Below, piece after piece: positions 1 through 64,000 of a DNA stretch of 64,000 nucleotides. The stretch spans positions 3,109 to 67,108 of IMG/VR virus record IMGVR_UViG_3300037424_001220; one strand, given 5' to 3'. The notes below the pieces were generated by a model that saw only the letters and a program-made list of their open reading frames with translations, had not been told where the DNA came from and searched no databases. Positions within the stretch are counted from its first letter, which is position 1; every line of letters starts with the position of its first letter. The position numbers and the translations under genes were made by a program. The DNA is from a virus. Its lineage: Duplodnaviria; Caudoviricetes.

Positions 1-238
1 CTCCGCGGCTGGCAGTTGGGTCTTCGAGGCGATCATCACTCGGTTGTCGGCGACGACGCAATCGATGTGGACTCGATTCCTGGAGTGGCAGACCGGCTCC
101 GCCAACATGGTTCACTACGGACCACGTGCGGCTCCGGCTGAGACGTTGTCCGGGACCGTCGTCGTGAAGATCACGGGACAGGCCACGAACAACGGTGAGC
201 TGACGGGCACGGACTTCGTCGTGGAGTTCCTCCCGTGA
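1..238 (+). CDS. C-terminal part of a probable virion structural/tail protein, truncated by the window start
   Basis: Frame is open from position 2 (SAAGSWVFEAIITRLSATTQ...) to TGA at 238; beta-rich composition; overlaps the next start codon. Confidence 0.5.
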   Translation, partial: SAAGSWVFEAIITRLSATTQSMWTRFLEWQTGSANMVHYGPRAAPAETLSGTVVVKITGQATNNGELTGTDFVVEFLP

Positions 239-576
239 CTGTGAATCTGAGGACAGCCGAGGACCTCGAAGCGTTTCAGTTCTGGTGGCATGCGATAGTC
301 TTCGGCTCACCACGACTCGGCTTGCGACGCGGCGAGATGGAGCTTCGCCGCAAGCTGATGGGCATCAGCCGCCCGGCCGGAGTGGACCAGTACTCCCGCG
401 TCCTTCTGGGACCGTGCTCTGTTGCGCTGCAAGAAGGGGAACGGCTGCTCCTACTGGAGTGCTTCGGGGCCGTAACGTGGCAGGCAGCCGTAGCCGCGCA
501 CGTGCTCAGGGCGGTGCGGCTCCTGGGTGCCACGGTGCCCCCCACCGCCGGGGCCGGGGTGCCCGCCCTGGGTTAG
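235..576 (+). CDS. hypothetical protein
   Basis: GTG overlaps the upstream stop (GTGA); 113 aa; followed by a GC-rich non-coding block. Confidence 0.55.
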   Translation: MTVNLRTAEDLEAFQFWWHAIVFGSPRLGLRRGEMELRRKLMGISRPAGVDQYSRVLLGPCSVALQEGERLLLLECFGAVTWQAAVAAHVLRAVRLLGATVPPTAGAGVPALG

Positions 577-887
577 CCGGGGGCCGCCCCTTGGCCTAGC
601 CGGGGGCCGGGGGGCCGGTAGGGTGGGGGGTACCCCCCGCGCGACCCCAGGAGCCGCCTAGGAACCCTCCTTTTTAGGCCACTGGGGACTCCTGGGCGGA
701 GTTTTGGCCCGCCGCTGGGGTGTTGCCCCCTGGGTGCCCGCCGGAGCACCGGGCCGCCCCGGGTAGCCGGGCAGTTCTCGGAGCTTTTGGGGTGCTTCTG
801 GGGTGCCCCTCACTGCCCGCAGACACGAAAAATGGGGGCCGTCCCCCAGGTGCCGGAACGTGCGCACCTGGGAGACGGCCCCCAGTC

Positions 888-1781
888 CTATCGACCACTA
901 GCTCTGTTGAACGCGGCGAGAGCCTCGCCGTCCTCTGCGAGGCCGGTTTGCCCGGGCCATGACCAGACCCAGAAGATTGTCCCTGAACGCCCGGGCAGTC
1001 GGCCGAGCTTTGCCCATGTCTCGATCTGCGTCTCGACGGATCCGTTGCGCGACACCGCTCGAAGATCGTAGCCTTGTCCGAGGACAAGGTTCCAGGTTGG
1101 ATGATCAGTGTACGCGGTCACGCACTGCGAGAGCTTCTTGCCTCCGATGCCAGCCCAGTCGTAGCACGATACGCCGAAGTAGTCGACTGCTGGCCGCTCG
1201 TTGCCGACGCGGTCGATGCCCTCGAAGAGGACCGTGCGAAAGCCTGCGTTGCGGACGATCGTGATAGCCTCGTCTCGAAGCTCTCGCGGGATGCCGTTGT
1301 GCAACGGCTCATCCACGACGTAGACCCCAGCGAGTACGCCCGCACGTCGCAGAGGCTCCATCCAAGCGAGCGTCGCTTGCCAGCCTCCGACCGAAGACGC
1401 CACGACTCCGCGCATCTTGAACTGGGAACCCGGACGTTGGCTCTTCTGGCCAATCTCGACACCCCATGTGTCACGAGGATTGCCGAAGACGTGGTGTGCC
1501 GAAACGATCGCGACCTTGCCGTTGGCGAACAGCGCTGACGCGACCACGTTGGCGTCGTCGTCGTAAGTCGGCACGATGAGAACGACGTTGCCGCCGTTGG
1601 CGGCGACCGATGGCGTGTCTGCGCTCTCGGCGAAGGCTCCGAATATCTGCCGGGGTAATGTGGCCAACGGCATCGGTGCGTCGGGAGTGGGTTCGTTGCC
1701 GGGAGTGGTTGGCCCAGAGACGGAGCCACCACAGGCCGAGACGATGACGAGAGCGAGTACGACGAGTCCACGATAGCTCAT
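888..1781 (-). CDS. lipoprotein with a glycoside hydrolase-like (TIM barrel) domain
   Basis: Hydrophobic signal plus lipobox (LVIVSA-CGG), Pro/Thr linker, VYVVDEP acid/base-like motif, GGAGG upstream on the minus strand. Confidence 0.55.
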   Translation of the reverse strand: MSYRGLVVLALVIVSACGGSVSGPTTPGNEPTPDAPMPLATLPRQIFGAFAESADTPSVAANGGNVVLIVPTYDDDANVVASALFANGKVAIVSAHHVFGNPRDTWGVEIGQKSQRPGSQFKMRGVVASSVGGWQATLAWMEPLRRAGVLAGVYVVDEPLHNGIPRELRDEAITIVRNAGFRTVLFEGIDRVGNERPAVDYFGVSCYDWAGIGGKKLSQCVTAYTDHPTWNLVLGQGYDLRAVSRNGSVETQIETWAKLGRLPGRSGTIFWVWSWPGQTGLAEDGEALAAFNRASGR

Positions 1782-1861
1782 TGAATCCTCCTAAGGATCG
1801 AGAGTCCGTGCCGGTGCCCCACGCTAACGTTCCCAAGCGAGTGTGGGACACCGGCGCTGAC

Positions 1862-2185
1862 CTACGACCTCCTTTCTCTCTTGCGTCTCAGCACGCGCAT
1901 CTCGGGTTCCTGGTTCCGGAAGTGCTGACCCTTCTTGCCCGGGTGTGCGTTGATGGACTTGACGGCCTCACCGAGTTCGTGTAGAACGCGGTGCACAGCG
2001 GTCCAGCGGCCCGGTCTCTTCGGGAGACCGAACCGTGCCTCTAGGTGATCCGAGAAGGCACGAGCGTTGCCAAGGACAACGTCACCGTTCTCGGACTCCC
2101 AGATGAACTGACGCTTTCCGTTCTCGACACCGGCATACGAGGTGATGATGGCATCGAGGATCTCCGACCGGTCGAACCACCTCAC
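1862..2185 (-). CDS. hypothetical protein
   Basis: GTG start overlaps the TGA of the upstream gene (VRWFDRSEILDAII...); the ORF-track version is over-extended. Confidence 0.55.
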   Translation of the reverse strand: MRWFDRSEILDAIITSYAGVENGKRQFIWESENGDVVLGNARAFSDHLEARFGLPKRPGRWTAVHRVLHELGEAVKSINAHPGKKGQHFRNQEPEMRVLRRKRERRS

Positions 2186-2589
2186 GGGAGGTTGCTCTTG
2201 CCCGAACTGTAGCGACCGACTTGGGTCAGGCGCTCCGACACCTTGGCGGTGTCCTTCTCGCCCAAGATGAACTCCACGTCGATGACGTCGCCGCTGTTGA
2301 GCCCGTCCCAGTGAGCGGCGACGTAGCGATGAGCCTCGGCCACGGTGCGCGGGGGACGATTCCAGCTGAACGGGTCGTGGCGAATTTCCCCGCCTTCGAG
2401 TCGACCGAACAGCACCAGCGGATACGTGAAGCCGAAGCCCGCTCGACGGAGCAGGTACTCCTCGGCAAGTCCCTGGCCCGTCGCGAGCCATTCGGGCGCG
2501 TTCGGAGTCTCGCTTGGGGCCATGAGGATCCCGAAGCACGGGATGGCGGTGCTGCGGTCGCGTACCTCGAAGAGCTTGATCTGCATCAT
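2182..2589 (-). CDS. hypothetical protein
   Basis: 135 aa ORF with AGAAAGG upstream; codon pattern like neighbouring genes. Confidence 0.6.
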   Translation of the reverse strand: MMQIKLFEVRDRSTAIPCFGILMAPSETPNAPEWLATGQGLAEEYLLRRAGFGFTYPLVLFGRLEGGEIRHDPFSWNRPPRTVAEAHRYVAAHWDGLNSGDVIDVEFILGEKDTAKVSERLTQVGRYSSGKSNLP

Positions 2590-2729
2590 CGATCCTTTCT
2601 GATCTGGCGGATCTCGCGGATGAATCCGCCGAGCCCCGTTCCCAGGTCCTTGAAGAAGCGTCCACCGAACAGGAGCACCACGATCGCCGACACGACGACC
2701 AGTTCAGGTACCCCCAGACCGAATGGCAT

Positions 2730-2996
2730 CTACCTGTCGCTCCTCATGGCGAGGAGAGCGGCCAGCTCCTGCTCCTTACGCTCGATGCTGCGGTCCAGGG
2801 TGACGCGCTTCTCGATGTTGACGCGCTCGGTCTGGCTGAGGGACAGCTCTGCGATGACGAAGCTGCGTAGCCGCTCCATCACTGAGCTCGGGGTCTCCGA
2901 GGGTCCTACCTGTGCGGTGGCCTCGACGTGGACGTGCGAGAACGGCTTGCCCTCGGTCGGACCGTTGGCGCGGAACGAGACGGACGTGATCTTCAT
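2730..2996 (-). CDS. hypothetical protein with C-terminal coiled coil
   Basis: AGGAG ribosome binding site; 88 aa. Confidence 0.6.
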   Translation of the reverse strand: MKITSVSFRANGPTEGKPFSHVHVEATAQVGPSETPSSVMERLRSFVIAELSLSQTERVNIEKRVTLDRSIERKEQELAALLAMRSDR

Positions 2997-3017
2997 GGTT
3001 TCTATCTCCTCTTTTGA

Positions 3018-3248
3018 CTACCGTTCCTTGGGATTCTCCGCCGGGTTGTTGAGACTCCTCACGATCTGCTCCAGCGCCTTGGCCTGTCGCTCTTGGGCAG
3101 CCGCGATCCTCTCGGTGGCGTCGGCGATTCTTTGTTGGACCCCTCTGCCATCATACCCATCAGTCAGTCGCGGGGCCGTGAAGAAAAGCAACGCGATCAT
3201 GATGATGAGGACGATGGACCCCATCACATTCATCAGTACTCGCTTCAT
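3018..3248 (-). CDS. small membrane protein (N-terminal TM helix plus coiled coil)
   Basis: MKRVLMNVMGSIVLIIMIALLFF; AAGGAG upstream. Confidence 0.6.
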   Translation of the reverse strand: MKRVLMNVMGSIVLIIMIALLFFTAPRLTDGYDGRGVQQRIADATERIAAAQERQAKALEQIVRSLNNPAENPKER

Positions 3249-3595
3249 CTCTTCTCCTTGCTTGGATGGACAACGGTTGGCGCGACCTGACGTTGTCGTT
3301 CTTGCGGCACGTGAACGATGCGAACTAGTCTTTCGCGACGGCTCCACCTCCTTGCTTCTCGACAACTGGACACGAAGATGTCGACGTGGCGCCCACGAAC
3401 CAACCCTCCAACGTCGTGGACCATGCGCTCGCCGAAACCCTCGATGTCGATGATGGAACCCAATGGGAGAACGCTGGGGTCGGCTGCGACCGTGAAGCCG
3501 ACGACGGGCTGAGTGCCCGCCTTAGTTGCGTGGCCCCGCTCTACATCGCAGCCGACTGCGTACATCGTGATGACGAAAAGTGTCCCTACGGTCAT
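3245..3595 (-). CDS. 3D (Asp-Asp-Asp) domain protein, peptidoglycan-related
   Basis: VAADPSVLPLGSIIDIEG...VHDVGGLVRGRHVDIFV matches the 3D domain signature. Confidence 0.8.
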   Translation of the reverse strand: MTVGTLFVITMYAVGCDVERGHATKAGTQPVVGFTVAADPSVLPLGSIIDIEGFGERMVHDVGGLVRGRHVDIFVSSCREARRWSRRERLVRIVHVPQERQRQVAPTVVHPSKEKR

Positions 3596-4365
3596 GCGAG
3601 TTCCCCCTTCGGCCTCTCGCCACCGATGGCGTTAGCCTTGAGATTGACCGCGTCAGCAGCGGCGTAGCCTCTGCGGTGTCCTTCAGCGTTGGCATCACCA
3701 CGGGAGCCGTGGATCACCGCTGCTCTACGTGTGTTCTCCGCCATCCACTCCTTTAGCGCCCGCTCCGACTTGTTGAAGCGGATGAGAGCTACGCTAGTAG
3801 CGGATGCTTGTGCCTTGCGTTCTGCCTCGTAGCGTTCCGCTAGCCTCACGGTGAACGCGAGTACGTAGGAGGCCTTGAAGCCGTCGCAGTTTGCCTCGAG
3901 ACCTTGGATGCGGCACTCCTTCACGTAGTCCAGCCGTGCCCTGATGGCCATGCGAAAGATGAGACGCTGAAGGGTGACGATCATGTACTCAGCCACCTCT
4001 GCATCCGACTTGCGCCCGATGAGCGTCAGTGTGTTGGAGTGTTGGTGCACCATGATACGGCAGAAGTGAGCCTTGGCGACGATGCCGGCAAGGCGTTCGA
4101 CCCAAGCGACACGGGCCTTCTTGTGGCGCACACCATCCTTCTCGGCTCCGTCGTACTTGCGGTAGTCGATGTGATGTGGGCCGACGGGCTCCTCGAGTTC
4201 CATCTTCTCGAACTCGATGTCCGTCATCTCGATCTTGTGCTTGAGCAGCAGCCGCTGAATCATCTCAGCAAAGGCTTCGGCCTCTGCTTGTGATCCGATC
4301 TTCTCGGCTGAGTCAGCATGTGCCTTCAGCTTTCGAATGCGATCCAGCACCTTCTCGTCAGCCAA
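3592..4365 (-). CDS. DUF2786-family protein
   Basis: N-terminal KVLDRIRKLKAHA...AEAEAFAEMIQRLLLKHKI; C-terminal GHRRGYAAADAVNL. Confidence 0.7.
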   Translation of the reverse strand: MADEKVLDRIRKLKAHADSAEKIGSQAEAEAFAEMIQRLLLKHKIEMTDIEFEKMELEEPVGPHHIDYRKYDGAEKDGVRHKKARVAWVERLAGIVAKAHFCRIMVHQHSNTLTLIGRKSDAEVAEYMIVTLQRLIFRMAIRARLDYVKECRIQGLEANCDGFKASYVLAFTVRLAERYEAERKAQASATSVALIRFNKSERALKEWMAENTRRAAVIHGSRGDANAEGHRRGYAAADAVNLKANAIGGERPKGELA

Positions 4366-4768
4366 GATTATCCTCCTTCTCCTTCAGTTGGACGATGATC
4401 TCGTCCACGAGGCCGTCCACCGCTTGGAGTGGGCCACCCTCCTCGGACAACTTGTTCATCATGATGCGCGCAGCTTCTTTCTGAATAAGGTAGTTGACCA
4501 CTCGAGAAGAGGATCCGTACAGCCGCGCGAAGTTCTGGGTCTTGGCGCAGCCATGGCACGTGTGCCAGTTGTAGTAGACACCGGTGAGGCAATGGATGCA
4601 TCGGGGATGATTCTCACGGCGGCGACCGCAACTGACGCAACGCCCCAGCACGATGCGCCACCAGATGCCTACTGGCGGCCACGAGCCTTCCTCCATCCGC
4701 CAGAGGATGGCGATGAAGGCAAGGCTCGCGAGGATGGTGAAGACGAACGCCCCGACGGCGCTCACCAC
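4358..4768 (-). CDS. hypothetical protein (N-terminal TM, Cys-rich)
   Basis: Overlapping start/stop with neighbours; CxxC pairs. Confidence 0.5.
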   Translation of the reverse strand: MVSAVGAFVFTILASLAFIAILWRMEEGSWPPVGIWWRIVLGRCVSCGRRRENHPRCIHCLTGVYYNWHTCHGCAKTQNFARLYGSSSRVVNYLIQKEAARIMMNKLSEEGGPLQAVDGLVDEIIVQLKEKEDNLG

Positions 4769-5010
4769 CGCCTCAGTCCGGCGGAGAGGCGCTCACCCAT
4801 ACGTTCGAAGGACGTGAATGCCCGGTCGGTGTACTCGATGGCCACGGCACCGGGCTCGTCCGGATCACCGATGGCGGCGACGAGCTTCTGGCGGATCGGC
4901 CGCACGACGCGTCCGGTCGAGAACAGCATGTGCGGCGCGAGCGGACAGGACCCTCCAACGGGGATCACGCGGTGGCAGGTATTGCAGCGGTTCTTCTTGG
5001 CTCGGCTCAT
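4762..5010 (-). CDS. hypothetical small Zn-ribbon protein
   Basis: MSRAKKNRCNTCHRVIPVGGSCP; GGAGAAG upstream. Confidence 0.5.
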   Translation of the reverse strand: MSRAKKNRCNTCHRVIPVGGSCPLAPHMLFSTGRVVRPIRQKLVAAIGDPDEPGAVAIEYTDRAFTSFERMGERLSAGLRRW

Positions 5011-5214
5011 CTTCTCTTCTCCCCTCTCAGTTCCAGACGAAGCGCAACGGTCCAACACGGCGTGCCCGGTACCATGCGAACCCCCGGGTGCGACGAACGA
5101 CGAGTGATAACTTGTGGTGTAGTAGCCAATCGAAGTGATCGGTCACCTGAGCGTTCTCGTGGGCGAGAAAGATGAATCGCCGCGCGAGGAGATTGATACG
5201 GATGCGGGGCTCCA

Positions 5215-5589
5215 TCAGCTCTTGCTCTCGAGGATGGTGACCATTGGCTCAACGTCGGACGAGTGGTTGTCGGCGGAGCGCATCGTAGCGAGGTCTACGC
5301 AGCAGTGCTGCGAGTGATAGGAACCGGGCCCCGACGCGATGCCTGACGTGCCGCATCTTGGACAGGTCTCTGGTTTCGGCAGCGCTAGGAACCGCCAGTG
5401 GTGCATCCCTGGCTCCGAGAGGCGCTCCGCGTGCACAGCGCAGATGTTGTAGTCGCGCGAGCGAGGCTGTGGCACGAATCGGCCCTCGATCTCAACCACG
5501 TGCGCTTCGCACCACGTCTTGCCGACGGCCACATTCTGATCGGGCGTTGGATCACCGTTCTTGTCGATCCACTGGATCTCGCACTTCAT
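5215..5589 (-). CDS. hypothetical protein
   Basis: Starts MKCEIQWIDKNG after AAGGAGG, directly downstream of twister copy 1. Confidence 0.65.
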   Translation of the reverse strand: MKCEIQWIDKNGDPTPDQNVAVGKTWCEAHVVEIEGRFVPQPRSRDYNICAVHAERLSEPGMHHWRFLALPKPETCPRCGTSGIASGPGSYHSQHCCVDLATMRSADNHSSDVEPMVTILESKS

Positions 5590-5604
5590 GTCATCCTCCT
5601 TACG

Positions 5605-5666
5605 CCCGGGCTTGGGACCGAGCCGCGCATTACACGGTGCCACGGTGGTGGCACCGTGCCCTCTGC
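5605..5666 (-). ncRNA. twister ribozyme, circularly permuted (P5-like), copy 1
   Basis: Minus strand GCA GAGGG CACGGUGCCAC-CACC-GUGGCACCGUG UAA UGC GC G GCUCGG UCCCAAGC CCGGGC: P1 11 bp, P2, P4 and the conserved L4 loop; predicted cleavage between 5632 and 5631. Confidence 0.88.
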
Positions 5667-5670
5667 TCTA

Positions 5671-6765
5671 CTAGAAGGCCATCTCGAAGACCTTGCCCGC
5701 CGCACGCTCGGCTCGCACGCGCTCGTCAGCGTACGGAATCGACTTGGCGTGCTCGCTCAGGCCGTTGCCCATTCCCCAAACACTGGTCGGCGAGCCGTAC
5801 CAGTCCTCGTGCTTCTCGGCGAGGAGGTACCCCGCCTCGAGCGTCTTGCGGGGCACGCCGAGCGATCGCATGCCGAAGAGCTTGTCGAGCAGTTCGTCCT
5901 TGTCCGCGGCGATCTCGTGCGCCATGCACCGCTTGATCTTCGCTTCGTCCTCACTGGCCGACGCCGTCGCGTACGCCTTCAGCTCGACGCGGAGTTGCGA
6001 GAACGCCCGGTCGTCCGCGTTGCCCGTGTGACGAATGCGCAACTCGCGCACTCCCTCGACGCCCCACACGTTGTGGTTGCCACAGATGTAGGAGTAGAGG
6101 AACGTGAGAAGCCAGAACGCCTTGTCGCCGACCTCGGAGTTGGCCACCATGAACCCACGGCTGAGTCCGCCACCGGGCAACGACTCGAAGACGCGGCGGT
6201 CGTTGTCCACGAGGAACGCGAAGACGTCGTGGTCGCTGGCGTACAGGCCACGCGTCTTACCACCGGACACCAGATCCGTTTCCGGCGCGGGCTGCCATTC
6301 CTTCGGGAGATTCATGAGCCGCTGCGTGATGTCGCGGTCCCAGATGCGAGAGTACCCGGTGCCCGTGAAGGCGCGGATGGCCGTGGAGCCGTTGACGTCG
6401 AGCAGGAGCTTCGCGCTGTCCAGGTCCTTGCCGCGTTCGGCGAGACCGTAGTTGATGTTCTGCGCGGCCAACTCGGCCGGGAGGTCACGCATGTAGTCCG
6501 TGGGCGCACCGATGCGAGCGCAGAGCTGGCCGAAGCTCCAGTGCGTGAAGGAGGCGGGAGTGTTGGTCTTGCCGAGCAAGCGGATGTTGCCGCGGTCGGC
6601 CTCGACGCGGAGGTCGCTGTAGCGAACGTAGTTGCTCTCGCAAGCGCGACGCGTACGGGCATCGACGGCGGAGTGGAGCTCGGCGATGGAACCGAACGAC
6701 TGATCGGCCGGACGCGAAGCCCACTGGTTCGAAGCCTGCGAGAGAACGGAGTTCGTGGTGGTCAT
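5671..6765 (-). CDS. DUF932-family protein
   Basis: FTHWSFGQLCARIGAP, YSRIWD, GLYASDHDVFAFLVD, NSEVG, ICGNH motifs; AGGAG upstream. Confidence 0.75.
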   Translation of the reverse strand: MTTTNSVLSQASNQWASRPADQSFGSIAELHSAVDARTRRACESNYVRYSDLRVEADRGNIRLLGKTNTPASFTHWSFGQLCARIGAPTDYMRDLPAELAAQNINYGLAERGKDLDSAKLLLDVNGSTAIRAFTGTGYSRIWDRDITQRLMNLPKEWQPAPETDLVSGGKTRGLYASDHDVFAFLVDNDRRVFESLPGGGLSRGFMVANSEVGDKAFWLLTFLYSYICGNHNVWGVEGVRELRIRHTGNADDRAFSQLRVELKAYATASASEDEAKIKRCMAHEIAADKDELLDKLFGMRSLGVPRKTLEAGYLLAEKHEDWYGSPTSVWGMGNGLSEHAKSIPYADERVRAERAAGKVFEMAF

Positions 6766-6908
6766 GGGTTCTACTCTCCTGGATAGCCGGCGTACCGAGA
6801 CGAGTGGATTCTCATCTGGGCAAACCAGCGGTTAAGAGGCAACTCGCCGCCTCCCCTCCCTCCGCCACATACAAAAGGGTGTGACGGAGGAAGGGCAGCC
6901 GATGCGAA

Positions 6909-7412
6909 CTACGACTGGTCGGTGTTGTCGAGCTTCGACTCCTTGGCGTCGAGGTCGAAGTAGCTAGTGATCGGTCGCTCTGTGAGGACGGACTGGAGCT
7001 CCGCGGCCAACTCCGTCACCTCGGTGTAGAGCTTGATCGCCGCAACGGCGTCGGCCACATCACGGCCGGTGCTGCTCCAACTGACTTCGACTCTCGCTTC
7101 CCAGAACTCGATGCTCTGTCTGTTGTTGTCTGGGTTGGTAACACGCTTCTCCCAGACGCGATTGAAGCGAACGTAGAGGGTGGCGTTGATGCCCCATCCG
7201 CGCTTGTACTCGCAGCTCAACCCGTCGCCGTACTCCGGCTGACAGCCACGGATCGCGGTCTCGACGATGATGCGCTTGGCAGTCTGCACGGCCTCCTCAT
7301 AGGACAAGCCGTTGTTGAGTGCCCTGGTGTATGTCCGGCGCTTGGATTCCAACTCTCGTTCGGCCTTCTGCTCGTCGGTCTCCGGCACGGTCTGCGTTCT
7401 GTTCTTGGCCAC
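6909..7412 (-). CDS. hypothetical protein
   Basis: GTG start (VAKNRTQ) after AAGGGAG, downstream of twister copy 2. Confidence 0.65.
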   Translation of the reverse strand: MAKNRTQTVPETDEQKAERELESKRRTYTRALNNGLSYEEAVQTAKRIIVETAIRGCQPEYGDGLSCEYKRGWGINATLYVRFNRVWEKRVTNPDNNRQSIEFWEARVEVSWSSTGRDVADAVAAIKLYTEVTELAAELQSVLTERPITSYFDLDAKESKLDNTDQS

Positions 7413-7436
7413 GTTCTCTTCTCCCTTGTTTTGGCA

Positions 7437-7492
7437 CCCGGGCTTGGGACCGGGCTGCGCATTACACCCGGTGTCCACCGGGTGCCCTCTGC
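7437..7492 (-). ncRNA. twister ribozyme, circularly permuted, copy 2
   Basis: GCA GAGGG CACCCGGU-GGAC-ACCGGGUG UAA UGC GC AG CCCGG UCCCAAGC CCGGG; predicted cleavage 7464/7463; overlaps the upstream TAG. Confidence 0.9.
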
Positions 7493-8106
7493 TAGTCGTG
7501 GTCGAACGTCTCGACGAGAACCGGACCGACGCCGAGGCGCGTCTCGAGTTCAGCTGAGACGCGGCGACCACGGTTCTTGGACAGAGTGTAGCCCGTGCCG
7601 AAGCCGGCGGGCACGAGCGTGACGGGCCGCCCGGCGCGCAGCGCATCGGCTGACTTCTTGAACCAGTCGGGCTGAACCTTGAACGGCAGCCCCGGAACCG
7701 GGACTGACGTGGCGCGTTGCTGTCTTGCGGTGAGGCAACGCTCGTACTCGCCGCTAAGAAGCGCCTCCAGTGTGGAGTAGACGTGTCCGTACGCCGGCTT
7801 CTTGCCCGTTAGGCGGCACGAGTAGGCGTCCACGCCACGGCGGGTGAACGAGCAGTGGTCGACGAGAGTGTGTCCATCGACGAGGACACCATCGATCGCT
7901 TCAGCCTTCTCCCAAGCATCCTTTGGGTTGAGCTTGGCGACGTTGAGAACGATGTCGATACCGTTCTTCGAGAAGCTGACCCATTGGCCGTCCTCGCCCC
8001 AGGAAACTTGTCCGTCGTTGTACCCGATGCCGTTCTTGACGGTCCACTCACCGAGAGTCTGGCCGCTGCTGATCAACTTGGCCACCATCTTCTGGATCTT
8101 CGTCAT
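7492..8106 (-). CDS. hypothetical protein
   Basis: Starts MTKIQKMVAKL after AAGGAG; bracketed by twister copies 3 and 2. Confidence 0.65.
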   Translation of the reverse strand: MTKIQKMVAKLISSGQTLGEWTVKNGIGYNDGQVSWGEDGQWVSFSKNGIDIVLNVAKLNPKDAWEKAEAIDGVLVDGHTLVDHCSFTRRGVDAYSCRLTGKKPAYGHVYSTLEALLSGEYERCLTARQQRATSVPVPGLPFKVQPDWFKKSADALRAGRPVTLVPAGFGTGYTLSKNRGRRVSAELETRLGVGPVLVETFDHD

Positions 8107-8118
8107 CTCTTCTCCTTG

Positions 8119-8170
8119 CCTGGGCTTGAGACCAGACCGCGCATTACAGCGCCGAAGCGCTGCTCTCTGC
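8119..8170 (-). ncRNA. twister ribozyme, circularly permuted, copy 3
   Basis: GCA GAGAG CAGCGC-UUCG-GCGCUG UAA UGC GC GG UCUGG UCUCAAGC CCAGG; compensatory GAGAG/UCUC pseudoknot pair, CUGG/CCAG in P4, UUCG tetraloop; predicted cleavage 8146/8145. Confidence 0.9.
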
Positions 8171-8416
8171 TTAGTACTCGCTCGTTGCGATGGAGGCAAC
8201 CTCGTGCTCCATGATCTCGACTTCGCGGCCGTCGTCGAAGCGGATCGTGAAGCAGTCCATGTAGAGAGTCTTGCCCGTCTCTTCATCTTCGCTGGGGGTC
8301 TCTTCGCGAGAGAAGGCGACGAGCGTGCCCGTCTTGCCGGCATCGTCGGCCTGCGGGTGCTTGTCGCGGCTGAGGAACCCGTACATGTCGACCGTGCCAA
8401 CCTTGATCTTCGTCAT
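8171..8416 (-). CDS. hypothetical protein
   Basis: 81 aa; AAGGAG site; stop codon abuts twister copy 3. Confidence 0.65.
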   Translation of the reverse strand: MTKIKVGTVDMYGFLSRDKHPQADDAGKTGTLVAFSREETPSEDEETGKTLYMDCFTIRFDDGREVEIMEHEVASIATSEY

Positions 8417-8432
8417 CGTCTCTTCTCCTTCG

Positions 8433-8464
8433 CCCCGGGCTTGAGACCGGAGCCGCTCCTCTGC
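8433..8464 (-). ncRNA. degenerate twister-like element, copy 4
   Basis: GCAGAG GAGCGGCU CCGG UCUCAAGC CCGGGG keeps P4/L4 and the GCAGAG start but lacks the P1 hairpin and UAAUGC. Confidence 0.6.
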
Positions 8465-8706
8465 TAGACAGGGACCACCACTCGGGCAGGGTACCCGAAG
8501 CAGTGCACGACGTGGCCGTCGTCGAGTTGGTGCTCGAACTCGACAGGCTCCTCACCGGCCCACACCATGTTCGTGGGCTGCGCGAAGAAGATGCCGTTCT
8601 GCGCGGCCACGACCACGAGGTCGGGCTCGCCCTGACGCTCGACGATCTCACCGACGACGAAGCGGGGTCCCCGGGTTACGGCATGACGACGAGGATGGTG
8701 GCGCAT
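8464..8706 (-). CDS. hypothetical protein
   Basis: 80 aa ORF ending at the TAG that abuts twister-like copy 4; start uncertain (8706 or 8721). Confidence 0.5.
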   Translation of the reverse strand: MRHHPRRHAVTRGPRFVVGEIVERQGEPDLVVVAAQNGIFFAQPTNMVWAGEEPVEFEHQLDDGHVVHCFGYPARVVVPV

Positions 8707-8802
8707 GTTACAGACTCCCATACTTCTTGAGGAGGTGGGCGATTCTGCGAGCGATGCGTGCCCGCTGCTTCTTGCGTTCCGTCCAAGACTTGCGGCACAT
8801 GA

Positions 8803-8997
8803 CTAGCTCTCCTTCTCGATTTGATGTGGCGTGATCTCGAGAATCTCGTCGTCGACCTGCGCGTGCTTCAGTAGACCGACGAGGAGCACTGTGCCGTGTT
8901 TCTCGGTGCCGAGCACCTTAGCACGCTCCCGTGGCCACTTCTTGTTCGCCTTGAGCCAGACCACATCTCCTACCTTTACGCTTCGCTGCTTCTTCAT
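8803..8997 (-). CDS. small KOW/SH3-like protein
   Basis: SVKVGDVVWLK...RAKVLG; GGAGG upstream. Confidence 0.5.
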   Translation of the reverse strand: MKKQRSVKVGDVVWLKANKKWPRERAKVLGTEKHGTVLLVGLLKHAQVDDEILEITPHQIEKES

Positions 8998-9007
8998 GAT
9001 GTCCCTC

Positions 9008-9151
9008 CTAGACCAGTTCAACGAGCCAACCACCCTGGAGCTTCGAGACCGAGATCTCGACGCCAGCCGTACGGCACGCGTCCAGCAACGTGCTGAGCCG
9101 TTGTCCGCTGTACAACCAGACCTGACCGGTGACGACGAGACGCTCCAGCAT
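9008..9151 (-). CDS. hypothetical small protein
   Basis: MLERLVVTGQ after AAGGAG, downstream of twister copy 5. Confidence 0.55.
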   Translation of the reverse strand: MLERLVVTGQVWLYSGQRLSTLLDACRTAGVEISVSKLQGGWLVELV

Positions 9152-9163
9152 GATCTCTCCTTG

Positions 9164-9218
9164 CCCGGGCTTGGGACCGGGCTGCGCATTAGCACCGCTC
9201 GTGGCGGTGCCCCTCTGC
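9164..9218 (-). ncRNA. twister ribozyme, circularly permuted, copy 5
   Basis: GCA GAGGG GCACCGC-CACGA-GCGGUGC UAA UGC GC AG CCCGG UCCCAAGC CCGGG; predicted cleavage 9191/9190. Confidence 0.9.
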
Positions 9219-9220
9219 AC

Positions 9221-9415
9221 TTACTTGGACTTCTTCAGGACCACGGCTTTCGCCGCTTCGATCGCGGCTGCTCTACGCTGGTATTCAGGGCCGATGCGTC
9301 GGTCGCCGAAAATCACCTGAAAGCCACCACGCGGCGCGATGGACACGGAAACGGTGATGGAGCCGCTGCTGATGTGTGCCACTGCTCCACGGTCAAAGAC
9401 AACCACGTTGGCCAT
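9221..9415 (-). CDS. hypothetical protein, first gene of the minus-strand block
   Basis: 64 aa; AAGGAG site; flanked by twister copies 6 and 5. Confidence 0.6.
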   Translation of the reverse strand: MANVVVFDRGAVAHISSGSITVSVSIAPRGGFQVIFGDRRIGPEYQRRAAAIEAAKAVVLKKSK

Positions 9416-9427
9416 GATCTCTCCTTG

Positions 9428-9498
9428 CTCGGACTTGGGACCGGGCTGTGCATTAGACGGGCAGGAGGCCGCGTGGCCTCCTCATCCGTCCCCTCTGC
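9428..9498 (-). ncRNA. twister ribozyme, circularly permuted, copy 6
   Basis: GCA GAGGG GACGG...AGGAGGCC-ACGC-GGCCUCCU...CCGUC UAA UGC AC AG CCCGG UCCCAAGU CCGAG; compensatory AC/GU replaces GC/GC in the second pseudoknot; predicted cleavage 9455/9454. Confidence 0.88.
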
Positions 9499-10036
9499 TC
9501 TTCGGCACCTATACAAAGGTGCCACGGCCGTTCGCTGTGCGTTCGCGGGGTATGTGTGGGTCGTGGGACCGTGGGTCCTCGCCACTCCTCTATCGCCCTC
9601 TGGGTCTTGGGCACATGGTGCCTCGCCGTCATGGGGCTCTCGGGACGCGCTAGCTTGCTGGCCGTATGCGTACCCTGTTGCGTTGCCACGGGGGTTACCC
9701 GGGGGGTACGTGCGCGTTGCCTTTGTGGCCCGGGGGTATGGGTGCCCGCCGCACGGCCTACGCTGGCCCGTGCCTTGTGCACCCCGTATGCCCGGGGCGG
9801 CAACACTCGGCCCCCGGTGCGCCGGGGGCCTACTTGGGGGCCGGGGGCCGGGCTGGGTGCCCGGGGCTTCCCGCCTTGCTAGGCTTGCTTTGGGGTGCCG
9901 CCCCCGGGCTTGCCTACCGCCCTCCGCCCGGCTCCTGGTGTCCCGACAAAGCAAAGGTACATTGATTTAAGGGTAATGCCAAGCACAAAAGACAGAGGCC
10001 TATCAGTCACTTAGCGAGGCATCCTGGTAAGATGTT

Positions 10037-10062
10037 GGTGTGACTGGGATTACAGTCACACC
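10037..10062. promoter_or_regulatory. perfect 10-bp inverted repeat in the AT-richer divergent control region
   Basis: GGTGTGACTG-GGATTA-CAGTCACACC between the leftward and rightward gene blocks. Confidence 0.45.
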
Positions 10063-10599
10063 TTATTATGCCTTTTTCCTACAACGTCGGTGCTTTAGAA
10101 TGAGTCAGTTACAACCTTCCGCTCCCTGGCTCGCGCCAGCCTTGGCCTGAGTACCTATACCGACCCCCGAGTTATAGGTGCTCCTAGCTCGCTCCTCAGG
10201 AGGCGACTTTTCCGCCTGTCCCCCCGGACTCTCCCTGCTCGCGAGCGCTCGCGAATGAGGGGGAAAACCTTAGGAGTCCATCATAGCGAAGGACCTGGGG
10301 CTCCCCGGGGACTGCTGAAAAAGTCGCGTCTCAGGACTCCGCGTAGCTCGCGATAGGTCAGTGGTGAATACCTTGCTGGCCAAAACGGAAACGAGCTCCT
10401 TGGCAAGAGCCACAGAGGAAACCGACTCGCGAGCTACCACGCGATACCCCATACAAAGGTGCGGCAACCTGGGGTGCGCCAGCATCCCAGCTACTCCCCG
10501 GGGCTTGCTACCGCCACGCGAATCGCGGTACCTTGCAGGGCAAGCAACGTAAGGTTGCCCGGGGGCACAAGGCTCCCGGCCCCAAGGAGGGAAGAAAAC

Positions 10600-10992
10600 A
10601 TGGTCGAGCAGAAGAAGAACCCCACCGCTCCCGCCGGCAAGCCCGCGAAGAAGGCTCCCGCTCCCGCCGCTCCGAAGCTCGGGCGGTACATGAAGCGGTT
10701 CGTGGATGGCGCTCGCGGCGAGCTCCGCTTCACGGCTCTCGAGAAGAAGGACGGCACCGCGGAGTCCTACGCGATCCACGTGGTGCGTGGCGAGGACGGC
10801 AAGAAGATCAAGGAGCAGAGCCGTGGACGCGGGGCGAGCCAGAAGCACGCGAACTTCGAGGACTCCAAGAAGGCCGTCGACGCCAGCGTGGACTTCGCCG
10901 TGAAGCAGGGATGGACGGCCGTGGTGCCCAAGACCGGCGGGCGGAAGGACGCGTTCGATCTCACCGCGCTCCCGGCTCCCACCAAGAAGTAG
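10600..10992 (+). CDS. WGR-like domain protein with a Lys/Ala/Pro-rich N-terminus
   Basis: AAGGAGG site; GRGA..H and AVKQGW pattern; paralogous to 11449-11862. Confidence 0.55.
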   Translation: MVEQKKNPTAPAGKPAKKAPAPAAPKLGRYMKRFVDGARGELRFTALEKKDGTAESYAIHVVRGEDGKKIKEQSRGRGASQKHANFEDSKKAVDASVDFAVKQGWTAVVPKTGGRKDAFDLTALPAPTKK

Positions 10993-11026
10993 ATCTCGGC
11001 CTCGGCGGCGTCGTCGTTTGTGCGTG

Positions 11027-11070
11027 CGGCCCCGGAGGGTGCATCCCACCTCCGGGGCCGTTGATTTTTT
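11027..11070 (+). terminator. probable intrinsic terminator
   Basis: CGGCCCCGGAGG/CCTCCGGGGCCG 12-bp stem followed by TTGATTTTTT. Confidence 0.65.
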
Positions 11071-11109
11071 AGCTTGGGGTGCCTTGCCAAAATATGCTAG
11101 CGTGCGGGG

Positions 11110-11452
11110 CATGGCTCGTTTAACCAAGCCTAGAGCGTCCCAACTCTCACTCGAGTTCATGGTGTTGGGTGTCAGTTCTCCGCCACCGCCCCAAGATGCA
11201 CCTCCCGTTCCGGTTAACCCGGTGCGTGCGCTGGCTGCGCGGCTCAGTGCTGAGGAGGATCCCTGGTACCAGTGGGCTACGCGTCCTCGTGGTCCAAGAC
11301 AGCGGTACGAGGACGTGATGCTACAGATCCGTCGCGACCTCGCGGTCCTCAAGGAACCGAAGGAGTATCACCCCGATGACTCCTTCTACGAGAAACGGAT
11401 CGTTGCTTTCCGAGTGGAAGCTCTTGAGCTAGCGAAGGAGCTCGGTCTATGA
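11110..11452 (+). CDS. hypothetical protein
   Basis: ATG at 11110; stop overlaps the next ATG. Confidence 0.5.
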
Positions 11453-11862
11453 AGCAGAGCATCGTCTTCGAGTTGGATCAGGTGCGTTTCACCTTGGTCC
11501 TCGAGAAGTTGAACGATGGACGGTACTGTACCTCGGCTGTTCATTCCAAGTTTGGCCGTGGAGCTACCAAGACTCACGCCACTTACAAGGCTGCGTATCG
11601 ATGCTGGACTAGAATGGAGGCCGATGCGCTGAAGCTTGGATGGCCACGACGAGTGATCTCGCAGATCGATCTCCGTCCCCCTTCGCCCATGTTGCTCACG
11701 GAGGACGGTCGCAAGCTCTTCAGGGACTCTCGGACCGGTGAGTATCACGAGGACATCTCCTCCTCACGTCCCCTCCTTCTTGCTCGCGATCCTGTGGTGG
11801 CACAGCCTGCTGACGAGGAGGATCACTTCTTGATTGAGAGTCTGCCAAGGCCGACGCGTTGA
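11449..11862 (+). CDS. WGR-like domain protein
   Basis: RFTLVLEK...FGRGATKTH...ALKLGW; aligns with 10600-10992. Confidence 0.5.
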   Translation: MKQSIVFELDQVRFTLVLEKLNDGRYCTSAVHSKFGRGATKTHATYKAAYRCWTRMEADALKLGWPRRVISQIDLRPPSPMLLTEDGRKLFRDSRTGEYHEDISSSRPLLLARDPVVAQPADEEDHFLIESLPRPTR

Positions 11863-13685
11863 GACAAGGCAATCTCTTCGAGCATGTCTCGCAGGACCGC
11901 CCGGGCTGGCGTCCTCCGGACCCACCGAGTCTACGTGGCCGCTGCAAACGTGTCTTTCTAGACTTCGAGACGACCGGACTGCGGTGGTGGGGCGGTGACC
12001 GTCCTGTAGGACTGGCCGCTGCTACGCCGGATGGACACACGTGGTATCTACCCGTGGGACATGCCGGTGGGAACCTTGACGAGGAGTCCGTTCGTCGATG
12101 GATGCGGCAAGAGCTTCCAGGAATGGAAGTAGGCTTCTTCAACGCTCCCTTTGACGTGAACGTCGCCTACTCATGGGGTGTAGATCTCGAAGCTCTTGGT
12201 TGCCGTCTGTTCGACATTGGCAACTACGCTGCGCTTCTCGAGGAGGATCGATGGGCTAGCTCCTCGCTCGACTCGGTGTCCCTCCACTACTTGAACCACG
12301 GCAAACTCAGGACCGGGCTGAACATGGCCCGCCTGAAGGACTACCATGCCGCGGATGTGGCTGATTACGCGGAGAGGGACGTTCTGTTACTGACGGAGCT
12401 CGATCCGATCTTCAGAGGTAAGATTCAGGAACAAGAGCTCAATGTTGTTGCCGAACTAGAGAACGATCTCATCCCCGTTACGTGTTCCATGGTGCGCGAG
12501 GGAGTGCCCGTAGACGAGGAGAAGCTCCACAGATGGATAGCGCAGTCCGAGAAGGACTTCGTAACCTGCCTGTGGGAATTACACCGCATGACCGGGATGA
12601 AAGTGGCTGTGGGATCACACGCCTCACTCATCGAGCTCTTTAGGCTACTGAAGGTTCCTCCTCCAATCGGTGAGCCTGGATCACCGGAGGAAGGACGAAT
12701 CACCTTCAAGAAGGATCTGCTTCGGCACTATGACCATCCGGTTCTTAAGATACTCTACAAGGCCCGGATGCTCGCCAGCTTGCGTAGCAAATACCTCCTT
12801 CGCTATGCTGAGGAGGTCCGGCGCAATGGGCTCCTTCGCTACTCGCTACACCAAATGCGCGTGGACGACGATGGTGGCACCATCTCGGGACGGTACTCTT
12901 GTACGTCCTTCGGCACTGATCCTGATGAAGGGATCAATATCCAACAGGTTGCGGGCAAGAAGCATGCTCGCTACGTTGCCGATGATGCAGCGCTCTCCGG
13001 GTATAAGGTGCGTGAGCTATTCTTGCCTGCCGTTGGACAACTATCGTTAGATGCGGATGCGGACCAGATTGAGTACCGGTTCTTCGCACACTACGCACAG
13101 CCTCCTACCGTGATGGAGGCTTACCGAAAGGATCCACATACCGATTTCCACAATGTGGTGTGGGAGTTATTGAAACAGGTGAAGGGTGACATCACCCGTG
13201 ACCTGGTCAAGGATTGTAACTTTGCGGCACTCTACGGTGCTGGTGTGGACAAGTGGTCCCGCATGATGCAGATCTCCGAGAAGGAGGCTCGGAAGGTCTA
13301 CCACACATACCACTCACAGTTCCCCGAAGCCAAGAAGCTCCTTGAGCGGGCTTCCAACACCGCACGGAAGCGGGGCTTTGTGCGTACCATTCTCGGTCGT
13401 AGAGCGCGGTTCCCACGTAAGACACAACTCTACTCGGCGCTGAACCGTGTGATCCAGGGCTCGGCGGCCGACGAGATGAAGACCAAACTTCTAGCGTTGC
13501 ACAAGGCACGACGCGACACGGGCTTTAGGCTGCGCTTCACGGTTCATGACGAGGTCGTTGGTGACGTTCCGGATCTTGCCGCTAAGGAGCGTGTGAGGAC
13601 CATCCTCAACACGCAGATGTTGAACACCCGGGTGCCCCTCTTCTGGAAGGTGGGCACCGGGCCAAACTGGAAGGAGTGTAAGTGA
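11859..13685 (+). CDS. polA: DNA polymerase, family A (3'-5' exonuclease plus polymerase, no 5' nuclease)
   Basis: ExoI LDFETTG, ExoII FNAPFD, ExoIII YAERD; motif A DADQIEYR, motif B RDLVKDCNFAALYG, motif C VHDE. Confidence 0.95.
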   Translation: MRQGNLFEHVSQDRPGWRPPDPPSLRGRCKRVFLDFETTGLRWWGGDRPVGLAAATPDGHTWYLPVGHAGGNLDEESVRRWMRQELPGMEVGFFNAPFDVNVAYSWGVDLEALGCRLFDIGNYAALLEEDRWASSSLDSVSLHYLNHGKLRTGLNMARLKDYHAADVADYAERDVLLLTELDPIFRGKIQEQELNVVAELENDLIPVTCSMVREGVPVDEEKLHRWIAQSEKDFVTCLWELHRMTGMKVAVGSHASLIELFRLLKVPPPIGEPGSPEEGRITFKKDLLRHYDHPVLKILYKARMLASLRSKYLLRYAEEVRRNGLLRYSLHQMRVDDDGGTISGRYSCTSFGTDPDEGINIQQVAGKKHARYVADDAALSGYKVRELFLPAVGQLSLDADADQIEYRFFAHYAQPPTVMEAYRKDPHTDFHNVVWELLKQVKGDITRDLVKDCNFAALYGAGVDKWSRMMQISEKEARKVYHTYHSQFPEAKKLLERASNTARKRGFVRTILGRRARFPRKTQLYSALNRVIQGSAADEMKTKLLALHKARRDTGFRLRFTVHDEVVGDVPDLAAKERVRTILNTQMLNTRVPLFWKVGTGPNWKECK

Positions 13686-14248
13686 ACACGATCACAACGT
13701 ATACAGGCCGGGAGGTGAATCCTCTCGAGATGCAACCCGGTGACGTTTGCATCGAGGATCTCGCTCACGCTCTCGCGCTCTGCAACAGATTCGCGGGGCA
13801 CTCGCGCTTTCCGATCAATGTGGCACAGCACAGCATCCTTGTTTCACTGCTCTGCGACAGCAACCACGACCATGCTCTAGCTGGACTGCTCCACGACGGG
13901 AGTGAGGCGTACCTGGGCGACGTGACCAAGTGGCTGAAGAAATCCCCGGAGATGGAAGGCTATCGGCGTGCTGAGCACCGAGCGCAGAACTGCGTCTACG
14001 TGGCTTTCAATCTTCAGCCGTACTCGCGGGACACCGTCGAGTGGGCTGATCAGCTTGCGGTAAGATACGAGTTCGAGCTCGCCTTTGGCCGGGGACAGAA
14101 CGTCGAAGGGTATGGTGCCCCGAGCCATGGGGAGCGGGCTCGGCTATACCGTATGAGTGTCGAGAATCCACAACTGTGGAGGCCTTACATGACGTGGCAG
14201 GAATCTGAGATGGCATTCCTGCATCGCTTCAGAGACCTCACTCAGTGA
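13682..14248 (+). CDS. HD-domain 5'-deoxynucleotidase (YfbR-like)
   Basis: IEDLAHAL...NRFAGH...VAQHS...GLLHDGSEAYLGDV. Confidence 0.85.
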   Translation: MNTITTYTGREVNPLEMQPGDVCIEDLAHALALCNRFAGHSRFPINVAQHSILVSLLCDSNHDHALAGLLHDGSEAYLGDVTKWLKKSPEMEGYRRAEHRAQNCVYVAFNLQPYSRDTVEWADQLAVRYEFELAFGRGQNVEGYGAPSHGERARLYRMSVENPQLWRPYMTWQESEMAFLHRFRDLTQ

Positions 14249-14724
14249 GCCGTCCGATCATCGTCGGCGAAGGGCCAAGCCCTAGGTTCCTAAGAACACC
14301 GAACATCCATCCGCTCTTCGGCCCTCCAACCCGGGTGATCTGTGACCTCGCTGGTTTCAACGCCACGTCTGCGCGGCCGTTGAAGGCAAACGTACAACGC
14401 TACGTTTGGCTCAGGGGTCGTGCTCGTCTTGAGAACCTGTGCGCTCGGAAGTGGGACTTGAGGGAGGCGGAGTCGAAGGCAACACGTCTTCTCTACGAGG
14501 CTCCCTTCACCACGTTCATTCTTCTTGGTCGCAAGGTTGCCCGTGCCTTCGGCCGAAGGGATCAGCCGTTCTTTGAGCGACATCATCGCTCCCTGATGGG
14601 ACACGCTATCATCGTGATCCCACACCCCAGCGGCCTTAATCGACTCTATAACGAACCGGACATTCGCGCGAGGGCGGTCGGCATCCTAGCCGATTTTTTA
14701 TCCTTGCGTTCCACCAAAAAATAG
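14245..14724 (+). CDS. uracil-DNA glycosylase-like fold protein
   Basis: IIVGEGPS, ILLGRKVA, IPHPSGLNR motifs of the UDG superfamily. Confidence 0.65.
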   Translation: MSRPIIVGEGPSPRFLRTPNIHPLFGPPTRVICDLAGFNATSARPLKANVQRYVWLRGRARLENLCARKWDLREAESKATRLLYEAPFTTFILLGRKVARAFGRRDQPFFERHHRSLMGHAIIVIPHPSGLNRLYNEPDIRARAVGILADFLSLRSTKK

Positions 14725-14733
14725 TGCTATAAA
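14704..14733 (+). promoter_or_regulatory. possible sigma70-type promoter for the DNA modification cluster
   Basis: TTGCGT-18 nt-TATAAA with TG at the extended -10 position; local AT-rich patch. Confidence 0.45.
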
Positions 14734-14742
14734 GAGGTTCCA

Positions 14743-15633
14743 ATGTTGCAAACAGGCATGCCCAGCAAGGTCCTGGAGAGTTCCTTCTTCGAGACCGCCC
14801 GGGAACGCTATCAGATGATGCTCCGACGACAGGAGCGTTCCGGACCTGGATGGGGACCGGAGGGTTCTTGGTGGACCGAGGATCCGATCCTCGCCTCGTG
14901 GCGCTTCTGCAACGTGCACCGCGAGGACGACAGAACCACGGTCTGGTTCCGGGACAACATTCGTTCCAAGCTCCATGGCCTAAAGGTAGTTCAGGCCACC
15001 GTGGCGTTCCGCTGGTTCAATCGCATCGAGACTGGCGAGATCATCAAGGACATGCTCCTTGAGCCAAAGAGCTGGAACTGGCAGAAGGCACACAAACGTC
15101 TTCATGAGCAGCTCCGCTCTCGTGGTCACGCCGTGGTCACGGGTGCTTACATCATCAACGGGATGCCCGGTTACGCGAAACTCGAGGGAGTGCTGGCATG
15201 CATCGATCGAGCACTCCCTGTCCTCGACCGGCTCTGGCCGCAACTCGAGGGAGCTAACCTCGAGACCGCGCACACGCTCCTTCACCGCAACATCGTCGGC
15301 TTCGGCTCCTTCATGGCTTACGAGGTGGTCTCGGATCTTCGTTGGACCGATGCTCTCACCCCAGCCGATGCGCTCACGTGGGCCGTACCCGGGCCGGGCT
15401 GTGCTCGGGGTCTTGGTCGCGTGATGGCCAACGATCCCAACTTCTTCGGGAACTCCCTCGACGACCGCAAGACCATGTTCGAGCTGATGCATCACCTTCT
15501 GTACGTGTCCAGGACCGAGTGGCCGCGTGAGTGGCGTCGGTGGGAGATGCGCGAGGTCGAACATTGGGCTTGCGAGTTCGACAAGTACGAACGGGCTCGC
15601 GGCGGTTCTCGTCTCAAGAGGAGATACCCGTGA
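14743..15633 (+). CDS. aGPT-pyrophosphorylase / 5-hmdU DNA kinase helical-domain family protein (thymine hypermodification)
   Basis: WRFCNVHREDDRTT, FRWFNRIETG, GFGSFMAYEVVSDL, PGPGCARGL, EVEHWACEFDKY; neighbours a dUMP hydroxymethylase-like gene. Confidence 0.75.
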   Translation: MLQTGMPSKVLESSFFETARERYQMMLRRQERSGPGWGPEGSWWTEDPILASWRFCNVHREDDRTTVWFRDNIRSKLHGLKVVQATVAFRWFNRIETGEIIKDMLLEPKSWNWQKAHKRLHEQLRSRGHAVVTGAYIINGMPGYAKLEGVLACIDRALPVLDRLWPQLEGANLETAHTLLHRNIVGFGSFMAYEVVSDLRWTDALTPADALTWAVPGPGCARGLGRVMANDPNFFGNSLDDRKTMFELMHHLLYVSRTEWPREWRRWEMREVEHWACEFDKYERARGGSRLKRRYP

Positions 15634-16031
15634 AGGCTGAGAAGCGGGACCAGTTCATCGGGATCTACGTCACGCGTCAGGTGCGCCGTCTTCTTCAAGA
15701 GGAGGCCACCAAGCGGGGCGTCTCGATGTCGGTCTTGGCCTACAACTACATCGCCGATGGAATGGGCACCAAACGTGTTGATCTCATACCACGTAACGGT
15801 TCCCGGCCTGGGCGAAAGATGGCCATTCGTGGTCGTCTCTCTCCCATACTGCGCGCGGCCATCATCACGAGCCCGTTCACCAGAGCGGCGTTGGCCATGC
15901 GTGTTGGCCTGAGCAATAGGATGCTCACTCACATGGTTCGAGGAGAGGACGCTCCTCTGACAGAAAGCACCTTGGCCCGTCTTCGTATTCTGGCCAAGAT
16001 CTTGAAGCACACGGGAGAGGTTACGGAATGA
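15630..16031 (+). CDS. ribbon-helix-helix plus helix-turn-helix regulator
   Basis: FIGIYVTRQVRRLLQEEATKRGVSMSVLAYNYI (RHH); TRAALAMRVGLSNRMLTHMVRG (HTH). Confidence 0.6.
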   Translation: MKAEKRDQFIGIYVTRQVRRLLQEEATKRGVSMSVLAYNYIADGMGTKRVDLIPRNGSRPGRKMAIRGRLSPILRAAIITSPFTRAALAMRVGLSNRMLTHMVRGEDAPLTESTLARLRILAKILKHTGEVTE

Positions 16032-16819
16032 GGATCGTGATTCCAACGCGAGGACGCACTGGTCAACAACTCACGCTGAACGGCTCAGCATCGAGCTCTG
16101 GTCTACCAAAAGAGCTCTATCCCAACGTCACCATCGTCTGCCCGGCGGGTGAGGCCCGGTATCACACGACGCGTGTCCAGGTGGTGGCCCAGCCGGACGC
16201 TACGTGGACCATCGCACGTAAGCGTCGGTGGATTCTCGAGGAGCTGTGCGCCAAGGACGAGAAGGTGGTGATGCTCGATGACGATCTTCGCTTCTGCGTC
16301 CGCCGCGAGGACAATCCGATGTACTTCCGTAGCGCGAAGCCGGAAGACGTTCTTCGTGCTTTCAAAGAGCTCGAGGAGCAGCTCTCACCTCAGGTGCCGC
16401 ATGCAGGATTCGCCGCACGGCAGATGAGCATCAACCCGGCGGCACAACGCGGTGGATGGCAGACGGCCAAGCGCATGATGTACGTACTTGGCTACCACGT
16501 GCCAACGGTGCTAGCCAACGCGGAGCTCGGTCGGATCGAGACGCGAGAAGACTTCGATCTCACGCTTCAGCTCCTCGTGAAGGGCTTCCCCAACGCGGTG
16601 AGCTATACCTATCAGGTCGATCAGAAGATCGATCGTCCTGGTGGATGCACCGGCGAACGCACGTGGGAGCGCAGCAACGCTGACGCCCTGAAGCTCAAGG
16701 AGTACTTCCCCGAGTTCGTCAAGGTCATCGAGAAGAAGTACCGGGACAACACTCGGTTGGAGGTTCAGGTCCAGTGGCAAAAAATCCTTCGCGCCCACGT
16801 CAACAGCCCCCGTGGCTAG
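16028..16819 (+). CDS. TET/JBP-associated (GREB1/JGT-like) GT-A glycosyltransferase
   Basis: IVIPTRGR, VMLDDD, REDFDLTLQLLVKG, PGGC motifs. Confidence 0.75.
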   Translation: MRIVIPTRGRTGQQLTLNGSASSSGLPKELYPNVTIVCPAGEARYHTTRVQVVAQPDATWTIARKRRWILEELCAKDEKVVMLDDDLRFCVRREDNPMYFRSAKPEDVLRAFKELEEQLSPQVPHAGFAARQMSINPAAQRGGWQTAKRMMYVLGYHVPTVLANAELGRIETREDFDLTLQLLVKGFPNAVSYTYQVDQKIDRPGGCTGERTWERSNADALKLKEYFPEFVKVIEKKYRDNTRLEVQVQWQKILRAHVNSPRG

Positions 16820-17538
16820 GACCCCGGCTTGGCCGGGGTACAGGCTCCATCATCGCGAAGAACGGTGTGATCCTGAAGATCACGGATCGCGACGAGCTCT
16901 CTCTTCTCACCGGAACCACGGATGCGTTCGTTCCGGTGAACACATGGTGGCGCACCGGGCCGAACACCGTTGAACTGGAGATGCCTCGACTGATCGAGGC
17001 TACGGCAGCAGATGATCCCTATCCTCCGCTGAAGCACGGTCTCGAGACGTTGGCTCAGTTCCTTTGGTCACAGGACGACCTGACGCCACATCTTGGATGG
17101 CGTGAGAAGCTCCTGTCCCATCTCATCCGCATACGATGTACCTCAGGTGTTCGACACCTAGTCGAGAAGGATCTGCCCGAGGCACCAGATCGACAGTGCC
17201 GCATCCACGGTGATGCTACGCTGGCCAACCTGCTCTTCGACTCACAGCGCATGCGGTGGGTCTGGTGCGATCCACTACGGCGTCCCTACATACCCGGGGA
17301 TCCACTGGTTGACCTTGGCAAGATGTTCCAGTCATGCTGGGGCTACGAGCGGGTACTCATCGAGGACGCGACACCATCCCTAGACGAACAGATGGCCGAC
17401 CGCTTGGCCAACATCGCGGGGCTGAACTACGACGACGCGATGCGTTGGTGTCACGTGCACATCGTGCGGCTCCTGCCGTACCAGACTCGCCACGTGGCGG
17501 ATCGCTTCGTGGAGGTACTGACTGATGTGGGTCTTTGA
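16774..17538 (+). CDS. APH/choline kinase-like phosphotransferase
   Basis: IHGDATLANLLF, WCDP, DPLVDLGKMFQS; exact start uncertain. Confidence 0.75.
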   Translation: MAKNPSRPRQQPPWLGPRLGRGTGSIIAKNGVILKITDRDELSLLTGTTDAFVPVNTWWRTGPNTVELEMPRLIEATAADDPYPPLKHGLETLAQFLWSQDDLTPHLGWREKLLSHLIRIRCTSGVRHLVEKDLPEAPDRQCRIHGDATLANLLFDSQRMRWVWCDPLRRPYIPGDPLVDLGKMFQSCWGYERVLIEDATPSLDEQMADRLANIAGLNYDDAMRWCHVHIVRLLPYQTRHVADRFVEVLTDVGL

Positions 17539-17995
17539 TCTCGACGGTACGTTGCTTGACACCCGGCGGGCCGTGGAGGAGGCGTATCTCGCCGTCGGCG
17601 TGACGATGCCCCCGGGTGCTTGGGGAAAGCCTTGGGAGGAGTGGCTGAAGGAGGAGGACTTTCACCGCCGTAAGAACATCGTCTATCCCTTTGCCCTGGC
17701 CATCTACGGGAAGCGCCTCCCCCTACTGGCCCATGCTCTACGTCTACAAGCATGGGTCATCACGGGTGCGTCACATGAGGCGGCCAACGCAGTCAAGGAG
17801 GTGATGGAGCCTAAGCTTCGCATCGTTGTCACGGGAGCCACTCTTGCGCAGAAGGCCACGTGGCTCGATCGCCTGAAGCCTGGGGCCTACGTGGACGATA
17901 ACGCTGATGCACGTCTGTACATTTTTCAACGTACACAGTGGAGAGTCCTTTCTCCCGAAGAGGCTATCGAGCAGCTCGAGGAGGCGACCAGATGA
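17525..17995 (+). CDS. HAD-family phosphatase
   Basis: VFDLDGTLLDT motif I; ITG; YVDDN motif IV. Confidence 0.85.
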   Translation: MWVFDLDGTLLDTRRAVEEAYLAVGVTMPPGAWGKPWEEWLKEEDFHRRKNIVYPFALAIYGKRLPLLAHALRLQAWVITGASHEAANAVKEVMEPKLRIVVTGATLAQKATWLDRLKPGAYVDDNADARLYIFQRTQWRVLSPEEAIEQLEEATR

Positions 17996-18651
17996 GAGCG
18001 GTGGTCCTTGCCGCCGGCAACGGAGAACGATTCAAGTCCGTCTCTCCGCTGCCGAAGCCTTTCATTCCAATCCATCGCCCAGGTTATGGCACGGCGATGA
18101 TGATCGAGCACGTGCTGAACACCATCCCCTTCGGCATAGAGCGATACATGGCGGTGCCGGAGATGGCGATGCTCTACGCTCCTCTAGCCCGGTACATCCC
18201 TATTCGCGAGACGCGCAGTCCCGTTCACACGCTTCAGCAGGTGCTGGAACGAATGGAGGATGACTCGTCCCTTCTCCTGCTCGACTGCGACACCTTGGTC
18301 GACGAACGGGACCTCGACCGTCTGGTCTATCACGTCATGTACAACGGGTTCCCATGTGCGGTCGCCGTGACATCGGACGAGACGGACGAAAACATGAGCC
18401 GTGTCGACACGGTACCGCATCCAACGCGGTTCGTGGAGAAGCAGATGATCTCCAGATGGGGCATCGTCAGTGCCCGGGCGTTCAACAGCACGTCACGGCT
18501 CCGCCAGCTTCTTCAGTCCCAACCCGACGGCCCTCTCACTCCGCTGCTCGGCCTCTATGGTTCCTGCTACGCTTACATGATCCGGCGTCGTTGGGTGGAC
18601 TGGGGTACGCCAGAACGGCTCGTGGCATCGGGAGCGGAAGTGGCACGATGA
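17992..18651 (+). CDS. sugar-phosphate nucleotidyltransferase
   Basis: AVVLAAGNGERF...PKPFIPI; LLLDCD. Confidence 0.85.
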   Translation: MRAVVLAAGNGERFKSVSPLPKPFIPIHRPGYGTAMMIEHVLNTIPFGIERYMAVPEMAMLYAPLARYIPIRETRSPVHTLQQVLERMEDDSSLLLLDCDTLVDERDLDRLVYHVMYNGFPCAVAVTSDETDENMSRVDTVPHPTRFVEKQMISRWGIVSARAFNSTSRLRQLLQSQPDGPLTPLLGLYGSCYAYMIRRRWVDWGTPERLVASGAEVAR

Positions 18652-19655
18652 TCACTCTTCTCTACCAGAGCGCGTGGCCTCTAGGAGGTGGCACGTCTTT
18701 TACGGCGCATCTCTGTGCTACTTTTGCCACGAACTACGTTCCGTTCCGCGTGCTGCGTATCGCTGATCGAACCGAGCGTCGGCCTCGACAGCTAGCGGCG
18801 TACGGCTTTGAGTACCGGAACGTGGAACTCTCGGAGGTATTGCGTATCAACGATGGACCGATCCTGCATACGATCGGGGACCCGAAGCTGCCTGAAGAGA
18901 CCGCGAAGTCCCTAGCAGCCAAGTCGAACTTCTGGTCCACGTGCTTCGACTCCAACGAGCTGAAACTCTTCCCGCATTGGAAGTACTTCAATCGTAAGAG
19001 AGTGCTTCTCATCGGCGAGAGCAGCTTCGAGTACATGCCACTTGGCCACCTCGTGCCGATGCCGTACGTCAGACGTTATCCCGAGGAAACTGTATTGACG
19101 CCGCTTCCGCGTCGTTTCGGATGCAGCATCGCTCGCATCGGTAGCTCGAAGAACAGCGAGGTGCTGATGGAGGCCAATCAGCAACTGAGGGAGCAGAACC
19201 GTGAGATTGCGCTCCTCGGTCAGTGGGACCGGATGTGGCATTGGAGTAGGATCGCGAAGCGGTTCCCCGAGTACCCATACCCCGAGGCCACGGGTAAGGG
19301 TTACCCCAGACGGCTTGGCACGGCTCCGGAGATCTGTATCGATTACAGCCTGATGTTCGACATGTCGATCTTCGTGGCCGATGGAGGTCGTCCGCAGTAC
19401 TCCCTTCTCGAAGCGCTCGACGCCGGTGCGGTGCCGGTCATTACGCAGCAGTGGGCCAGCTACCCCGGTCCGTCGAAGGACTGGTCGATCGTCGTGAAGG
19501 CGAACCAGCAAGCGATTGTGGCTCGTTTCGGTGTACCCCGAGTCGTTGAGGACGAGGAGGTTCTTCTCAAGCGCCGTCTCGGTCAGACGTATCTTCGCTT
19601 CACACATGATTCGGCCAACGTGGCCCAAGAGTACGTAGACGTTCTCAACCGATAG
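18648..19655 (+). CDS. glycosyltransferase, GT-B fold-like
   Basis: N-terminal GGGTSFTAHL; C-terminal QYSLLEALDAGAVPVI. Confidence 0.65.
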   Translation: MITLLYQSAWPLGGGTSFTAHLCATFATNYVPFRVLRIADRTERRPRQLAAYGFEYRNVELSEVLRINDGPILHTIGDPKLPEETAKSLAAKSNFWSTCFDSNELKLFPHWKYFNRKRVLLIGESSFEYMPLGHLVPMPYVRRYPEETVLTPLPRRFGCSIARIGSSKNSEVLMEANQQLREQNREIALLGQWDRMWHWSRIAKRFPEYPYPEATGKGYPRRLGTAPEICIDYSLMFDMSIFVADGGRPQYSLLEALDAGAVPVITQQWASYPGPSKDWSIVVKANQQAIVARFGVPRVVEDEEVLLKRRLGQTYLRFTHDSANVAQEYVDVLNR

Positions 19656-19666
19656 GAGGGAAACCC

Positions 19667-20716
19667 GTGCGCGTGATCACTACCCGCAACGTTCAACAAG
19701 CTCTACCCCAGGCCGTTCGGCTGCTGGAGGAGGAAGGCATCTCCCGAAACAGCCGTAACGGCCCCGTGCTGGTCGCGCCGTGGCCAGTGACTACAGTGTA
19801 CGAGCGGCCGGAGGAGCGTGTCCTCTTCTGGCCACAGCGAGACGCTAACCCGGCGCTACATCTGTACGAGTCCTTGTGGATGCTGGCCGGACGCGAGGAT
19901 CTGGCTCCGCTGCTGAACTACGCGAAGCAGTTCGCCGAGTACTCAGACGACGGCCTTGCGCTCTGGGGAGCGTACGGGTACCGCTGGCGCGAGATGTTCC
20001 ATTGCGATCAGCTTTCCGTCATCGCGATGGAACTCCGTAAGAACCACGACGATCGTAGGTGTGTCATACAGATGTGGGACACCAGACTCGATCTTGCACG
20101 GCTCGGTCGTGACGTTCCATGCAACGTGATGGCGACGGTGCAGATCTCCGGAACCGGGGCGTTGGATCTCACGGTGTTCAACCGCTCCAATGACATCGTG
20201 TGGGGATGCTACGGTGCGAACGCCGTGCACTTCTCCTTTCTCCAGGAGTACCTCGCCCTTCTCGTCGGAGTTCCCATGGGCCGGTACACACAGGTCAGCG
20301 TCAACTGGCACGCCTATCTCAACACGTTCGAGCAGGTGCGGAAGATTCCCCACGGTGGAGGTAGGCTCTGGGATCCGAATTGGACCGAGAACGATCCTTA
20401 CGAGCAGAGGCTCGTACGGCATCTCTCGATGCGTTGTCTCGAGGATGAGATCACAGCTAACAGCGTGATCGACCATCTTCTAGCCGAAGAGGCACGTGGG
20501 TTCGATCGGCCGTATGAGCCCTATGATCGGTGGGACGATCTGGTTTACAGAGTCCTACACGCTCATCGTCTTTGGCGAACTCTACCCACGCCTGAGCGGT
20601 ACACCAGAGCACTGGCAGAGATGGAGGTCAACTCGATTCAGGGCTGGGATTGGACCTTGGCCATGCGCGAGTGGCTGACGCGGCGTTACACGAAGTGGCA
20701 GGAGAAGCAGTCATGA
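19667..20716 (+). CDS. thymidylate synthase-family enzyme, probable dUMP hydroxymethylase
   Basis: ESLWMLAG, YGYRW, DVPCN, RSND, GANAVHFS (Asn at the dUMP-specificity position), NWHAY. Confidence 0.85.
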   Translation: MRVITTRNVQQALPQAVRLLEEEGISRNSRNGPVLVAPWPVTTVYERPEERVLFWPQRDANPALHLYESLWMLAGREDLAPLLNYAKQFAEYSDDGLALWGAYGYRWREMFHCDQLSVIAMELRKNHDDRRCVIQMWDTRLDLARLGRDVPCNVMATVQISGTGALDLTVFNRSNDIVWGCYGANAVHFSFLQEYLALLVGVPMGRYTQVSVNWHAYLNTFEQVRKIPHGGGRLWDPNWTENDPYEQRLVRHLSMRCLEDEITANSVIDHLLAEEARGFDRPYEPYDRWDDLVYRVLHAHRLWRTLPTPERYTRALAEMEVNSIQGWDWTLAMREWLTRRYTKWQEKQS

Positions 20717-21177
20717 GTTGTAGTCGGTGCAACCAGCCGCACGCAGGCTCCTGCGACCCCAAGGACATCATGCGTCTGGACGCAGCGCGACGCGAGGTCA
20801 GAGAAGCCGTCAATCACCCATCGCACTACGGTGGCGATACTCCCTTCGAGCACGTCAAGGTCGCCGGGGAGATGGGGTGGGTGGCGAACGCGTTCATCTA
20901 CAACGCGACCAAGTACCTCTGGCGTCTCGGCAAGAAGGGTAAGCGGCTCGAAGATCTGCGCAAGGCAATCTGGTATCTCCAGCGCGAGGAGCAGCGACTC
21001 GCGTTCATCGAGGCTCTGGAGAAGAGCCCACTCCTGAACTCCAACGTCATCAGCAATGACGATGCTGCGTTCCTCGCTCGCCGCGATCGTCGCGAGGCGA
21101 CGTGCCTGGAGTTGGGCTGCGACACCATTAGCACTCCAGCAACCCACTCCGTCTACTGTCGGTTTTACGCGCCATGA
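20713..21177 (+). CDS. DUF3310 domain protein
   Basis: VNHPSHY...NATKYLWRLGKKG...EDLRKAIWYL. Confidence 0.85.
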   Translation: MSCSRCNQPHAGSCDPKDIMRLDAARREVREAVNHPSHYGGDTPFEHVKVAGEMGWVANAFIYNATKYLWRLGKKGKRLEDLRKAIWYLQREEQRLAFIEALEKSPLLNSNVISNDDAAFLARRDRREATCLELGCDTISTPATHSVYCRFYAP

Positions 21178-21339
21178 TGGAGTACGATTGCGGCTATCTG
21201 GTCGTTGGACTCGATGGAGCGCTCTACTACTTAGAGCACGTGCGCATGGTCTGGACGATCTTCAAGGCCGAGTTGGGGGGATTGAGGTGGTCGCAAACAT
21301 TCAGGAACCGTGGGACAAGGTGAAGAGAGAAGGTCGGAT

Positions 21340-21711
21340 GTGAACGAAGCATCGGTCACAAGCGTTCTCCTGAGTGTCCTACGTCATAGGCTCCCCGGAT
21401 TCGTCGTCCTCAAGCACAACGACGCCAAGACCGCAGGCATCCCGGACATCTCGGTCACTGGACGCGGCCTTACCACGTGGCTCGAGATCAAAGTCGGAGA
21501 GACGATCGAGAGTCGTATGATGCAGCAGATCATGCTCCAGCGCTTGTTCGTCGCTAGCCGTGGCGGTGCCTTCTACGTGCTCTATCGCAGCGACGGCGTA
21601 GTCATCTCACAACCAACTTTCCGCGACGTGTCACCTAGCATCACAGTTAGTCAGACACGCATGGACCATCAGTTCGTTCTTCAGTTCCTAATCGCGAGGC
21701 ATCGATGCTGA
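21340..21711 (+). CDS. PD-(D/E)xK nuclease (VRR-NUC/resolvase-like)
   Basis: AGIPDISV...WLEIK. Confidence 0.75.
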   Translation: MNEASVTSVLLSVLRHRLPGFVVLKHNDAKTAGIPDISVTGRGLTTWLEIKVGETIESRMMQQIMLQRLFVASRGGAFYVLYRSDGVVISQPTFRDVSPSITVSQTRMDHQFVLQFLIARHRC

Positions 21712-22472
21712 ATCTGACAAGACCACTGGTCATCCTCGACGTGGAGACCACAGGCACCCATCCCCAGGTGGATCGTGTGGTTCAGGTTGGGCTCGTGAAG
21801 ATTTACCCTGACGGACGCGAGGTGCCCTGGAAAACGCTGATCAACCCGTGCATACCCATTCCTCCTGAGGTCACCGTGGGCTGCCACGGCATCAGTGACG
21901 CGGATGTGGTTGACGCACCACGGTTCAAAGAGATCGCGCCCGTGCTCGCCGGTGGCATCAAGGATAGCGACGTTGGTGGTTTCAACGTCATGTTCGATCT
22001 TCAGTTCCTACGCGAGGAGTTTCGACGCGTCGGTGGACGCACTGTTCTTGATCATGTCAGGGTGGTCGACGTGTTCCGCATCTACAAGCAGAAACATCCT
22101 CGCAGTCTCGGCGACGCGGTGCGAGAATATCTTGGGCATGATCTCGAAGGAGCCCACGACGCTCTCGTCGACGCACAGGCTACCGTCGCCGTGCTGAAGG
22201 CGCAGCTAGAACGGCATCCGGATCTGCCGACCACGGTGGACGAGATGCACAAGGTGTTCTTCGAGACGCCGGCTGACGGCTTCCTTGACGCTGATGGGAA
22301 GCTGGCTTGGCGTTACGGACGTGCCACCATCAACTTCGGCAAGAATGCCACGATGCCACTCGAGTTCGCGGATCCGGGGTACCTTCGTTGGATTCTCAAC
22401 GGGGACTTCTCCGATAGTGTCAAGCGCATCGTTCGTGCGGCGTTGAACGGTCAGTTTCCAAGAAAGGGTTAG
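21705..22472 (+). CDS. DnaQ-like 3'-5' exonuclease
   Basis: ILDVETTG, GFNVMFD, AHDALVD (DEDDh); C-terminal INFGK...DPGYLRW. Confidence 0.9.
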   Translation: MLNLTRPLVILDVETTGTHPQVDRVVQVGLVKIYPDGREVPWKTLINPCIPIPPEVTVGCHGISDADVVDAPRFKEIAPVLAGGIKDSDVGGFNVMFDLQFLREEFRRVGGRTVLDHVRVVDVFRIYKQKHPRSLGDAVREYLGHDLEGAHDALVDAQATVAVLKAQLERHPDLPTTVDEMHKVFFETPADGFLDADGKLAWRYGRATINFGKNATMPLEFADPGYLRWILNGDFSDSVKRIVRAALNGQFPRKG

Positions 22473-22661
22473 TCACGATGCTTCGAACGGTCTGTCGCAT
22501 CTGTAACAAGGAGCGTTGGGCGCAGGGACGCGGCGTTCCCAAGGAGAACGTCTGCAAGCGATGTCGCAACGAGAAGCCGGTAAGGACGAAACTGCGCATG
22601 AAACGGATGAAGAAGCTGCCGCCAGCGCTTCCGCCTCCGCCGTCCAAGAAGAGGTCTCGTC

Positions 22662-22952
22662 ATGACCGGGGCTAGGGGCCGCGAGCACCGCTGCCAGGAG
22701 GCATCGCCGCTCTCACGTGGATCCTATATCGCGTGCAACGCTCCGGCCGTCACCGTGATCGACAACGGCGACCCACAGCCCTACTGGATGTGCGCTGCCT
22801 GCGCCGACCACAACGTCAGGAACCGAGGTGCGGTGCGGTTCGTGCCAGCGACGATGGCTGAGACTGAAGCTGATTGCTCCGAGACTGAAGCTGATCGCGC
22901 CGAAGAGCGGGAGCTTGCTGAGCACAACGAGTGGAAGGCTAGCAAACGATGA
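22662..22952 (+). CDS. hypothetical Cys-rich protein
   Basis: Overlapping start/stop chain; CxxC motif. Confidence 0.45.
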   Translation: MTGARGREHRCQEASPLSRGSYIACNAPAVTVIDNGDPQPYWMCAACADHNVRNRGAVRFVPATMAETEADCSETEADRAEERELAEHNEWKASKR

Positions 22953-23188
22953 GCACCAAGCGCGAAGGCATCCCCGAGTACGAGAAGGCCGACCTCGATG
23001 AGCCACTCTTTGTCCTACGGGCTCAGGACGTGATCGCCCCGATCATCGTTGAACTCTACGCTGTCCACCTTGCCGGACGACGCGGCCAGGGTGGTCAGGT
23101 CAACCAAGCGAAGGTTGAATCGGTGCGTAAGGCGGCGAGAGCGATGCGCGTCTGGCAAGAATCGCATCCAACGAAGGTGCCCGACTGA
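22949..23188 (+). CDS. hypothetical protein
   Basis: EPLFVLRAQD motif typical of small phage proteins; coupled start/stop. Confidence 0.6.
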   Translation: MSTKREGIPEYEKADLDEPLFVLRAQDVIAPIIVELYAVHLAGRRGQGGQVNQAKVESVRKAARAMRVWQESHPTKVPD

Positions 23189-23376
23189 TGGCCATGCTGA
23201 TCCTCTCGGACAACTACTGTCGGGACACCGTGGACGATAAGCTCATCATCAAGAATCTCACGCCTACTGAGGCGGAGAGTGCAGCGGACCACCTCAACAG
23301 TCTCGAGGACGGCGACGGCCCTTACTTCTATCGCGTCGTCGATGATGATTACACCCTCCACAAGTGGGAGCCATGA
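23188..23376 (+). CDS. hypothetical protein
   Basis: 62 aa; coupled start/stop. Confidence 0.55.
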   Translation: MAMLILSDNYCRDTVDDKLIIKNLTPTEAESAADHLNSLEDGDGPYFYRVVDDDYTLHKWEP

Positions 23377-23521
23377 TGAAGTGGTATCAGTGCTGGCCGA
23401 AGCGCAGTGCGTGGGAGATGACGTCCGAGGAGATCCGAGAAGGATGGGATCGCCTCGGACAGCGGCTGACCCTAGTCCTTTTGGTTCTGACGATCATCCT
23501 ATCCGCTGTCGGGTGGCTTCG

Positions 23522-23845
23522 ATGAGGCCTGAGCCTCTGCTCATCGAGACAATGCATCCAGTCGTCCGGGACTACATCCTTTGGGCGCTCGCGACGTTTC
23601 CCGACGAGACCCTGGAGCAACAAGCCATCCATCTCGTCAAAGAGACGCGAGAGCTTTGCGCCGACTCCACGCCCGAGGAGATGGCTGACGTGGCGATGCT
23701 CTCACTGCTGATCTTCTTCCGCACACAGAAACTCGCCCAGCGTCGCGGGGTCAACCTGCAAGAAGCCTTCGCCAAGAAGCTCGCCGTCAACAAGAAGCGT
23801 ACCTGGATCCGCTCCAAGGACGGAGACTACAACCATGAGCGATGA
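23522..23845 (+). CDS. MazG-like dATP/dGTP pyrophosphohydrolase (DUF550-like)
   Basis: HLVKE..E...EEMADV...KKLAVNKKRTW...DGDYNH. Confidence 0.7.
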   Translation: MRPEPLLIETMHPVVRDYILWALATFPDETLEQQAIHLVKETRELCADSTPEEMADVAMLSLLIFFRTQKLAQRRGVNLQEAFAKKLAVNKKRTWIRSKDGDYNHER

Positions 23846-24112
23846 CACCGCTCTTTTCATCGTGACACTGATCACTCTCATCGTCGGTGGGATCGCCGGC
23901 GCGAGATCAAGGAGGGTATCGTGAGAGGCAGCCGCGTCAAGCACCTTCGCGCTTGGTACAAGCGCACCACCGGAAAAGCACCGGGCAGATCGACCTACGT
24001 CCGTGAGATCCGTAACCGTCTCACGCGGCTCGTTACCGGGTACGAGTTCATCCCATCGCAGTGGCGGCGTCTGAAGAAGGCGTACCGGCGAGGACTCCTC
24101 AAGAGCTATCGA

Positions 24113-24435
24113 TGACCACCGCAAAGCTACGATTTCAGGCAGCCGTTGTACGTGTCGTGCGCCGTGGCCTCTACCCGGGGCCGCTCACCATCCTCAAGGA
24201 GAAGCAGCCCGGTAGCACACGACACTGCCTGAGTGCACGCGAGATTGCGTGGCGTAAGGAGACGCTCCTTGTTCTCGGTTGGAAGCGCCATCCTCGTGTA
24301 GTGGAATACGAAGCGGCGGTCAAGAAGTTCAACGACGAGTTTGACAGGGGTGATTGGAAAGAGACACGGCTCCTGATGAACACCGTTCGCAACCTGAAGG
24401 ACGGTCTCCCGAGATACCGATGGATGAAGCCATGA
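24113..24435 (+). CDS. hypothetical protein
   Basis: ATG at 24113 overlapping the previous stop; basic protein. Confidence 0.45.
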
Positions 24436-24610
24436 CGAAGCCGGTGACCGAGATTCACATCACACTGTACAAGGACATCTACTACATTCAATGTCCCAAG
24501 TGCCGATGGAGCCGGGGCTTCGGTACTCAGAGAGGAGCCGTGCAACATCTTACCGAACACTGCCTTCGCGTTCATCGGGTTCAGCTCTTTCTACCTCGCA
24601 TGGTGGCACC

Positions 24611-26365
24611 ATGACTTGGATCGAGCGGTCGCGACGTACACCGTATGCGCATCAGATCGTAGGAGTAGACTGGCTCGTCGATCTCGTTCGTCCCGAGGAG
24701 GGTCGCGTACTGCCCGGGGGCCTCCTCGTGGCGGATGAGATGCGCCTTGGCAAGACGAAGCAGGTCATCGACGCGGCGCAGGTTCTCTTCGAGCGGGACG
24801 AGATCGACACAGTCATCGTGGTGGCACCGAACTCGGTTCGTGACGTGTGGTACGATCCGGAGATGGGCGAGATCGTCAAGCACTCATGGATGGGCGCTCA
24901 AGCCGAAGTGACCGAGTATCATCAGAAGTGCCGAACGTGGTTGTGGACGCGGAACGGCGGCCCCGAAAGTAAGCGGACACTAAAGTGGCTGATCACGAAC
25001 TTTGATTTCATCCGCTCCCGCGTCAAGCGTATAGGCCGTGGATGGACCGGCCCACGGCTGGCTCCGCTACTTGCCACAGCCAACAAGAAGACGCTCCTCG
25101 TGATCGACGAGTCCTCAGCCGTGTCCAACTACCGCTCCTTGCAGACACGATCCATCCTTGCTTTGCGTCGACGGTGCGGACGCGTGTGGTTGCTGAACGG
25201 GACGCCCATGTCGGAATCGCTCGAGGACTACTATTCCCAAGCGCTCATCCTCGATCCACGCATCCTCGCTTGCTCTGGCAAGACCGAGTTCATGGCCCGA
25301 TACGCCGTCTATGGTCAGGTGGTCGCTCAGGTACAGACCAAGTGGGGGAAGCAAGAGATCAGATCCGTGGCCGGATGGAAGCACGCGCAACGGCCCGGGT
25401 GCTGCGAGGGAGTGCCGCCGTCGCTGCAACAGCAGATGCATGCATGGGACGGCATCGGTGACCTTCAGCAACGTCTCGCTCCATACGTGCTCCGTCGCGA
25501 GCGGAAGGATTGCATGGATCTACCGCCGAAGCTCGATCCGGTGATCCTTCGCGTCACTCTCTCGGACGAGAGCTGGCGCGTGTACAAGGAGCTCCGTGAC
25601 GAGTTCGCCGCGTGGCTGGGATCCAACACCGTTGTCCCAGCGGCTCAGGCTGGAGTGCGGGTTATGCGGCTTGCCCAGGTTTGCGGCGGATACGTGGGAG
25701 GCCTAGAGAGCCTCCTGGCTGCCGAGCCCTGCCCAGCATGCTCGGGTGCGGGGCAGGACTCCTCTGGGACCGGATGCGCTCGGTGCGCTGGGCTGGGTAT
25801 AGTGGCACCCCAGGGTGCCAAAACGCCGTCAACGCTGGAACTGGGCCGGGAGAAGCTGGACGTACTGATGGAGCACCTGGAAGGTCGACTACGAGAGGAT
25901 CCAAACGTTCGCGTTCTCATCTGGTGTCGCTTCCGCGCCGAGATGGATCGTCTCACGAAGGAGCTCTGCTCCTCGCTGATTCCACGAACCGTCTCCATTC
26001 ACGGAGGCCAAACACGAGAGGAGCGACAGGAGGCTCTTCGCGTCATGCACCCGGATGCGCCAGCATTCAAGGGACCGGCGGCGCTCACCGGAACGTTGGG
26101 CACCGGTAGCATGGGACTGAACCTTGCCGGGGCACACGAGGTGATTTACTACTCGAACGGATGGAGCTTGAAGCAACGGCTCCAATCAGAGGATCGGCCT
26201 GTCGGCCCCGGACAGACACATCCGGTGAGTTACCACGATCTCGTGGCCTGTGGTCCTCGAGGACAACGCACCGTCGAGCATGAAGTGGTGGCGGCGTTGC
26301 GGGCAAAGGAAGACCTAGCACGCTGGTCACGCGAGAAGTGGATCAGGATCTTGAAGGAGGAGTGA
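24611..26365 (+). CDS. SNF2-family helicase
   Basis: YAHQ, ADEMRLGKT, VIDES, LNGTP, IHGG, GSMGLNL, QSEDR motifs. Confidence 0.92.
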   Translation: MTWIERSRRTPYAHQIVGVDWLVDLVRPEEGRVLPGGLLVADEMRLGKTKQVIDAAQVLFERDEIDTVIVVAPNSVRDVWYDPEMGEIVKHSWMGAQAEVTEYHQKCRTWLWTRNGGPESKRTLKWLITNFDFIRSRVKRIGRGWTGPRLAPLLATANKKTLLVIDESSAVSNYRSLQTRSILALRRRCGRVWLLNGTPMSESLEDYYSQALILDPRILACSGKTEFMARYAVYGQVVAQVQTKWGKQEIRSVAGWKHAQRPGCCEGVPPSLQQQMHAWDGIGDLQQRLAPYVLRRERKDCMDLPPKLDPVILRVTLSDESWRVYKELRDEFAAWLGSNTVVPAAQAGVRVMRLAQVCGGYVGGLESLLAAEPCPACSGAGQDSSGTGCARCAGLGIVAPQGAKTPSTLELGREKLDVLMEHLEGRLREDPNVRVLIWCRFRAEMDRLTKELCSSLIPRTVSIHGGQTREERQEALRVMHPDAPAFKGPAALTGTLGTGSMGLNLAGAHEVIYYSNGWSLKQRLQSEDRPVGPGQTHPVSYHDLVACGPRGQRTVEHEVVAALRAKEDLARWSREKWIRILKEE

Positions 26366-26915
26366 TTTTGGGCACTCTATGGTTCGTTGCCGTACTCGTT
26401 TCGTTGCCGTTGGCTCGTTGGTTCTTCGGCTGGCTCAACAAGCCCAAGGACCTGTACATCGATCTCCGACGCATCAACGACGAGGACCGTGCCGCCCACC
26501 GCAAGGAGCTGTACGGTGACATCGAGTACCGCAACCGTGTCAAGAAGCGCATGCTCGAAGGTCTAACGATGGACCAGATGGCCCCACTCTATCTCGTGCC
26601 TAAGAAGGCTGAGATTGAGACCAAGTCCAAAAGGAAGACTCGTCGTCGCAACGTGCTCCCGATGACCAAGACGGGTGCGCTGCTGCTCGTCATCGCCATC
26701 ATAGGGTGCAATCAGCTACCGCCTCCGTCCATGCGACTCGTCGTCGAAAGAGTACTCGGGGCGTCCCGCATAATACTCATCGCCGAGGACGGAGCGCAGT
26801 GTCGCAGCGACGACTATCTCAATGCCGAGATGATCTGGAGAGCCGAGATCGGCAAGAAGTTCGAGTGCCACTGGCACCCGAAGTCAGCGCCTCTGCTCCC
26901 GGAGAGGCTCCGACC

Positions 26916-27185
26916 ATGAGCTGGAAGGCACCGCGTACCTGGGTTGCCGGTGGCGAAACGGTGACGAGAGCCAAGATCAACAAGAACATCGAAGATAACC
27001 TTCCTCCAATTGAGCATTGCACCCACTCCGACGGATACTACTACGGTCCTCCACCCGAGCCTCCAGCACCCGAGGTTCCCATCACGGCGGCTCTTCTCGG
27101 AGCGGCGGCGATGGCCGTCGATCTCAAGAAGCCCGTCCAACGACGATCGCTGCTCTTCCCGTGGCTGAGGAGGAACAAGGAATGA
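26916..27185 (+). CDS. small protein sharing the N-terminal module of the tail proteins at 62445 and 62726
   Basis: MSWKAPRTWVAGGETVTRAKINKNIEDNL versus MAWTAPRTWVDGEIVTAAMMNAHVRDNM; ATGA coupling. Confidence 0.6.
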   Translation: MSWKAPRTWVAGGETVTRAKINKNIEDNLPPIEHCTHSDGYYYGPPPEPPAPEVPITAALLGAAAMAVDLKKPVQRRSLLFPWLRRNKE

Positions 27186-27421
27186 TCTACGTTTTGGCGG
27201 GCAACGTCTCAGAGGCTTACCGCATCATGCAGGTCGATGCCAACATGCAACCACATGAATTCGTTGTCCTCCGCGATCCCCAGGAGCTTCGAGGTCTCAG
27301 AAACGCCACGGTCTACATCGTTGGTAGCGGCGAGGGCCGACGGGATCTAGAGGAGTGGAAATACCTCTTCCGACAACGGAGGTTCACCATTTACTACGGC
27401 GTTCCCGAGAGGAGAGCATGA
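27182..27421 (+). CDS. hypothetical protein
   Basis: MIYVLAGNVSEA; GAGG site; coupled start/stop. Confidence 0.55.
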   Translation: MIYVLAGNVSEAYRIMQVDANMQPHEFVVLRDPQELRGLRNATVYIVGSGEGRRDLEEWKYLFRQRRFTIYYGVPERRA

Positions 27422-27918
27422 TGGAGCGACGCAGCTTCCTGAAGCTTCTCGGGTTCGTCTCGGGCGGTGCCCTGCTCTCGGTGCCCGCCGTTGCCGAGGT
27501 CGAGCGTCTGGTCCTATCACCGGCCCTCGGGGCGACCTCACTAATGCCCCACGCGGACTTCTCCTTTCTGGTATCGGGAGTCGACATCGGCCCGTGGATC
27601 AACGACATCGTCATGCCCCGCGTCGATTACGAGCACATTGAAGTGACGTCCTTCGATGACGAGGAACGCCGCTTCATCCCGTCGCTGCGGCGCATGTCGG
27701 AACTCGACCTCGTATTCAAGGACCTCCCCCAGAACCGCTTCGAGCACCTTAGCGCTCTCCTCAACAAGCTCGACACGGTCGACTACAAACTGGTCCACCA
27801 CCTCTCGGGCTGGCGCTGGAGTGGACGCGCCTACATCAAGAGCCTCCTGTACAGCACCGACCAGCAAGTCTCGTGTACCTTCCAACCGACGGGACCGGCG
27901 GAGCTGATGACGATATGA
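27418..27918 (+). CDS. tail tube protein paralog with an N-terminal twin-arginine (Tat) signal
   Basis: MMERRSFLKLLGFVSGGALLSVPAVA, then a domain alignable by eye to the major tail protein at 55909. Confidence 0.65.
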   Translation: MMERRSFLKLLGFVSGGALLSVPAVAEVERLVLSPALGATSLMPHADFSFLVSGVDIGPWINDIVMPRVDYEHIEVTSFDDEERRFIPSLRRMSELDLVFKDLPQNRFEHLSALLNKLDTVDYKLVHHLSGWRWSGRAYIKSLLYSTDQQVSCTFQPTGPAELMTI

Positions 27919-28030
27919 GCTTTCTGATCGCGCTGCTTCTACTCGTGGCTTGCTGGTTCAAGCCCCTCTTCGTTATCGCCCTGTGCGCCGCGTGCTCGAC
28001 GATCCTCTTTTGGGAGAAGGTACAGAAGCG

Positions 28031-28696
28031 GTGACACCCGGGGACGCGGTGATCTACGACGCCGGGGCCGGCTTTGGTGCGGTGCTGTCAGCCCGGGTAG
28101 ACCATACGGCCCCGATGATTCTCGTACGGTGGCAGAACGGCCTGACGACCTTCCTCCATGCGGGGACGGTGATGCCGGCCGAATCGTTGTTCGTCGAAGA
28201 AAGGAGACGGATCTTGGGTAAGTGGACGGAGATGATGAAGGAGATGCACCCCGAGCAGAAGCCGCTAGACGGCGGGGAGAAGTACCAGGAGAGAGTGAAC
28301 GCGGCCAAGACTGAGTTCTCCGGCCTGGGACCGACGCCCCTCGCGGAGACGTACCTGAAGCTCCGGAACGAGCGGGACGAGATGGAGAAGGTCCGATCGA
28401 AGCTCGACTGTCGCATCGTGGCACTCGAGCAACTGATTACCGACTCCTTCGAGGCTAACGGTCTCGAGATGGTGCGCCTCCAGGGTGGAGGGTCCGTTGC
28501 CACGGAGGTCGAGCCGTATGCCGCCATCGAGGACCCCGTTGCGGTGAGACAGTGGGTCGTAGAGCGTGGACTCGAGTCGAGGCTGACGCTGCCCTGGCAG
28601 ACCCTGAATTCTGAGACGAAGGACATGCTGCTCTCCGAGGGCAAGGTGCCCCCCGGGGTGAAGCTCTTCGTGCGAACGAAGGTGGTGAAGCGGTAA
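28031..28696 (+). CDS. conserved phage protein with coiled coil, upstream of the SSB-like gene
   Basis: Coiled coil plus VPPGVKLF C-terminal motif; start uncertain (27950, 28031 or later). Confidence 0.6.
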   Translation: MTPGDAVIYDAGAGFGAVLSARVDHTAPMILVRWQNGLTTFLHAGTVMPAESLFVEERRRILGKWTEMMKEMHPEQKPLDGGEKYQERVNAAKTEFSGLGPTPLAETYLKLRNERDEMEKVRSKLDCRIVALEQLITDSFEANGLEMVRLQGGGSVATEVEPYAAIEDPVAVRQWVVERGLESRLTLPWQTLNSETKDMLLSEGKVPPGVKLFVRTKVVKR

Positions 28697-28861
28697 GCAC
28701 AACATGAAGTGCGAGTGCGGAGAGCAGCTTCGGGTGGTGGACACCCGGGCTGAGAACAACACGGTTCGTCGAGATCGGCGCTGCTTCACCTGCGGGCTGC
28801 GCTACATAACTGAAGAGACACGCGGGAATCCCGTTCAGAAGACCCCGAGGAGGGTTAGGAC

Positions 28862-29662
28862 ATGGCGACGAAGAAGGAAGTGAAGAAGGCCGTAGTCGAG
28901 GAGACCGCGGTTCAGACAGTCCCGGGTTCGGCGCTGCCGGCCTGGATCGAGCGTGGCGTGAAGGAGACCGGTGCGGAGCACATCCAGCCGGAGGACGTGC
29001 GCATGCCGCGTCTTCTCATCGCCCAGGGGCTCAGCCCCCAGGTGTTGAAGAACGATCCGGCGTTCATCCCGGGCCTCTCCATCGGGGACGCGTTCAACGA
29101 CCTAACGGGTGAGATCTACGGTGACGGCCCCATGACCGTAATCGTCGTGCGAGCGGATCCTCCGCGTTGGGTCGAGTACGATCCGGAGGATCGGAAGAAC
29201 ATCCTCGACCGCAACGTGCCCCACGGTGATCCGCGGACGCAGTGGACGGTCAACGAGGAGACCGGCGAGCGCGAGAAGCCCCGCGCGATGCAGTTCTACG
29301 ACTACGTGGTGATGATCGAGCACGGACCGGACGATGCCCAGGCACCGAACACGCTCGAGCCGGTGGCGTTCTCGTACAAGTCGACCGGCATCAATCACGC
29401 CAAGAGGCTCAACGCCTATCTGCGCCTCCGCCCGGGTGTTCCCATCTACGCGTTCCGCTACGAGCTGAAGCCGGTGCAGATGAAGAACGACCAGGGGACG
29501 TGGTTCCTGTTCGCGGTGCACCCGGCGGGCATCGTCACCGAGGACCAATACAAGGCGGCGAAGGAGATGTTCCAGCAGATCAAGCTGAAGGACATCGCCT
29601 TCGATCGCGGCGTCGTCGACGCGGCGGACCCGGACGCGCCGGACGCCGAGAAGGAGATGTAA
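28862..29662 (+). CDS. putative single-stranded DNA-binding protein
   Basis: DVRMPRLLIAQGLSPQV; aromatic-rich core; acidic C-terminal tail; strong codon bias. Confidence 0.55.
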   Translation: MATKKEVKKAVVEETAVQTVPGSALPAWIERGVKETGAEHIQPEDVRMPRLLIAQGLSPQVLKNDPAFIPGLSIGDAFNDLTGEIYGDGPMTVIVVRADPPRWVEYDPEDRKNILDRNVPHGDPRTQWTVNEETGEREKPRAMQFYDYVVMIEHGPDDAQAPNTLEPVAFSYKSTGINHAKRLNAYLRLRPGVPIYAFRYELKPVQMKNDQGTWFLFAVHPAGIVTEDQYKAAKEMFQQIKLKDIAFDRGVVDAADPDAPDAEKEM

Positions 29663-29871
29663 CAGGAGATCACGGGGGAGGGTGGCGTTGTCATCCCTCA
29701 GATGTGCGGAAGCCCGAGACGTACATCCCCAACCCGTGACGGGTGAATCGCGAGAGAGGCGACCTGGAACTCAGGAGCACGGGAACATGGTCGCTCCCAG
29801 AGGCCCGCTCGCGGGGCGAGGCGAAGAGCGGGAAAGTGGTCGTACTCTGCGCAGTGAGGTGATGTGCGATG

Positions 29872-29941
<70 letters not shown>

Positions 29942-30089
29942 GGAAGTGGGCCTCGCGCGTGGCCGCGACAAGCTCACGAAACAACTAGGACAGCCGATGC
30001 AGAGGGGTTCTCTTGCGGCTTCTCGCACCCGCGACATTACGCCCCCAAGGGGCAGCGCTACGGCGCAAGGCTGAAGCGGAGAAGCCGCG

Positions 30090-30518
30090 TTGAGGTCAAA
30101 ATTGAATCAAGATCCGACTCCGACTCCAACCCGAAAGATGAAAAAGCGTATTGGTCGTAAGCCGGGTGGGTCTGATGTATTGGAGAGGCTTTTAAAGGAG
30201 AGAGGCCAAGCTCCGGATGTGGTCTTTGACGGTAAAGAAGTTCGTCAGTGGACTAGAACCAGTGTCCTCTACGCTTGGGTTCGAAATGGGAAGGTGCTCT
30301 ACATCGGCAAAGGAGGGAACTCCACAGGAATTGGCCGTCCACTAACACGATCGCATCATGTCCTTCCAAGGATTCAAGACAGTGATCAACTTCTCGTTTG
30401 GTTTTTTGAAGATGATTATCACGGTGGGCTCTGTTCGGAAGAAACCCGTCTTATTCGTGAGCTCTGCCCTGTGATGAACAGAACACAGCGAGACCGTGGA
30501 CGGACATACGTATTGTGA
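30090..30518 (+). CDS. GIY-YIG nuclease domain protein
   Basis: VLYAWVRNGKVLYIGKG...R...EETRLIRELCPVMN; lower GC than neighbours; start uncertain. Confidence 0.7.
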   Translation: MRSKLNQDPTPTPTRKMKKRIGRKPGGSDVLERLLKERGQAPDVVFDGKEVRQWTRTSVLYAWVRNGKVLYIGKGGNSTGIGRPLTRSHHVLPRIQDSDQLLVWFFEDDYHGGLCSEETRLIRELCPVMNRTQRDRGRTYVL

Positions 30519-30809
30519 TAAGAGAGGACTGTCAGTGCTGGCTCATCCAGCTCGGCAGGGCAATCCGTCGCCGCGTTCTTGAGGAGCTGACCGATGAAGC
30601 TAGGACATGACTGCACTCTCGCGTGGTGCCCCCGCTGCCAGCGGCTCACCATGGCTACGATCGCACAGGGATGGTCAAGAGGTCTTCTCACTAACGACCG
30701 CTGGACCTGCGAGTGCGGTCTCGTTCTGCTGGACTGGCAGCGCACGCAAGGGGATCCCGTGGTCGTCAAGCCAAGAAAGGAACAGTTGAGGCTGTTCTGA
30801 GAGGTAACA

Positions 30810-31064
30810 ATGAAATACGTTTGGTATATCAACGTCTACACGGATCGTCGGAACCGGCGAACGGAGGTTCTGGTTCGCCTGATGGGGACCGAGAAACCAA
30901 CGCAGACTGAGGGTGTGGTGTCCGCGTTTGCATCTGTGGATCGGGTGGTCGAGGACCGCAAGTTCATCTCGGAAATGGAACTGCTCGCCTCCATGGAACC
31001 GGCACGGCTGGTTGCCTCAACCATCGAAACGATGCTCAACAGCATCGAGGAGATTCGCCCATGA
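30810..31064 (+). CDS. hypothetical protein
   Basis: GAGG site; coupled to the next gene. Confidence 0.55.
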   Translation: MKYVWYINVYTDRRNRRTEVLVRLMGTEKPTQTEGVVSAFASVDRVVEDRKFISEMELLASMEPARLVASTIETMLNSIEEIRP

Positions 31065-31330
31065 ACAAGTACGAGGTGACGCTTCGAGTCTCGACCGGCG
31101 GCAAGAAGCCCCGCGTCGTCACGCGCATCGAGCACGCCGTCCATGCACTCGATGCAGTCATGCAGTCCACCGTCAACCACTCCGGCGACAACGAGAGCGA
31201 GATCATCGAGCGAGTGCTTCACGTGGGGCCGGTCCTGGAGACCGCCCCCGAGGTCTCGACGCTGGCTAAGCTCCTTGGAGCGCAGTTTCAGCGGGACCAT
31301 GGTCTCGTCAACGACGAAGGCAAGTCATGA
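31061..31330 (+). CDS. hypothetical protein
   Basis: GAGGAG site; 89 aa. Confidence 0.55.
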   Translation: MNKYEVTLRVSTGGKKPRVVTRIEHAVHALDAVMQSTVNHSGDNESEIIERVLHVGPVLETAPEVSTLAKLLGAQFQRDHGLVNDEGKS

Positions 31331-31657
31331 GCGACGAGGACGCAGGAAGGCCCCGTGAGAGCGAGACAACGCAGGAGGGGCTGAAGGGACACACCGACAC
31401 CCGTTTCCCTCACGCTGACTGCTGCCCGCTCTGTGGAACAAGACGCACGGCCCTGCGCGACAGCGACCCGGCCGAACAGCACCGCGAGGAGAAGCCATGA
31501 GCAACGAGGACAAGCGGGTGAACGGACCATGCTCTAAGTGTGGGCATCTGAGAGTAAAGCATCAGCACGGTAAATGCGACGACTCTTCAACAAAGAACGG
31601 AGTATTCCACTGGCGGCCATGCTCATGCGCTAAGTGGGTGAAGTCAAAGGTGAAGCG

Positions 31658-32350
31658 ATGATCGAAGATCAGCAGGACAAGCGGCTGGAGGAGATGGCGC
31701 GGGAGTTCCTACATCGGCAATCCCGTGCAGCCGTTGGTTGCAGTGACCAACCCATCCTCATTGACCTGCTGCGCCAAGTCCAGCGCGAGGAGCGGGAGCG
31801 GCTGAGGAGCCTGACGCGCGAAGCCGCTGATGCCCTAGAGCGGTGCTCTACCCAGAGGCAAGCCGCTGAGGCCCGGCTCCGCGAGGTCGAGGTGGACCGC
31901 GACGAGCAGCACACGCAGTTGCTGCTCGTGAAAGCGGACAAGCTGCTTGCCGAAGCCAAGCTGGAGAAGGTCGAGGCGGCGCTGCGGGGTGATGGTGTCG
32001 TGAACTGGCAGGCCGACGGGCTAGTCCTGCCCTGCGGACGGTGCGGTGCGGTCGTCCCGTTCGGTTTCACGGTCCGAGACGAAGCGTGGAAGGAGCGAGT
32101 GCCCGAGGAGTGGAGGCTCGGTGTTCTGTGCCTGCCCTGCCTCGACTCGTGCGCGGCCCTTCCCTTGCGACTCGAAGACATCCAGGTCGTCTACTTCACC
32201 GGACGGGCGGGCACCATTCCGCTCATCCCGGCCCTACGCGACACCGCCCCGGCCGCGCAGCTCCTCGTAAAGGAAATCCTCCACGTCAAACCCCCAACAT
32301 GGCGTGATCGCCTTGAGAAGTTCAAGGTGGTCCTAAGGAAGCGATCATGA
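31658..32350 (+). CDS. hypothetical protein (coiled coil plus Zn finger)
   Basis: Coiled coil, then CGRC...CLPC; start uncertain. Confidence 0.5.
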   Translation: MIEDQQDKRLEEMAREFLHRQSRAAVGCSDQPILIDLLRQVQREERERLRSLTREAADALERCSTQRQAAEARLREVEVDRDEQHTQLLLVKADKLLAEAKLEKVEAALRGDGVVNWQADGLVLPCGRCGAVVPFGFTVRDEAWKERVPEEWRLGVLCLPCLDSCAALPLRLEDIQVVYFTGRAGTIPLIPALRDTAPAAQLLVKEILHVKPPTWRDRLEKFKVVLRKRS

Positions 32351-32764
32351 TCATCAGTCGATGCATAGGCGACGAACGCACCTGCGACGTGTGCGCGGCA
32401 CTGGACGGGTACGCTGATCCATTACCGCCGCACCAAGGCTGCAAGAACCCGGACGGGTGCCGGTGTCTGTCCTCGGATGAGATGCTCGTAACGGTCCCCG
32501 AGCTGCGCAACATTGGCATCGAGATCGACCTCACCCCGCTCGACATGTTAGTCAAGAACCTCCAGGACAAGGGCGAGGTGACCTTCGACGCTCAGTACGA
32601 CGACACTGACGCACGTCTCAAGGTCGGCGACCACGTCAAGATCACCACCGCGGGCTGGAACGTCGAGGCTATCGTAGACAGCATCACCATCACCCCGGTC
32701 GTCGACGGCGAGGAAGACCAGGTCGAGGCAACCATGCGCCCGATCTCCATGAAGGAAGAGACCC

Positions 32765-33655
32765 ATGAACAGCGACCTGGACAAGACACTGACAGCGATG
32801 AAGGAGCGAAGCTGGACGGTGATCCTTCTCGAGCCGGGAACCAAACGCCCCCAAGCCGGTCGCACCTGGGCAGAGTGCAGCACCCGGAGCGTGGCCGCCG
32901 CGAGGACGCACCTGCGCAGGGGAGGAGGCATAGGACTCGACGTCGCGGCTAGCGGCATCACCGTTCTCGACTTCGACGAGCCCGGTGCGCTCGGCGAGAT
33001 GGCGACCGAGCTAGGTTTCATCGTCCCCCCGGCCGTAACCTCCCCCTCCGGGGGCTGGCACGTCTACGTCGCGGCCGTAAAGGGTATGCCCGCCGTGATC
33101 GAGTGGAGAGGCCGGCGCGTGGGGGAGGTGATCCGCGGTCCGCGCCAGCACGTCGTTCTGCCGCCGTCGCCGTACCCCGGCAGCGAGAAGCGCGGTGTGC
33201 CCCCTGGTGGATACTACACATGGACCGGGGGCATAGACCCGATACAGCCTCCGTACGAGCTCCCCCCTGACTGGAAGCGGTACCTGCTGAACACGCTCCC
33301 GGATTGGATCGTGCCCACGCAGGACCACGGTCAGCCGAAGGCGGAGGAATGGGAGGGTCCCAGCCCGGAGGAGCTTCTCGCCAAGGCAGCGCAACAACCC
33401 TACGCGAAGCGCCGGGCTATGGGAATCAAGTTCCAGTGCCCGCGATGCGCCGCTGACGGACATGATCGGCACCGCGACAACGCGGTCGTGTTCAACAACG
33501 GTCGTTGGGCTTGCGCGTACGCACCGGGGGACCAGGACCACAAGAACGCCATCGGTCTGCTCCTAGGGTTCCAGCACGGCGTGAGCGAGGAGTTTGCAAA
33601 TCAACAGATAAGCGACGATGTGGCCCGTGAGATTCGCCAAAGGCTCGGGCTATGA
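32765..33655 (+). CDS. bifunctional DNA primase/polymerase (Prim-Pol) with C-terminal Zn finger
   Basis: GIGL...VLDFD, TSPSGGWHVY, HVVLPPS; CPRC...H...C. Confidence 0.85.
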   Translation: MNSDLDKTLTAMKERSWTVILLEPGTKRPQAGRTWAECSTRSVAAARTHLRRGGGIGLDVAASGITVLDFDEPGALGEMATELGFIVPPAVTSPSGGWHVYVAAVKGMPAVIEWRGRRVGEVIRGPRQHVVLPPSPYPGSEKRGVPPGGYYTWTGGIDPIQPPYELPPDWKRYLLNTLPDWIVPTQDHGQPKAEEWEGPSPEELLAKAAQQPYAKRRAMGIKFQCPRCAADGHDRHRDNAVVFNNGRWACAYAPGDQDHKNAIGLLLGFQHGVSEEFANQQISDDVAREIRQRLGL

Positions 33656-33896
33656 GACTTCACGTGCGTCTTCCGCGCAGCAGAAGGACGACGATGGTCT
33701 ACGTGAGGTCAACGCGGTCGTGTAGAAAAGGAGAGATAAGACTCACGTTCTCGGAGTCACTGGACGAGCTCGTGAGGTGTCCCCTCTTTCAGGCATATGA
33801 GTATGTGCTGGAGGCTTTCTTCAGTTTCTCTGGAAGGGAGTTCCGCGGCTACGTCACCAGACTCACCAAAGACTATCTTCAGATCAGGCTATCACG

Positions 33897-35087
33897 ATGA
33901 GCAACGACCCGATCGAAGTCAAGATCAAGAAGGCGATCGTTGACGAGAAGATCAGGCGGGCCGCGAAGGATCAGGTCGACAAGGACCGTCCCAAACCCCA
34001 ACTCATCATTCGAAAGGCGTCCGACGTCCCCGACGAACCCCTGGTCACGTACTTTGGTGGGCGTCTCACCAGCGGTGCCTTCCAACTCATGGTGGGACCG
34101 GGGGAGGCCGGCAAGGGAATGGGAAGCGTTGACGTAGTGGCGCGCCTTACGTTGGGGGAGTGCTTCCCCGATGAGCCGGGCAAGGGCCGCCCCCCGATGA
34201 ACGTGATGGTCTGTGTGACGGAGGACGCCGCATCCCGGGTCAAGGCGCGACTACGCGCAGCCGGAGCGGATCTGGAACGGGTGTTCTTCGTCGACGGACC
34301 TCCTCAGTCTAGGGGCGGACTCATAGTCCCGTCACCGATCGCGTTCGACGAGGACGCCGGCGTTCTCGTGGAGCGTGCTCGGGACCTGAAGATAGGGGCG
34401 CTGTTCCTCGAGACCACGGTCGAGCATCTTGGCGACCGCAACGGACACAGACAGCCAAGCACGAACAACGAGAACGAGGTTCGTCGCGCCTTAAGCCCGG
34501 TGATCGCCGCGTGCCGAGAAGTGAATCTGATCGGGTGGGGTGTCATGCACCCTAGAAAGTCAATGGACGGTGGAATAGAGGACTCGATCAGCGGCTCGGC
34601 GGGCTTTCGTAACGTGGCAAGAACGGCCCTGCACGTCTACCCCGATCCGACAGATGAGAGCGATGAGCGGTGGCGTCTTCTTCTCTGCTCCAAGTCTAAC
34701 TACCTTGCACGTAGACCACCGACATTGCGGTTTCGCATCGAGCCGTGGGATCAGAACCCCGCGGAGGGGCGCGTCGTGTGGGGAATACCGGGGCGTACGC
34801 TGGTGGACCCACGCTCGGCGGAAGAGATCTGGTCCGACATGGAGGCCAAGCGCTCCAAGAAGGATCGACGAGATCACGCCGTCGTGGAGGCCGAGGAGTT
34901 CCTTCGAACGCTATTCCAGGAGGGCCAGAAGCTCAAGGCTGCCGACGTAAGGAAAGCCGCGACAGAGGCTGGCATAGCGTGGCGCGCGATCGAGCGCGCG
35001 AAGAGTAAGATGAAGGTGAAGAGCGTTCGCGGTGAGTATCAGGGTCCTTTCCTCTGGGAGTTCTTGGAGGAGAAGGAGGACATGTGA
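33897..35087 (+). CDS. RepA-like AAA+ replicative helicase with C-terminal HTH
   Basis: Walker A GPGEAGKG; VCVTED; VMHPRK...SGSAGF..VAR; KSNY. Confidence 0.85.
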   Translation: MSNDPIEVKIKKAIVDEKIRRAAKDQVDKDRPKPQLIIRKASDVPDEPLVTYFGGRLTSGAFQLMVGPGEAGKGMGSVDVVARLTLGECFPDEPGKGRPPMNVMVCVTEDAASRVKARLRAAGADLERVFFVDGPPQSRGGLIVPSPIAFDEDAGVLVERARDLKIGALFLETTVEHLGDRNGHRQPSTNNENEVRRALSPVIAACREVNLIGWGVMHPRKSMDGGIEDSISGSAGFRNVARTALHVYPDPTDESDERWRLLLCSKSNYLARRPPTLRFRIEPWDQNPAEGRVVWGIPGRTLVDPRSAEEIWSDMEAKRSKKDRRDHAVVEAEEFLRTLFQEGQKLKAADVRKAATEAGIAWRAIERAKSKMKVKSVRGEYQGPFLWEFLEEKEDM

Positions 35088-35410
35088 CCCCAAGCGAGCG
35101 TAAGAAGGAGCTGGAGCGTATCAGCATGATGCAGATCCACGAGGACGCTCAGGCACGGCGATTTCTTCTAGCCATCCTCAAGGCAGCAGAACACTCTGGA
35201 GCGCGACGTTCACTGATACGACAGCTCGCTCTGGAAGCGAACATCTACTGGCGCAACATCGAGAGAGCCAGGAAACAAATGAACGTTTTCTCTGACGGAT
35301 GGCTCTCGAAACAGGAGCCGAAGATTCGGTGGTGGGCTCGCGAGTATGCCCCTCCCGAGATCGTTGAGCGTGTCACCCAGGTGCGCCTCCGCCGACGGCC
35401 CGGCGCCTAG
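35084..35410 (+). CDS. small HTH protein resembling the helicase C-terminal domain
   Basis: ANIYWRNIERARKQM versus helicase AGIAWRAIERAKSKM. Confidence 0.55.
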   Translation: MTPSERKKELERISMMQIHEDAQARRFLLAILKAAEHSGARRSLIRQLALEANIYWRNIERARKQMNVFSDGWLSKQEPKIRWWAREYAPPEIVERVTQVRLRRRPGA

Positions 35411-35443
35411 GTCCAGCATCGGGGCACCCTCGGCCGGGGGTCG

Positions 35444-35680
35444 GGTGTCATTGGCGGTCATAGGCGAATTCCCTTATTCTGCCTACCTTTTTGCGAATTT
35501 GGGGTGTTGGACCTAGGCAGAATGGGGGAATTCGAGGAGGTGCCCGGGGCGTTTTTCATAGAATTCCCTTATTCTAGCCTATGACCGCCAAAGGAATTCA
35601 AGGAAAGCCCAATAAATACCCAATGGCCGCCAATGACACCGCGAATTTCAGTATAGGGGAGGTTGGCGGTCATAGGCGAA
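35444..35680. repeat. cluster of direct and inverted repeats, candidate replication origin
   Basis: TTGGCGGTCATAGGCGAA at 35451 and 35663, with an inverted copy of its first 14 nt at 35578; GAATTCCCTTATTCT at 35466 and 35561; GGTGTCATTGGCGG at 35444 inverted at 35627. Confidence 0.6.
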
Positions 35681-35702
35681 ACGGCTTTACCCGGGCACCC
35701 CG

Positions 35703-36164
35703 ATGCCGCATCATTACGTCGTGGACGAGAATCGCAAACTCGAAGAGAGATCAAGAGTAATCCCTGATCCCAGGATGGGCGGAGGACTGCGACATGTCGG
35801 CCGCGCTCCTGGAGTGCTGAACAAGAAGACCAGGGCAGCGAATGCGATCCTTCAGGCTGGAGCGGAGGAGGTCGCGAGGAAGGTTCTCGATACCGCGACC
35901 AATGACTTTCGCGTTGTTCGTCGAAACGACGGTACGGTCATCGAGCAGCGGTGTCCTCTCTGTGGAGTAGGAGGCCAGCTTCGCGACGAGGAGATCCAGC
36001 TCAAGGCTCGTCTCGGTCTTCTTGATCGGACCGGAAACGGCCCATCGTCGAAGGTGGAGGTCAGCGAGGCTCCCGATGAATCGTGGATGGACTACGCGAC
36101 CGATGAGGAGCTGACTCAGTTTCTTGCAATTGCGGAAGCAGCACGAGCAAGGATGCCTGAGTGA
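35703..36164 (+). CDS. probable terminase small subunit
   Basis: GRAPGVLNKKT motif; directly upstream of and coupled to TerL. Confidence 0.6.
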   Translation: MPHHYVVDENRKLEERSRVIPDPRMGGGLRHVGRAPGVLNKKTRAANAILQAGAEEVARKVLDTATNDFRVVRRNDGTVIEQRCPLCGVGGQLRDEEIQLKARLGLLDRTGNGPSSKVEVSEAPDESWMDYATDEELTQFLAIAEAARARMPE

Positions 36165-37543
36165 GCACGGCCGTTACCACGCGGCCCAGCGGGAATGATG
36201 CTAAGGGTCGTATTGTCCTGGCTCGTAACCTTGCTTCCCGCGCTCCTATCCATCTCCTGAACCTGTTCCCGGAGTTCTCTGCTCCAACCTGGGCGGGATG
36301 GAGGGCCATTCTCGAGAAGCTTACACCACTTGTTCGCGAGTTCTACGCGATCTGCGGTCGCGGTGCTGGCAAGTCCCGGATCATGGCCATCATCGCCGTG
36401 TGCTTTGCCATCCGGCGCTACGACCGTGCCCCGGGTGAGCGCATCTACGTAGGAGTCTTCGCACCGGACCGCAAGCAAGCCCGGGTAGTGTTCCGCTACG
36501 TCCTGGGACTGTTTCACAGGAGTGCCTTGCTCAAGGGTCTCGTCGAGAGCGAGACCCGCGAGAGCGTCGACCTCACCAATGGGGTCACCATCGAGGTGAT
36601 CACGGCCTCAGCCAACGCTCCTCGCAGCCGATCCTACGCGCTCGCCATTATCGACGAGGCTGCGTTCCTACCCCAGGAGGAGTCGGCTAACCCCGATGTG
36701 GAGTTGGTGCGGGCTGTGCGTCCTGCCCTGGCCCGGGTGCGTGGCAGCATGCTTGCGGTCGTGGGCAGCCCTTACGCGCAGCGTGGGGTCCTCTGGGAGG
36801 CATGGCAACGCTACAAGGACAGTATGCCTGAGGACGTGGTGCTGGTCAAGGCCGCGACCACTGAGCTCAATCCGTCCTTCGACGTGCGTGCCATCGACAA
36901 GGCACGTGAGGAAGATCCGATCGCGGCGGCGACGGAGTACGACGCTGAGTTCCGCAGCGATGTGGAGGGCTACGTTAGCCTTGAGGTCATTCTGGCTTGC
37001 GTGGATAAGGGTGTCGCGGAGCGTGCCCCGAACCCGAGCACGGACTACTTTGCCTTCGTCGATCCTGCCGGTGGTAGCGGAACGGACAGCATGACGTTGG
37101 CCATCGCGCATAAGATGGAGGGCTTCATGGTCCTCGATGCCTTGCGCGAGATTCGTCCGCCGTTCTCACCGGAGCACACGGCAAAGGAGTTCGCTACGGT
37201 GCTGAAGTCTTATCACCTGGACAGCGTCACGGGTGACCGCTACGGTGGCGACTGGCCCAAGGAGGCGTTCTCGAGGCAGGACATCACGTACGAGCCTAGT
37301 GAGAAGAGTAAGTCGGAGCTCTACGTCGATGCGCTGGCTTTCCTCAACAGCCGTCGCATCAGGCTGCTTGAGCATGCGCGTCTTCAGACGCAGATCTCGG
37401 GGCTTGAGCGTCGGAGCGCGCGTGGTGGACGCGACAGCATCGATCACGGCCCGGGTGGACATGACGACTTGGCCAACGTGGCACTAGGTGTTGCGGCTAC
37501 GTTCCTCGATGAGTATGACTGGAACGGAGGTCTGGTGCTGTGA
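36161..37543 (+). CDS. terL: terminase large subunit
   Basis: Walker A GRGAGKS; Walker B IIDEAAF; nuclease FVDPAGG..D; HDDLAN. Confidence 0.92.
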   Translation: MSTAVTTRPSGNDAKGRIVLARNLASRAPIHLLNLFPEFSAPTWAGWRAILEKLTPLVREFYAICGRGAGKSRIMAIIAVCFAIRRYDRAPGERIYVGVFAPDRKQARVVFRYVLGLFHRSALLKGLVESETRESVDLTNGVTIEVITASANAPRSRSYALAIIDEAAFLPQEESANPDVELVRAVRPALARVRGSMLAVVGSPYAQRGVLWEAWQRYKDSMPEDVVLVKAATTELNPSFDVRAIDKAREEDPIAAATEYDAEFRSDVEGYVSLEVILACVDKGVAERAPNPSTDYFAFVDPAGGSGTDSMTLAIAHKMEGFMVLDALREIRPPFSPEHTAKEFATVLKSYHLDSVTGDRYGGDWPKEAFSRQDITYEPSEKSKSELYVDALAFLNSRRIRLLEHARLQTQISGLERRSARGGRDSIDHGPGGHDDLANVALGVAATFLDEYDWNGGLVL

Positions 37544-37869
37544 TGCGATGCCCCCGACGTGATGAGATCGGTCAGCGAGAGGTCGGCGTAGACAGCTGGC
37601 GCGATGACCAGACCTGCTCGTACTGCGGGAGCTTCAAGCCCGAAGACTTCATGGCGCATCTCGAAGCGGGCGACATCCGCATTGGTGCCACCGACAAGAG
37701 TTACAAGGTCTACGTTCACGGCCTCGGGCGCTTCGCGAAGTTCTACTTCCAGCACCTCGACGCTGGACAGCGCACCCGGTTCATCGAGTTGATGAATGGC
37801 AAGGACCTGAAGTTCGAGGGTGACATTGGCTTCTACGTGTTGCCCTTCTTCGTGGAGAGAAAAGCGTGA
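37540..37869 (+). CDS. conserved hypothetical protein between TerL and portal
   Basis: TCSYCGS, TDKSYKVYV, KFYFQHL; coupled on both sides. Confidence 0.6.
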   Translation: MMRCPRRDEIGQREVGVDSWRDDQTCSYCGSFKPEDFMAHLEAGDIRIGATDKSYKVYVHGLGRFAKFYFQHLDAGQRTRFIELMNGKDLKFEGDIGFYVLPFFVERKA

Positions 37870-39299
37870 GCGCTGACTCCTTCGGTCTTCAGAACCTGCC
37901 ACGTCCCAGTATCATGGACCATGGCGTGATCGCAACGCTTCGTGCCTTGGCATCCGACCTTGCCTCGCGCGCGAGCTTCGCGTCCAAGGCTGGGCTGACC
38001 TTCGGTGGCAAGCGCGACATCTACTCAGCGCTGGGCTATCCTAGCACTCTGACTCCGAAGGACTACCGGGACCGTTACCGGCGGGGAGACATCGCGGCCC
38101 GCATCGTCGAGGCCTTCCCCAAGGCAACGTGGCGCGAGGGCGCTGAGCTGATCGAGGACGAGGATCCGGAGCTCGAGACGGACTTCGAGCAGACCTGGGA
38201 GGAGTTGAACAAGCGCCTCAACATCTGGAACATGCTCAGCCGCGCGGACATCCTCGCGGGACTGGGTCGTTACGCCACGCTCCTCATCGGCGCTCGTGGT
38301 GAGGTGGACACCCCGCTGCCGAAGCTCGGTGGTCCCGACGGCGTGCTCTACCTTGCGGTGTACGGCGAGGACGAAGCGGAGGTGGACACGTTGGTTGAGG
38401 CCACCGACGATCCGCGCTTCGGGCAACCGTTGACCTACAAGATCAAGCGTCAGGGAACCCGCCGTCGGTCCATCGATCGCGTCGTTCACTGGACCCGGAT
38501 TCTACACGTGGCTTGCGACGTCCTCGACGAGCCGCTCTACGGGATGCCCCGTCTCGAGCGTGTGTGGAACCGGCTCGACGACCTCGAGAAGTGCTTGGGC
38601 GGTGGCAGTGAGGCGTTCTGGCTGCGCGTCCATCAGGGTACGCTGCTCAACGTCAACCCAGAGGTCAAGGTCGACAAGGCCGCGATCGACAAGCTCAAGG
38701 AGGAGGCCGAGGACTTCGTAAACGGCTTCAAGCGCTTTCTCACGCTTCGCGGTGTCGAGATGACCAACCTTGGCAGCGACGTCAGCAACTTCTCGCAACA
38801 GGTCACGTCACTGCTCAGCATCATCAGTGGTGCCACCGGTATCCCGCAGCGCATGCTCCTCGGCTCGGAGCGTGGTGAGCTAGCCAGCACGCAGGACAAG
38901 GAAAACTGGGACGATCGCGTTGCCGACCGACGCACCGAGTTCGCGGATCCTCTGGTGCGTCAGTTCGTGGATCGTCTCGTCGATGCTGGAGCGCTGCCGG
39001 AGCCCGAGGAGTACGAGGTGAGGTGGCCCGGCATCGAGGAGCTGAACACGAAGGAGAAGGCCGAGGTGGCGACCGCGTGGGCTGGTCTCAACTCGAAGGC
39101 GAAGGGTACCGTGGTTCTGCCCGAGGAGATCAGGGATCGCGTTCTCGGCCTGGAGAAGCTGACTCCCAAGCAGATCGCTGAAGCAGAGGCGTCCGCTAAG
39201 AAGAACACTCCGCCGCCCCCGGGTGTACCGAAGGACCCGAACGCGAATCCGAATGAGGATCCCAAGGACCCTGAAGCTCAGGTGGTGGTCGAGGACTGA
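37866..39299 (+). CDS. portal protein (DUF1073-like)
   Basis: Position; YRRGDIAARIVEAFP; ISGATGIPQRMLLG. Confidence 0.85.
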   Translation: MSADSFGLQNLPRPSIMDHGVIATLRALASDLASRASFASKAGLTFGGKRDIYSALGYPSTLTPKDYRDRYRRGDIAARIVEAFPKATWREGAELIEDEDPELETDFEQTWEELNKRLNIWNMLSRADILAGLGRYATLLIGARGEVDTPLPKLGGPDGVLYLAVYGEDEAEVDTLVEATDDPRFGQPLTYKIKRQGTRRRSIDRVVHWTRILHVACDVLDEPLYGMPRLERVWNRLDDLEKCLGGGSEAFWLRVHQGTLLNVNPEVKVDKAAIDKLKEEAEDFVNGFKRFLTLRGVEMTNLGSDVSNFSQQVTSLLSIISGATGIPQRMLLGSERGELASTQDKENWDDRVADRRTEFADPLVRQFVDRLVDAGALPEPEEYEVRWPGIEELNTKEKAEVATAWAGLNSKAKGTVVLPEEIRDRVLGLEKLTPKQIAEAEASAKKNTPPPPGVPKDPNANPNEDPKDPEAQVVVED

Positions 39300-39304
39300 G
39301 GTCC

Positions 39305-40282
39305 ATGAAGGCTTGGCAGGCCGTGCGGAAGGTGGCGGATGCCCACGAGTCGCGCTTTCGGCGCGTCGTCGAGGAAGCCGCGTCCGTAGGACAGGCCTCT
39401 CTGAACGCTGAGGCCGTGGCTGAGGGCTTCGAGCGCAACACGCCATCCATCGTGTCGGCGGCACTCCACGAGGCCGTCGGCGTCATGGGTACCGTGCTTG
39501 CGGTGGAGCTGATCCGTGAGTTGTCTTCTACGATGGAGGCCGCGGCCAAGACTGCGCTTCGTACGGCCAAGATCGCCGGCTCACTGCGTGCCGCACGGGA
39601 GGCTCCGATCGAGGGACTCTTCTTCGATCTGACAAACCCTGAAGCTGTGTTGTGGATTCAGCAGCACGGGGGAGACCTGATCGTCGGCATCACGAAGACT
39701 ACCCAGGCGGCCATCCAGCGCATTCTCATCCGCTCCTTCGAGGAGGGCATTCCGACGGGTGAGGCCGCTCGCATGATCCGGCCACTCATCGGACTGACTG
39801 ACGTTCATACGGATGCGGTGTTCAATCTGCGTCGAGCCATCCTTGGTTACAGGGACCGCGTTACGGGACGGATGGTGGGCGGCCCGGGCTCGAAGCTCTG
39901 GGCCGGGAAGACTCCGATCCGCGTACCAAGGGGCGGTGCCACGGCGGACTTCGTCGCGCGAAGGACGCAACAGTATGCGGCTCGTCTGCTGAACCTTCGC
40001 GCACGTATGATCGCTCGTACCGAGACCATGTCTGCTAGCAATGAGGGGCAACGGCAGCTCTGGCTTCAGGCACGTGAGCAGGGACTCATCGGAGCGGGAC
40101 AGACGAAGGAGTGGATCGTGACACCCGACGATCGGCTTTGTCAGATCTGTGCTCCGCTGAGTGGTGAGGTGCAGCTCGTGGACGAGGAGTTCTCCGTTGG
40201 GGTACTTTCGCCTCCGGCGCACGTCATGTGTCGCTGTGCCATGGGCCTCAGTGACAAACGGGCACCGCGGAAGGTTGCGTAG
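39305..40282 (+). CDS. head morphogenesis protein (Mu gpF / SPP1 gp7-like)
   Basis: RARMIARTET...KEW...DDRLCQIC...PPAHVMCRC. Confidence 0.9.
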   Translation: MKAWQAVRKVADAHESRFRRVVEEAASVGQASLNAEAVAEGFERNTPSIVSAALHEAVGVMGTVLAVELIRELSSTMEAAAKTALRTAKIAGSLRAAREAPIEGLFFDLTNPEAVLWIQQHGGDLIVGITKTTQAAIQRILIRSFEEGIPTGEAARMIRPLIGLTDVHTDAVFNLRRAILGYRDRVTGRMVGGPGSKLWAGKTPIRVPRGGATADFVARRTQQYAARLLNLRARMIARTETMSASNEGQRQLWLQAREQGLIGAGQTKEWIVTPDDRLCQICAPLSGEVQLVDEEFSVGVLSPPAHVMCRCAMGLSDKRAPRKVA

Positions 40283-40313
40283 AAGTTTGACCGGTAGAAA
40301 AGAGAGGGATGAC

Positions 40314-40760
40314 ATGGCACGAGGCAAGAAGAAGGCAGTCGTCGAGGAAGCTCCGGACGCGGCAGTCGAGCAGATCGAGACGCCGGAGTCCGTTCCCGAA
40401 GCACCGCCCGCGCAGGAGCCCGCGCAGGAGCCCGCGCAGGAGCCCGCGCAGGAGCCCGCTCCCGAGGCACCGCCGCCTCCGCCTCCTGTCGAGCAGCCCA
40501 AGCCGGAGCCGTCCGTGCACGTGGAGCGGCCTCCGTTGACTCTCCTCATCGCGGTTCCGGGTGTCACGCCTCCCTGGGAGCGCATCTACGCGAACAGTGA
40601 CAGCCCGGCGGACGAGCTCTGCCTGGGGTGCCACAAGTCCGGCGTGAAGGAGGGCGACATCATCGTGGTGCGCGAGACCAAGGGGTGGATGCACGAACCG
40701 TGCTTTCGGGCTTCACATCCTCAGTGGTACCCCGCTCCGCTGAAGCGGACGCGCGGCTGA
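40314..40760 (+). CDS. Pro/Glu-rich protein with a C-terminal Cys/His motif
   Basis: PAQE repeats; CLGC...HEPC. Confidence 0.55.
   Translation: MARGKKKAVVEEAPDAAVEQIETPESVPEAPPAQEPAQEPAQEPAQEPAPEAPPPPPPVEQPKPEPSVHVERPPLTLLIAVPGVTPPWERIYANSDSPADELCLGCHKSGVKEGDIIVVRETKGWMHEPCFRASHPQWYPAPLKRTRG
40407..40454 (+). repeat. 4 x 12-nt tandem repeat (CCCGCGCAGGAG, encoding PAQE)
   Basis: Four exact copies, in frame. Confidence 0.9.
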
Positions 40761-40771
40761 GGGACAACCAG

Positions 40772-42268
40772 ATGAAGCGCCACTTCTCGCTGCGTGGAGC
40801 GACGAGCGGGCCGTTCCGCTTGGAAACTCTCGAGGGTCGCGAGCATGTCGTCGTGCCCGTGGTCGCTCTCGTGGAGGGTGTCATCCACGCGTCGAATTCC
40901 GCAGCGCCTGAACTCGTTCTTGCCGAGGAGTTCAGCAGGACGATGATGTCGTGGAACGACCGGCCGGTGATGTTCAACCATCCGGTCGTCAACGGAGAGA
41001 CCGTCTCCGCAAACGACCCCATCGTGCTTGAGAAGTGGCGCATCGGCCGGGTGTTTCACACGGGCATCCAGGATAAGAAGTTGCTCATGGAGGCATGGCT
41101 CGATCCGAACCGTGCCGCCGTTGTGGACAGCAAGGCGGTCAAGCTCCTCGATGACGTTCGCGCTGGGAAGGTCGTTGAGGTGTCCGTTGGCGTGTTCGTC
41201 GCGTCCGAGGAGCGGATCGGCGAGTTCAACGGCCAGAGGTACGCGGGCATCTGGCGTGACATCATCGCTGATCATCTCGCCATGCTCGAGGAGGGCGCTA
41301 TCGGCGCTTGCAGCGTCGAGATGGGATGCGGTGCGCCGCGAGCAGCGGCGAAGAAGGAGGACGACACGATGACGTTGAAGGAGAAGTTCCTCGCGATGAT
41401 GGAGAAGTTCAAGTCTGCCCAGGAGGGGATGGCCGACTCCGACGTCCGAGGAGCTCTCGACCGTGCCCTCTTTGCCACCGAGCCCGCGTATCTCGGGCTG
41501 GTGGAGGTGTTCCCGGAGGACAAGCTCGTCATCTACGCCGTCGCTCCTGACGGTCAGGAGAAGTTCCTGGAACGGTCCTTCGAGATCGCCAGTGACCAGT
41601 CGGTCACCTTCGGTAGTGAAGTCACCGAGGTGAAGATGGTCACCAAGTTCGAGCCCGTAACCGCTTCGGCCGCTTCTTGTGGATGCGGCGGCCAGACGAA
41701 GCTCAATCCCGCATCCGCAGAAACGAAGGAGACCGACATGGAACGCAAGAAGGTCATCGAGGCGCTCGTCGCGAGCAAGAAGCAGTGCTTCAGCGCCGAG
41801 CAGCTCGAGAAGTTCGACGATGCTGCGCTCGCCACCCTGGAGGCCCACGTCAAGGCGGCGACGGAGACCACGCCTCCTCCGGCGGTGACTCCGCCGGCGA
41901 CGCCGGTGGTGGAGGAGAAGAAGGAGCCGGCGAAGGACGAGCCGCTCACCGAGGAGAAGGTGCTCGCGGCCTTCCCCCGTCTGAAGCAGATCGTCGAGGC
42001 TTCGGAGACGCGTGCCGCTGCGCAGAAGAAGGCGCTCGTCACGCGGCTGAAGGATGCGGCCAAGGGCTTCTCCGAGCCCGAGCTGACGGCCATGTCCATC
42101 GAGACGCTGGAGAAGATGGCGAAGTCCTTCGACGTGAAGGCTCCCGTCGACTTCAGCCTCAACGCCCCCGAGCCGCGTGCGGCGTCGGACGGTGACGAGA
42201 CGGTGCCGGATCCCCCCAGCATGCGGGACGCCATCCTGGCGTCGCGAGTGGCGAGGAAGGGCAACTAG
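40772..42268 (+). CDS. head maturation protease/scaffold (DUF2213-like)
   Basis: VALVEGV, PVMFNHP, VEVSVG, DHLAML..GACS...GCG; coiled scaffold C-terminus. Confidence 0.8.
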   Translation: MKRHFSLRGATSGPFRLETLEGREHVVVPVVALVEGVIHASNSAAPELVLAEEFSRTMMSWNDRPVMFNHPVVNGETVSANDPIVLEKWRIGRVFHTGIQDKKLLMEAWLDPNRAAVVDSKAVKLLDDVRAGKVVEVSVGVFVASEERIGEFNGQRYAGIWRDIIADHLAMLEEGAIGACSVEMGCGAPRAAAKKEDDTMTLKEKFLAMMEKFKSAQEGMADSDVRGALDRALFATEPAYLGLVEVFPEDKLVIYAVAPDGQEKFLERSFEIASDQSVTFGSEVTEVKMVTKFEPVTASAASCGCGGQTKLNPASAETKETDMERKKVIEALVASKKQCFSAEQLEKFDDAALATLEAHVKAATETTPPPAVTPPATPVVEEKKEPAKDEPLTEEKVLAAFPRLKQIVEASETRAAAQKKALVTRLKDAAKGFSEPELTAMSIETLEKMAKSFDVKAPVDFSLNAPEPRAASDGDETVPDPPSMRDAILASRVARKGN

Positions 42269-42341
42269 CCCGGCTCTCGTCTCCGACTGAGAACCCTGGT
42301 CCCCATCTGGGGGCCGTTTGAGAAGAGAAGGAGAACACAAG

Positions 42342-42776
42342 ATGGCACGCAACGTCATCGCCCTGATGGGCACTCCCGTGATCAACGAGGAGCCGAGCGC
42401 GATCGAGGCGCTCATCCCCGGACACCTCGTCGAGCTGACTTCGACGGGCGGCGTCCAGAAGTGCACCGACGATGCCGCCAACGTCGCGCCCTCGTTCGTC
42501 CTCGAGCGCGACGAGCTGGGAACCGGCATCGACACCGCATACGCGATCGGCGACAAGGTCAAGGTCGGCACCTTCAAGCCCGGCGACCGCGTCTACGCGT
42601 TCCTGGCCTCGGGCCAGAACGTGGCCATCGGTGCGTATCTCACGAGCAACGCTACCGGTCTGCTCACGGCCGCGTCCGTCGCCGCCGGCGTCCGTTGTGC
42701 CCGGGCGCTCGAAGCCGTCAACACCTCGGGTTCGGCCCCCGTCGCGGGTACCCGCATCCGCGTCGAGATCGTCTAG
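42342..42776 (+). CDS. head decoration/cement protein
   Basis: Position before the major capsid gene; Ala/Gly-rich beta protein. Confidence 0.7.
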   Translation: MARNVIALMGTPVINEEPSAIEALIPGHLVELTSTGGVQKCTDDAANVAPSFVLERDELGTGIDTAYAIGDKVKVGTFKPGDRVYAFLASGQNVAIGAYLTSNATGLLTAASVAAGVRCARALEAVNTSGSAPVAGTRIRVEIV

Positions 42777-42824
42777 TCGCACCGTCGATCGCGATCCAGT
42801 AAACCAAAGGTTCCAAGGAGGACC

Positions 42825-43895
42825 ATGATGAACACGAACAACGGTGCGGCCGTCCACGACGGACGCGCTTTCATGAGCGGCGCAGGTCGCTGGGCGGGCG
42901 AGCGTCTGATGAAGGCGCTCCGTGAGGGTCGGCCGATCTCGGCCAAGGAGCTCCGCACGCTCGACGTGCTCCGCAAGGACGAGTGGAAGGTCTACGATCA
43001 GGCCCTCATCGAAGAGGGCCACATGAGGCTCCGCGGCATCGCCGACCTGATCGCCGCCGGTCTCACCATCCCGGTTGCCAACGCACTCGGCAAGACGCTG
43101 ATCGAGTGGGAGAAGGTCTCCGACATGAACCCGGCGATCACCTCGCTGAGCGGCATCGACCGTTCCGAGGACGACCGACTGGAGTTCGTGCTGGACTCCA
43201 TGCCCCTGCCGATCACGCACAAGGACTTCAACCTCAACCTTCGCACGCTCGCCGCGTCGCGGGAGCGGGGCGAGCCCCTCGACACCACGCAGGCTCGCGT
43301 TGCCGGCCGTCTCGTCTCCGAGCAGCTCGAGTCCATCCTGTTCGCGGGCGGGCCGACCTTCGGTGGGAAGCCCATCTACGGCTACCTCACGCATCCCGAT
43401 CGCAACGTCGTGGACTTCACGGACAACCTCGCGTGGACCCACGCGAGCAAGACCGGGGCCACGATCCTCGCGGACGTCACCAAGATGAAGGTCGCCGCGC
43501 AGACGGACCGCTTCTTCGGGCCGTACCGGCTCTACGTTCCGGCTGGGTACGACTCCGTTCTCGACCAGGACTTCAAGGCCGAGAGCGATCTCACCATCCG
43601 GCAGCGCATCCTTCAGCTCGACGGCATCCAGAGCATCACCGTCGCGGATCAGCTCACGGCCGACAACGTGGCTCTCGTCCAGATGACCCAGGACGTGGTC
43701 ACCCTGGTCGATGGCTCGGGTCTCCAGACGGTGCAGTGGGACATCGAGGGGGGCTTCCAGATCAAGTTCAAGGCGTTCGCCATCCAGACGCCGCTCATCC
43801 GGTCCACCTCCAAGGTCAAGACGGTCACCACGTACTCCGTCGGCGGCTCCGCAACCACGAAGCAGTGCGGCGTCGTCCACTTGTCGCAGCTCTAG
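42825..43895 (+). CDS. major capsid protein (HK97 fold, encapsulin/Linocin M18-like branch)
   Basis: Size and position; strong GGAGG site and codon bias; PLPITHKDFNLNLRTLAASR; GPYRLYVP. Confidence 0.85.
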   Translation: MMNTNNGAAVHDGRAFMSGAGRWAGERLMKALREGRPISAKELRTLDVLRKDEWKVYDQALIEEGHMRLRGIADLIAAGLTIPVANALGKTLIEWEKVSDMNPAITSLSGIDRSEDDRLEFVLDSMPLPITHKDFNLNLRTLAASRERGEPLDTTQARVAGRLVSEQLESILFAGGPTFGGKPIYGYLTHPDRNVVDFTDNLAWTHASKTGATILADVTKMKVAAQTDRFFGPYRLYVPAGYDSVLDQDFKAESDLTIRQRILQLDGIQSITVADQLTADNVALVQMTQDVVTLVDGSGLQTVQWDIEGGFQIKFKAFAIQTPLIRSTSKVKTVTTYSVGGSATTKQCGVVHLSQL

Positions 43896-44022
43896 GCCGC
43901 TTCGGGCGGCCGACTGAGGCGTCCCTCAGCTAGTCGCCCGGGGCACGGACGCATCGATCGAAGGAGTGATCGGTGGCCCCGGGGTTTCGTCGTAGACGTA
44001 AGGGAAGGAGAGGACTCCACTA

Positions 44023-45537
44023 ATGGCCGCGCCGACCTTCGTCCAGGAAGCCGAGACGACCTGGACGTCCGCTACCTCGAAGGCGACGGGGACGTTCTCA
44101 GTTCTCGCTGGGGACATCCTCGTCGCCGTCATGGTGGTCGAAGATGCGTCTCCACCGACGGTCAACGCACCGACGGGTGGCTCGCTCACGTGGGAACCAA
44201 AGCAGCTCTCTGACGTGTCGAGTAGCTGCCCGGTCGGCATCTGGACGGCGGTCGTTGACACGAACAAGTCGATGGCAGTGACGTTCTCGCTTCAGGGATC
44301 CGCTCACTACTTCGGCGGCAACGTGTTCACGTTCCGCAATTCCGACGGTGTGGGAGCGTCGAACAAGGCGCAGACTACAGGCGCGCCGTCGGTGAACGTG
44401 ACGACGACGCAACCGAATAGCGCAATCGTCGTCGTCAATGGAGACTGGGACGCTGATGATGGAGCCTCGAGAACGTGGCGCACCGCTGATGCTGGCGCGC
44501 TGACGGAGCAAAGCTACAACCGAGTCATTGGCAACTACACGATCTACATTGGGTATCACGCCGACGCTGGTGCTGTGGGCGCGAAGGCGGTAGGGCTGTC
44601 AGCCCCATCCGCGCAGACCTACACTGTTGCGGCGGTCGAGGTCAAGGGAACGGCCGGAGGAGCGGTATCCGGCTCCTTGAGCTCTACTCTTGCGGCTCTT
44701 ACGGCTTCAGGCACGGGAACCGTCGCGGTGAGCGGTGTAACTACTGCGACGTTGGGTGCTCTTGCTGTCGCGGCCTTGGGGACCGTTGCGGTTCAGGGAT
44801 CGGTAGCAACGCAGCTTGCCAATGTCACGGTCTCCACATCGGCAGCGGTCGCCGTCCAGGGGACCGCGAGTTCGACGCTCAATGTTGCGACCGTAACAGC
44901 CTCGGGCACCGTGGGAAGCACCCCGATAGAGGGTGTGCTGGCACAGACGCTCGCTGTGGCCTCGGTCTCAGCGGCCGGTGCGGTGGCTGTTACCGGAGCC
45001 GTGGTAACAACGCTCGGTGCGCTAGCCGCAACTGGATCCGGTGTGGTGCCCGTTACCGGAGCGACGGCGACAACGCTCGGTGCTCTGACCGCGACTGGAT
45101 CGGGTCAGGTCCCGGCCGTTGCCGTTCTCAGTCTTACGCTTGGGTCGCTTTCGGTCGAGGCTGCCGGAGTGGTCGGGTCAATCCCGATCGTGGGAAATCT
45201 GAGTGCTACCCTCGGGGCCTTGACGGCAAGCTCGACCGGAGTGGTGAGCGTCGCCGGAATGGCGAGCGTCGAACTTGGGGCGCTTGAGCTTGCGGCTGTC
45301 GGTCAGGCAACGGTGGCAGGGGACCTCTCAAGCTCGCTGGAGGTCTTGGCTGTTGCTGGTCAGGCGGACGTTCTCGTGCAGGGTCTCCTCGCGCAGACGC
45401 TCGCCGAGCTGACGTTGGAACCCATCGTCATCTGGCAACCTACGGAGCGCCCGGGTACCTCGCACTACGCGACACAGATCAGTGGACCTACGAGCACCGT
45501 CCTTGTGGGTTCGAAGAACATGACGGCGATGGCATAG
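44023..45537 (+). CDS. virion-associated protein with a long Ala/Thr/Ser/Val/Gly repeat region
   Basis: N-terminal beta domain followed by about 20-aa repeats of the form G.L..TL.AL.A.A.G.V. Confidence 0.65.
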   Translation: MAAPTFVQEAETTWTSATSKATGTFSVLAGDILVAVMVVEDASPPTVNAPTGGSLTWEPKQLSDVSSSCPVGIWTAVVDTNKSMAVTFSLQGSAHYFGGNVFTFRNSDGVGASNKAQTTGAPSVNVTTTQPNSAIVVVNGDWDADDGASRTWRTADAGALTEQSYNRVIGNYTIYIGYHADAGAVGAKAVGLSAPSAQTYTVAAVEVKGTAGGAVSGSLSSTLAALTASGTGTVAVSGVTTATLGALAVAALGTVAVQGSVATQLANVTVSTSAAVAVQGTASSTLNVATVTASGTVGSTPIEGVLAQTLAVASVSAAGAVAVTGAVVTTLGALAATGSGVVPVTGATATTLGALTATGSGQVPAVAVLSLTLGSLSVEAAGVVGSIPIVGNLSATLGALTASSTGVVSVAGMASVELGALELAAVGQATVAGDLSSSLEVLAVAGQADVLVQGLLAQTLAELTLEPIVIWQPTERPGTSHYATQISGPTSTVLVGSKNMTAMA

Positions 45538-45550
45538 GGGAGATCGACCC

Positions 45551-45952
45551 ATGGCGATTCAGCTTTCGGAAGCCGTTCGTAACGCAAGACTCGACGCGAT
45601 CGAGACGGCCATCGGAGTGAGCGCCGTGCTCAAGATCCGCTCTGGCGCGGCTCCGGCCAACGTCGCCGCAGCGGACAGTGGCACCGTGCTCGCGACGCTG
45701 AACCTCCCCTCTGACTGGATGGCCGCCGCTGCCACGGGCGCGAAGGCGAAGGCAGGCACGTGGCAGGACGCCACCGCGGACGCCACGGGTACGGCGGCCC
45801 ACTTCCGCATCTACGCAACCGATGGGACGACGGCTCACATCCAGGGCACCGTGGGCCAGGGCACCGGGGATCTCTCGCTCGACAACACGTCCATCGTGGC
45901 CGGGCAGAGCGTGACGATCACGGGCTTCACCCTGACCGACGGCAACGCCTAA
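45551..45952 (+). CDS. virion structural protein
   Basis: RNARLDAI...GTAAHFRI...GTGDLSLDNTSIVAGQSV, a common phage structural pattern. Confidence 0.7.
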   Translation: MAIQLSEAVRNARLDAIETAIGVSAVLKIRSGAAPANVAAADSGTVLATLNLPSDWMAAAATGAKAKAGTWQDATADATGTAAHFRIYATDGTTAHIQGTVGQGTGDLSLDNTSIVAGQSVTITGFTLTDGNA

Positions 45953-45963
45953 GGAACGCGCAC

Positions 45964-46305
45964 GTGAGCGTGTTCTACCTGAAGCGTGGCGATACCCGTC
46001 CGGTGATGGAGGTTAACCTCCTTGATCCGGACGGGACTGCCCACGATCTGACCGGCTCCACAACCTACAAACTTCACGTCAAGATCAGGGGTGTTGCTTT
46101 CACTCGCGATATGGTGCCTGACGCTGATCCGGCGTTGGGTATCCTTCGCTACACGTGGCTCGACACGGATTGGACGACCGGGACTCCCGTGCTGGCGCGA
46201 GGTACATACAGCATGGAGTACGAGGTCGTTGGTCCTGGGGGCGCTCGGATGACTTGGCCCAACAACGGCTACGATCAGTTGGTCGTGACCGCTGACATCG
46301 GTTAG
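45964..46305 (+). CDS. BppU N-terminal-like Ig-fold protein
   Basis: FYLKRGDTRP...HDLTG...GILRYTW..D...GTY.MEYEV. Confidence 0.65.
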   Translation: MSVFYLKRGDTRPVMEVNLLDPDGTAHDLTGSTTYKLHVKIRGVAFTRDMVPDADPALGILRYTWLDTDWTTGTPVLARGTYSMEYEVVGPGGARMTWPNNGYDQLVVTADIG

Positions 46306-46319
46306 AGGACGGTGTAATC

Positions 46320-46862
46320 ATGCCCTTGACTCTTGTGGCCACTCCGGGTTCGGCGACCGCCAACTCGTACGCGACTGTTGAAGAGGCGGATACCTATCAT
46401 GAGGGTCGTCTCTTCTCGTCGTGGGCTGATGCGGACCCGGATGTAAAGATCTCGGCTCTGGTGATGGCTGCCCGTTTGCTCGATGCAACACCTGGAGCCT
46501 GGACTGGAGCTCCGACGGACGCGGTTCAGGCTCTGGGCTGGCCGCGCATCGGCATGCTCAGCCGCAATGGTTTCGCTCTGCTCGAGACGGAGATCCCTGT
46601 GGATCTGAAGAACGCTCAGGCGGAGTACGCGGATCAATTGATTGCGTCGAACATCACGGCAACGAACGATGCTGTTGCCCAGGGCATCAGTCGGGTCAAG
46701 GCTGGCCCAGTCGAAGTCACGTTCAAGGAGGGGCTCACGCAGGAGACCGCGATGGCCGCAATGTTGCCGGATGCGGTTCGTCTCTTGCTGGTGCCTTCAT
46801 GGCTGATCGATCCTAGGGAAGCGGAGTCCGCCTTCAGCGGTCTCGTCTTCGAAAGTCTCTAG
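46320..46862 (+). CDS. head-tail adaptor (DnaT-like family)
   Basis: ANSYATVEEADTYH...QALGWPR...LKNAQAEYA. Confidence 0.8.
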   Translation: MPLTLVATPGSATANSYATVEEADTYHEGRLFSSWADADPDVKISALVMAARLLDATPGAWTGAPTDAVQALGWPRIGMLSRNGFALLETEIPVDLKNAQAEYADQLIASNITATNDAVAQGISRVKAGPVEVTFKEGLTQETAMAAMLPDAVRLLLVPSWLIDPREAESAFSGLVFESL

Positions 46863-47285
46863 ATGGCACTTGTTGACATCATCCGGAACGCGGTTCATAC
46901 CGCGGACTTGGTCACCAAGTCCGTCCAGGAACCTGTGAGCTTCGAGGCTTGGACCGGACAGACCCCTCTCGGTGCTGCAACCTATGCTCCCGTGTTGCTG
47001 CCGAAGCCGAAGGCACTCGTTGAGCACAAGGCACATCTTCGTAAGCTGTCCGATGGCCGCTTCGTTGAGGTGAAGACGAAGCTGACGTTCCTTGAGGTGA
47101 TCGCAAATACTACGCCGCTCAGTCCGCTTTCTCCCCGTGACAATCCGGTTGATCCTCGGGACAAGTTCACCACGGCAAACGGCGTGACGGGACCGATCGT
47201 TGATGTTACGGGGATGCAGGATGCCGGCAAGGGACGTCCTTTCCTCCTCGAGGTCTTTCTCGGTGGCACCAGCGGCACTCGATGA
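46863..47285 (+). CDS. head closure protein (putative)
   Basis: Position and size after the adaptor gene. Confidence 0.6.
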   Translation: MALVDIIRNAVHTADLVTKSVQEPVSFEAWTGQTPLGAATYAPVLLPKPKALVEHKAHLRKLSDGRFVEVKTKLTFLEVIANTTPLSPLSPRDNPVDPRDKFTTANGVTGPIVDVTGMQDAGKGRPFLLEVFLGGTSGTR

Positions 47286-47935
47286 AACTCTCCATCCTCT
47301 GCGTAACCCGGGCTCAGCGTCGCATTCTACCTTTAGTGGAACGGATGCTGGACTTGTCGTTTCGCAACGTGGAATGGGAGTGTGTGCTCGCGGCTGACGG
47401 GAAGGATGCGTTTGTTGAACTGGAGTACCTGAGTCATTTCGCTCGGGTCATTCAGGTGGAGTCCGCTGGCTACGTCGAGAGCGTCTTGGACGAGGCGATC
47501 GGAGCCTGTCGAGGGGAGTACGTTCTTCGGCTCGACGATGATGAGAGTGTTAGTCCAACGATGGTGCGGTGGTTGGACCGTTCGGCCTTCATCGCGGAGC
47601 CCCACTGGTGCTTCTCTCGTGCTTGGTTGTGGCAAGACCCTGGGCACTTTCTCCGCATGGAGCCCTTCTGGCCCGATTACCAAACGCGTCTCAGTCTTAA
47701 GTCTTGGTCCGGGGGTCGCAGTCTTGTTCACCAGGGCAGTCCTCACGGCTTGGGGCATGTGGCTCCTGCGGCCATCGAGCACCACAAACTGTTGCTCTGG
47801 TCCTACAGAGAGCGTTTGGAGCACGTAGCCCATTACGATCGATTGAGCTCAGGGGCTGGTCAGGCTTCTCGAGAATTCTATCTTCCGGAGGAGCTTCCGA
47901 GTCTGGTGATCAACTCCTGGGCGGTGATGCGATGA
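47282..47935 (+). CDS. glycosyltransferase family 2-like
   Basis: KLSILCVT, ADG, GEYVLRLDDDE, PDYQTRL. Confidence 0.8.
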   Translation: MKLSILCVTRAQRRILPLVERMLDLSFRNVEWECVLAADGKDAFVELEYLSHFARVIQVESAGYVESVLDEAIGACRGEYVLRLDDDESVSPTMVRWLDRSAFIAEPHWCFSRAWLWQDPGHFLRMEPFWPDYQTRLSLKSWSGGRSLVHQGSPHGLGHVAPAAIEHHKLLLWSYRERLEHVAHYDRLSSGAGQASREFYLPEELPSLVINSWAVMR

Positions 47936-48711
47936 TTCGGATTCAGCATCTTGAGACCGACGTCACGACGGCGTGTCAGTTGTCATGCGTCGCTTGCAAT
48001 CATCACGTTCCTCTTCATCGCGCGAAGGGACCGCAACACGCTTCGGTGGAGCAGGTCGAAAGGGACCTCACTCATCTGGCTTCGATCCTACACACCCACC
48101 TTTGGGCCGCGATCGGTGGCGAGCCGCTGCTGAATCCGAAGCTCGTCAGCATCCTAGTGGCAGCCCGTCGTTCCGGTGTGATGGATCGCATCGAGGTCTG
48201 GACTAACGGGCTGATGCTGCCCTGGATGAAGGACGACTTCTGGGCAGCTTTCGACGTTCTGGTGCTCTCGGTGTATCCGGGAACTCTTCGTGAGAAGGCA
48301 ATCGAAGCCGTTCAGCAACGTTGTGGGGACTCAGGAGTTGAGTTGGCACTGATTCGGCGCCCCGGGTTCAGGGCTTTGCTGGAGGAGACTCCGAGTGGTC
48401 GAGAACGCACGCTGGACAAGTATCAGCGGTGCTTTTTCCGCTCCTACAGCCGCGTTGCCAACCAAGGGTACTTCTACACGTGCTGTTGCGCTCCGCACAT
48501 GCCGGTGCTTCTTACCAACAAGCCCCCGGGTACGGATGGTGTTGCTATCGAGGGTCTAACCGAGGAGAGTCTGCGTTTGTACTTGGAGCAGGCCGAGCCC
48601 TTGAGCGTGTGCTCAGTGTGTGCTGGAGGCGACGATCGAGCCGCGAATGTGCCGTGGCGGGAAGAGCGAGATCCGGTACGCTGGATCGTCGCAAGCAAGG
48701 GAGAACGGTGA
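47932..48711 (+). CDS. radical SAM enzyme with C-terminal Twitch/SPASM-like Cys cluster
   Basis: CQLSCVAC (Cx3Cx2C), IGGEPLLNP, VWTNG; C...YTCC...CSVC. Confidence 0.9.
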   Translation: MIRIQHLETDVTTACQLSCVACNHHVPLHRAKGPQHASVEQVERDLTHLASILHTHLWAAIGGEPLLNPKLVSILVAARRSGVMDRIEVWTNGLMLPWMKDDFWAAFDVLVLSVYPGTLREKAIEAVQQRCGDSGVELALIRRPGFRALLEETPSGRERTLDKYQRCFFRSYSRVANQGYFYTCCCAPHMPVLLTNKPPGTDGVAIEGLTEESLRLYLEQAEPLSVCSVCAGGDDRAANVPWREERDPVRWIVASKGER

Positions 48712-49502
48712 TGGAAGCCAGTGAGATTCGGCGTCGGATCGGGCGTCGTGTGATCGCGGCGGACTTCGGGAAGGACTGGTTCAACATGGTCTGCAAGGAA
48801 CTGGCTCTTCAGTCCAGGATGCACCGCAAGGTGTGGGAGCTGGTCTCGATCGCGCAGGTCTACCGGGACTCCATCGGAGAGGGGGGCCGCGTGATCGGCT
48901 TCGGTGTTGGCCGCGAGCCTCTTCCTGCGTGGTTCGCTCAGCAGGGAGCAACGGTGCTCGCGACCGACAAGCCGGAGGCGGACTACTGGCTGCCTGACCA
49001 GCACGCCAAGTCCCGAGAGGAGCTGCCTTACAAGGGCATCTGCGAGAGAAGGATCTTCGACAGAAACGTGTCGTTCGTTCCGGTGGACATGACCGATCTG
49101 GAGAAGACGCCTCTGCCGTGGAACTTCGATCTCACGTGGTCGGCCTCGTGCTTCGAGCACCTCGGGTCCATCGCCCTTGGGCTGGACTTCTTCTGCTCGC
49201 AGATGAAGCTTCTTCGTCCTGGGGGCGTCGCGGTTCACGTGACGGAGTACAACTTCCTCAGCAACGATGCCACCCTGGAGGCTCACAACCTCGTGGCATT
49301 CAGGAATCGGGACTTCGAGGAGCTGCGCCAGCGTCTTGCTCGTCAGGGGGACACTCTGCTGCCCTTCGATGCCTCGGGAGGCTCGTCGGAAGCTGACCTC
49401 TTCGTGGATGAAGCACCATATCAGGCTGAGCCTCATCTCAACCTGCGTCTCGCCGGCCACTCCTTTACGTCCGCCCTGCTGATCGCTCAGCGAGGAGCGT
49501 AA
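48711..49502 (+). CDS. class I SAM-dependent methyltransferase
   Basis: VIGFGVGRE, VLATD, FDLTWSASCFEHLG, LLRPGGVAVHVTE. Confidence 0.85.
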   Translation: MEASEIRRRIGRRVIAADFGKDWFNMVCKELALQSRMHRKVWELVSIAQVYRDSIGEGGRVIGFGVGREPLPAWFAQQGATVLATDKPEADYWLPDQHAKSREELPYKGICERRIFDRNVSFVPVDMTDLEKTPLPWNFDLTWSASCFEHLGSIALGLDFFCSQMKLLRPGGVAVHVTEYNFLSNDATLEAHNLVAFRNRDFEELRQRLARQGDTLLPFDASGGSSEADLFVDEAPYQAEPHLNLRLAGHSFTSALLIAQRGA

Positions 49503-49503
49503 G

Positions 49504-49968
49504 ATGACCGAGACCGGCATTGAGATGCTCAAGCTCTTCGAGGCTTTCATGCCCAACGTCTATCTGGATGCGGGCAAGGAGCCGACGATCGGCTACGGGC
49601 ATCTCATCAAGCCCGGGGAGGTCTTTGGTACTCTGACCGAGCCGCAAGCCGAGGATTTGCTGCGTCAAGACGTAGCGAGTCATGAGGCTGACATGCGTCG
49701 TCTCATCAAGCGTACCTTGACGGGGACACAAGGAGACGCTCTTTCATCGTTTGTCTTCAACATCGGAGCTCAGCAGTTCCGCACTTCGACAATGCTGAGG
49801 CTACTCAACACCGGAAGACCAAACGCTGAGGTCGCCGATGAGTTTACGAAGTGGGTTCTCGTCAAGAACAAGCGTGAGCGTGGACTCGTGCGGCGTCGTC
49901 GTGCTGAGGCAGTGTGCTTCCTCGGAGCGAACATCAAGCTGATCCGGTTCGTGTACCAAGAAGCCTAA
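49504..49968 (+). CDS. endolysin, GH24 lysozyme
   Basis: E-x8-D-x5-T triad (EAFMPNVYLDAGKEPT), TIGYGH, ALSSFVFNIG, GLVRRRRAE. Confidence 0.92.
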   Translation: MTETGIEMLKLFEAFMPNVYLDAGKEPTIGYGHLIKPGEVFGTLTEPQAEDLLRQDVASHEADMRRLIKRTLTGTQGDALSSFVFNIGAQQFRTSTMLRLLNTGRPNAEVADEFTKWVLVKNKRERGLVRRRRAEAVCFLGANIKLIRFVYQEA

Positions 49969-49985
49969 GAAAAGAGGGTTTGAAG

Positions 49986-51290
49986 ATGCGAAAGATGATC
50001 CTGTTCGGACTGTTGCTGTTGGGACTGAGCACCGTGTCGGCGGAGGCCCAGGTCGTCGGATACGGGAAGAGCGCGACCGGCGGGTTGAACAAGATGACGT
50101 GTCTCGTCAAGGACAGCATCGACGAGTGCTTCACCAGTGGTCGCGCCTCGAACCTGAACATCATCTTCTCGAAGGGCGAGGTCGAGGGACCTCCCGGGTT
50201 CCGCTACGTCGGCTCCAACGTCACCATCGACGGCTGCGCGAACGGGCAGAACGGTGTCACGATCAACCAGCCCGCGGACGGCAAGCGGGGGATCATCGTG
50301 GAGGGTCCCGCTTCCAACGTGATCGTCCGGTGCCTTCGAAACCAGGGCAATGAGGGCGGAAAGAAGAGCGGCTTCGCGACGGAGTTCGATCTGCTCGCAA
50401 TCGATGGCGGCAGCGGCCTCGTGTCGAACGTGTTGATCGACCGTGTGACCGTGGTCGGCTCAACCGACGGGGCGCTAGACATCACGGGCAACGTGTCCGA
50501 CGTGACGATTCAGCACTCGTTGCTCTACGGCACTCCCCTCGGCCAGCTCATCAAGTACGACCCTCGGAAGCGCATTACGCTAGCGTACAACGTCTATACC
50601 GGCAACGGCGAGCGCAACCCGCAGATCAAGGGTGATGCACAGAGCATCGACTTCGTCTCGAACATCGTGGTTGCAAACACGATCTCTCGGGACGGTGTCG
50701 GCAACGTCTTCGATCCGTATGGGCTGAGGATCTACACCGGGGCCTCCGGTTCCGACTCCCCTGGCAAGCCGTCGGTCAACGTCGTGGGCTCGTACTTCTC
50801 TGGGTCCAAGGCGATCGAGCTACTCGATGGGCCGGACGTGTGGCTCTCGGGGAACACGTGCGTCGGCTTTGCGTGTCCTGCGTCTACTCGCTCGACGCCT
50901 GTTTCCGTCCCGGCTGAGTTCGCGACGCCGACCTTGCCACTCGCCGACGTGGTGGCCCAGGCCGGTTCGCCGAATCGTACGGTGCGGGACACGGCGGTCC
51001 TGGCTTCGGTGGCTGCCCTGGTCGGCGGAACCCCACCGCCGCCTCCCCCTCCGCCTCCTCCGGCTTGCCCTACGTGTCCCGTGGGTCAGGCTTGCACCGA
51101 TCCGGCGGTGGGCTGCGTGCTGGTGGAACCCGAACCCTGTCCCGAGTGCCCGCTGGTCAAGGCCCCGGGTGACTTCTCGTACACGAGTACGTGCACGAAT
51201 CCTCGGGTGACCAGAACGATCAACGCCGATAGGTCCGTGAAGATCGTCGTCGATCGGGGCACCTGTACGATCATGATCGCGGTTCAGTAG
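49986..51290 (+). CDS. secreted pectate lyase-like right-handed beta-helix protein
   Basis: Sec signal (...VSAEA); GYGKSATGG; NVIVRCLR; DGALDI...VTIQHS; RNPQI; Pro linker. Confidence 0.75.
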   Translation: MRKMILFGLLLLGLSTVSAEAQVVGYGKSATGGLNKMTCLVKDSIDECFTSGRASNLNIIFSKGEVEGPPGFRYVGSNVTIDGCANGQNGVTINQPADGKRGIIVEGPASNVIVRCLRNQGNEGGKKSGFATEFDLLAIDGGSGLVSNVLIDRVTVVGSTDGALDITGNVSDVTIQHSLLYGTPLGQLIKYDPRKRITLAYNVYTGNGERNPQIKGDAQSIDFVSNIVVANTISRDGVGNVFDPYGLRIYTGASGSDSPGKPSVNVVGSYFSGSKAIELLDGPDVWLSGNTCVGFACPASTRSTPVSVPAEFATPTLPLADVVAQAGSPNRTVRDTAVLASVAALVGGTPPPPPPPPPPACPTCPVGQACTDPAVGCVLVEPEPCPECPLVKAPGDFSYTSTCTNPRVTRTINADRSVKIVVDRGTCTIMIAVQ

Positions 51291-51316
51291 GAGTCCCCAG
51301 AAAGAGGGAGGGTGTC

Positions 51317-52588
51317 ATGTTCCGACGACAGATGTGGTTGTGGCTCCTCGGTGTTGTTCTGATCGTTAGCTGCGGTCCCATCATCATCCCCGGTCCGAAG
51401 CCGGAGAAGAAGTGCCCGGGCTCGTGTCCGGTGGGATCGGAGTGCAAGGATCCGAATCTGGGGTGCCAGCCGATTCCTGCGCCGGGGCCGGTCTGCCAGG
51501 AGGGACAGCATCACAGCTGCTATCACTGGCCGACGGGTTCCTCCACCTGGGTCTACGCGTGTCCGGTGTACGATTCGGATGGCGGTGTGATCGACGTGCT
51601 CAACGTCCTCGACCCTGCGACGTGTCCGGCGAAGCCCGAGCCGAAGCCGATTCCGGCGTCGTGCGCGGACCTGACCTGTCCGGAGCCCGACGACGATCCT
51701 CGCAAGACCGAGTGCCGCGAGACCCCGAACGGACCTCTGTGTGTCATGCCGACCCCGCCGCCTCCGGGTGAGACGAACTGCGATGGTGAGCCCGGGCCGC
51801 TTCTCCAGCCGAAGCAGTTCCTCAACAGCTACGGTGATGCCGTCAACAAGGTGATGGCTGCGCGTACGGGCTGCGCGATCGGGAGTGACTGCAAGCTCGG
51901 CAATAAGACGCTTCAGGTTTGGAACCGCGAGGTCGTCGCGGATCTGCGTGAGCGAGGCATCTGCGCTGGACAGCACAAGCCGAGCCACACCGATGAGATC
52001 GCGGTCGCCAAGGACCGGACCTCTGTGCGCCAGTCTTATCACATCGGCGCGGGAGACGATGGTTCAGGCGATGCGCCGCCGGGAGGGAATCGCCGCGTCG
52101 TCTGGGCACCCGGGGCGGTGCGTGCGGCGTATAGCGCTCCGGCTGGGCCTCCTCCTGAAGATGGGTGCACAGCACCGGTCCCTCCGAAGTGCGACCGGTA
52201 CAACCTCAAGGCGCACCAGAAGACGAACGACGCAACATGTCTCGTCTACAACGGGACAGACGCGAAGCGTTGGGATGGGTCCACGGTCACGGGCTACTGC
52301 GACTCCGTCGGCTTCGTGAACCGTCTGCACTGCCCGCCGAGGCTGGAGTGCGAGGTTCCTCCGAACCCGAAGGCCGTGAAGTGTGGGGAGCGCGTCGCGT
52401 GCGAGGCCATTGCGACGAGTGGCAAGCCGGATGGCAAACCCATCTGGAAGAGCGACGGGATGGTCAACCTGACCGACAACCCCTTCTTGGCAACCTGCAC
52501 CAACTGTACGTGGTTGGAGATCTGCAACGCTGACGGAACGGGCTGCGGGCGGTGCGTGATCGACAAGAACACCGGACAGTGTTCATGA
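51317..52588 (+). CDS. Cys/Pro-rich secreted lipoprotein
   Basis: Lipobox LIVS-CG; many Cys spread along the whole length. Confidence 0.7.
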   Translation: MFRRQMWLWLLGVVLIVSCGPIIIPGPKPEKKCPGSCPVGSECKDPNLGCQPIPAPGPVCQEGQHHSCYHWPTGSSTWVYACPVYDSDGGVIDVLNVLDPATCPAKPEPKPIPASCADLTCPEPDDDPRKTECRETPNGPLCVMPTPPPPGETNCDGEPGPLLQPKQFLNSYGDAVNKVMAARTGCAIGSDCKLGNKTLQVWNREVVADLRERGICAGQHKPSHTDEIAVAKDRTSVRQSYHIGAGDDGSGDAPPGGNRRVVWAPGAVRAAYSAPAGPPPEDGCTAPVPPKCDRYNLKAHQKTNDATCLVYNGTDAKRWDGSTVTGYCDSVGFVNRLHCPPRLECEVPPNPKAVKCGERVACEAIATSGKPDGKPIWKSDGMVNLTDNPFLATCTNCTWLEICNADGTGCGRCVIDKNTGQCS

Positions 52589-52971
52589 CTGAGCACGCTG
52601 ATCCAACGATCCTTCATCACCGAGAGACTGACCTTCCGGGTTCCGACTTCCGGCGGGCTCGACACTGCGAGGAGCGTGAGGTGATCATCAAGAGAAACGG
52701 AACAACTGCGAAGGTGATGATCGCTCTCGCGGCGATCTGCTTCCCGATCATGCTCACGATCATCGGGGCTCTTGTGGTGCGGGACCGTGCCAGCGTCGAC
52801 GCGGATCTCGCATCGCTGAAGGCCGCGAAGGAGGCACAGGCTCTTCAGATCCAAGCAGTCGTGACGATCCAGCAACGGGTGCTCACAGACCTCGCGGAGA
52901 TGAAGGCAGGACTCAAGGACAACGGGAACAAGCTGGATATGGTTTTGTTTGAAACCAGGAGGGCGAAATGA
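52585..52971 (+). CDS. membrane protein with one TM helix and a coiled coil (lysis region)
   Basis: VMIALAAICFPIMLTIIGALVV followed by heptad pattern. Confidence 0.6.
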   Translation: MTEHADPTILHHRETDLPGSDFRRARHCEEREVIIKRNGTTAKVMIALAAICFPIMLTIIGALVVRDRASVDADLASLKAAKEAQALQIQAVVTIQQRVLTDLAEMKAGLKDNGNKLDMVLFETRRAK

Positions 52972-53558
52972 ATCCGCAAACCAAGGCACTGATCCTGCGC
53001 TACCTCACCGGAGCAGCCGTTGCGGCTCTCGGCGGTGCCGTCGGAGCTGCCACCACAATGCTCGATGCCGGCTCCGTGACCGACTACAGGACGTTGGGCG
53101 CTGCGATGATCGCCGGTGCGCTTCTGGCTTTGCGTCTCTGGGTCGCGAAGCAGACCGCGGGCTTCGCCTCGATCATCGGCTTGCAGAAGTCTCTCGACGA
53201 CAAGCTGGTGGAGAGCCCCGACAACGAAGGTGGGCTTCTCTACAAGGAGTTCCTGCCGGACTTGGAGAACGGATCGGCTGACCGCCCGGCTCTGTTCGCC
53301 ATGGACGGCTCTGGCCTGGAAGGTCCGGGCATGGTCGAGGTTCGCAGGTTCTCGGACCCTCGACTCCAAGAAGCGGTCGAGAGCGTCTTCCTGGCCAGCG
53401 GGTTCAAGAACGGTGCCGTCATCAACGTGGACCTGAACGGAGAGATCCGCGCGGGGCTCGTCGTCAAGAAGGGCGGGCATCTCACGTTCAGTGGATTCCT
53501 GGCGAAGAAGCCTCACCAGAAGATCGAAGGACTGGCACAGGTCGCCTTCGGGTTCTAG
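52968..53558 (+). CDS. holin-like membrane protein
   Basis: Two N-terminal hydrophobic helices; lysis-region position. Confidence 0.45.
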   Translation: MNPQTKALILRYLTGAAVAALGGAVGAATTMLDAGSVTDYRTLGAAMIAGALLALRLWVAKQTAGFASIIGLQKSLDDKLVESPDNEGGLLYKEFLPDLENGSADRPALFAMDGSGLEGPGMVEVRRFSDPRLQEAVESVFLASGFKNGAVINVDLNGEIRAGLVVKKGGHLTFSGFLAKKPHQKIEGLAQVAFGF

Positions 53559-53571
53559 GGGAGTAGGGAAG

Positions 53572-53802
53572 ATGCCGAGGACGCGACGACGGCGGGCCAA
53601 CGATCGGAGACGAGAGGCCGAGCAGCGCCGCATTGCAGCTGAAGCTCTTGATCGTGCCCGCCGTGTGGAGAAGGAAGATCTCGGTCGATACGTCAAGGCT
53701 GTCTATCGTTCTCGCGCGGGGGAAACTATTCACGCACGTGATGGCCGCGCCTACATCGTGCAATCGGATGGCTCACTCGTCAGAAAGGAAGGGATGCTGT
53801 GA
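53572..53802 (+). CDS. small basic hypothetical protein
   Basis: Arg-rich N-terminus; stop overlaps the next GTG. Confidence 0.45.
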   Translation: MPRTRRRRANDRRREAEQRRIAAEALDRARRVEKEDLGRYVKAVYRSRAGETIHARDGRAYIVQSDGSLVRKEGML

Positions 53803-55037
53803 CTCCGTACAACCCTACGTTTGATGAGACCGGGATTCGGATCAGTAACGGGAGGCGGCTCCTCTGGATCGGTGACGCCGTGGCCTCAACCGGATTCGCG
53901 CGTTGCACTCATCAGACACTCGATGTACTGCGCAAGACCTGGGACGTGGCTGTTCTCGGACTCAACTACCTGGGTGATCCGCACCGGTATCCGTACCCTA
54001 TCTACCCGGGTTGGCCCGGCGGTGACGGCTTCGGCTTGGGTCGAGTCGAGCACGTGATAGCCAGCGTGAAGCCGGACCTCGTAGTTATCCAGAACGATCC
54101 GTGGAACATCCCCGAGTACATGAAGCGCATCAAGGACATTCCGGTCGTAGCCTCGATGCCGTTGGATGGCAAGAACTGTCAGAGCAAGTGGCTGAACGGT
54201 CTGGCATTGGCCATCTTCTGGACGGAGTTCGGGCTCTTGGAGGCCCGCTCAGGTGGCTATACCGGGCCGGCAGCCGTGGTTCCGCTCGGTGTGGATCTCG
54301 AGATGTACAAGCCCGTTGACCAACTAGAAGCACGGCGTAGGGTAGGACTTCCTGAGGAACTGCTCGACAAGTTCATCATCGGCAACGTGAACCGCAACCA
54401 GCCACGCAAGCGGTTGGACCTGACGATCGAGTACTTCGCGGCGTTCACAGCCCGGGCACAGGCCGAGGACGCTTATCTTTTCCTGTTCGTCGCGCCGACC
54501 GGCGAGATGAGCTACGACGTCGAGCAGTTGATGCACTACTATGGCTTTAAAGGAGCCGGCAAGCGTCTTATCCTGGTTCAGCCCGAGATGGGCTACGGCC
54601 AACGGGAGGAGACGCTATCGTCCATCTACTCGTGCTTCGACGTACAACTCTCTACGACTCAGGGAGAAGGATGGGGCCTGACCACGATGGAGGGGATGGC
54701 CTGTGGGGTGCCTCAGATCTTCCCTGACTGGTCGGCTCTTGGTGAGTGGGCCAAGCCAGCGGGGATGGCCATACCGTGCTACGACACGGCGGTGACCTCG
54801 AACAATCGGATCAACATCCTTGGTGGAATTCCTGATCGGACGCAGACCGTGGAGGCACTTCATAACTGCTACGCCTCTTGGAAGCTGAAGAAGGCCGCCG
54901 ATCACTACGATGTTGCCTCTGTTAGGACCGTTCTTGAACAGCATCGGGAGCTCGGGATCCAACTCGTTGCTGATCCGCGGTACCGGTGGTCCTCGATTGG
55001 TGCATCCTTCGAGATGGCACTTGACACGGTGAGCTAG
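53799..55037 (+). CDS. glycosyltransferase family 4-like (GT-B)
   Basis: STGFAR, GNVNRNQPRKRLD, STTQGEGWGLTTMEGMACGVPQI. Confidence 0.9.
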   Translation: MTPYNPTFDETGIRISNGRRLLWIGDAVASTGFARCTHQTLDVLRKTWDVAVLGLNYLGDPHRYPYPIYPGWPGGDGFGLGRVEHVIASVKPDLVVIQNDPWNIPEYMKRIKDIPVVASMPLDGKNCQSKWLNGLALAIFWTEFGLLEARSGGYTGPAAVVPLGVDLEMYKPVDQLEARRRVGLPEELLDKFIIGNVNRNQPRKRLDLTIEYFAAFTARAQAEDAYLFLFVAPTGEMSYDVEQLMHYYGFKGAGKRLILVQPEMGYGQREETLSSIYSCFDVQLSTTQGEGWGLTTMEGMACGVPQIFPDWSALGEWAKPAGMAIPCYDTAVTSNNRINILGGIPDRTQTVEALHNCYASWKLKKAADHYDVASVRTVLEQHRELGIQLVADPRYRWSSIGASFEMALDTVS

Positions 55038-55460
55038 ATGTCGAAGCAGATCAAGCTCGTTGGACTCAAGGAGATGCAGCGGGAGATCGCCGGTATAGCG
55101 CGGCGGTTTCCTACCGAGATGCGTCGCGCCTTGTACCTTGAGCTTGAGATCAACGTGATGACTCGTTCGAAGAAGAGCTTTGTTCCCGTTGATCAGGGAC
55201 CGATGAGAGCCTCCGGTTTCGTGGACATGGCCAAGGAGGGCCTCTCGGCCCGCTTCGGGTTCGGTGGACCAGCGGGTAGTGGAAACGTCGGTGGCGAGAC
55301 GAACACAGAGGACGTTGGCTACGCGATCATTCAGCATGAGACTAAGTCCTTCCAGCACACAGTCGGCCAGTGGAAGTTTCTCGAACAGCCCACCAACGAG
55401 TGGATTGCCGTGGCCGCTAAGAATCTTGCAGGACGGGTTCATCTGGACCGGCAGCGCTAA
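55038..55460 (+). CDS. neck/tail completion protein (HK97 gp10-like)
   Basis: VPVDQGPMRASG...YAIIQHE...GQWKFLEQP. Confidence 0.8.
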   Translation: MSKQIKLVGLKEMQREIAGIARRFPTEMRRALYLELEINVMTRSKKSFVPVDQGPMRASGFVDMAKEGLSARFGFGGPAGSGNVGGETNTEDVGYAIIQHETKSFQHTVGQWKFLEQPTNEWIAVAAKNLAGRVHLDRQR

Positions 55461-55477
55461 GACTGAGAGGATTGGCG

Positions 55478-55885
55478 ATGGCCTTCTATCTTTGGATTCG
55501 ACCACTGCAAGAGCCTTTTGATCTTGGCATCGACGAGAAGGGTCGTGCCCGGGTTGCCTTCAATGTGACGACGCGTAAGACGCCGTCAACTACGCTCATC
55601 GAGGAGTTGGCCAAGATCTTGGCCACTGCTGGCGTCGGGGCCTACGGCACCGTTGTCTTCGGCTCGAGCATGGCCGCGATTCCCGGTACCGCAGGACCGT
55701 TCGTTACGATCATCGAGTACAGCGGCCAGAGCCCGTTGTATACGCACAACTCGCCGTCGCCGTCGTATCAGCAACCATCCGCTCAGATCGTCACACGAGC
55801 CGCTAGCTACGCCGTCGCGAGAGCGACAGCCCGGGCAGCCTACGATGCTCTTGCTGTCGTAAACAACCTCACCGTTACTCCGTAG
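55478..55885 (+). CDS. tail terminator-like protein
   Basis: Position before the tail tube; PSAQIVTRA..Y..AR..A..AYDAL. Confidence 0.65.
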   Translation: MAFYLWIRPLQEPFDLGIDEKGRARVAFNVTTRKTPSTTLIEELAKILATAGVGAYGTVVFGSSMAAIPGTAGPFVTIIEYSGQSPLYTHNSPSPSYQQPSAQIVTRAASYAVARATARAAYDALAVVNNLTVTP

Positions 55886-55908
55886 GCTTCCCAAAGGAGA
55901 AGGACACA

Positions 55909-56337
55909 ATGCCCAACGCAATCTCGGCGCAGGGAACGCTGGTCGCTCGTGCGCCCATCGCTACACCGACGGTGTTCGCCACGATCGGCGAGCTTCGCAA
56001 CATCACGCCTCCGCCTCTCATGCGGAACGCGATCGAGACCACGAGCCACAACGAGGAGGAGGAATCGTTCGTCGTTGGCATCCGCCGCAAGGGTGAGATG
56101 ACGATGGAGATCGGATACGTGCCCGATCTCGCGACGCACGATCACCTCACCGGGCTCACCAAGGCATGGCTCGACGGCAGCCGCGACATCTACAAGATCA
56201 CGTACCCGGATGGCACTCAGTGGTTGTTCTCGGGCTACGTGACCAACATCGGTCCGAGCGCCCCCGTGGACGACGGGCTCACGGCCGAGGTCACCATCCG
56301 TCCGACCGGCGTCATGGAGTTCGTCACCGCTCCGTAG
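55909..56337 (+). CDS. major tail (tube) protein
   Basis: IETTSH, GIRRKGEMTMEIGY, YKITYPDGTQWLFSGYV, AEVTIRPTG; AAGGAG site. Confidence 0.88.
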   Translation: MPNAISAQGTLVARAPIATPTVFATIGELRNITPPPLMRNAIETTSHNEEEESFVVGIRRKGEMTMEIGYVPDLATHDHLTGLTKAWLDGSRDIYKITYPDGTQWLFSGYVTNIGPSAPVDDGLTAEVTIRPTGVMEFVTAP

Positions 56338-56398
56338 TTCGTTCAACAGTCGAGGCACCCGGGCCTAGAGCCGGGATCGAAGAAGGAGGGACGCACGA

Positions 56399-56773
56399 AT
56401 GGACGCCCAGGAGAAGATCGAGTCCGTGGAACCCCGGAAGATGCTGACCGCCGAGGACATCTTGTCTGCCGATGACCTTCAGGTCGTGGAGGTGGATGTG
56501 CCGGAGTGGGGTGGAGTTGTCAGGCTCCGTCCCTTGACGGCTCAGCAGGCGATCAAGTTCGCAGAGGAAGCGAAGGAGAACAAGGGAGCTCTTTCGGCTG
56601 TCAACGTTGCGGCGATGTGCATCGTGGATGCGACCGGCAGCCCGATGTTCAACGCTGAGCAACTCGAGAAGCTGAAGAGCAAGAGCCTTCGTGCCATGAT
56701 GCGCATCCAGAAGGAGGCTCTTCGGATCAACGGGCTCGACGAGAAGGCCGAGACGGCAACAAAAAACGTCTGA
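56399..56773 (+). CDS. tail assembly chaperone G
   Basis: VDVPEWGGVVRLRPLT; position between tube and tape measure genes. Confidence 0.85.
   Translation: MDAQEKIESVEPRKMLTAEDILSADDLQVVEVDVPEWGGVVRLRPLTAQQAIKFAEEAKENKGALSAVNVAAMCIVDATGSPMFNAEQLEKLKSKSLRAMMRIQKEALRINGLDEKAETATKNV
56761..56767 (+). other. -1 programmed ribosomal frameshift site (A AAA AAC) producing the G-T chaperone
   Basis: In-frame X XXY YYZ heptamer before the TGA; the -1 frame is open into the 56842-57189 ORF (KRLRRGGARRFAYRLALHLG...). Confidence 0.85.
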
Positions 56774-57189
56774 GGCGGGGCGGTGCGCGACGATTTGCGT
56801 ACCGTCTCGCCCTTCATCTGGGATACGCTAATGTAGATACGATGCTGCGTGGAATGACCTCGCAGCAGTTCGTGGAGTGGCAGGTCTTTGGTGACCTTGA
56901 GCCGTTCGCTGCTGAGCGTGACGACTATCGTACCGGTTCGTTAGTCAGGGTCATCGCAAACGCGCATCGTAGTTCGCGTCGACATCCCACACCATACACT
57001 CTTGAGGAGTGCACCCCACGGTTCGGAGATCTTTCGAAGGCACAGAAGCGGCCGGTTCAGTCGTGGCAGATGATGAAGGCGATCGGACAAGCCATGGCTG
57101 AGAGTTCTCAACGGAAGCCAGAACGCATCATTGGCAGGAGACTAACAAGTGGTAAGCATCGGTCAGATCTTCGGGACGATCGATCTTGA
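56768..57189 (+). CDS. tail assembly chaperone T, frameshift extension
   Basis: MTSQQFVEWQVF..LEPF...RDDYR pattern. Confidence 0.75.
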
Positions 57190-60100
57190 CGACAAGTTCT
57201 CCAAGAAGCTGATTGGAGCTGGCGGCAAGCTCGAGAAGTTCGGTCGAGACCTTCTACCGGTGTCTGCCGCGTTAACCGCTGCTGGGGGCGCAGCGGTGTT
57301 CATGGCTGCAAAGTTCGAGACGTCCTTGACTCGTATGGTGTCTCTTGCTGGTGTGAGCCAGAATGAACTGGAGGGTGTGAAGCAGCATATCCTCGATTTG
57401 GCTCCGGCGGCCGGTGTCGGCCCCCAGGCACTCGCGGAAGCTATGATGATGATCTCGTCCACGACGAGTGATACCACTGTTGCTCTCGAGATCCTCGACA
57501 CCGCTGCGAAGGGTACCGCTGCTGGTCTTGGTGAAACCGTGGATGTTGGCAAGGCTTTGACCGCCATTGTCAATTCATATGGTTCTGCGAATATCACCGC
57601 TGCTAGAGCCGCCGACATTCTCACGAAGGCGGTGCAGGATGGCGGCGCTGAGGCGACGGAGTTGGCTCCGGTTCTGGCCAACGTGATTCCTCTGGCCGCG
57701 CAGCTTGGCATCAGTTTCGAACAGGTTGCTGCTAACATCGCTACTGCAACGAAGCTTGGTATCCCGGCAGCGGAGTCCGTTACGCAACTCTCCTCTGTGA
57801 TGACTGCGATGTTGAAGCCAACGAAGGAGGGTGCTGAAGCTCTTGCGAGCATCAACCTGTCATATGGGGAACTGCGCGAGATGGCAGGCAAGGACCTCCA
57901 GGACACCCTGGCTCTTCTTGTCGAACGGTTTGGTGACAACAAGGAGGCTCTCGCTCAGGTCTTCGGTCGGATCGAGGCTCTGCGCAATGTCATGTCAACT
58001 GCCGGGCAGCAGGGAGCAATCTACGCAGAGGAGGTCAAGCGCATCACGGAGTCTCATGGTGCACTGGAGAAGGCATCGAAGGCTGTCGAGGGCACGACCG
58101 CGCATACGTGGGCACAGATGCGAGCCTCGGTGGAGGTGTTGGCCATTAAGCTCGGTGATCAGCTTGCACCGTCATTCGAGAAGGTGATCGAGGCAGCGAA
58201 GCCTCTCATCGAGGTGGCTGTCGGTCTCGTGGCTGAGTTTGCTGAACTACCTCAGCCCGTTCAGACTGGTACCATCGCGGTGCTTGGCCTCGTGGCTGCT
58301 CTGGGGCCGGTGTCCTACGCCGTCGGTACGCTCACCACTGCTTTTGGAACTCTACAGTCAGCGCTTGGTGTCACACTGCTTCCGACGATTGGTTACGTTG
58401 TGGTGGCCATTGGAACGTTCATCATCGTCAAGGAGGTTGCTGACTGGTTGCTCGATCTCTTCCCTGTTGTTCGGGAGATGGCGACGGCTTTCACGGATCT
58501 CGGTCTGAGGATCTTGGGAGTTTCTACGGCGTTGGAGGCATACAACAAGAGTCAGGAAAAGGGTGTCGATGCCACCGCGAACATGACGGAAGAGCAGAAG
58601 CGGGTTCTTGAACACTTCAAGGCACAACAACAGATCGTAAAGGACACCGAGGATGCGTTTGCCGCCGTGGCTACGGTGAACGAGAAGGTGGTCACTGCAA
58701 CGACAAAGACCGGTGCGGCCATGAAGGCTGCCACGACGTTGACCACGGCTGACATCGCGGCAAAGCTGAAGCAGAACGCTACGACAGAGCTTCTTAGTCA
58801 GGCTACCCAGATGCTCGGTGAACCGGTTAAGGACGTAGCAACCGCGACAAAGGTATTGGCTCTTGCGGAGTCAATGAGCGCCGAGGGCATGAAGAAGGCC
58901 GCTCAGGTTGCGAAGGATCACGCTACCGAGATGTTGACCCTCAAGTTCGCGACCGAGGGTCAGGCTTTCCAACTCTCTCAGGCTGACAAGGAACTCAGTC
59001 AGTACTTCTCGACGTTGCGCTCGTTCAAGCTCGTGGATTTCACGAACGATCTGCTCGATGTCAACAAGGCTCTTGGCCAGGGACCGGAACTTGATCCTGC
59101 CGTGATTCAAGGAAAGATCAAGGCGATCAACTTCGCACCGAGCCTTGGGTCTTCTCTCAAGGCATCGTTCTCGGCTGCGGTCAAGGATCTGCCCAATGTC
59201 ATCCTTCAGGCCTTCCAGGGTGGTGGTGATGTGGGCAAGGCGATTGGTGCGCATCTCGGTGGAAGCATCGGCACCACGTTAGGTGAGAAGCTGGGCCCGA
59301 AGCTGGGCGACGTGCTTGGTAAGTCTCTGGGTGGAGCCGTTGGATCCATCATGGGTCCAATCGGTTCCATGGTCGGCTCTATGCTTGGCGACCTCGGAGG
59401 AAAGCTCGTCGGCAAGCTCGGCATCGGTGGGAACAAGGAAATCATGAAGTTGAATGATCTCCGGGACAAGTTCCTTGAGACCGAAGGAGGCTTCGAGGCT
59501 CTTCAGAAGAAGCTCGTTGGGCTAACGGACCAAGACCTCGTCAAGAAGATCTTCGACGCCAAGACGGTCGAGGACTTCAACGGCGCGGTCAGCGAGGTCA
59601 TGGCACTGCTCGACATGCAGACCCAGGCTCAAGAGAAGCTCCAAGGTGCGATCGAGGAGTACGGGATTACCACAGCAGAGCTAGGGCCAAAGTGGGCTCA
59701 GCAGCAAATGGACGAGCGTGCGTTATCACTGCTCGAGAAGTGGAAGCTGCTCGAAGCTGCGGGCGTTGGTGTTGGGACTCTCCTGGAGAAGATGGGTCCC
59801 GACATGGCCGCTTTCGTCCAGGAGTCCATCACCGCCGGCACCGCCATCCCCGAGGCCATGCGTGGTGTCGTGGAGAAGCTGATCGAGAGCGGTCAGTTAC
59901 TCGACGAGAACGGTGAAGCCTACACGTCGGTCGAGGACGCTGGTGTCACCTTTGCCACGACGATGGAGGAGAAGTTCGTCTCACTGCTTGACAAGATCAC
60001 GCAGATGGTGAATGCCCTTCTCGGTATTCCAACTGAGGTCAACACCAACGTCAATGTTCATACTCGCTACACGGATTCGGGTGACAACGCCCGTGATGGC

Positions 60101-60322
60101 GGCGAGGACAACGACCCTGCGACCCCGTTTGCTACCGGTGGCATCGTGACTCAGCCCACTTTTGGACTCGTTGGTGAGGCTGGTCCCGAGGCGGTCATCC
60201 CGTTGGATCAGTTGCCCAGTCTGATGAGTGGCTCTAGCGCTACGTTCAGTCCAGCGCAGATGAGCATGCTTCAGGCTGCCATCACCAGCGCAATTCGTGA
60301 TGCTCTTCTCCAGGCAAGTTGA
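57149..60322 (+). CDS. tape measure protein (TP901-like)
   Basis: 1057 aa, helical; TP901-like core; C-terminal FATGGIVTQPTFGLVGEAGPEAVIPL. Confidence 0.92.
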   Translation: MVSIGQIFGTIDLDDKFSKKLIGAGGKLEKFGRDLLPVSAALTAAGGAAVFMAAKFETSLTRMVSLAGVSQNELEGVKQHILDLAPAAGVGPQALAEAMMMISSTTSDTTVALEILDTAAKGTAAGLGETVDVGKALTAIVNSYGSANITAARAADILTKAVQDGGAEATELAPVLANVIPLAAQLGISFEQVAANIATATKLGIPAAESVTQLSSVMTAMLKPTKEGAEALASINLSYGELREMAGKDLQDTLALLVERFGDNKEALAQVFGRIEALRNVMSTAGQQGAIYAEEVKRITESHGALEKASKAVEGTTAHTWAQMRASVEVLAIKLGDQLAPSFEKVIEAAKPLIEVAVGLVAEFAELPQPVQTGTIAVLGLVAALGPVSYAVGTLTTAFGTLQSALGVTLLPTIGYVVVAIGTFIIVKEVADWLLDLFPVVREMATAFTDLGLRILGVSTALEAYNKSQEKGVDATANMTEEQKRVLEHFKAQQQIVKDTEDAFAAVATVNEKVVTATTKTGAAMKAATTLTTADIAAKLKQNATTELLSQATQMLGEPVKDVATATKVLALAESMSAEGMKKAAQVAKDHATEMLTLKFATEGQAFQLSQADKELSQYFSTLRSFKLVDFTNDLLDVNKALGQGPELDPAVIQGKIKAINFAPSLGSSLKASFSAAVKDLPNVILQAFQGGGDVGKAIGAHLGGSIGTTLGEKLGPKLGDVLGKSLGGAVGSIMGPIGSMVGSMLGDLGGKLVGKLGIGGNKEIMKLNDLRDKFLETEGGFEALQKKLVGLTDQDLVKKIFDAKTVEDFNGAVSEVMALLDMQTQAQEKLQGAIEEYGITTAELGPKWAQQQMDERALSLLEKWKLLEAAGVGVGTLLEKMGPDMAAFVQESITAGTAIPEAMRGVVEKLIESGQLLDENGEAYTSVEDAGVTFATTMEEKFVSLLDKITQMVNALLGIPTEVNTNVNVHTRYTDSGDNARDGGEDNDPATPFATGGIVTQPTFGLVGEAGPEAVIPLDQLPSLMSGSSATFSPAQMSMLQAAITSAIRDALLQAS

Positions 60323-62445
60323 TGAGTCTGTATCCTGAACCCGTGTTCCCAGAGGCTGTTCGAGTCGACGCATTCATGCGTCGGTTCGTTCTGTGGACGG
60401 AAGAGAGCAACGCGATCGTGTACGATCCCTCTACCAGTGTCCCAGGAATCACCCCTGGTGACATCGTAGCCACGGGCACAGCGGGAACGGCCCGATCCGT
60501 TCAGCAGTCGGACAGTGAGTTCGACCGTTGCTACGTTGAATTTGTTGTGACGCAACTCGGTGTTGGCTTCGGTAAGGGTATCGGGTTGAGTCACGTCTAC
60601 ACGGCGGGTTCGTTTACGGCAATCGACTTCGCTCTCAACATCACGGCTGGGGCTGCCTGGAACATCTACGAGAACAACGTTCTCAAGCTCGCCGGTTCGG
60701 CCGACGTGGTTCTCGGTGATGTGTTTCGCATTGAGGCGGCAAATGGTGCGGTGAAGTTCTACCGCAACGGTACCCTACTCTACACGTCTACTACGACTCC
60801 GATCTACCCTCTCTTCGCGTTTGCTGACTGCTTCGCGGTCGACGGCCGATTCGATGACGTGGTGTGGGCACAGTGGATTGAGTTGCCAGACCTGCAACTT
60901 CGCGGCGGAATCACGATCAAGCGTGGGATGCAGGGCACCACGATGCGAGACCGTGTGGCCACCACGGGCACGCTAGCGTTCCAGTTGGACAACAGTGCTG
61001 ACAACTCTGCCGGACTTCTTGGGCTCTACTCCCCGAACAACGCGAATGCTCTTGAGGACTGGCATCTTGGTACACCGGTCCGTTGCATCATCACATACCT
61101 AGCGATCGAGGAACCGGTCTTCGTTGGACAAGTGGAAAATATCATCCCTGAGTCCGGACGGTTTCGAGAACGTAAGGTTGAGGTGTCGTGTGTGGACTGG
61201 ATGAATGAGGCCTCTCTGTCGAAGGTTCGTGGTCTTACGGTTCTAACGAACGTTCGTTCGGATGAGGTTTTCTCGGCCATCCTGTCTGCGGTTGAACGAC
61301 AACCCGCCGCGATCGTTGCTCAGATTGGAGGTGACTCGTATGCCTACGCTCTGGACAACGCTCTGGCAGAGACCTCAGTCATGTCGGAGTTTCAGGCACT
61401 TGCTCAGTCGGAGTTGGGATACGTGTTCGTTCGCAGGGATGGCACCTTGGTCTTTGAGAGCCGGCATCAGAGACCGAATACGTTGGCACTCGCTGAGAGC
61501 TTCGATGACTCTGACATTGATGATGTGAATCCTGGTCGTGGTCGATCGTCAATCATCAACAGAGCTGAGGTTCAGGCACATCCTCGCCGTGTAGACACGG
61601 CTGCTACATCGGTTCTGTTTTCTTTGGCCTCTATTCCCAGAATTGAGAGGCAAACGTCTCAGGTGTTCTCTGCCCCGTACCGCGACCCTGATGCTAGAGC
61701 TACTCGTGTTGGTGGTGTGGAGATGGTTCAACCGGTCCTTACAACGGACTACCTTTTCAACACTTCAGAGGATGGCACCGGCATCGACATCTCCTCGCAG
61801 CTCTCCGTTTCAGCTATCTATTACGCCAATGCTGCGGAGGTGACGGTACTGAACAACGGTCCGATGGACGGGTATCTGCGTAAACTTCAATGCCGTGGGA
61901 AGGGAATCTACTCGTACGAGACGATCAAGGTTCGCGCTGACTCGCAGCCGTCGAAGGATCGATACGGCGAGAGCAGCCTCAACTTCGACATGCCCTATCA
62001 GGCTGATGTAACCATCGCCAAGGACGCGGCTGAGTTCATGGTCAATCAGGCCAAGGACGTTCTTACACCCGTGGACGCTCTTACGTTCATCGCGAATCGT
62101 GAGGATCGTCTCATGCGCGCGGCGCTTCGGTTGGACATCAGTCACAAGGTACATGTTGAAGAGACTGTCATCGGAGGTGAACCGTTTCTACCTGTCGGGG
62201 AGCTGAACCAGTCCGTCTCGGCTCTGGACTTCTTCATCAACTCGGTCTCGATCTTCATTGGTGAGCGTGGCATCATCCGTTGCACCTGGGGCTTAGCTCC
62301 AGGCGATCCCTTCAACTACTGGATTCTTGAGCGTGATGGATTCACTGAACTGGATCAGACAACCCGATTGGCCTACGGAGCTTTTGTTGCAGGGTGGGTC
62401 CTGGACAGTTCGGTCCTTGGAACCGGAACGAGGGTGAATCAATAA
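60319..62445 (+). CDS. distal tail/baseplate hub protein with an N-terminal SPRY/ConA-like domain
   Basis: Position after the tape measure; GDVFRIE...VKFYRNGTLLYTS; hub-like C-terminal part. Confidence 0.65.
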   Translation: MMSLYPEPVFPEAVRVDAFMRRFVLWTEESNAIVYDPSTSVPGITPGDIVATGTAGTARSVQQSDSEFDRCYVEFVVTQLGVGFGKGIGLSHVYTAGSFTAIDFALNITAGAAWNIYENNVLKLAGSADVVLGDVFRIEAANGAVKFYRNGTLLYTSTTTPIYPLFAFADCFAVDGRFDDVVWAQWIELPDLQLRGGITIKRGMQGTTMRDRVATTGTLAFQLDNSADNSAGLLGLYSPNNANALEDWHLGTPVRCIITYLAIEEPVFVGQVENIIPESGRFRERKVEVSCVDWMNEASLSKVRGLTVLTNVRSDEVFSAILSAVERQPAAIVAQIGGDSYAYALDNALAETSVMSEFQALAQSELGYVFVRRDGTLVFESRHQRPNTLALAESFDDSDIDDVNPGRGRSSIINRAEVQAHPRRVDTAATSVLFSLASIPRIERQTSQVFSAPYRDPDARATRVGGVEMVQPVLTTDYLFNTSEDGTGIDISSQLSVSAIYYANAAEVTVLNNGPMDGYLRKLQCRGKGIYSYETIKVRADSQPSKDRYGESSLNFDMPYQADVTIAKDAAEFMVNQAKDVLTPVDALTFIANREDRLMRAALRLDISHKVHVEETVIGGEPFLPVGELNQSVSALDFFINSVSIFIGERGIIRCTWGLAPGDPFNYWILERDGFTELDQTTRLAYGAFVAGWVLDSSVLGTGTRVNQ

Positions 62446-62726
62446 TGGCATGGACTACTCCGCGAACGTGGCTCGCCGGTGAGCTCGTCAAGGAGGGCGA
62501 TCTCAACGCGCAGATTCGTGACAACCTTGGTGTCCTCAAGACTCCACTTACCGATGCCGGCAAGATCATCGCTCTGTCTGCTACGTATGTTGATGACCTC
62601 TCCGGAACCAATCTCACCGGAGTTGCTAAGCTCGGTGCAGCCAACGACTACACCGCAGGACTCCAGAACTTCAACGCTGGAGCGACAACCCGGTTCGTCG
62701 CTCCCATCGGCCCGGACAAGTACTGA
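62445..62726 (+). CDS. small tail protein (WxxPRTW N-terminal module)
   Basis: 93 aa; aligns end to end with the N-terminus of the next gene. Confidence 0.7.
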   Translation: MAWTTPRTWLAGELVKEGDLNAQIRDNLGVLKTPLTDAGKIIALSATYVDDLSGTNLTGVAKLGAANDYTAGLQNFNAGATTRFVAPIGPDKY

Positions 62727-63610
62727 TGGCTTGGACCGCTCCTCGAACGTGGGTCGACGGCGAGATCGTAACCGCCGCGATGATGAATGCCCACGTCCGC
62801 GACAACATGACTGTCCTCAAGACCCCGATCTCCAATCTTGGTCGTCTCACCGGTCTCAGTTCCACGACCGTAGACAACCTCTCCGGGGTCAATCTTACGG
62901 GGCTTGTAGCCACGGGAGCGGGAGTCAACCACACTGCTGGAAGGCAGCGCTTGACCGGCACCTCGCTGATGCGGCTGCCAGTCGGAACGGACAAGTGGTT
63001 TGGTACGAAGGGAGTGGACGCGGCTGGGATGTGGGTGGAAGGAACGGATCTCCACAACATCTCCAGTGACCACACAACCGAGTGGAGGTACCCGGGCACT
63101 CTGGTCGGCTCGGTAGGAGTCGGATCCGCTGGTAACTTCTGGATCGAAGGCAGCTTCGCACACTACATTGATGCCAGTGGAGACGAGCGCATCATCGATT
63201 CCACGGCCACCGGGCATAGCGACTCGAACTCGTCACTAGGAACTCTTTGGGTTGAGACGTACGTACATTGGATTCGTGAAACTTCCGTCACCGAGCAGGT
63301 CGGCCACTCGGATGTTACTCATGGGGACCACAACGATCACGCGGACCACACGGACCACAACGACACCGGGCCACACGGGGATAGCAGTGTGCACACGGAC
63401 ACGGGTTCGCCGCACAACGACAGCCCGGGAACTCATATCGATCATACTGACGTTGGACACGCTGACGTTCCGGCTGTTCACTCGGACCACACAGACCACA
63501 CGGACCACGACGATCACACGGATTCCGGAGCACATGGGGATGTCACCTCACATTCTGATTCCACTCCTCACACTGACATAGCGGCTGACTCGCGACCGAT
63601 TGTTGTATGA
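62726..63610 (+). CDS. tail-associated protein with a C-terminal His-x-Asp repeat region
   Basis: WxxPRTW module; 20 HxD motifs in residues 194-284. Confidence 0.8.
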   Translation: MAWTAPRTWVDGEIVTAAMMNAHVRDNMTVLKTPISNLGRLTGLSSTTVDNLSGVNLTGLVATGAGVNHTAGRQRLTGTSLMRLPVGTDKWFGTKGVDAAGMWVEGTDLHNISSDHTTEWRYPGTLVGSVGVGSAGNFWIEGSFAHYIDASGDERIIDSTATGHSDSNSSLGTLWVETYVHWIRETSVTEQVGHSDVTHGDHNDHADHTDHNDTGPHGDSSVHTDTGSPHNDSPGTHIDHTDVGHADVPAVHSDHTDHTDHDDHTDSGAHGDVTSHSDSTPHTDIAADSRPIVV

Positions 63611-64000
63611 GCGTCGAGGTCAATCTTGTTGGTCGTCGCTGCGGTTCCAACAATGGGGCGCTCTCGTGTGTCTACTGCTATCTTCCTCTCAAGGCGCGAG
63701 AGGAGGAGCAGCTTCAGCCCGTCAACCATGAGGCAATCCATCTGGCTGTTGAGGCTGAGAATCCACGTAAGGGAGAGGGGTTCCAGTTGTTTGGAGGCGA
63801 ACCGTTGCTGGCGCGTCTCGAGGACCTGGAACGCATCTTCGCCTGGGGTCTTGAGAAGTACGGCAAGAACGGTATCCAGACGAGTGGACGCCCCATCACC
63901 GAGAAACATCTTGAGCTCTTCAAGAAGTATAAGGTCAACGTCGGCTTCTCCATCGACGGACCTGAAGAGTTGAACGATGCTCGATGGGCTGGGTCTACGA
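63607..64000 (+). CDS. radical SAM enzyme (anSME/SPASM peptide-maturase-like), truncated by the window end; not in the ORF track
   Basis: Manual translation: MSVEVNLVGRRCGSNNGALSCVYCYL...FQLFGGEPLL...GIQTSG...VGFSIDGPEELNDAR; ATGA overlap with the HxD gene. Confidence 0.85.
   Translation, partial: MSVEVNLVGRRCGSNNGALSCVYCYLPLKAREEEQLQPVNHEAIHLAVEAENPRKGEGFQLFGGEPLLARLEDLERIFAWGLEKYGKNGIQTSGRPITEKHLELFKKYKVNVGFSIDGPEELNDARWAGST

Follow-up and report, generated by a model that had tools for sequence, protein, structure and literature searches.

We analyzed a 64,000-nucleotide stretch of a virus genome of the Caudoviricetes (IMG/VR record IMGVR_UViG_3300037424_001220), hereafter the window, in which all the features described below lie on the plus strand. 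The tail-tip gene block starts with the tape measure gene (57149..60322), which was identified by the Pfam family PhageMin_Tail (E 1.7e-23, 84 bits). It is followed by the gene of a 708-aa tail protein (60319..62445), which showed a weak match to a PHROG virion structural protein, and then by genes for fibre-like paralogs. The first paralog, a 93-aa protein (62445..62726; the ORF is listed from 62394), carries an N-terminal module, MAWTxPRTW...RDNxxVLKT, that is common to the protein encoded next, hereafter the array protein; the two are 49% identical over the 93-aa length. The third paralog has 193 aa and is encoded outside the window, at G000:C1:2765-3346. The 93- and 193-aa proteins, as well as a neighbour of 128 aa, had no family in PHROGs, Pfam or NCBIfam.

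The array protein (294 aa, whole gene at 62726..63610) has about 90 full-length homologs, none of them named, and found no family match in Pfam, NCBIfam or PHROGs. Downstream of the N-terminal module, residues ~84-193 (62975..63304) form a carrier domain, predicted to be all-beta (pLDDT ~90), with three repeats of the type GSxWVEG..hYIDasG.eR that are kept across 29 aligned proteins. Then comes the His-x-Asp (HxD) array (residues 194-284; 63305..63577), and the protein ends with a conserved C-terminal strand, ..ADSRPIVV (63578..63610, stop codon included), which was modelled with a pLDDT of 93 and, in the model, packs back onto the carrier domain. Pro291 is invariant in the alignment of array proteins (A3). 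The array region was modelled, with low confidence, as a loop fixed at its two ends, and it was predicted to be disordered on its own. In a PDB fold search with the model, beta-prism II lectins alone came up, and weakly (best Z 4.6), so we make no fold claim for this protein; in BFVD, the single significant match was an unnamed 342-aa viral protein.

The original prediction, made from the letters of the DNA alone, had counted 20 HxD motifs in residues 194-284, and the count was exact, x-Asp following 20 of the 20 His. In 20,000 composition-preserving shuffles of this tail, HxD motifs numbered 4.3 on average and 12 at most, and 20 was never reached. The middle residue is small (T7, S4, G3, N3, A2), spacings from motif to motif are 3, 5, 6 or 7, and an extra, 21st HxD occurs at residue 164. 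His accounts for 18% and Asp for 20% of the array, and the 294-aa protein contains no Cys. Across the whole 67-kb genome, the only ORFs with at least four HxD were the array protein and the adjoining enzyme.

The array had been assigned to a tail protein, and homologs of the 708-aa protein gave grounds for this. In 11 phages, such homologs (proteins of 723-1476 aa) bear a C-terminally fused HxD array, which begins at the point where the 708-aa protein ends; residues 186-691 of the latter matched the 11 array-bearing proteins with E values of 1e-67 to 1e-87 (phmmer). The array is thus a tail-protein module, found on several different tail-protein carriers that include the 708-aa homologs.

A radical SAM/SPASM enzyme and its DUF483-methyltransferase partner

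The stop codon of the array gene (TGA, 63608-63610) overlaps the ATG of the enzyme gene (63607), and this ATGA overlap was correctly described in the original prediction, as were the FGGEPLL, IQTSG and SIDGPEELNDAR motifs of the second ORF. The first 131 codons of the enzyme lie inside the window (63607..64000), and these 131 residues matched Pfam Radical_SAM (PF04055) at 38.4 bits, above the cut-off of 29.5. The end of the window is also the end of the contig, whose last 129 nt recur at contig positions 24-152 with one mismatch. The contig ends therefore overlap circularly, and the enzyme gene continues at the other end (G000:C1:153-1066) in one open frame, for a protein of 435 aa.

Recovering the rest of the gene, as had been suggested, allowed its domains to be inspected. 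The radical SAM (rSAM) cysteines, at residues 12, 21 and 24, are invariant in 33 homologs, with the spacing CX8CX2C in place of CX3CX2C in this clade. Cysteines of the SPASM region lie at residues 258, 263, 283, 318, 321, 327, 331 and 347 of the joined protein. They complete the seven-Cys pattern that we took as the criterion for SPASM and its two auxiliary clusters (CX9-15GX4C ... CX2CX5CX3C ... C): C263-X14-G-X4-C283, C318-X2-C321-X5-C327-X3-C331 and C347 are all present and invariant in the same alignment (A1, 33 homologs), although the SPASM profile TIGR04085 reached only 20 bits for a cut-off of 27. The RRE/PqqD domain that was also to be looked for had no Pfam match at E up to 0.1, in the enzyme or in its DUF483 partner. 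An undetected recognition domain is possible, and the 60-residue region after SPASM and the DUF483 domain are candidate places for it. The C-terminus of the enzyme is a short HxD tail of its own, which ends with HDDHDDHDDHND. No protease gene was seen within the group of three genes formed by the array protein, the enzyme and the partner.

The view of the enzyme as peptide-maturase-like agreed with its nearest curated models, which are peptide or protein maturases: the cyclophane-forming AmcB, DynA, YhhB and GrrM, together with anSME. Scores were 40-76 bits against family cut-offs of 300-650. For the cyclophane families AmcB (NF041718), YhhB (NF041707), GrrM/OscB (TIGR04261), XyeB (TIGR04496), FxsB (TIGR04269) and DynA (NF041298), they were 57-76 bits against 310-450. 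With membership so clearly not met, the enzyme belongs to none of these named families. Its best solved relatives were anSME (8e-19) and the triceptide synthase ChlB (5e-15), from which it is roughly equidistant.

Because anSME was the best solved match and a top NCBIfam match, we asked how well an anSME-like activity would account for the locus, that is, conversion of Ser/Cys to formylglycine, or formation of thioether links, on some other protein. anSME (PDB 4K36) is a protein-modifying rSAM/SPASM enzyme of similar size that likewise lacks an RRE domain. However, the enzyme stayed at 40-72 bits with the anSME model (TIGR03942), whose cut-off is 349; there is neither a sulfatase motif (C/S-x-P-x-R) nor a Cys in the neighbouring substrate, and the genes near the enzyme that are annotated or marked by Pfam include no visible sulfatase. 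The lack of Cys excludes thioether chemistry on the array protein. We find an anSME-like role hard to credit.

Next after the enzyme gene comes a gene for a 451-aa DUF483-methyltransferase. The genome's own protein scored 15.4 bits with DUF483 (PF04467) for a cut-off of 25, and 27 of the 39 aligned homologs matched this profile with E values no higher than 0.01 (the lowest being 3e-6). The model has, at residues 274-447, the Rossmann-like fold of class I SAM-dependent methyltransferases (VIA Z 13-15, rmsd ~3 Å over ~160 residues; Foldseek E 1e-7). D317, G319 and G321 are invariant in the partner alignment, which meets the criterion for a GxGxG SAM-binding motif. In sequence, this domain is closest to the RiPP N-methyltransferases BpumL and BamL (1e-8). 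A sequence profile of the DUF483 domain had no match in the PDB, and the fold-search lists obtained with the 451-aa model were filled by methyltransferases, so that this N-terminal domain was barely probed there. The partner and the HxD tail of the enzyme, both conserved, were absent from the original prediction. A Cys-rich protein of 128 aa, encoded after the three genes, was considered as a core part and dropped, since its conservation does not extend beyond the closest clade.

Co-occurrence of the three genes and the aromatic-x-Asp rule

A single enzyme sequence used as query gave one distant locus only, and related loci were collected by alignment-based scans. In 52 of 55 IMG/VR loci, all retrieved by the enzyme profile alone, the ORF immediately before the enzyme, on its strand, was an array ORF with 12-93 HxD, which in most cases ran up to the start of the enzyme. 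A DUF483 protein was found downstream of the enzyme in 51 of 57 loci, the remaining ones being cut. Among bacterial or archaeal loci, enzyme and DUF483 were adjacent or fused in 78 of 80, and about 61 of the 80 had a HxD-rich ORF. Several of the others encode small peptides with 3-7 HxD, for which NCBIfam holds no family. Many of the bacterial array proteins have TAT-type signals.

The reverse pairing was assessed with array-protein homologs on contigs of at least 10 kb (n=29). For 17 of them, the contig matched an enzyme-bearing one in size, and when four of the other 12 were inspected, the enzyme adjoined the array gene in three; the homolog at locus L265 had no enzyme within 4 kb, and locus L266 is without DUF483. 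Scanning IMG/VR DNA for five consecutive HxD codon triplets was uninformative, the listed matches being mostly out-of-frame collagen-like or simple repeats. The association of HxD repeats with rSAM enzymes, put forward as a check in the original prediction, is thus near-universal in both directions. The three genes occur in Thermus phages, in many uncultured phages from soil and water, and in prophages of at least 10 phyla.

The Thermus phages had already drawn attention. Kirsanova et al. 2024 (Viruses 16:1410, PMC11437467) described an 'rSAM module' in Cumys and phiMa and suggested a role in DNA modification. They reported that rSAM, DUF483 and a third, unknown protein are encoded together in phages and prophages, and listed two proteins as of unknown function. 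In gene content and order the module equals the trio of the window genome, and its enzyme is 42-45% identical to ours. Using the enzyme in tblastn, we obtained matches at 44-45% identity in phiLo, phiMa and Cumys, and the array protein matched phiMa. In Cumys and phiMa, the protein upstream of the enzyme contains 53-54 HxD, the DUF483 protein is downstream, and the trio comes after baseplate and tail-collar-fibre genes. The window genome differs from them in the fusion of its DUF483 to a methyltransferase and in a fibre module added at the N-terminus of its array protein.

If the rSAM-DUF483 pair modified phage DNA or a nucleotide, the HxD protein would be a mere neighbour. This idea draws on rSAM/DUF483 homologs located beside deazapurine DNA-modification genes in some cyanobacteria, and on proteins in which DUF483 is fused to a methyltransferase or an rSAM domain (PMC11437467). 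Yet the pair is surrounded by genes for the tail and not for replication, and HxD arrays or small HxD peptides are linked to it in both viral and cellular loci, the cyanobacterial locus L189 among them. Besides, the relatives of the enzyme act on peptides or proteins, and the His-x-Asp arrays were not noted in the study cited, in which the word 'histidine' occurs 0 times. We consider DNA or nucleotide modification very improbable.

Triceptide synthases accept His as the first residue of their motifs and make His-C2-to-C-beta links on HxK, HAA and HNR (PMC11499958). In 100 arrays, x-Asp followed 96.2% of 2989 His, and also 25.8% of Tyr, 21.4% of Phe and 14.1% of Trp, versus 2.3% of non-aromatic residues (odds ratios of 15, 12 and 7 for Tyr, Phe and Trp, respectively). 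The arrays counted are kin, and these statistics overstate their independence. Within arrays, only Tyr, Phe and Trp substitute for His, so that the rule is aromatic-x-Asp, as in triceptides.

This rule bears on another possibility. His and Asp are classic metal ligands, and HxH motifs bind iron in other phage fibres and spikes (T4 gp37; P2 and phi92 spikes). Since both residues can hold metals, the repeat could exist for metal binding while the enzyme has a different chemistry: the array would chiefly serve a trimeric tail fibre to bind metal, its three chains contributing His and Asp that together hold ions in a row, and the enzyme, instead of forming rings, would carry out epimerisation, hydroxylation-type or methylthio-type reactions on Asp/His, or help metal loading. 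The abundance of His and Asp in the array and its predicted disorder fit this explanation, and so do the TAT-type signals of bacterial array proteins, since such signals usually mark proteins that are exported in folded form or with cofactors. The HxD tail of the enzyme could dock on the array via shared metal ions, and no cyclophane family threshold was reached by the enzyme. However, Phe and Trp, which cannot bind metals, take the place of His in register 7-12 times as frequently as non-aromatic residues; the nearest enzyme models are crosslinking maturases, and metal binding alone leaves a strictly linked rSAM enzyme unexplained. A mainly metal-binding array seems unlikely to us, though not to be dismissed. 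Metal binding and ring formation are in any case compatible, as a His-Asp ring leaves ligand atoms free.

Proposed modification of the tail tip

We favor, as a reasonably probable reading, a conserved three-gene maturation cassette within the tail-tip block, in which the rSAM/SPASM enzyme modifies the array, the likeliest products being triceptide-type rings, with the DUF483-methyltransferase as partner. Recurrence of the trio in many unrelated phages and bacteria suggests that part of the virus particle is probably chemically modified after translation, although no experiment has been done. Enzymatic modification of the tail array is the most likely function, and His-to-Asp ring crosslinks are probably what is installed, with the chemistry untested. 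That the enzyme acts on the array is inferred, and so is the type of bond.

The 294-aa tail protein would serve as the substrate carrier, made of the N-terminal module that two neighbouring fibre-like proteins share, the three-repeat beta domain, the 20-motif loop and the C-terminal strand that ties it. The translationally coupled enzyme would modify the motifs while the protein is in the host cytoplasm and the tail not yet assembled; the TAT-type signals in bacteria fit such a cytoplasmic maturation ahead of export. The likeliest reaction, on the model of triceptide synthases, would be H abstraction at the Asp beta-carbon and formation of a C-C bond to His C2, leaving one small ring per motif with 2 Da lost. 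The DUF483-methyltransferase may act as partner or scaffold of the enzyme, its C-terminal domain adding a methyl group. These roles of DUF483 and of the methyltransferase are inferences, like any role of the enzyme's HxD tail, the purpose of which is unexplained. The phage might gain a rigid, protease- and heat-resistant tip, possibly holding metal ions, and this too is inferred. All the computable parts of the original prediction were supported; the crosslink chemistry and the stiffening and metal-binding roles that it proposed stay inferences without experimental data.

Two known systems help to place the cassette. Triceptide synthases (HtkB, HaaB and YhhB on His motifs; ChlB, XyeB, GrrM/OscB and AmcB) have the same rSAM and SPASM architecture, and their substrates, encoded beside the enzyme, contain repeated aromatic-x-X triplets. 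Those substrates are short leader-core peptides, whereas here the carrier is a 294-aa tail protein (elsewhere up to 1476 aa) or a TAT-exported one, and the motifs number up to 93. The cassette further differs by a third residue that is nearly always Asp, an obligatory DUF483 partner and the HxD tail of the enzyme, whose scores fall well short of all the family cut-offs; a crosslink has yet to be demonstrated for the cassette. The His-Xaa-Ser system (repeat protein HxsA, rSAM enzymes HxsB and HxsC, and HxsD; TIGR03978) also combines a His-x-X repeat protein with a dedicated rSAM enzyme. Membership was not met, however (27 bits for HxsB against a cut-off of 370), and NCBIfam searches found no match for HxsC or HxsD. 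The cassette has one rSAM enzyme and not two, Asp and not Ser as third residue, and a phage tail context.

Small peptide natural products are what radical SAM maturases are best known for, and here an enzyme of this type is tied to a structural virion protein. A broader hypothesis, which we hold more tentatively than the cassette itself and think may well prove wrong, is that phages of many lineages apply RiPP-type radical chemistry to their own virions. The rSAM/SPASM enzyme and DUF483 would turn dozens of aromatic-x-Asp triplets of the tail tip into a rigid chain of C-C-bridged rings, with imidazole and carboxylate groups pre-arranged to bind metal ions or a component of the host surface. 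The HxD tail of the enzyme would be a docking or priming copy, and bacteria would do likewise on TAT-exported arrays. The cultivable Thermus phages phiMa, Cumys and phiLo carry the cassette, which makes direct testing possible. If the proposal is true, DUF483 would be assigned a role, and a protein-sized, highly repetitive cyclophane substrate would be attractive for biomaterials and for metal binding. In addition, an enzyme would for the first time be seen to install a carbon-carbon crosslink in a virus particle, and cyclophane synthases would gain a new class of substrates, a very large one. The modification would add a new layer to the building and hardening of phage tails, notably in hot-spring phages.

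The His-x-Asp array protein and its surroundings

Every His in residues 194-284 of the 294-aa array protein (62726..63610, + strand) had been claimed to be followed by x-Asp. This was confirmed for 20/20, as compared with a mean of 4.3 His-x-Asp (HxD) motifs and a maximum of 12 over 20,000 composition-preserving shuffles of the tail. One more HxD, the 21st, is found at residue 164. The middle residue of the motifs is small (Thr, Ser, Gly, Asn or Ala), and the protein contains no Cys. Full-length homologs numbered about 90, none of them named, and an alignment of 29 homologs showed three GSxWVEG..hYIDasG.eR repeats, followed by the array and by a conserved ..RP..V at the C-terminus. The structure model gave a confident, all-beta repeat domain (residues ~85-200), on which the final ten residues pack as a strand, also confident; the array lies between the two, with a pLDDT of ~45. 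As modelled, it reads as a long loop anchored at both ends. The fold search with this model returned beta-prism II lectin matches alone, and since these were weak (best Z 4.6), we make no fold claim.

The source is a tailed phage. Its cassette, made up of the array protein, the radical SAM (rSAM)/SPASM enzyme encoded next to it and a DUF483 protein, sits inside a tail-tip and fibre block. The tape measure gene (57149-60322, Pfam PhageMin_Tail) and the gene for a 708-aa tail protein (60319-62445) lie upstream of that for the array protein, and other genes of the window encode a portal protein, a family A DNA polymerase and an SNF2 helicase. Three genes 3' of the enzyme, outside the window (record positions 1032-3346), encode a 451-aa, a 128-aa Cys-rich and a 193-aa protein. 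The N-terminus of the last (MAWTTPRTW...RDNLNVLKT) matches those of the array protein and of a 93-aa protein. A MAWTxPRTW...RDNxxVLKT module is common to these 93-, 294- and 193-aa neighbours (window 62445-62726 and 62726-63610, and G000:C1:2765-3346 on the contig of the whole record), and their sequences diverge afterwards. They look like alternative fibres on one attachment site, as far as sequence alone can tell. The array was also found as a C-terminal fusion on homologs of the 708-aa tail protein in 11 phages (E 1e-67 to 1e-87), and other arrays stood on unrelated carriers of 640-1025 aa; by its distribution, the HxD array is a portable module. It is because of these fusions, and of the N-terminal module common to the three fibre-like paralogs, that we call the array protein a tail protein; this is inferred, its presence in the virion not having been shown.

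Incidentally, the 128-aa Cys-rich, zinc-ribbon-like protein (G000:C1:2375-2761), encoded directly after the 451-aa protein, had its conservation limited to the closest phage clade and two prophage copies from Vicinamibacteria (L185, L186). We also noticed a GT4-type glycosyltransferase gene (53799-55037; Pfam Glycos_transf_1 and GT4-conflict, ~E 1e-5 to 1e-6) between the head/tail genes and the tape measure gene, which may have a role in virion glycosylation or in a conflict system.

The enzyme and its DUF483 partner

The stop codon of the array protein overlaps the enzyme ATG at 63607 (ATGA overlap), and the frame that follows contains FGGEPLL, IQTSG and SIDGPEELNDAR, all as originally noted; the part within the window passed the Pfam Radical_SAM threshold (38.4 bits, threshold 29.5). 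The window covers positions 3109-67108 of an IMG/VR virus record of 67,108 bp. The record has an estimated completeness of 93%, and its final 129 nt repeat at record positions 24-152 with one mismatch. It therefore overlaps itself circularly, with the enzyme gene continuing at the record start. The first 28 nt, an inverted copy of nearby sequence, look like a small end artefact of assembly. The gene is thus split by the record ends (window 63607-64000 and the G000:C1:1-152 region), and joining the pieces by script gave an open frame of 435 residues.

The joined enzyme, which has no N-terminal extension, carries Cys12/21/24 in a CX8CX2C arrangement (CGSNNGALSCVYC) instead of the usual family CX3CX2C, a variant of this clade; the five-residue insertion is common to a close relative, P0007. 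The full SPASM pattern was present (C263-X14-G-X4-C283, C318-X2-C-X5-C-X3-C331, C347), and no RRE/PqqD match was found in the Pfam search. The top NCBIfam models were the cyclophane-forming AmcB, DynA, YhhB and GrrM/OscB, plus anSME, all at 40-76 bits, far below the cut-offs of 300-650. With a profile of 33 homologs, the nearest solved structures were anSME (4K36, 8e-19) and the triceptide synthase ChlB (9GM3, 5e-15). Judged on sequence, the enzyme belongs to the SPASM-type maturases of proteins or peptides, in a family that has no curated model.

The enzyme ends in a C-terminal tail of its own, HDDHDDHDDHND. A database search with the enzyme retrieved 840 relatives (E up to 1e-10), and ~85% of the best 120 of these had a short C-terminal HxD tail (consensus HGDxPHGDxHGDHTD); in the enzyme's clade, a conserved DL..AL..GGE.V motif follows it (G000:C1:1-1066, C-terminus; survey P0003-P0124). 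The tail is absent from many bacterial forms. So far unexplained, it might imitate the substrate for docking or priming, or provide a shared metal site.

The model of the 451-aa protein was confident (pLDDT 87.8). A class I SAM methyltransferase makes up residues 274-447 (VIA Z 13-15, rmsd ~3 A over ~160 residues; Foldseek E 1e-7) and is closest by sequence to the plantazolicin N-methyltransferases BpumL and BamL (1e-8). Residues 1-265 are DUF483-like, a part in which Cys-Cys, Asp, Arg, His and Cys-x3-Cys do not vary, and Pfam DUF483 matched 27/39 homologs. No fold match was obtained for residues 1-265, the match lists of the whole model being filled by the methyltransferase.

Linkage in viruses and in cellular genomes

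Among cultured phages, tblastn with the enzyme gave matches only in the Thermus phages phiLo, phiMa and Cumys, at 44-45% identity. In phiMa and Cumys, baseplate genes are followed by a tail collar fibre, a 343-aa protein with 53-54 HxD motifs, the rSAM protein and the DUF483 protein. In the jumbo phage phiLo (L006), two IS605 OrfB transposase fragments immediately precede the rSAM and methyltransferase genes, and no HxD protein is annotated upstream; this cassette has possibly been relocated or disrupted.

The predicted co-occurrence of HxD repeats and rSAM enzyme was borne out by an enzyme-profile scan of IMG/VR. An ORF with 12-93 HxD stood directly upstream on the same strand in 52/55 viral loci, mostly ending at the enzyme start, and one of the three exceptions was cut. 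The DUF483 protein came next in 51/57 viral loci, the remaining ones being truncated. The prediction would have failed had array homologs usually lacked an adjacent enzyme. This was not the case, since 17/29 array homologs on contigs of at least 10 kb were paired with an enzyme match (indirectly, through equal-sized contigs), and the enzyme was the next gene in 3/4 further homologs inspected. The fourth, a close homolog on a 118-kb contig (L265:4001-5005, 335 aa, 28 HxD), lacked both rSAM and DUF483 genes in the 4 kb to either side, and the locus L266 had the enzyme and no DUF483 gene. In a Limnochordales prophage (L010:6453-6989), the array is rich in Tyr-x-Asp alongside His-x-Asp, and a separate methyltransferase gene is followed by another DUF483-like protein, shorter than the first.

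Scanning cellular genomes, one per species, gave >400 relatives, of which 80 loci were kept for analysis, from Acidobacteriota, Chloroflexota, Actinomycetota, Planctomycetota, Cyanobacteria, Bacillota, Bacteroidota, Myxococcota and others. Enzyme and DUF483 were neighbours or formed a single protein in 78/80, and an HxD-rich ORF preceded the enzyme or followed DUF483 in ~61/80; several loci outside the ~61 had small peptides with 3-7 HxD. The one-protein fusions measure ~650-900 aa (L202, L208, L210, L221, L222, L233, L234, L240, L245-L247, L251, L256). A TAT-type signal was found in 16/29 small bacterial array proteins, which suggests, on the strength of these predicted signals, that bacterial HxD proteins and peptides are exported after cytoplasmic maturation. 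Such a start (F[ST]RRxLLxAGW...) is frequent both in array proteins (L190, L192, L195, L196, L198, L201, L209, L237, L243, L263) and in small HxD peptides beside the enzyme (L189, L204, L228, L232).

The aromatic-x-Asp rule and the proposed modification

Motif statistics were drawn from 100 non-identical arrays (16,661 residues); as the arrays are related, p-values overstate independence. His was followed by x-Asp in 96.2% of 2989 cases, and the commonest inter-motif spacing was five residues. Besides His, only aromatic residues had a raised x-Asp rate: 25.8% after Tyr (odds ratio 15 versus non-aromatic residues), 21.4% after Phe (12) and 14.1% after Trp (7), the non-aromatic reference being 2.3%. 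A possibility was that the repeat is purely metal-binding. The pattern argues against this, because it includes Phe and Trp, which are not metal ligands. The array rule is aromatic-x-Asp, in the form of a triceptide motif: triceptide systems have the same aromatic-x-X form, with Asp as third residue in the arrays. The triceptide synthases HtkB, HaaB and YhhB make a bond between His C2 and the third residue's beta-carbon (PMC11499958).

An "rSAM module" of Cumys and phiMa, made of the rSAM protein and two unknown proteins (one of them DUF483) and present in prophages too, has been described, with DNA modification as its suggested role (Kirsanova et al. 2024, PMC11437467); the His repeats are not mentioned there. 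Full-text literature searches on HxD repeats, triceptides with phage, and DUF483 gave nothing relevant besides that paper.

Only anatomy, enzyme class and linkage are established here, and the modification chemistry is inferred. We propose that the enzyme would act in the cytoplasm on the tail protein's aromatic-x-Asp motifs, the likeliest outcome being one His-to-Asp ring per motif. DUF483 would act jointly with the enzyme, as argued from the bacterial fusions, and the methyltransferase would add a further mark. The phage would possibly gain a rigid tip that withstands heat and proteases, perhaps one that holds metal.
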